This document shows positions 1 to 15,119 of a stretch of 15,119 bases of DNA, piece by piece (position 1 is the stretch's first letter; each line of letters opens with the position of its first letter). This DNA comes from Bdellovibrionia bacterium (GTDB taxonomy: Bacteria > Bdellovibrionota > UBA1018): assembly GCA_045805065.1 (NCBI GenBank), contig JBJMMA010000218.1, positions 1 to 15,119 on the forward strand. The letters are read 5' to 3'. The notes beneath the pieces were generated by a model. The model was not told the origin of the DNA. It saw only the letters and a list, made by a program, of their open reading frames with translations, and did no database searches. A program made the position numbers and the translations under genes.

Positions 1-244
1 TTACCAACTCAGAAGATTCGTTCTTCTTATATTCTATAATTACGGGATTATTTTCTTCAGATAATGCGAGGGTATCTATTCGTCCTGCGTGGTCGGTACC
101 GGTAGAAAATTCCGTAGCCACAAATATGCAATTAAACACGCTTCCTAGGTTCTTTTCTACAAGCGATTGCAATTCCTTCTCGAGATTGAAATTGTGAGCT
201 TTTACTACTTCGAGTTTATCTTGTTTGATTTGGAAGAGTGGCAT
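1..244 (-). CDS. NucS/DUF91-like PD-(D/E)XK endonuclease domain protein, 5' part only (truncated by window edge; this family often carries a C-terminal DUF5655 domain)
   Basis: Not in the ORF track. Manual translation from ATG at 244: MPLFQIKQDKLEVVKAHNFNLEKELQSLVEKNLGSVFNCIFVATEFSTGTDHAGRIDTLALSEENNPVIIEYKKNESSELV..., open to the edge. It has the LEKELQ helix and the GRIDTLA...IIEYK nuclease motif. SD-like GAGGG lies in the 12 nt between the upstream stop (257) and the ATG. Confidence 0.85.
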   Translation of the reverse strand, partial: MPLFQIKQDKLEVVKAHNFNLEKELQSLVEKNLGSVFNCIFVATEFSTGTDHAGRIDTLALSEENNPVIIEYKKNESSELV

Positions 245-256
245 GGGTTTCCCTCA

Positions 257-3200
257 CTATTTAGACCTTCGGAACTCAGGTCTGGCTTTTTCGAGAAGCT
301 CGTAAACCTTACTAACGCCGACCTTCATTTCGATAGTCTGCTTCTCCAGCACGCCTTTCTCGATGGCTATAAGCAAAATCTCGAGTGCCCAGTAGCTTTG
401 TTTGACACTAGGTAGGTTGCCAGCCTGTGCACGTTGCGCAAGTGTATATGACAAGCGCTTTTGGAATGGGGTAAAGATCCCGTTTTGTGATATTTGGAAC
501 CAAGTTTCCGCATCGATCGATTTCGCAGAGTCTACTATTGCGGTATGGAGCGGATTTAAGACTGAGCTCTCAGACTCTGTTAGAATTTGCTCAGTCTGGT
601 TTCCCAGTACTGTTGCTTGAGGTGGGTGGTCTATCTCATCCTTATCGCCGCAATCTATCGCGACTTCTTGGCTACGCGGCATATGCAGGGTGTGAACAGT
701 AGGTGAAGGCGGAGCTAATTCCTTAGATTGCTCGATCCAAGGTGTAATTTGAAGGGACTCTAGCGTTTCCCATAGGCTAGTGAGAGCTCCATCCGGATCT
801 AACCGGAATGAGCTCTCCCTTATTCTCCAGAAACGCCAGTTGCAACGTTCAAGTTCCCGTTGTCGAGCCGCATCTTCCTCATACTTTTCGGGACCGTGCC
901 AGAAATCACCATCGCATTCGACCGCAAGCTGGCCCTTGATGCCTTCGATGATCAAATCAATCCTTCTACCTGCGACTTCATACTGAGGAATAACTCTGAA
1001 TCCCCGATCATGAATTTTGAAAAAAACATCTAACTCAAACCAGCTGTCAAAAGGGGAGGGCGGACTTGCGATCGCACGATCGGAGTTCCTTGCCATGGTT
1101 CGAACCTCTTCGATTGATTTCCCATCAATTACTGTCCGCTGAATTTTGGGATTAAGGAAATACTCGAGAAGTTTGTATCTGTAGCACTTTGGGTTCACAT
1201 CGTTCAATGTTGCAGAGTGGAATAGCCACATCTGCTCTTTAGCTCTGCTCGCAGCGACGTTGAATCGGCGTTCATCTTTGTCTTTGCTCAAAACGCCTAT
1301 TCTGGAGTTATCCGACGGTGCGGAGACCAAACTGAGGAGCATGATGTCACGTTCATCGCCTTGAAAAGCGTATGCGTCACCACATACGAGTTCTCTCTTC
1401 TCAATTTCTTCTGGGCCAATCGTTTCGAGTAGACGCTTCTCAATCTGATTGGCTTGCGTATCTCCCAGTAGGCTTATGATCCCTAAAGTTTTGCCCTCAT
1501 ATGCAGGGTCTTTTACTAATTCCTGAATCTTTGAGACAATCGCTTCTACTTCTGGAGGATTCCAAATCTTACCGCTCGTGCCTTCCTGATAACCACCAGG
1601 AACCTGGATGCTCGCTACAACGGGTTGTAGGCGTCCCGCTCCGAATTGTTTTAATGGAATCAATGGCTCGCTTTGGTAACAAAGGTTGTTAGAGAATTGG
1701 ATTATTTCCGGCATACAGCGGAAATGCTCTCGAAGTCGTATGCGTCCTTTAAACCGGATTTTTGCGAGATCGAAAAAACTATCATCCACTCCAATGTTAT
1801 TAGAAAAAGGTATGTCGTTAATCCATTTCTCACGGAGAGCTTGTATGTCCTCACGATCAAGCATTGATTCAGGGCTAATTTGCTTATCGTCACCAACAAC
1901 TACGATCTTTTTGGCAAGATAATGAAGAAAGAGAGCTTCTGGTCCTGACTGACTAGCTTCGTCGATAATCACTACGTCAAAGCTGTCGGTCCCAGGTTTA
2001 ATCGATTCTGCCACACGTTGAATAGGCATAATCCAAGCCGGAATCGCTCCACGGCATTGTTCCATATGCTCGCGAGCAGCGCGGCGATGCTTGTTGGCAT
2101 ACTTGCCCGTCCCTTTACCAATTTTCCTTACTGCTTGTGACCAAGCAAGTAAGTGTTGGCGACGAAACTCGTTCATTCGTGAAGGTGAAAAACAATGCTC
2201 CCAGGATTTCGCGGCGGCCAGATTTTTGATGATTTCCTGCTCACGCTTTTTTTGGTTATTAAGCGTAATGGAAAGGCTTTGCTGAAGATCTGGATCGTCC
2301 ATTTCATGTAGCCAAGATCTAGCACATGCCCAATTCCAAGCCTCTTCGAAACCGCTGATATTTTCTAACCAATCAGAGGCGTAGCTCTTATTACGTATGC
2401 GAGCTGCAAGATTAGGAGCGGCAGTCTCGAGTTTAGTGAGCAGTTCCTCTTGTTTAGATTTCTTTTTTTTGGACTCAGCTAGTGAAACGATGATTGAGAG
2501 CGATTCATCATATTGACCAGCGTCTCGATTTTTGACAGCAGCCGTAAGAGCTCGATAAACGGGATGAGGTCTCTTTGAAGCGGTTGGCTTTAATGCTTTC
2601 TCGAGAACTAAAAGTTCGAGTTCGAGTTTTTCGTAATTCTCTTCTGCTTCAATAGCCTCAAATGTATCGATAAAAGTATTGATGTCTGAATCGTCTATCC
2701 AATTTGGTTCCAGGCACTTCTTTGCTCGCAGAAGTCTTATCTGCTCGAGGCATTCTAAAAGTGTATCAAGCGGTTCACAAAGATCTTCTAATTCTGCCAC
2801 CTGAAACTTTATATTCCCCGTTAAACTAACATCTAGTTCTTTCCATAGCTCCTGTAGTTTCCGGAGGGTCTCGGTGAGTTCAATCCAAGTAAGAAGTGTT
2901 TCAACAGCGGCGGCTGTTTTACATTCGCGTCCGCCAATACGGACAGATTGAACCAGATACAAAGCTTCTTTAACGACTTTTGCTCGGAATGGACCAAAGC
3001 CAAGACCTTTGCCAAGCGAGAGATGTGTATGTAAAGCTTGCGCGTGTGCTCTTACAACGCTTAGGTCCTTGCCTTCTAGTCCGCTTACTGAACGATCCGA
3101 AAGCTCACCCAAGAGTTTGCGGATCGTTTTAATGCCGGACTTTGTCTCTCTTAGGAGCTCTCTCCAAATTCTATCTCGCTCAGACAAGATTTGAGATCTT

Positions 3201-5167
3201 GCTTTATTTACCCAAGGAAAAGAGTGCTTGCCGATTGAAGTTATGAGATCAGCTATTTTCTGAGTGACATCAAGCAAAGCTACTCTTTGCGTTTTTGAAA
3301 ATTTCTTTAGATCAAAGTAAAGGCGATAGGCACGAAGTTCTGAATGGTTGGCAGCTGTTTGCTTTGCGACTGCCTCTATTTCACACATGCGGGAAAATTC
3401 TTCACATTTTGGAAGATGGTCGGAGGCAGGGATCTCCATACTCAATTGATCTTCAATTTCGTTTGTAAGTGATTCAGAAAGAGAAATTAGGGTGCGAAGG
3501 TCCTTATTTGTGAGCGGAGGACGACAGATCGAACTCGGGTGGTCATCCAGCCAATTGTGTTTGCTTTCCTCTGCTTTAATTTGTTCCGCAATGCGTGCAA
3601 GGGTTCCAGAATACGAGCCGAATTGTAGAGGGTGTTTAAAAGTTTCTGCTTCCCGAAGACTACGAAGTTTTTGTTGGGTGGCTGCTATTTCAGCGCGAAT
3701 CTTTCTTAGGGCTTCTCCGTGAGTACGAATCTCTTTTTGGTTTTGGATCGGATTCCAACAATTATACTTCTCGGTAATCCCTTGAACTGAGTCCTCAAGC
3801 GCTTTCATTCCATTTCCGTCGTCGCCTAATAGGCTGACACAAAGGGCTGAAACCTCTTTTGGAAATTTGTCGCGCAAAACTTTCAGCGCTCGCGGTGTGT
3901 GGCTGGTAACTAAGACGCGGTGACCTGTTGCAAGAAGATGGCAAATCAAATTAGCAATGGTATGCGACTTTCCGGTTCCAGGAGGCCCCTGTACTAACAC
4001 TCCTTGGCGAGCTGAAATGCGTTCCGCAATTTCCTTTTGTTCTTGGTTTGAAACGAGAGGAAAGTATATTTCTTGAGAATCGGATGTACTAGCTTGTTCA
4101 GAATGAGATGAGTCGGGTGCTGCATCGTCGATAATATCCACAAGTCGGGTAACACTGAGCGGTACGTCGCCATCAGATTTGAGCTGCTCAATAATTTCCT
4201 GATACATCCGGAGAAGACTTCGTTCCGTTTGCTTTCGGAGAATAATAGCCGGAGCGTAATGTAAAAGTGGATGTTCAGTGCTGCTTGATTGGGGAGTGAG
4301 TGATCCCTCATAGCGGCTGTCGGAGGAGAGGCTGTTCGTCCAGCTTTTTAATAGAGCTTCGACTGCAGCACCGTCCCATAGCTGCTCTCCAATTTCGTGA
4401 GCCTGTTGCTCAAGAGCTGACCAGACTTTCGCGTCTGGGCGCTTCTGTGGATCTATCATTTCCTGCTCGAGCTCCAGATTGACGCCCTCACCAGTTGGTC
4501 CTATCGTGATGGCGCCTTTGCGGGTATCAAAGCTAATAGTAATTCGAGTTGTTAGAATGTGCCGTCGAATCGAACTTGAAGGAGAGGATCTCCATGTAAG
4601 AAGTCCTAATCCTAAAACCACTTCATAGGCTTCGCCTAGCTTTTGTTGTTTTTGGTAAATTGAAAAGAGGTCTTTGTAGATCGCTTCAACCTTTGCAAGA
4701 CTCTGGTCATCGCTGGCCCATGGCTGCCAGTTCTTTTTTAAATATTTCGTCCAGGCATCTTGGAGCTGGGGTAATTCTGCGAAGTGTTGAATCACTGTTT
4801 CTTCAACTTGTTCTCCGGATGCGTTATCGCCAATCACAGTCTTTGAAACTGTGTCTCTGACCTTGGGCTCCTTCGACGAATCCCTAAGGTCTTTCGCAGT
4901 TACCCATTCTTTCAGCTCCTCGGGGGGAGAGGGAGGTTCCTTACGTTTTGGTTTTTTGATCTCGACCCACTTGTCAGAGGTTTCGTCAGTAGCTGGTCCC
5001 CAAGAGATGCAAAAGCAATCATTCTCGCGGGGGATGTCGCTGAACCATAGGACTTGTTCATAGTCTTTGAGGTCGAGGGTTACCTTTGACTTAAGCTGAG
5101 TAAGCTCTCGAAGGTAGGTGAATAGACGAACGGACTTCTCTCGCACATCTTCTTTAGCGCTGCTCAC
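257..5167 (-). CDS. SF1 helicase (AAA_11/AAA_12, UPF1/DNA2-like) fused to a C-terminal Vsr/DUF559/MTES_1575-like endonuclease
   Basis: 1636 aa. GTG start with GGAGA SD at 5172-5176. Helicase motifs: QGPPGTGKS, LVTSHT, VVIIDEASQ, VVGDDKQI, LREHFRC, AFQGDERD, RRFNVAASRAK. Nuclease region: FDSWFELDV...QYEVAGRRIDLII...LAVECDGDFWHG...DAARQRELERCNWRFWRI. Confidence 0.92.
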   Translation of the reverse strand: MSSAKEDVREKSVRLFTYLRELTQLKSKVTLDLKDYEQVLWFSDIPRENDCFCISWGPATDETSDKWVEIKKPKRKEPPSPPEELKEWVTAKDLRDSSKEPKVRDTVSKTVIGDNASGEQVEETVIQHFAELPQLQDAWTKYLKKNWQPWASDDQSLAKVEAIYKDLFSIYQKQQKLGEAYEVVLGLGLLTWRSSPSSSIRRHILTTRITISFDTRKGAITIGPTGEGVNLELEQEMIDPQKRPDAKVWSALEQQAHEIGEQLWDGAAVEALLKSWTNSLSSDSRYEGSLTPQSSSTEHPLLHYAPAIILRKQTERSLLRMYQEIIEQLKSDGDVPLSVTRLVDIIDDAAPDSSHSEQASTSDSQEIYFPLVSNQEQKEIAERISARQGVLVQGPPGTGKSHTIANLICHLLATGHRVLVTSHTPRALKVLRDKFPKEVSALCVSLLGDDGNGMKALEDSVQGITEKYNCWNPIQNQKEIRTHGEALRKIRAEIAATQQKLRSLREAETFKHPLQFGSYSGTLARIAEQIKAEESKHNWLDDHPSSICRPPLTNKDLRTLISLSESLTNEIEDQLSMEIPASDHLPKCEEFSRMCEIEAVAKQTAANHSELRAYRLYFDLKKFSKTQRVALLDVTQKIADLITSIGKHSFPWVNKARSQILSERDRIWRELLRETKSGIKTIRKLLGELSDRSVSGLEGKDLSVVRAHAQALHTHLSLGKGLGFGPFRAKVVKEALYLVQSVRIGGRECKTAAAVETLLTWIELTETLRKLQELWKELDVSLTGNIKFQVAELEDLCEPLDTLLECLEQIRLLRAKKCLEPNWIDDSDINTFIDTFEAIEAEENYEKLELELLVLEKALKPTASKRPHPVYRALTAAVKNRDAGQYDESLSIIVSLAESKKKKSKQEELLTKLETAAPNLAARIRNKSYASDWLENISGFEEAWNWACARSWLHEMDDPDLQQSLSITLNNQKKREQEIIKNLAAAKSWEHCFSPSRMNEFRRQHLLAWSQAVRKIGKGTGKYANKHRRAAREHMEQCRGAIPAWIMPIQRVAESIKPGTDSFDVVIIDEASQSGPEALFLHYLAKKIVVVGDDKQISPESMLDREDIQALREKWINDIPFSNNIGVDDSFFDLAKIRFKGRIRLREHFRCMPEIIQFSNNLCYQSEPLIPLKQFGAGRLQPVVASIQVPGGYQEGTSGKIWNPPEVEAIVSKIQELVKDPAYEGKTLGIISLLGDTQANQIEKRLLETIGPEEIEKRELVCGDAYAFQGDERDIMLLSLVSAPSDNSRIGVLSKDKDERRFNVAASRAKEQMWLFHSATLNDVNPKCYRYKLLEYFLNPKIQRTVIDGKSIEEVRTMARNSDRAIASPPSPFDSWFELDVFFKIHDRGFRVIPQYEVAGRRIDLIIEGIKGQLAVECDGDFWHGPEKYEEDAARQRELERCNWRFWRIRESSFRLDPDGALTSLWETLESLQITPWIEQSKELAPPSPTVHTLHMPRSQEVAIDCGDKDEIDHPPQATVLGNQTEQILTESESSVLNPLHTAIVDSAKSIDAETWFQISQNGIFTPFQKRLSYTLAQRAQAGNLPSVKQSYWALEILLIAIEKGVLEKQTIEMKVGVSKVYELLEKARPEFRRSK

Positions 5168-5407
5168 GGTTTCTCCGCATGTACATTTGACCCATTTTTA
5201 TCGGCGTAAAACCGGCAAAGCTTGAGGATAAATGCCTGAAATCAGAGAGATATTATAATCCTATTATATTTCGCATATTTAAGTAATCACCCATTCAGTT
5301 GAGAAATCCGGTGCCGTGATTTGAGATTAAGTCACAGCTTTAAGAACGGGGTGGAATAGCGTGCGATCATTAATGGCGGGCTGTTTTGTGACGATATTAC
5401 AAATACT

Positions 5408-5881
5408 ATGATCTTAGAAGCGATCCTCAAATTACTTGGAATAGTCGGAAGCCTCGGTATTTTTTCCGCTGGGATAGGCTACGCTCTTAATTCAGTCTCC
5501 GAACGCCAAAAGACACAGAGAGTTCTTTTTCAAGAATACGCAGTTCGTTACGGAAACATCATAGCAGCTCTACTCAAAAAGGGAGATTTCAAGCGTAGCT
5601 TCACTGCAACTGACGGGGAGGAACGAGAGCTGTGTCTGAAGCTATTTTTTCTTTTTACGGAGGAATTTTATCTCGCTGAGCATGGATACATCCCGCAGGA
5701 CGCGTGGAACACTTGGAAGGCCTCAGTAGAGGATCTTGTCAGGGTCCCATTTTTTCGTGAAGCCTGGGAGTACACCACGAGTCAGTACAAATTTTCACCA
5801 AAATTTAAGATTTGGATAGATACTGCCGCGTTTCGAGTGCAAAAACCTACCCAGCTTATTCGAGACCGAGAGATTGCTTAA
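5408..5881 (+). CDS. Hypothetical protein with N-terminal transmembrane helix and helical cytoplasmic domain (DUF4760/DUF6082-like)
   Basis: 157-aa ORF. Hydrophobic N-terminus (ILEAILKLLGIVGSLGIFSAGIGYAL) and the pattern LFFLFTEEFYLAEHGYIPQDAWNTWK...FFREAW. Family assignment is from memory. No clear SD. Confidence 0.65.
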   Translation: MILEAILKLLGIVGSLGIFSAGIGYALNSVSERQKTQRVLFQEYAVRYGNIIAALLKKGDFKRSFTATDGEERELCLKLFFLFTEEFYLAEHGYIPQDAWNTWKASVEDLVRVPFFREAWEYTTSQYKFSPKFKIWIDTAAFRVQKPTQLIRDREIA

Positions 5882-5920
5882 GAACGGGTATCGGATATTG
5901 GTGAAATACGGAATCACGAT

Positions 5921-5944
5921 TGCTGTTTCTTTTTCGAAACAGCA
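5921..5944. terminator. Stem-loop between convergent genes, possible bidirectional terminator
   Basis: TGCTGTTTC-tttttc-GAAACAGCA, a perfect 9-bp stem. No strong U-tract on either side. Confidence 0.5.
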
Positions 5945-5999
5945 GCCTTCGGAATTACAAATAGTTCGCTTAGTCTCCCTCAGTATCGCAAGTCAGTTC

Positions 6000-6326
6000 T
6001 TAGTCGTGCTGTGACTTCCAAGAAAGAGGAAGCCACTTGTGTCGCGGCTTAAAGTCCCAAGGAATGATGTCAGAGTTGTGTCTGGATTCAACCAGACTTG
6101 TTGTAAATGCGCCTTCTTCCACGTGCGACTTTAATTCAACTCCAGTCGGAGCAGGAGCTGGAAACTGTACTTTGGCACTTTCAAGTCGAGCGCGGTCTAG
6201 GAGCATGTTAATAAAATCGGAGATGCTATTGCCTTGAAGACGAGTTTGCTCATCGACCCATGATTTGTTCTCAGGGCGAACATGCGCGTATAGTACCTCA
6301 GAATAGCCTTTATTCGGCCTTGGCAT
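6000..6326 (-). CDS. Ribbon-helix-helix (CopG/MetJ-like) DNA-binding protein
   Basis: Start revised from 6437 to ATG at 6326, which has a perfect GGAGG SD at 6333-6337. 108 aa. MPRPNKGYSEVLYAHVRPENKSWVDEQTRLQGNSISDFINMLLDRAR fits the strand-helix-G.S.S..I..LL RHH pattern. Confidence 0.7.
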   Translation of the reverse strand: MPRPNKGYSEVLYAHVRPENKSWVDEQTRLQGNSISDFINMLLDRARLESAKVQFPAPAPTGVELKSHVEEGAFTTSLVESRHNSDIIPWDFKPRHKWLPLSWKSQHD

Positions 6327-6409
6327 TGGAAACCTCCATAAATTGAAACCGGCTGGTATCATGCGGACGGCTTCGGAGCAAGTTAGGCAACGAATATGAG
6401 GTAATTGCA

Positions 6410-6459
6410 AATCAACGCTCAATTGGTTGATTGACACGTTTCTAGCCCAGAAATATCAA
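6410..6459 (+). promoter_or_regulatory. Candidate sigma70 promoter with an overlapping inverted repeat
   Basis: TTGACA (6431-6436), 17-nt spacer, TATCAA (6454-6459). Inverted repeat AATCAAC-N9-GTTGATT at 6410-6432 overlaps the -35 box. Confidence 0.4.
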
Positions 6460-6531
6460 GAGGATAGGCATTCTTCTATTTTTTAAACAACATCACTTAA
6501 CTCCCGGGAGCACCTGACCGAAACGTAAGAC

Positions 6532-8007
6532 ATGCGTTTTAGGGTCAGTTCGGCGACAGTATGTGCCGTCATCATGTTATTGCTTCCAGGCCAAAAGGCG
6601 TTTGGGACGGTTCTTCAATTGGCCCAAGGGGATGGCGCTGGTCTTGATTCGTCCGTTGCGATTGTGGATTCGGCTGGAAAAGATGGCGAAGAAGTCTATC
6701 GCATGGATGAAGGCGAGTTGATTGAAGGCGCCAAAGAGGATCCAAAACATCCGGGCTGGTATTCGCTTCAAGGCAAAGACCGAAACGGCAAGCCTCATAC
6801 TTTCTGGTTCAAGAAGAGTAAAAACCTCAATTCGGTTGATCCTGGCAAAGTTCAAATCGGCCTGGACGTTGAAGGAGCGGTGACGCTCACAAGAAAGCCC
6901 GGCTTGAGTTGGAGCACTGCAAAGGCTTCGGATAAGGTGGGATGGCCCGTCGCTCAGGACAAACTTAAATATCTGGATTCGGAACTGGTGGAGATGGAAG
7001 ATCCCATCACTCACGAGATTCGCTGGCAGCTGTTTTACAAAGTGAAATTTACTCACAAGTCCAAGAAGTCTGCCGCCGACGTGACGGAAGGTGAAGGCTG
7101 GGTAAACGCCGATTACATCCGTAACGACATTGTCCGAAATGATGAAGAAGATCAGCTTGGGCAGCTTATCAAAAAGCTCGACAAGAAAGATGATCCAAAG
7201 TGCGCACCAGATCGGAAACATACGGCGCCTCACGCAAAAGCCGTGGTTGAGGCCAAGGAGGCTTTGCAGCCTTTGGCCGAAGAGGAAATCGTAGAGCGGA
7301 TCTCGCCTCATTTGGGTAAGTGCTTGCTGGATGACTCCCTCAATGTTCCGGAGCTTGGTAAAGGAACTTCGGCTTTTGACTCCACCGTTCTGAAACATTG
7401 GAAGGAAGCCTCGACTCCAAAAGACATCCCAAGCCCTTTGAGCGGGAAACTTACAAAATCAGACCTGGTGAATATCGATACCTTTGCTCGCACGATCTAC
7501 GGTGAGATGGCTAGCTGCTTTGACAACGGTTTGCAATACCCGATGGCCATGGCGAAAGTCGTCAGCAATCGAGTCGAGTACATCCAAAAGCATGAGGGCG
7601 AGGCCACGCCTTTCGCCCCAGAATCGATCCGCGATAAACTCAAGGGGAGCTTCAGCGCTGTTCTGACTCATCCTTATCAATTTTCAGTCTGGAACAAAAA
7701 GATTGACGGTAAGACCAACCCAAGCCTGAAACAAGTGCTCTGTCCTCCGCGCGATCCGGAAGCCAAGTTCTGGCCTAAAGTGAAGCCTTCCAAAAAAGAG
7801 AGCGGTATCTGGAAAGAAAGCATCCGGATTGCGATTGAAGCCGTGTTGTTTCCTGAGAAATTCAGAAAGAAAACTGAGCACGTCAATGAGCTTTATTACA
7901 CGTCAGGCCTTGGATACTTCATGCAAGGATTTCAACGTGCCTATCATGCGGTCATGGGGAAACCCGTCAGTCGCGGACGTTGCATCGAGCTTTGGAGAAA
8001 GAAATGA
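6532..8007 (+). CDS. Secreted cell-wall hydrolase (Hydrolase_2/SleB-like lytic transglycosylase) with N-terminal SH3-like regions
   Basis: 491 aa. Signal-peptide-like N-terminus. SH3b-like segments (HPGWYSLQ; FYKVKF...EGWVNADYI). Catalytic-domain motifs DTFARTIYGE, AMAKVVSNRV, VLTHPYQFSVWN and LYY. Confidence 0.8.
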   Translation: MRFRVSSATVCAVIMLLLPGQKAFGTVLQLAQGDGAGLDSSVAIVDSAGKDGEEVYRMDEGELIEGAKEDPKHPGWYSLQGKDRNGKPHTFWFKKSKNLNSVDPGKVQIGLDVEGAVTLTRKPGLSWSTAKASDKVGWPVAQDKLKYLDSELVEMEDPITHEIRWQLFYKVKFTHKSKKSAADVTEGEGWVNADYIRNDIVRNDEEDQLGQLIKKLDKKDDPKCAPDRKHTAPHAKAVVEAKEALQPLAEEEIVERISPHLGKCLLDDSLNVPELGKGTSAFDSTVLKHWKEASTPKDIPSPLSGKLTKSDLVNIDTFARTIYGEMASCFDNGLQYPMAMAKVVSNRVEYIQKHEGEATPFAPESIRDKLKGSFSAVLTHPYQFSVWNKKIDGKTNPSLKQVLCPPRDPEAKFWPKVKPSKKESGIWKESIRIAIEAVLFPEKFRKKTEHVNELYYTSGLGYFMQGFQRAYHAVMGKPVSRGRCIELWRKK

Positions 8008-8477
8008 ATTACTGCACAAAACCGCTCTTGGTACTTCTCGGTTGCAGTCTGCTCCAGAGCGCTCCAGTCTTTGCGAAGACATCTTGTGAGGCTGCTTATC
8101 AAGTGAAGGAAGATGTAGCCTACCTCGAGATTGGAAAGGCAAAGCCCGTCGCGCTTCCAGAGCCGGGTCCTGGTCAAAAATGCGAAAAGATCTGGGCTGA
8201 TCCACATTCCAAATATGTGATCGCTCAGGTTGAGACGGGTGCCTTGGGAACCCAGGTTCTTGTTCAACACACCTATCTGCTTGTCTATGAAGTCGCAAAA
8301 GGTGCGCTCAAGGAGCTCAAGAGAATCGAGCTTAAAAGCACCGAGAGAAGCTCAAAAGGGACACATACGCTGAAAGACTGCGAGGCCATCGTGCCTGAGC
8401 TTAAGTCCAAGGCTAGATTTGAGATCCAGCTCAAGTGTCAGGGGAGTGCATCCATCGAAGCTGTTCAAATTCCTTAG
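8004..8477 (+). CDS. Small secreted hypothetical protein, translationally coupled to the hydrolase
   Basis: Start revised to ATG 8004, which overlaps the hydrolase stop (ATGA 8004-8007). GGAGA SD at 7994-7998. Signal peptide MNYCTKPLLVLLGCSLLQSAPVFA. Four Cys in the mature part. 157 aa. Confidence 0.75.
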   Translation: MNYCTKPLLVLLGCSLLQSAPVFAKTSCEAAYQVKEDVAYLEIGKAKPVALPEPGPGQKCEKIWADPHSKYVIAQVETGALGTQVLVQHTYLLVYEVAKGALKELKRIELKSTERSSKGTHTLKDCEAIVPELKSKARFEIQLKCQGSASIEAVQIP

Positions 8478-8515
8478 CCACCTGTATATAAACCCATACA
8501 AGAAGGAATTCTTTT

Positions 8516-10735
8516 ATGGCGGATATGTCGGTGACTGGAGTTGAGACCTCGGAAGCAGATTTGCACAAGCCGTTTATTGCGGACGGTCAGACGGTTCCGG
8601 AGCTTTCGATCGTTCCCATCCTGATGGGCGTGGTGCTGGGGATTGTATTCGGCGCATCGTCTCTTTATCTCGCTCTTAAAGTCGGCATGACGGTGAGTGC
8701 TTCCATTCCGGTGGCTGTGCTTTCGATCACTCTCTTTCGCGGGATCTCTAAAGTCTTTGGCCTCCGGAAGGCGACAATTCTTGAGAACAACATCGTCCAG
8801 ACGACGGGTTCGGCGGGTGAGTCCATCGCGTTTGGCGCGGCCGTCACCATGCCGGCGCTGCTCATCTTGGGTTATGAGATGGAGCTGACGCGGATCATGC
8901 TGGTGGCGGTCCTGGGTGGGCTTCTTGGCGTGCTCATGATGATTCCACTGCGCTACGCGCTCATTGTGAAAGAGCAAAAAGAACTCACTTACCCTGAAGG
9001 CACGGCCTGCGCAGAAGTGCTGATTGTGGGCGAAAAAGGCGGCACGAGCGCCAAGACTGTCTTTACGGGATTTTTTCTGGGTCTGGGCTACAAGATCTTG
9101 AACGCAGGAATGAAACTTTGGGCCGAAGTCCCGGAGAAAGCACTCTCGTTTTTCAAAGGCGCAACGATTGCTTCTGAAGTCTCTCCTGAGCTTTTGGGGG
9201 TAGGCTACATCATCGGACCGCGCATTGCATGCATCATGGTTGCGGGTGGAATTCTCTCAAGCTGGGTGCTCATTCCGGCAATCATGCTCTTTGGCGGAGG
9301 TCTTGCTTCGCCGCTTTTCCCGGCGACAAAGCTCATCTCAAGCATGTCTCCGCATGATGTCTGGAGAAACTACGTTCTTTATATCGGCGCAGGTGCCGTG
9401 GCTGCAGGTGGAATGGTGAGCCTGGCTCAAAGCTTGCCGACTATCATCCGGGGCGCAATGGACGGGCTGAAAAATCTCAAGTCTGCGGGCGGCAGCGTGA
9501 AGAGCAACGTGCGCACGCAAAAAGATCTGCCGCTGTTGTATGTGGTGTTGGGCTCACTGGCACTCATTCTGATCATTACGTTCACGCCTTCGCTGCACAT
9601 GAATCTGGGCGGAGCCATTTTGATTGTGGCGTTTGGCTTTTTGTTTGTGACGGTGAGCTCGCGCCTCACTGGCCAGATCGGATCGTCATCGAACCCGATC
9701 TCAGGCATGACGGTCGCGACGCTGCTTTTGACGAGCCTGATCTTTCTTGCGATGGGTTGGGTGGGAGTTGAGTACCGGGTTACCGCGCTCAGCGTGGCGG
9801 CGATTGTTTGTGTTGCGGCCTCGAATGCCGGCACGACTTCACAGGATCTTAAGACGGGCTATCTTGTGGGCGCCACTCCGCGCTCCCAGCAGATTGCGCT
9901 GTTGATTGGTGCGCTTACTTCAGCGCTTGTGATTGGCTACACGCTTGAGGCGCTCAATAACGCTTCGACCATTTATTCAAAGAAGAACCTTCCTGCTGAA
10001 GCCGTCGTGCAGAACGTGAGCTCGCTCAGGGAAATGCAGAAGGTGATGGGACCTGAAAGCGCGAAGGATCAGACGCTCTATCACGTCTTCCGTCTTTCGG
10101 AGACGCCATCGAGCGGACCGCTCTCGCAGCTTCAACCAGGAAAGTACCTGGTCGATGATGCAGGTAAGATCCAGTACCTGGTTGATCCAGGCATCAACGG
10201 GACTTTGAATGTCCGTGATGATGGATCTCCAGTGCAAAAGTACGAGGCCCCGAAAGCTCGCCTCATGTCCCTCATCATTGACGGCATCCTGACTCAGAAA
10301 CTTCCGTGGGGACTTGTGCTCCTGGGCGTTGCAATCGCAATCGTTCTTGAGCTTTGCGGAATCGCCTCACTCCCGTTTGCTGTGGGTGTTTATCTCCCGC
10401 TCTCGAGCTCTGCGCCGATTTTCTTTGGCGGACTCGTGCGCTGGATCGTGGACCGCCGCCTCCGGCAGCATAGTGAAAAGATGGGAATCACGATGGACGA
10501 AGCCGATACCGAGTCGAGCCCCGGTGTGCTCTTCTCCTCGGGCCTCATCGCCGGTGGCGCGATTGCGGGCATTGGCCTTGCGATCTTGCTCGTCAAAGAA
10601 GGCTGGGGTCAGCTTCTTGACTTTGGCACCAAGCTCGGTCTGGCCGAAAGCAACGTCGCTGCTTCGATCGCGTTCTTTGTGATGATGGCGGCGCTTTGCT
10701 TTGTCGGCTTGAGCGGCGAGAAGTCAAAGAAGTAA
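8516..10735 (+). CDS. Oligopeptide transporter, OPT family
   Basis: 739 aa, polytopic. OPT motifs YLALKVGMTVSASIPVAV, ENNIVQTTGSAGES, YPEGTACAEVL, GSSSNPISGMT, SQDLKTGYLVGATPRSQQ, LPFAVGVYLPLS and SSGLIAG. AAGGA SD upstream. Confidence 0.96.
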   Translation: MADMSVTGVETSEADLHKPFIADGQTVPELSIVPILMGVVLGIVFGASSLYLALKVGMTVSASIPVAVLSITLFRGISKVFGLRKATILENNIVQTTGSAGESIAFGAAVTMPALLILGYEMELTRIMLVAVLGGLLGVLMMIPLRYALIVKEQKELTYPEGTACAEVLIVGEKGGTSAKTVFTGFFLGLGYKILNAGMKLWAEVPEKALSFFKGATIASEVSPELLGVGYIIGPRIACIMVAGGILSSWVLIPAIMLFGGGLASPLFPATKLISSMSPHDVWRNYVLYIGAGAVAAGGMVSLAQSLPTIIRGAMDGLKNLKSAGGSVKSNVRTQKDLPLLYVVLGSLALILIITFTPSLHMNLGGAILIVAFGFLFVTVSSRLTGQIGSSSNPISGMTVATLLLTSLIFLAMGWVGVEYRVTALSVAAIVCVAASNAGTTSQDLKTGYLVGATPRSQQIALLIGALTSALVIGYTLEALNNASTIYSKKNLPAEAVVQNVSSLREMQKVMGPESAKDQTLYHVFRLSETPSSGPLSQLQPGKYLVDDAGKIQYLVDPGINGTLNVRDDGSPVQKYEAPKARLMSLIIDGILTQKLPWGLVLLGVAIAIVLELCGIASLPFAVGVYLPLSSSAPIFFGGLVRWIVDRRLRQHSEKMGITMDEADTESSPGVLFSSGLIAGGAIAGIGLAILLVKEGWGQLLDFGTKLGLAESNVAASIAFFVMMAALCFVGLSGEKSKK

Positions 10736-10953
10736 GGCGCCCGACAGATGAAAAAGTTTTAATCCCGTTTTCACGGCATTTTAAGGATCGGCCCCCATAA
10801 TGGGGTTAAGAATAACGCGGGCTGGAATTGACAATTTAAAGTCCAAACCCAGTTATTTTTATATAGGCAATGGGGCCTATAAAAACACGAAACCTACTCT
10901 TATTCACCCTTGCCCCTTGAGGTGTTGGCAAGGCCACAGAAGGGAGGACTAGT

Positions 10954-11115
10954 ATGCTGACTGATAACCGTTTTATCCAGATCGCTTATCCACTCGTTAT
11001 TTTCTTCTCACTCTTACTCGCTTGGAATTCAGCGGGACAGGTCAACGGATTCGATCAGACCGCTTCGACCGGAGCACTGCATAAATTCGTACCGCCTGTT
11101 CTACCTGACACCTGA
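10954..11115 (+). CDS. Small single-pass membrane or secreted peptide, 53 aa
   Basis: Below the ORF-track cut-off. Strong SD GGGAGG (10942-10947), then MLTDNRFIQIAYPLVIFFSLLLAWNSAGQVNGFDQTASTGALHKFVPPVLPDT*. One hydrophobic helix. Confidence 0.65.
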   Translation: MLTDNRFIQIAYPLVIFFSLLLAWNSAGQVNGFDQTASTGALHKFVPPVLPDT

Positions 11116-11159
11116 GCTTTCTCGAAGAGAGATCCTGCAAAGAATGAAAGGGGGAAATC

Positions 11160-11498
11160 ATGAATAATCAATTCCACTTCAAAAACTTTGAACCGGATTT
11201 TCAACTCCGCCTCCAGGCCAATGTGGTTCTAAATCGAACCCTCGACATTGCTCCGTACGGAGCAGTGGCCATAGGGCTATTAGAGAAGCGTGACGAGAAT
11301 GACTATTGCTGCGCGCTCGACATCTATTCCAAGCAAGGGCCATTCATGGCCAGTGCAGTTGGGGCGGATCCAGAAAGTGCACTGCATTGCCTGGAGGAAA
11401 AAATTAGAAGGCAGATTTCGTGGTGGAAGTCTCATCGTAGGGACGGTCCTGTTCCGCCAAGTATCGTCACAGGGCACCCGGCCGTTGTGACATCTTGA
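11160..11498 (+). CDS. HPF/RaiA-like (ribosome hibernation factor fold) protein, divergent
   Basis: 112 aa. AAGGGGG SD. The beta-alpha-beta-beta-beta-alpha pattern (QFHFKNFEPD...YCCALDI...FMASAVGADPESALHCLEEKIRRQI) resembles the HPF consensus I...N.E......D.Y.AID....KL.RQL. Confidence 0.55.
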   Translation: MNNQFHFKNFEPDFQLRLQANVVLNRTLDIAPYGAVAIGLLEKRDENDYCCALDIYSKQGPFMASAVGADPESALHCLEEKIRRQISWWKSHRRDGPVPPSIVTGHPAVVTS

Positions 11499-11562
11499 CA
11501 GAATGAAATCTGAAACCATTTTTGAACCCAAGGCAGTTAACAAAAAGAAAGGAGAAACCACT

Positions 11563-12108
11563 ATGAATACGAACAACGGATTAACGGTATGGGCAGAAAA
11601 CTGGCCAGAAAACTGGAAAAACACATGGAGTCCGATTTCGGATCTTCGTCGTGAGTTTGATCGTCTTTTTGACGACTGGACAACCTCAACCCCACGTGGA
11701 TTAAGAACGGATTACGCCTTTGTTCCGGCCTGCGATGTGGAAGAAGATGAAAACCATTTTCTTCTGATTCTAGAGATGGCTGGAATGAAGAAGGACGATA
11801 TAAAACTCGAAATTAACGACGGCCAGCTGATGATTTCCGGTGAGCGCCACCAGGAAAGCAGACAGAAGGGAGAAGGACGCCGGTACTCCGAGCGGAAGTT
11901 TGGAAAGTTTCAACGGCGCTTTGTCCTGCCTGCTGGGATTGATGCGAGCCGAGTTGAGGCCAGCTACGAAGACGGCATTTTGCGGATCATGGTCCCGAAA
12001 GCTGAAAGCTCCAAACCACGCCAGATTAAGATCGGCAGTGGTAGCACGGGTTTCTTTGGGGAGCTGTATCCACCGAGCGACCACCGAAAAGAAAAAGTCG
12101 CTTCATGA
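11563..12108 (+). CDS. Small heat-shock protein, Hsp20/alpha-crystallin family
   Basis: Start revised to ATG 11563 (AAGGAG SD at 11549-11554). Motifs LRREFDRLFDD, PACDVEE, ISGER, ERKFGKFQRRFVLP, ASYEDGILRIMVPK and the C-terminal IXI motif (RQIKI). Confidence 0.95.
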   Translation: MNTNNGLTVWAENWPENWKNTWSPISDLRREFDRLFDDWTTSTPRGLRTDYAFVPACDVEEDENHFLLILEMAGMKKDDIKLEINDGQLMISGERHQESRQKGEGRRYSERKFGKFQRRFVLPAGIDASRVEASYEDGILRIMVPKAESSKPRQIKIGSGSTGFFGELYPPSDHRKEKVAS

Positions 12109-12114
12109 TTGATT

Positions 12115-12154
12115 GAAGCCCCTGTTTCTCTGCTGAGATCGGGGGCTTCTTTTT
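12115..12154 (+). terminator. Rho-independent terminator
   Basis: GAAGCCCCTG..TCTC-tgct-GAGA.CGGGGGCTTC followed by TTTTT, starting 7 nt after the Hsp20 stop. Confidence 0.85.
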
Positions 12155-12183
12155 AGTTCGGTATCCGCAATGAGGAGAGACTT

Positions 12184-12756
12184 GTGAAAATCCTGACGTC
12201 GAAAGCGTTTGTCGGATTGGTATGCTTTCTTGTTGGAGCAGCGGCAGTTTTAACTGCGCAGAGATTTGCTACTGAACGACACAAAGATTTGAAGTTTTCC
12301 AAGGGAAAGCTTCAATTTAAAAACGGCGCACTCGTCAATATGGATTCGGTATTTGACGAATTCTATAACGATGATTTCTTTAACCGAGCTGATGATCCTT
12401 TTGAGCAGATGAGGCAAATGCGAAATCGACTAACGGAAGATTTTCATGAGGCCAATCTTGGGAGCGGAGATGTCGGCGAAATCAAAAGGCGGGAGGATAA
12501 AGATTTTGTTTACTATGACATTGGCATCAAAGGCATTGATAAGAAGAATCTTAATTTCAAGATCGTCGATCGTCAGATCAGTATTTCAGGCCAGGTAGAA
12601 AACAAGTCGGAAGAAAACGGAACTGGGACCTACTTCAGTTCCAGTTTTCATAGATCGTTTCCCGTCCCCTCGTATGTTGATGGGAAACGAGTTCAGGTCG
12701 AACAAGATAAGGATAGGGTCACTCTGAAGTTTCCAAGGTTATCTACAGCGGGCTGA
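12184..12756 (+). CDS. Hsp20/alpha-crystallin domain protein with N-terminal signal peptide or membrane anchor
   Basis: GTG start with GAGGAG SD. Hydrophobic N-terminus AFVGLVCFLVGAAAVLTA. DPFEQMRQM segment. C-terminal alpha-crystallin pattern (IKGIDKKNLNFKI...ISISGQ...SFHRSFPVPSYVD...VTLKFPR). Confidence 0.85.
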   Translation: MKILTSKAFVGLVCFLVGAAAVLTAQRFATERHKDLKFSKGKLQFKNGALVNMDSVFDEFYNDDFFNRADDPFEQMRQMRNRLTEDFHEANLGSGDVGEIKRREDKDFVYYDIGIKGIDKKNLNFKIVDRQISISGQVENKSEENGTGTYFSSSFHRSFPVPSYVDGKRVQVEQDKDRVTLKFPRLSTAG

Positions 12757-12770
12757 CTGTGGAAAAGAGT

Positions 12771-12814
12771 GGACTCATTTGAAGGACCCGATGACCTTCA
12801 AACTGAGCCTTTTT
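12771..12814 (+). terminator. Probable Rho-independent terminator
   Basis: GG-a-CTCA-TTTGAAGG-N9-CCTTCAAA-c-TGAG-CC followed by TTTTT, 15 nt after the stop at 12756. Confidence 0.65.
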
Positions 12815-12870
12815 GCGGTCCGTGCCGGCCTCCCTTGCTAATCTCAGTATTCTCACGTATTTCGAAAAAG

Positions 12871-13362
12871 ATGAAAAAGCTCGCAAAGCTAACTCTTTTT
12901 GGGGTCCTGGCGGTACAAACGGCATCAGGTTTTTGTGCAGGGCCATTTACGGGATCATGGAAAGGCAAAGGCCAGGCTATTATGAAGCCTGGTACACCTC
13001 AGGAAAAAACGAGAAAGTGTTCTGAAATCACTTTTCAGTTTGTTCAAGACGCTGCGCAGTTTCATCTGATTTCGGGTCACTACCTTTGTGAAGATCTGGA
13101 TGCGAACTACGGATCAGCCGATTTTGATGTCCGAGGCGGAGCGCTCATTTATAAGGGCCAGGCGATCGGCACGATCTCCAATCAAAAAGTGATTCTGAAT
13201 ATCCCAGATGCAGAGGACGGAACGGTTTTTCACCTGATGCTGACTTCTCATGCGGGTTCGTTGGATTATGTTGAGCAATGGTTCCAAAAAGGAAATCGAG
13301 TCAGTGCACCAGATGTCCTTTTGCTCCAAGTCCAGGGGGCGCTCACTCGGACGCGTGAGTAA
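12871..13362 (+). CDS. Secreted hypothetical protein, beta-rich
   Basis: Start revised to ATG 12871 because the upstream extension spans a terminator hairpin. Signal peptide MKKLAKLTLFGVLAVQTASGFCA. FTGSWKGKG start of the mature domain and a Cys pair suggest a small beta-barrel. Confidence 0.7.
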   Translation: MKKLAKLTLFGVLAVQTASGFCAGPFTGSWKGKGQAIMKPGTPQEKTRKCSEITFQFVQDAAQFHLISGHYLCEDLDANYGSADFDVRGGALIYKGQAIGTISNQKVILNIPDAEDGTVFHLMLTSHAGSLDYVEQWFQKGNRVSAPDVLLLQVQGALTRTRE

Positions 13363-13383
13363 TGAGTCTCGTACGGATATGAC

Positions 13384-13911
13384 TTAGCGTGCGGGCCCTG
13401 AAGAGATCTCTTTAGAGTAGACGTACCGATCCCATGTTCGGTCGCCCTTCTTGTGGCCAGCTGGCACCATACTTACTCGATGAAAACCTAGCTTCTCAAG
13501 AAACCGCCAGCTCGGTTCATTTTCCACTACAGCTTCAGCCTTATACCGTTTTACACGGCCGGATCGATGCATGAGTTCCAATAGATGCCGAACGGCCGTC
13601 GTCGCAACTTTCTTTCCCCAGTGGTCTCTTTGTACAAAGTACCAAATCTCATAAGTGCCAGGTGAGGAGGTGTCTTCGTCACCGCCAGTGAGACCCAGGA
13701 ATTCGCCTACTTTTGAACGAATCACGTAAGGGCCAAAGTGATTTGGATTCTGACCATAGTATGCCAGCATCTTTCCAAGTCGTTGCCGGCATTCATCTTT
13801 GGTGGGGAGATAAGGAAAATTCGTAAATAAGGTAGCTTCCTCGTCAGACCAAAGAGAATGAACTCCGTCGAAATCATCTGCGCACAGGTCTGTGAATTCA
13901 ATTTCACTCAT
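13384..13911 (-). CDS. GNAT family N-acetyltransferase (RimJ/RimL-like)
   Basis: 175 aa. YEIWYFVQRDHWGKKVAT (acetyl-CoA motif A) and ENEPSWRFLEKLGF (motif B). Confidence 0.9.
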   Translation of the reverse strand: MSEIEFTDLCADDFDGVHSLWSDEEATLFTNFPYLPTKDECRQRLGKMLAYYGQNPNHFGPYVIRSKVGEFLGLTGGDEDTSSPGTYEIWYFVQRDHWGKKVATTAVRHLLELMHRSGRVKRYKAEAVVENEPSWRFLEKLGFHRVSMVPAGHKKGDRTWDRYVYSKEISSGPAR

Positions 13912-13946
13912 GGTCCCAATGTATCAGACGCAAGTACTGGGTCATC

Positions 13947-13986
13947 AAAGAAAGAGCTTGTTCTTAAAAGAAAGAGCTCGTTCCTA
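13947..13986. repeat. Tandem direct repeat, 2 x 20 bp
   Basis: AAAGAAAGAGCTTGTTCTTA / AAAGAAAGAGCTCGTTCCTA, 18/20 identical. Confidence 0.85.
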
Positions 13987-13994
13987 ACGTAGTT

Positions 13995-14205
13995 GATCAC
14001 GCTCCTTCATAGATTGCTTGTGGGGATTTTCCACTGGGTAAAACCCCCAGTCTGGAAAATGACGAAGGCAAACTGCTGGAGCCGGAGAGCGTATCTAACC
14101 TCACAACATCAGTGACAGCGAGTCCGGGACGACCGGTAAATCCAAAGGCGCAGAACGGAAGAAGGCTGGCGTCCTTTGGCAGCCATTACTCCGCCGGCGG
14201 AGTGG
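13995..14205 (+). ncRNA. Candidate structured RNA of unknown family
   Basis: A ~100-nt nested hairpin (13995-14095), further stems at 14142-14184, and a perfect 16-bp palindrome at 14188-14203. No family recognised. Confidence 0.3.
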
Positions 14206-14213
14206 AAACTCGT

Positions 14214-14999
14214 TCATAACCCAGAAAACCAGCACGCCGGCCGCGGCTTCCCTAGCGCTCCGGCAACGATCGTATCAAGCCGGCATTGAAGCGATGGATA
14301 ATTGATCTTCTCTCCCGGCGCGAGAGGCTTTGCATGTTGATCGAGCGAAGGCTGAGGAAGACCGGGATATTTTATCCATTCATAGATATCCCGTAAAAGA
14401 ACGACTCCAGCATCAATGGTCCGGACGCAGATGTCGCGAGAAGGGGCGTCGGGATATTTCCCCGCGCAAAGTGCATGAGCCAGGTCGCGATCGGCGCGCG
14501 AAAGTTTTTCGAGATCCGAAGCCACGATCGGGGTAGCGCTCATCATCTTCTTCATGCAAACGGAGGCCGCGTAGTAATCGGCCTGCCCCTCTGTTGATGA
14601 CCATGAATTTTCGGACGAATCTTTTCTCGGCGCGCCTCCCAGGAGATGGCCAAGCTCATGACAAAGTATGGAAGCGTAAGCATCCTGGGTGAAACCCGGT
14701 TTTTTGACCAGATCAGCTCCGATCGTGATCGAGTAATGGGGACGATTCAGGGAACAGCCGCCAAAGTATTCCGGATTGTCGGCATCATGCTCGATCTCAA
14801 ATGTAAGGCCCAGAGCGGAGACTTCCGGGAGCGCGATCGATTCAAATACTTTTTCCACTGGAAAAGACTCATCGCCTCGCGCCTGGGGAAAATGGCCCAC
14901 AAAGAGGCTGAGTATACTCAGCGACAAGAGAGACCAGAAAAACGTTCCCTTTCCTAAAAGCATGGCACCGCTTTCATATTTCTCTCTTTTCTTCTGCAT
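14214..14999 (-). CDS. Secreted zinc metalloprotease (HEXXH, M48-like gluzincin)
   Basis: ILCHELGHLLGGAP plus EGQADYYA as the third-ligand motif. Several Cys, C-terminal YPSLQCRLDT...RPACWF. Signal peptide. The true start may be ATG at 14963 (MLLGKG...). Confidence 0.8.
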   Translation of the reverse strand: MQKKREKYESGAMLLGKGTFFWSLLSLSILSLFVGHFPQARGDESFPVEKVFESIALPEVSALGLTFEIEHDADNPEYFGGCSLNRPHYSITIGADLVKKPGFTQDAYASILCHELGHLLGGAPRKDSSENSWSSTEGQADYYAASVCMKKMMSATPIVASDLEKLSRADRDLAHALCAGKYPDAPSRDICVRTIDAGVVLLRDIYEWIKYPGLPQPSLDQHAKPLAPGEKINYPSLQCRLDTIVAGALGKPRPACWFSGL

Positions 15000-15119
15000 T
15001 CAAAAAACCGCTCGTCTGGAATTAAGCAGAATCGATGCCACGTATTATCCGCCACTGCGCTCGAATTAAAGAGACGTCGCGGAATCCGAGTGTCTAACTT
15101 TTTGACAGGCACTCTCGAA

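Follow-up and report, generated by a model that had tools for sequence, protein, structure and literature searches.

The left 5.2 kb of this window (the whole 15,119-nucleotide stretch that we analysed, contig JBJMMA010000218.1 of a Bdellovibrionia bacterium) raises the question of whether two nuclease genes lying one behind the other on the minus strand form a single anti-phage system, as an earlier note on this DNA proposed, or adjoin each other for some other reason. The answer that we favour, and consider fairly likely, is that they are two autonomous single-gene candidate anti-phage nucleases arranged head to tail, which are not dedicated partners and whose adjacency comes from the clustering of defence genes. 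The junction between the two genes consists of the following features.

257..5167, minus strand: gene 1, a 1636-aa ORF with a GTG start at 5167 and a TAG stop at 259-257, encoding an Hhe-like helicase-nuclease
245..256, minus strand: spacer between gene 1 and gene 2, 12 nt, holding the ribosome-binding site GAGGG (nt 251-255)
1..244 (ORF listed as 2..244), minus strand: gene 2, with its ATG at 244-242, the first 81 codons of a PDC-S18 gene that is open at the left window edge

The window sequence confirms what had been described at this junction, a helicase-nuclease stop, a 12-nt gap and a second minus-strand gene with its own SD, and the GAGGG can be read 6 nt 5' of the gene 2 ATG. No terminator-like site was found between gene 1 and gene 2, and in this window the two probably share a transcript. 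With a 12-nt gap, one strand and no terminator, the arrangement fits an operon, so some functional cooperation between the genes is possible in this lineage. GC3 is low in both gene 1 (0.42) and gene 2 (0.38) compared with the 0.55-0.65 of the ORF at 6532-8007 and the OPT gene. The ORFs at 5408-5881, 6000-6437, 6532-8007 and 7980-8477 had no Pfam, PADLOC, NCBIfam or PHROGs match, so the defence islet cannot be extended rightward. No tRNA gene marking an island border was found, and PHROGs gave nothing informative for the window neighbours or for PDC-S18.

Gene 1 can be divided into six segments, given here from the N-terminus to the C-terminus.

4118..5167, minus strand: N-terminal domain, aa 1-350, conserved within the family, without a Pfam match
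3596..4048, minus strand: first part of helicase domain 1A, aa 374-524, Pfam AAA_11, AAA_30 and AAA_19
2048..3595, minus strand: insertion of ~520 aa, aa 525-1040, the gap between the AAA_11 N-part (374-524) and Viral_helicase1/AAA_12 from 1057 onward
1148..2047, minus strand: remainder of the helicase core, aa 1041-1340, Pfam AAA_12 at 1141-1316
761..1039, minus strand: Vsr-fold nuclease MTES_1575, aa 1377-1469, Pfam PF18741, E 3.7e-26
260..760, minus strand: C-terminal tail, aa 1470-1636, without a Pfam match

At the level of its sequence, gene 1 encodes an SF1B (Upf1/Sen1-like) motor that is split by a large insertion and carries a C-terminal Vsr-fold nuclease, with the catalytic motifs all intact. 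The Walker A motif GPPGTGKS (aa 394-401, nt 3965-3988) is invariant from G394 to S401 in 24 aligned sequences, as are motif II, DEASQ (aa 1069-1073, nt 1949-1963), from D1069 to Q1073 and the nuclease residues D1404, E1417, C1418 and D1419. The best PDB sequence matches of the helicase core are Sen1, Upf1 and IGHMBP2, and MTES_1575 is described as a Vsr-fold REase by Anantharaman et al. (2013). The previous reading of this gene as an SF1 helicase fused to a Vsr-like nuclease is thus upheld by Pfam (AAA_11, AAA_12 and MTES_1575) and by colinearity with Hhe. Most of the listed homologues cover ~90% of the query at 42-58% identity; among them only P0004-P0006, P0037, P0041, P0043, P0045, P0066 and P0088 reach 97-100% query coverage through the tail, which by these alignments is common to only a minority of the listed relatives.

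Hhe was reportedly presented by Gao et al. in 2020 as a single-gene anti-phage system. We compared gene 1 with it through NCBIfam NF042953, PADLOC PDLC02194 and the Klebsiella plasmid copy WP_031944115.1. The two have the same domain order: an N-terminal domain of ~300 aa is followed by a segment with the SF1 Walker A, and then come a very long insertion, the helicase remainder, MTES_1575 and a tail. Both are stand-alone genes, gene 1 by its genomic context, in which no neighbour is conserved. The helicase C-half and nuclease of gene 1 align with Hhe over 450 columns at 32% identity (hhalign E 5e-32, 99.9% probability), with the MTES_1575 domain opposite Hhe's IECDG segment. Hhe is reported to lose its defence activity when a glutamate of its Vsr domain is changed to alanine (preprint 10.1101/2022.06.16.496414). 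Gene 1 nevertheless differs from Hhe in several respects: it scores 143.9 bits, over residues 1043-1477 only, against an equivalog cut-off of 2000 bits for NF042953; only its residues 1043-1508 align to Hhe by tblastn, at 28% identity; its insertion is ~520 aa long instead of ~850 aa (Hhe residues ~490 to ~1378); and Pfam DUF4011, which is present in Hhe, is not detected in gene 1 or in its family N-termini.

The models that score best for gene 1 are PDC-S37 (PADLOC) and ProA (NF058533), and these cover the helicase, the insertion and the nuclease. PDC-S37 matches residues 364-1553 (E 4.6e-53, 178.5 bits, ~73% of both protein and model) and ProA residues 339-1497 (E 2e-55) at 188 bits against a cut-off of 1500 bits, but the N-terminal 340-360 residues of gene 1 lie outside both matches and the scores are low for the length of the protein. 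Since other family members also score ~180-190 bits against ProA and PDC-S37, we regard gene 1 as probably belonging to a sister family rather than to either of them. A literature search found no paper describing ProA or PDC-S37. The Mokosh proteins MkoA and MkoC match the SF1 helicase C-half of gene 1 at E 5e-38 and 1.4e-34, but these matches cover the helicase core only, without a Vsr nuclease in the match, and the N-terminal domain is not shared.

The N-terminal domain of gene 1 was modelled with AF2 from an alignment (A3) of 62 loci and the window, from which six loci with in-frame stops in the chosen segment had been left out, and the model is predicted with high confidence (pLDDT 92.4, pTM 0.84). 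A Foldseek search of this model against the PDB gave 0 matches at E<=0.001 and only noise at TM ~0.1. It had been noted earlier that DUF4011 could not be recognised in gene 1, and Pfam agrees: PF13195 has no match in gene 1 at E<=0.01, matches 0/63 family N-terminal segments at E<=1 and is carried by none of the 120 homologues listed, with the Klebsiella Hhe as positive control matching at E 1.6e-37. Profile comparison of A3 with Hhe (hhalign) gave a weak match of 58 columns (45% probability, E 2.2e-4), which falls inside the DUF4011 of Hhe (residues 30-308), and the Atlas score of the domain to DUF4011 clusters is 0.87, which we take as a lead only. The N-terminal domain may be a very divergent DUF4011-like domain.

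The 81-aa fragment of gene 2 matches PADLOC PDC-S18 (E 3.6e-30, residues 2-80). Its PD-(D/E)XK residues are E45 (nt 110-112), D57 (nt 74-76), E71 (nt 32-34) and K73 (nt 26-28), with the motif E71-Y72-K73, and in an alignment of 35 family members (A2) it keeps all 34 columns that are invariant within its length, including these four. Gene 2 is a genuine gene rather than a random ORF: we found 1559 longer relatives, and the best 120 of the 1559 are 68-77% identical over all 81 residues. For relatives at 73-77% identity to the fragment, the PDC-S18 match runs over the full length (E 1e-110 to 1e-149). Most of the listed relatives are ~311 aa long and carry DUF5655 (PF18899), which one of them, P0125, matches at E 2.3e-12; because gene 2 is cut by the window edge after 81 of ~311 residues, its DUF5655 domain is predicted from these relatives. 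Gene 2 is, partly on the evidence of close relatives, a NucS-like PD-(D/E)XK nuclease with a disordered linker and a C-terminal DUF5655 domain.

The likeness to NucS is one of fold. The best PDB fold matches of the modelled relative P0125 are the NucS/EndoMS structures 2vld, 5gke and 5gkj (E 4e-5 to 7e-4, ~131 columns), at TM-scores of only 0.23-0.37, and gene 2 itself has 0 PDB sequence matches at E<=1. With PF18899 in the relatives and the NucS/EndoMS fold match of the modelled one, the earlier description of gene 2 as NucS-like with DUF5655 holds. The nuclease domain is C-terminal in NucS and N-terminal in PDC-S18, and whereas NucS/EndoMS is a repair enzyme, the genomic context of PDC-S18 is one of defence or mobile elements. 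P0125 is predicted to form a homodimer (score 0.60 against 0.01 for the best control) through residues 1-14, 27-36 and 151-158, with at least 53% of contacts agreeing between runs and a partner pLDDT of at least 77. A mark of 0.60 is reached by 20/30 proteins solved as same-chain pairs and by 1/23 solved as single chains, although NucS dimers have already been solved, so this pass may reflect likeness to them. An Atlas search with the DUF5655 domain gave only unnamed clusters, at scores of 0.84 or below.

PDC-S18 is a computational candidate, for which our literature search found no experimental test; among the names searched (ProA, PDC-S37, PDC-S18 and PDC-S11), only PDC-S11, called Madara, proved to be documented. 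Madara is the closest described protein that we compared. According to the preprint, this NucS-like nuclease gives restriction of modified T4, is inactivated by the D63A mutation and complements BREX (bioRxiv 10.64898/2026.09.05.749240). As described there, Madara resembles PDC-S18 in having an N-terminal NucS-like PD-(D/E)XK nuclease, a linker and a C-terminal putative sensor domain, and resembles gene 2 in being a single gene beside another defence system. The gene 2 fragment matches PDC-S11 at E 1.9e-10, but in full-length relatives the match is limited to the first ~80-100 residues, and the C-terminal domain is DUF5655 in PDC-S18 but is given as EVE-like for Madara, so the architecture of Madara is not that of PDC-S18.

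If the two genes were partners, we would look for the pairing among relatives of each. The gene 1 family is very large and spans phyla, archaea included, with at least 576 of 600 pattern matches in GTDB species genomes confirmed, and relatives also occur on plasmids. We examined 80 helicase-homologue loci that are 37-53% identical to gene 1, of which 64/80 have at least 1 kb of downstream sequence; the nearest relatives, at 58% and 50% identity, come from metagenome assemblies and lie outside this set. Neither tblastn at E<=1 nor a 14-sequence HMM found a DUF5655 relative in any of the 80, and among 488 neighbouring ORFs from 78 loci no cluster of related proteins is larger than 4. The proposal that helicase-nuclease and NucS-like nuclease are one coupled system fails on both counts, 0/80 loci with a DUF5655 relative and no neighbour family in more than 4/78 loci. 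The earlier note had asked whether homologues keep the two-gene linkage and had named rare co-occurrence as grounds for rejecting it, and rare co-occurrence is what we see.

A same-strand ORF begins no more than 50 nt downstream of the helicase in 14/72 loci, and it encodes a different protein each time (e.g. PglZ, DrmD-like, MkoA-like). As such tight tandem packing occurs with a different gene in each case, the 12-nt gap and shared strand are no evidence of a dedicated system in the gene 1 family. PADLOC matches at E<=1e-20 were found for 25/142 ORFs within two genes of the helicase, in 20/60 loci, and for 15/140 ORFs at gene positions 4-5, a modest difference and not a genome-wide control. 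Defence matches near the helicase homologues include PglZ, DrmD, type I and type IV REases, a CBASS cyclase, PsyrT, ZacA and RT_UG14. Some of the PADLOC matches among helicase neighbours are generic (RmuC, UvrD-like, WYL). The two closest loci hold mobile-element genes, ParB and RepL/AbiEi in L001 and RES-Xre and a serine recombinase in L017. Immediately before the L001 helicase, tblastn with the gene 2 fragment gave a weak match (E 4.9) that proved spurious, the ORF there being ParB-like (hhalign probability 1.1%).

Eight of 43 matched plasmid records were viewed for PDC-S18, and seven of these are annotated. In 3/8 contexts PDC-S18 lies inside a type I operon of the form M-S-[DUF5655]-R, directly upstream of HsdR; in 1/8 it is beside hsdMSR and in another 1/8 beside REase/MTase genes, so that in 5/8 of the contexts viewed it is in or adjoining restriction loci, in line with the expectation that DUF5655 genes occur near them. 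Two plasmid copies have no motor-nuclease nearby. In all 7 annotated contexts PDC-S18 is with other partners or alone, an Hhe-like helicase being the partner in 0/7, and no fusion of a DUF5655 protein to a helicase was found, the sole fused form longer than 545 aa being an RHS protein. Both families have defence-type relatives and contexts, so the part of the earlier proposal that assigned both genes to defence stands. The literature search found no phage test of any gene 1-family or PDC-S18 protein closer than Hhe or Madara.

Against this background we can weigh the other ways of reading the locus. An obligate, co-transcribed two-gene defence system of helicase-Vsr and NucS-like nuclease, perhaps restricted to this lineage, would account for the shared strand, the 12-nt distance, the ribosome-binding site of gene 2, the missing terminator and the low GC3 of both genes, and the C-terminal tail of gene 1, found in a minority of listed relatives, could in principle be its adaptor. 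However, L001 (50% identity) has this tail, with a match to residue 1601, yet no DUF5655 gene, and the empty set of 80 homologue loci, the varied or solitary placement of PDC-S18 in its annotated plasmid contexts, the single large fusion to an RHS protein and not a helicase, and the frequency of close spacing with unrelated genes in the helicase family all make such an obligate pair improbable. A looser arrangement, in which PDC-S18 is a non-obligate accessory or back-up effector of ATP-driven translocase-nucleases (HsdR elsewhere, SF1-Vsr here) and its partner varies, draws on its position directly upstream of the translocase-nuclease HsdR in three plasmid contexts, on that of gene 2 directly downstream of another motor-nuclease in the window and on the reported complementation of BREX by Madara. 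This too we find unlikely, in that island clustering explains the insertion of defence genes into type I R-M operons equally well, two plasmid copies stand away from any motor-nuclease and the helicase loci lack PDC-S18 throughout (0/80). Should PDC-S18 nucleases nevertheless be auxiliary effectors that team with an adjoining motor-nuclease, for example by cutting structures or modified DNA where the motor stalls, then the window would hold a new pairing of this kind and the N-terminal fold of the helicase would be a new sensor domain, which we regard as a long shot.

Vsr and NucS/EndoMS both work in repair, and the locus could instead serve housekeeping DNA repair, with Vsr-type and NucS-type nucleases and a helicase acting on host mismatches or replication intermediates. 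The NucS/EndoMS fold match of the gene 2 relative and the resemblance of the helicase core to Sen1, Upf1 and DNA2 would suit this, but gene 1 homologues have variable, non-syntenic surroundings with many defence and mobile-element genes, plasmids carry members of both families, the best-matching curated models (ProA, Hhe, PDC-S37, PDC-S18) are all anti-phage and NucS is not matched at the sequence level; we consider a repair role very improbable.

We return to the reading of two autonomous defence nucleases. In gene 1, the N-terminal domain and the insertion would sense either some feature of the invading DNA or a phage factor, after which the motor would translocate along DNA and the Vsr-fold domain would nick or cut it, and the outcome would be destruction of the phage genome or abortion of the infection. 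By analogy with Madara (PDC-S11), and from the position of PDC-S18 inside type I R-M operons, we infer that the DUF5655 of gene 2 would detect some property of the DNA, for instance a modified base, and that the dimeric nuclease would then cut, so that gene 2 might act as a type IV-like restriction enzyme covering phages that escape other defences. The juxtaposition of gene 1 and gene 2 would reflect the clustering of defence genes in islands.

If this reading is true, the locus offers little of a new kind, being an Hhe-like motor-nuclease beside a catalogued candidate, PDC-S18. It also carries a caution, in that for the gene 1 family a 12-nt gap and the same strand are no proof of a dedicated system. 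The gene 1 family falls below the curated Hhe and ProA thresholds and has a 350-residue N-terminal domain that is confidently predicted by modelling and is without a solved structural relative. PDC-S18 is found repeatedly within type I R-M operons, and its sister Madara has recently been validated; on both grounds PDC-S18 is a promising candidate for a type IV-like enzyme in which DUF5655 would be a new sensor domain.

The two genes at the left edge of the window, which the earlier note had proposed as a coupled two-nuclease anti-phage system, are laid out as follows (ORF listing and translation):

5167..257, minus strand: gene 1, a 1636-aa ORF (SF1 helicase-Vsr nuclease) with a GTG start and a TAG stop at 259-257
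ATG at 244, minus strand, cut by the left edge with 81 codons in the window: gene 2 (NucS-like/DUF5655)

Reading the junction on the minus strand, the TAG is followed by GAGGG at 255-251 and then by the ATG at 244, so the two genes are 12 nt apart and the ribosome-binding site lies 6 nt ahead of the gene 2 start. A consensus scan found no terminator-like site between the two genes, and we infer that they are co-transcribed in this genome. The sequence description in the earlier note was accurate, and both ORFs, the 12-nt spacer, the ribosome-binding site and the E45/D57/E71-Y-K73 residues of gene 2 are all present. The analysis shows the architecture and intact motifs of both genes and, for each, membership or near-membership of a family. 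By residue, gene 1 contains:

374-524: AAA_11 (Pfam)
525-1040: an insertion of ~520 residues that splits the helicase core
1141-1316: AAA_12 (Pfam)
1377-1469: MTES_1575 Vsr-fold nuclease (Pfam, E 3.7e-26)

The only PDB sequence matches to gene 1 are SF1B helicases (Sen1, IGHMBP2, DNA2 and Upf1; E 9e-11 to ~1e-5). In the accessible text of Anantharaman et al. 2013 (PMC3710099), MTES_1575 is described as a novel Vsr-fold restriction-type nuclease of conflict systems, fused to SF-I helicase and winged-helix (DUF3320) domains. The top curated models for gene 1 are all anti-phage, and every match is weak or partial: PADLOC PDC-S37, a candidate system, covers residues 364-1553 (178.5 bits, E 4.6e-53), NCBIfam ProA scores 188 bits against a cut-off of 1500, NCBIfam Hhe scores 143.9 bits in the C-terminal half only against a cut-off of 2000, and the PADLOC models for MkoA and MkoC of Mokosh match within the helicase core alone. 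Three further family members likewise score ~180-190 bits against PDC-S37. On these sequence scores, we place the gene 1 family as a sister of PDC-S37, ProA, Hhe and MkoA-MkoC and a member of none of them.

Of 7999 candidates scored in a word-indexed protein search with gene 1, 3777 reached E<=0.001. Identity to gene 1 is 42-58% among the 119 relatives listed, the nearest being P0004 at 58% and P0005 and P0007 at 50-51%; they are 1412-1845 aa long, mostly with ~90% query coverage; PF18741 occurs in 119/120 listed proteins, and DUF4011 and DUF5655 in none of the 120. Across 24 aligned sequences of the family, no variation occurs in the Walker A GPPGTGKS (394-401), in the motif II DEASQ (1069-1073) or, within the nuclease, at D1404, E1417, C1418 and D1419, so the gene 1 protein looks catalytically competent. 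A pattern search of GTDB species genomes gave 600 matches, at least 576 of them confirmed, and the best 80 come from many bacterial phyla and from archaea (ANME-2, Aenigmatarchaeota). Relatives are also plasmid-borne; on the Deinococcus actinosclerus plasmid CP029776.1 (61236-66763, hit H26), the helicase gene is split by an IS701-family transposase.

We compared gene 1 with Hhe using the annotated hhe gene of a Klebsiella plasmid, in which the order of parts is identical to that in gene 1 (Pfam map, Hhe residues):

30-308: DUF4011
~430-490: Walker A segment
1378-1420: C-terminal part of AAA_11
1455-1637: AAA_12
1683-1780: MTES_1575

Hhe matches the gene 1 family profile over 450 columns (99.9% probability, E 5e-32) that span the second half of the helicase plus the nuclease. 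A preprint (10.1101/2022.06.16.496414), citing Gao et al., names lambda, T3, T7 and PhiV-1 as phages that Hhe acts on, and it reports that defence is lost when a glutamate of the Hhe Vsr domain is replaced by alanine. Because numbering differs between Hhe proteins, we infer from the alignment that the mutated glutamate corresponds to E1417 of gene 1.

DUF4011 was not found by Pfam in the gene 1 protein, nor at E<=1 in any of 63 N-termini of its family. A language-model look-alike search with the N-terminal domain scored 0.87 against DUF4011 clusters, too low to count as more than a lead, and a profile comparison with Hhe gave a weak match of 58 columns (45% probability) inside the Hhe DUF4011. 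Residues 1-370 were modelled by AlphaFold2 from 63 sequences with very high confidence (pLDDT 92.4, pTM 0.84), and the model has no PDB fold match at E<=0.001, the best TM-scores being ~0.1. The N-terminal domain could be a DUF4011 that has diverged far. Residues 1-350 (window 4118-5167) form a domain of a large family that combines a confident model, no PDB fold match and a weak DUF4011 profile hint.

The neighbourhoods of gene 1 homologues are variable and defence-rich. Up to two genes away from the helicase, the loci contain 156 complete ORFs of >=110 aa, of which 142 were scanned and 14 were excluded by a size limit; PADLOC models matched 40/142 at E<=1e-5 and 25/142 at E<=1e-20, the latter in 20/60 loci, counts that have no genome-wide control. 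Neighbours at E<=1e-20 include PglZ with a BrxHI-like ORF, DrmD, type I and type IV restriction enzymes, ZacA, a CBASS cyclase, PsyrT, ZorD/DpdE, RT_UG14, PD-Lambda-2_B and several PDC candidates. At gene positions 4-5 from the helicase, 15 of 140 scanned ORFs (of 146) match PADLOC at E<=1e-20. Some matched models are generic (RmuC, UvrD-like, WYL), and the neighbour matches are support for island residence of the helicase family rather than proof. Mobile-element genes are present at both of the closest loci: L001 has ParB and RepL/AbiEi, and L017 has RES-Xre together with a serine recombinase. In a Bacillota MAG (L009:7316-15266), a BrxHI-like ORF (7316-7972), the helicase homologue (7980-13229) and PglZ (13254-15266) lie on one strand, which places the helicase inside a BREX-like operon.

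The 81-residue gene 2 fragment matches PADLOC PDC-S18 over residues 2-80 (E 3.6e-30) and PDC-S11 at E 1.9e-10, with no match in Pfam, NCBIfam or PDB sequence searches. When the search was limited to longer proteins, 1559 relatives came up; identity across the full 81 residues is 68-77% for the 120 listed, the majority of which have ~311 aa and PF18899 (DUF5655). All invariant columns of a 35-sequence alignment that fall within the fragment are kept in it, including E45, D57, E71 and K73. In full-length relatives the PDC-S18 match extends over the entire protein (E ~1e-110), and the PDC-S11 match is limited to the first ~80-100 residues. PDC-S11 was recently renamed Madara, which, in the accessible text of a preprint (bioRxiv 10.64898/2026.09.05.749240), is a NucS-like nuclease with an EVE-like C-terminal domain that restricts T4 with modified cytosine and not unmodified T4, loses activity on D63A and adjoins BREX.

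The model of P0125, a full-length relative 77% identical to the fragment, has a pLDDT of 79.5 and consists of a nuclease (1-160), a disordered linker (163-193) and a C-terminal domain. Its best PDB folds are NucS/EndoMS (2vld, 5gke, 5gkj; E 4e-5 to 7e-4), followed by SfsA, Shedu SduA and Card1. The earlier label of gene 2 as NucS-like/DUF5655 is correct. A P0125 homodimer prediction passed with a score of 0.60 (best control 0.01), a mark reached by 20/30 proteins solved as same-chain pairs and 1/23 solved as single chains. Contact agreement between runs was at least 53%, partner pLDDT was at least 77, and the predicted interface comprises residues 1-14, 27-36 and 151-158. Because NucS dimers have already been solved, this pass is a likeness and not proof.

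The two genes do not co-occur in the loci covered here. In the 80 helicase loci, which are 37-53% identical to gene 1 and reach at least 1 kb downstream in 64 and at least 1 kb upstream in 61, tblastn with the gene 2 fragment gave four matches, all at E>=4, and an HMM of 14 full-length DUF5655 proteins together with tblastn of the protein P0124 found no DUF5655 relative at E<=1. Clustering 488 neighbouring ORFs from 78 loci (>=80 aa, five genes either side; L075 and L080 were left out, their helicase not being a single ORF) gave no related group larger than 4. A same-strand ORF of >=100 aa lies <=50 nt downstream of the helicase in 14/72 loci, and those identified by PADLOC are each another protein (for example PglZ, DrmD-like, MkoA-like helicase); therefore tight packing such as we see here is typical of the helicase gene and is no sign of partnership.

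The same picture comes from the PDC-S18 side. Relatives are encoded in 43 plasmid records, of which we inspected eight contexts: the gene is part of an M-S-[DUF5655]-R type I operon in three (Cupriavidus, two Acinetobacter), adjoins hsdMSR in one (Rhizobium), sits beside restriction, HTH and methylase genes in one (Saccharobesus) and has no adjacent R-M gene in two (Staphylococcus, Streptomyces). An SF1-Vsr helicase was next to it in 0/8, one record being unannotated, and no helicase fusion was seen among fused forms >545 aa, which is weak evidence by the nature of the search. The hsdS-PDC-S18-hsdR operons are at L083:3790-11033, L087:4232-10817 and L088:4164-10820. The sole fused form found >545 aa, P0243, is a 716-aa RHS-repeat protein carrying 42% of P0125 at 66% identity, which suggests that polymorphic toxins can carry the PDC-S18 nuclease part as their tip.

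To the right of the helicase, the window genes in 5408-8477 have no match in Pfam, PADLOC, NCBIfam or PHROGs. Among them, the 491-aa ORF at 6532-8007 has a hydrophobic, signal-peptide-like N-terminus, and its 3' end overlaps the ORF at 7980-8477 by 28 nt. Further features are:

8516-10735: OPT oligopeptide transporter gene (Pfam E 2e-94; GC3 0.65)
11503-12108 and 12184-12756: two tandem HSP20/alpha-crystallin genes (Pfam; the second weakly, E 2.2e-5)
right of the 5408-8477 genes: GNAT acetyltransferase gene (Pfam)

GC3 is 0.38-0.44 for genes in 1-6437 versus 0.55-0.65 for the 6532-8007 ORF and the OPT gene. Since values of ~0.45 recur in other genes farther to the right, composition hints only mildly at a foreign origin.

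Gene 1 and gene 2 are plausibly both defence nucleases, and the evidence favours two autonomous single-gene modules side by side over a new two-nuclease system. As such modules, the gene 1 protein would translocate by ATP hydrolysis and cut with its Vsr domain, and the gene 2 protein would be a type IV-like nuclease that works as a dimer and uses DUF5655 for sensing.
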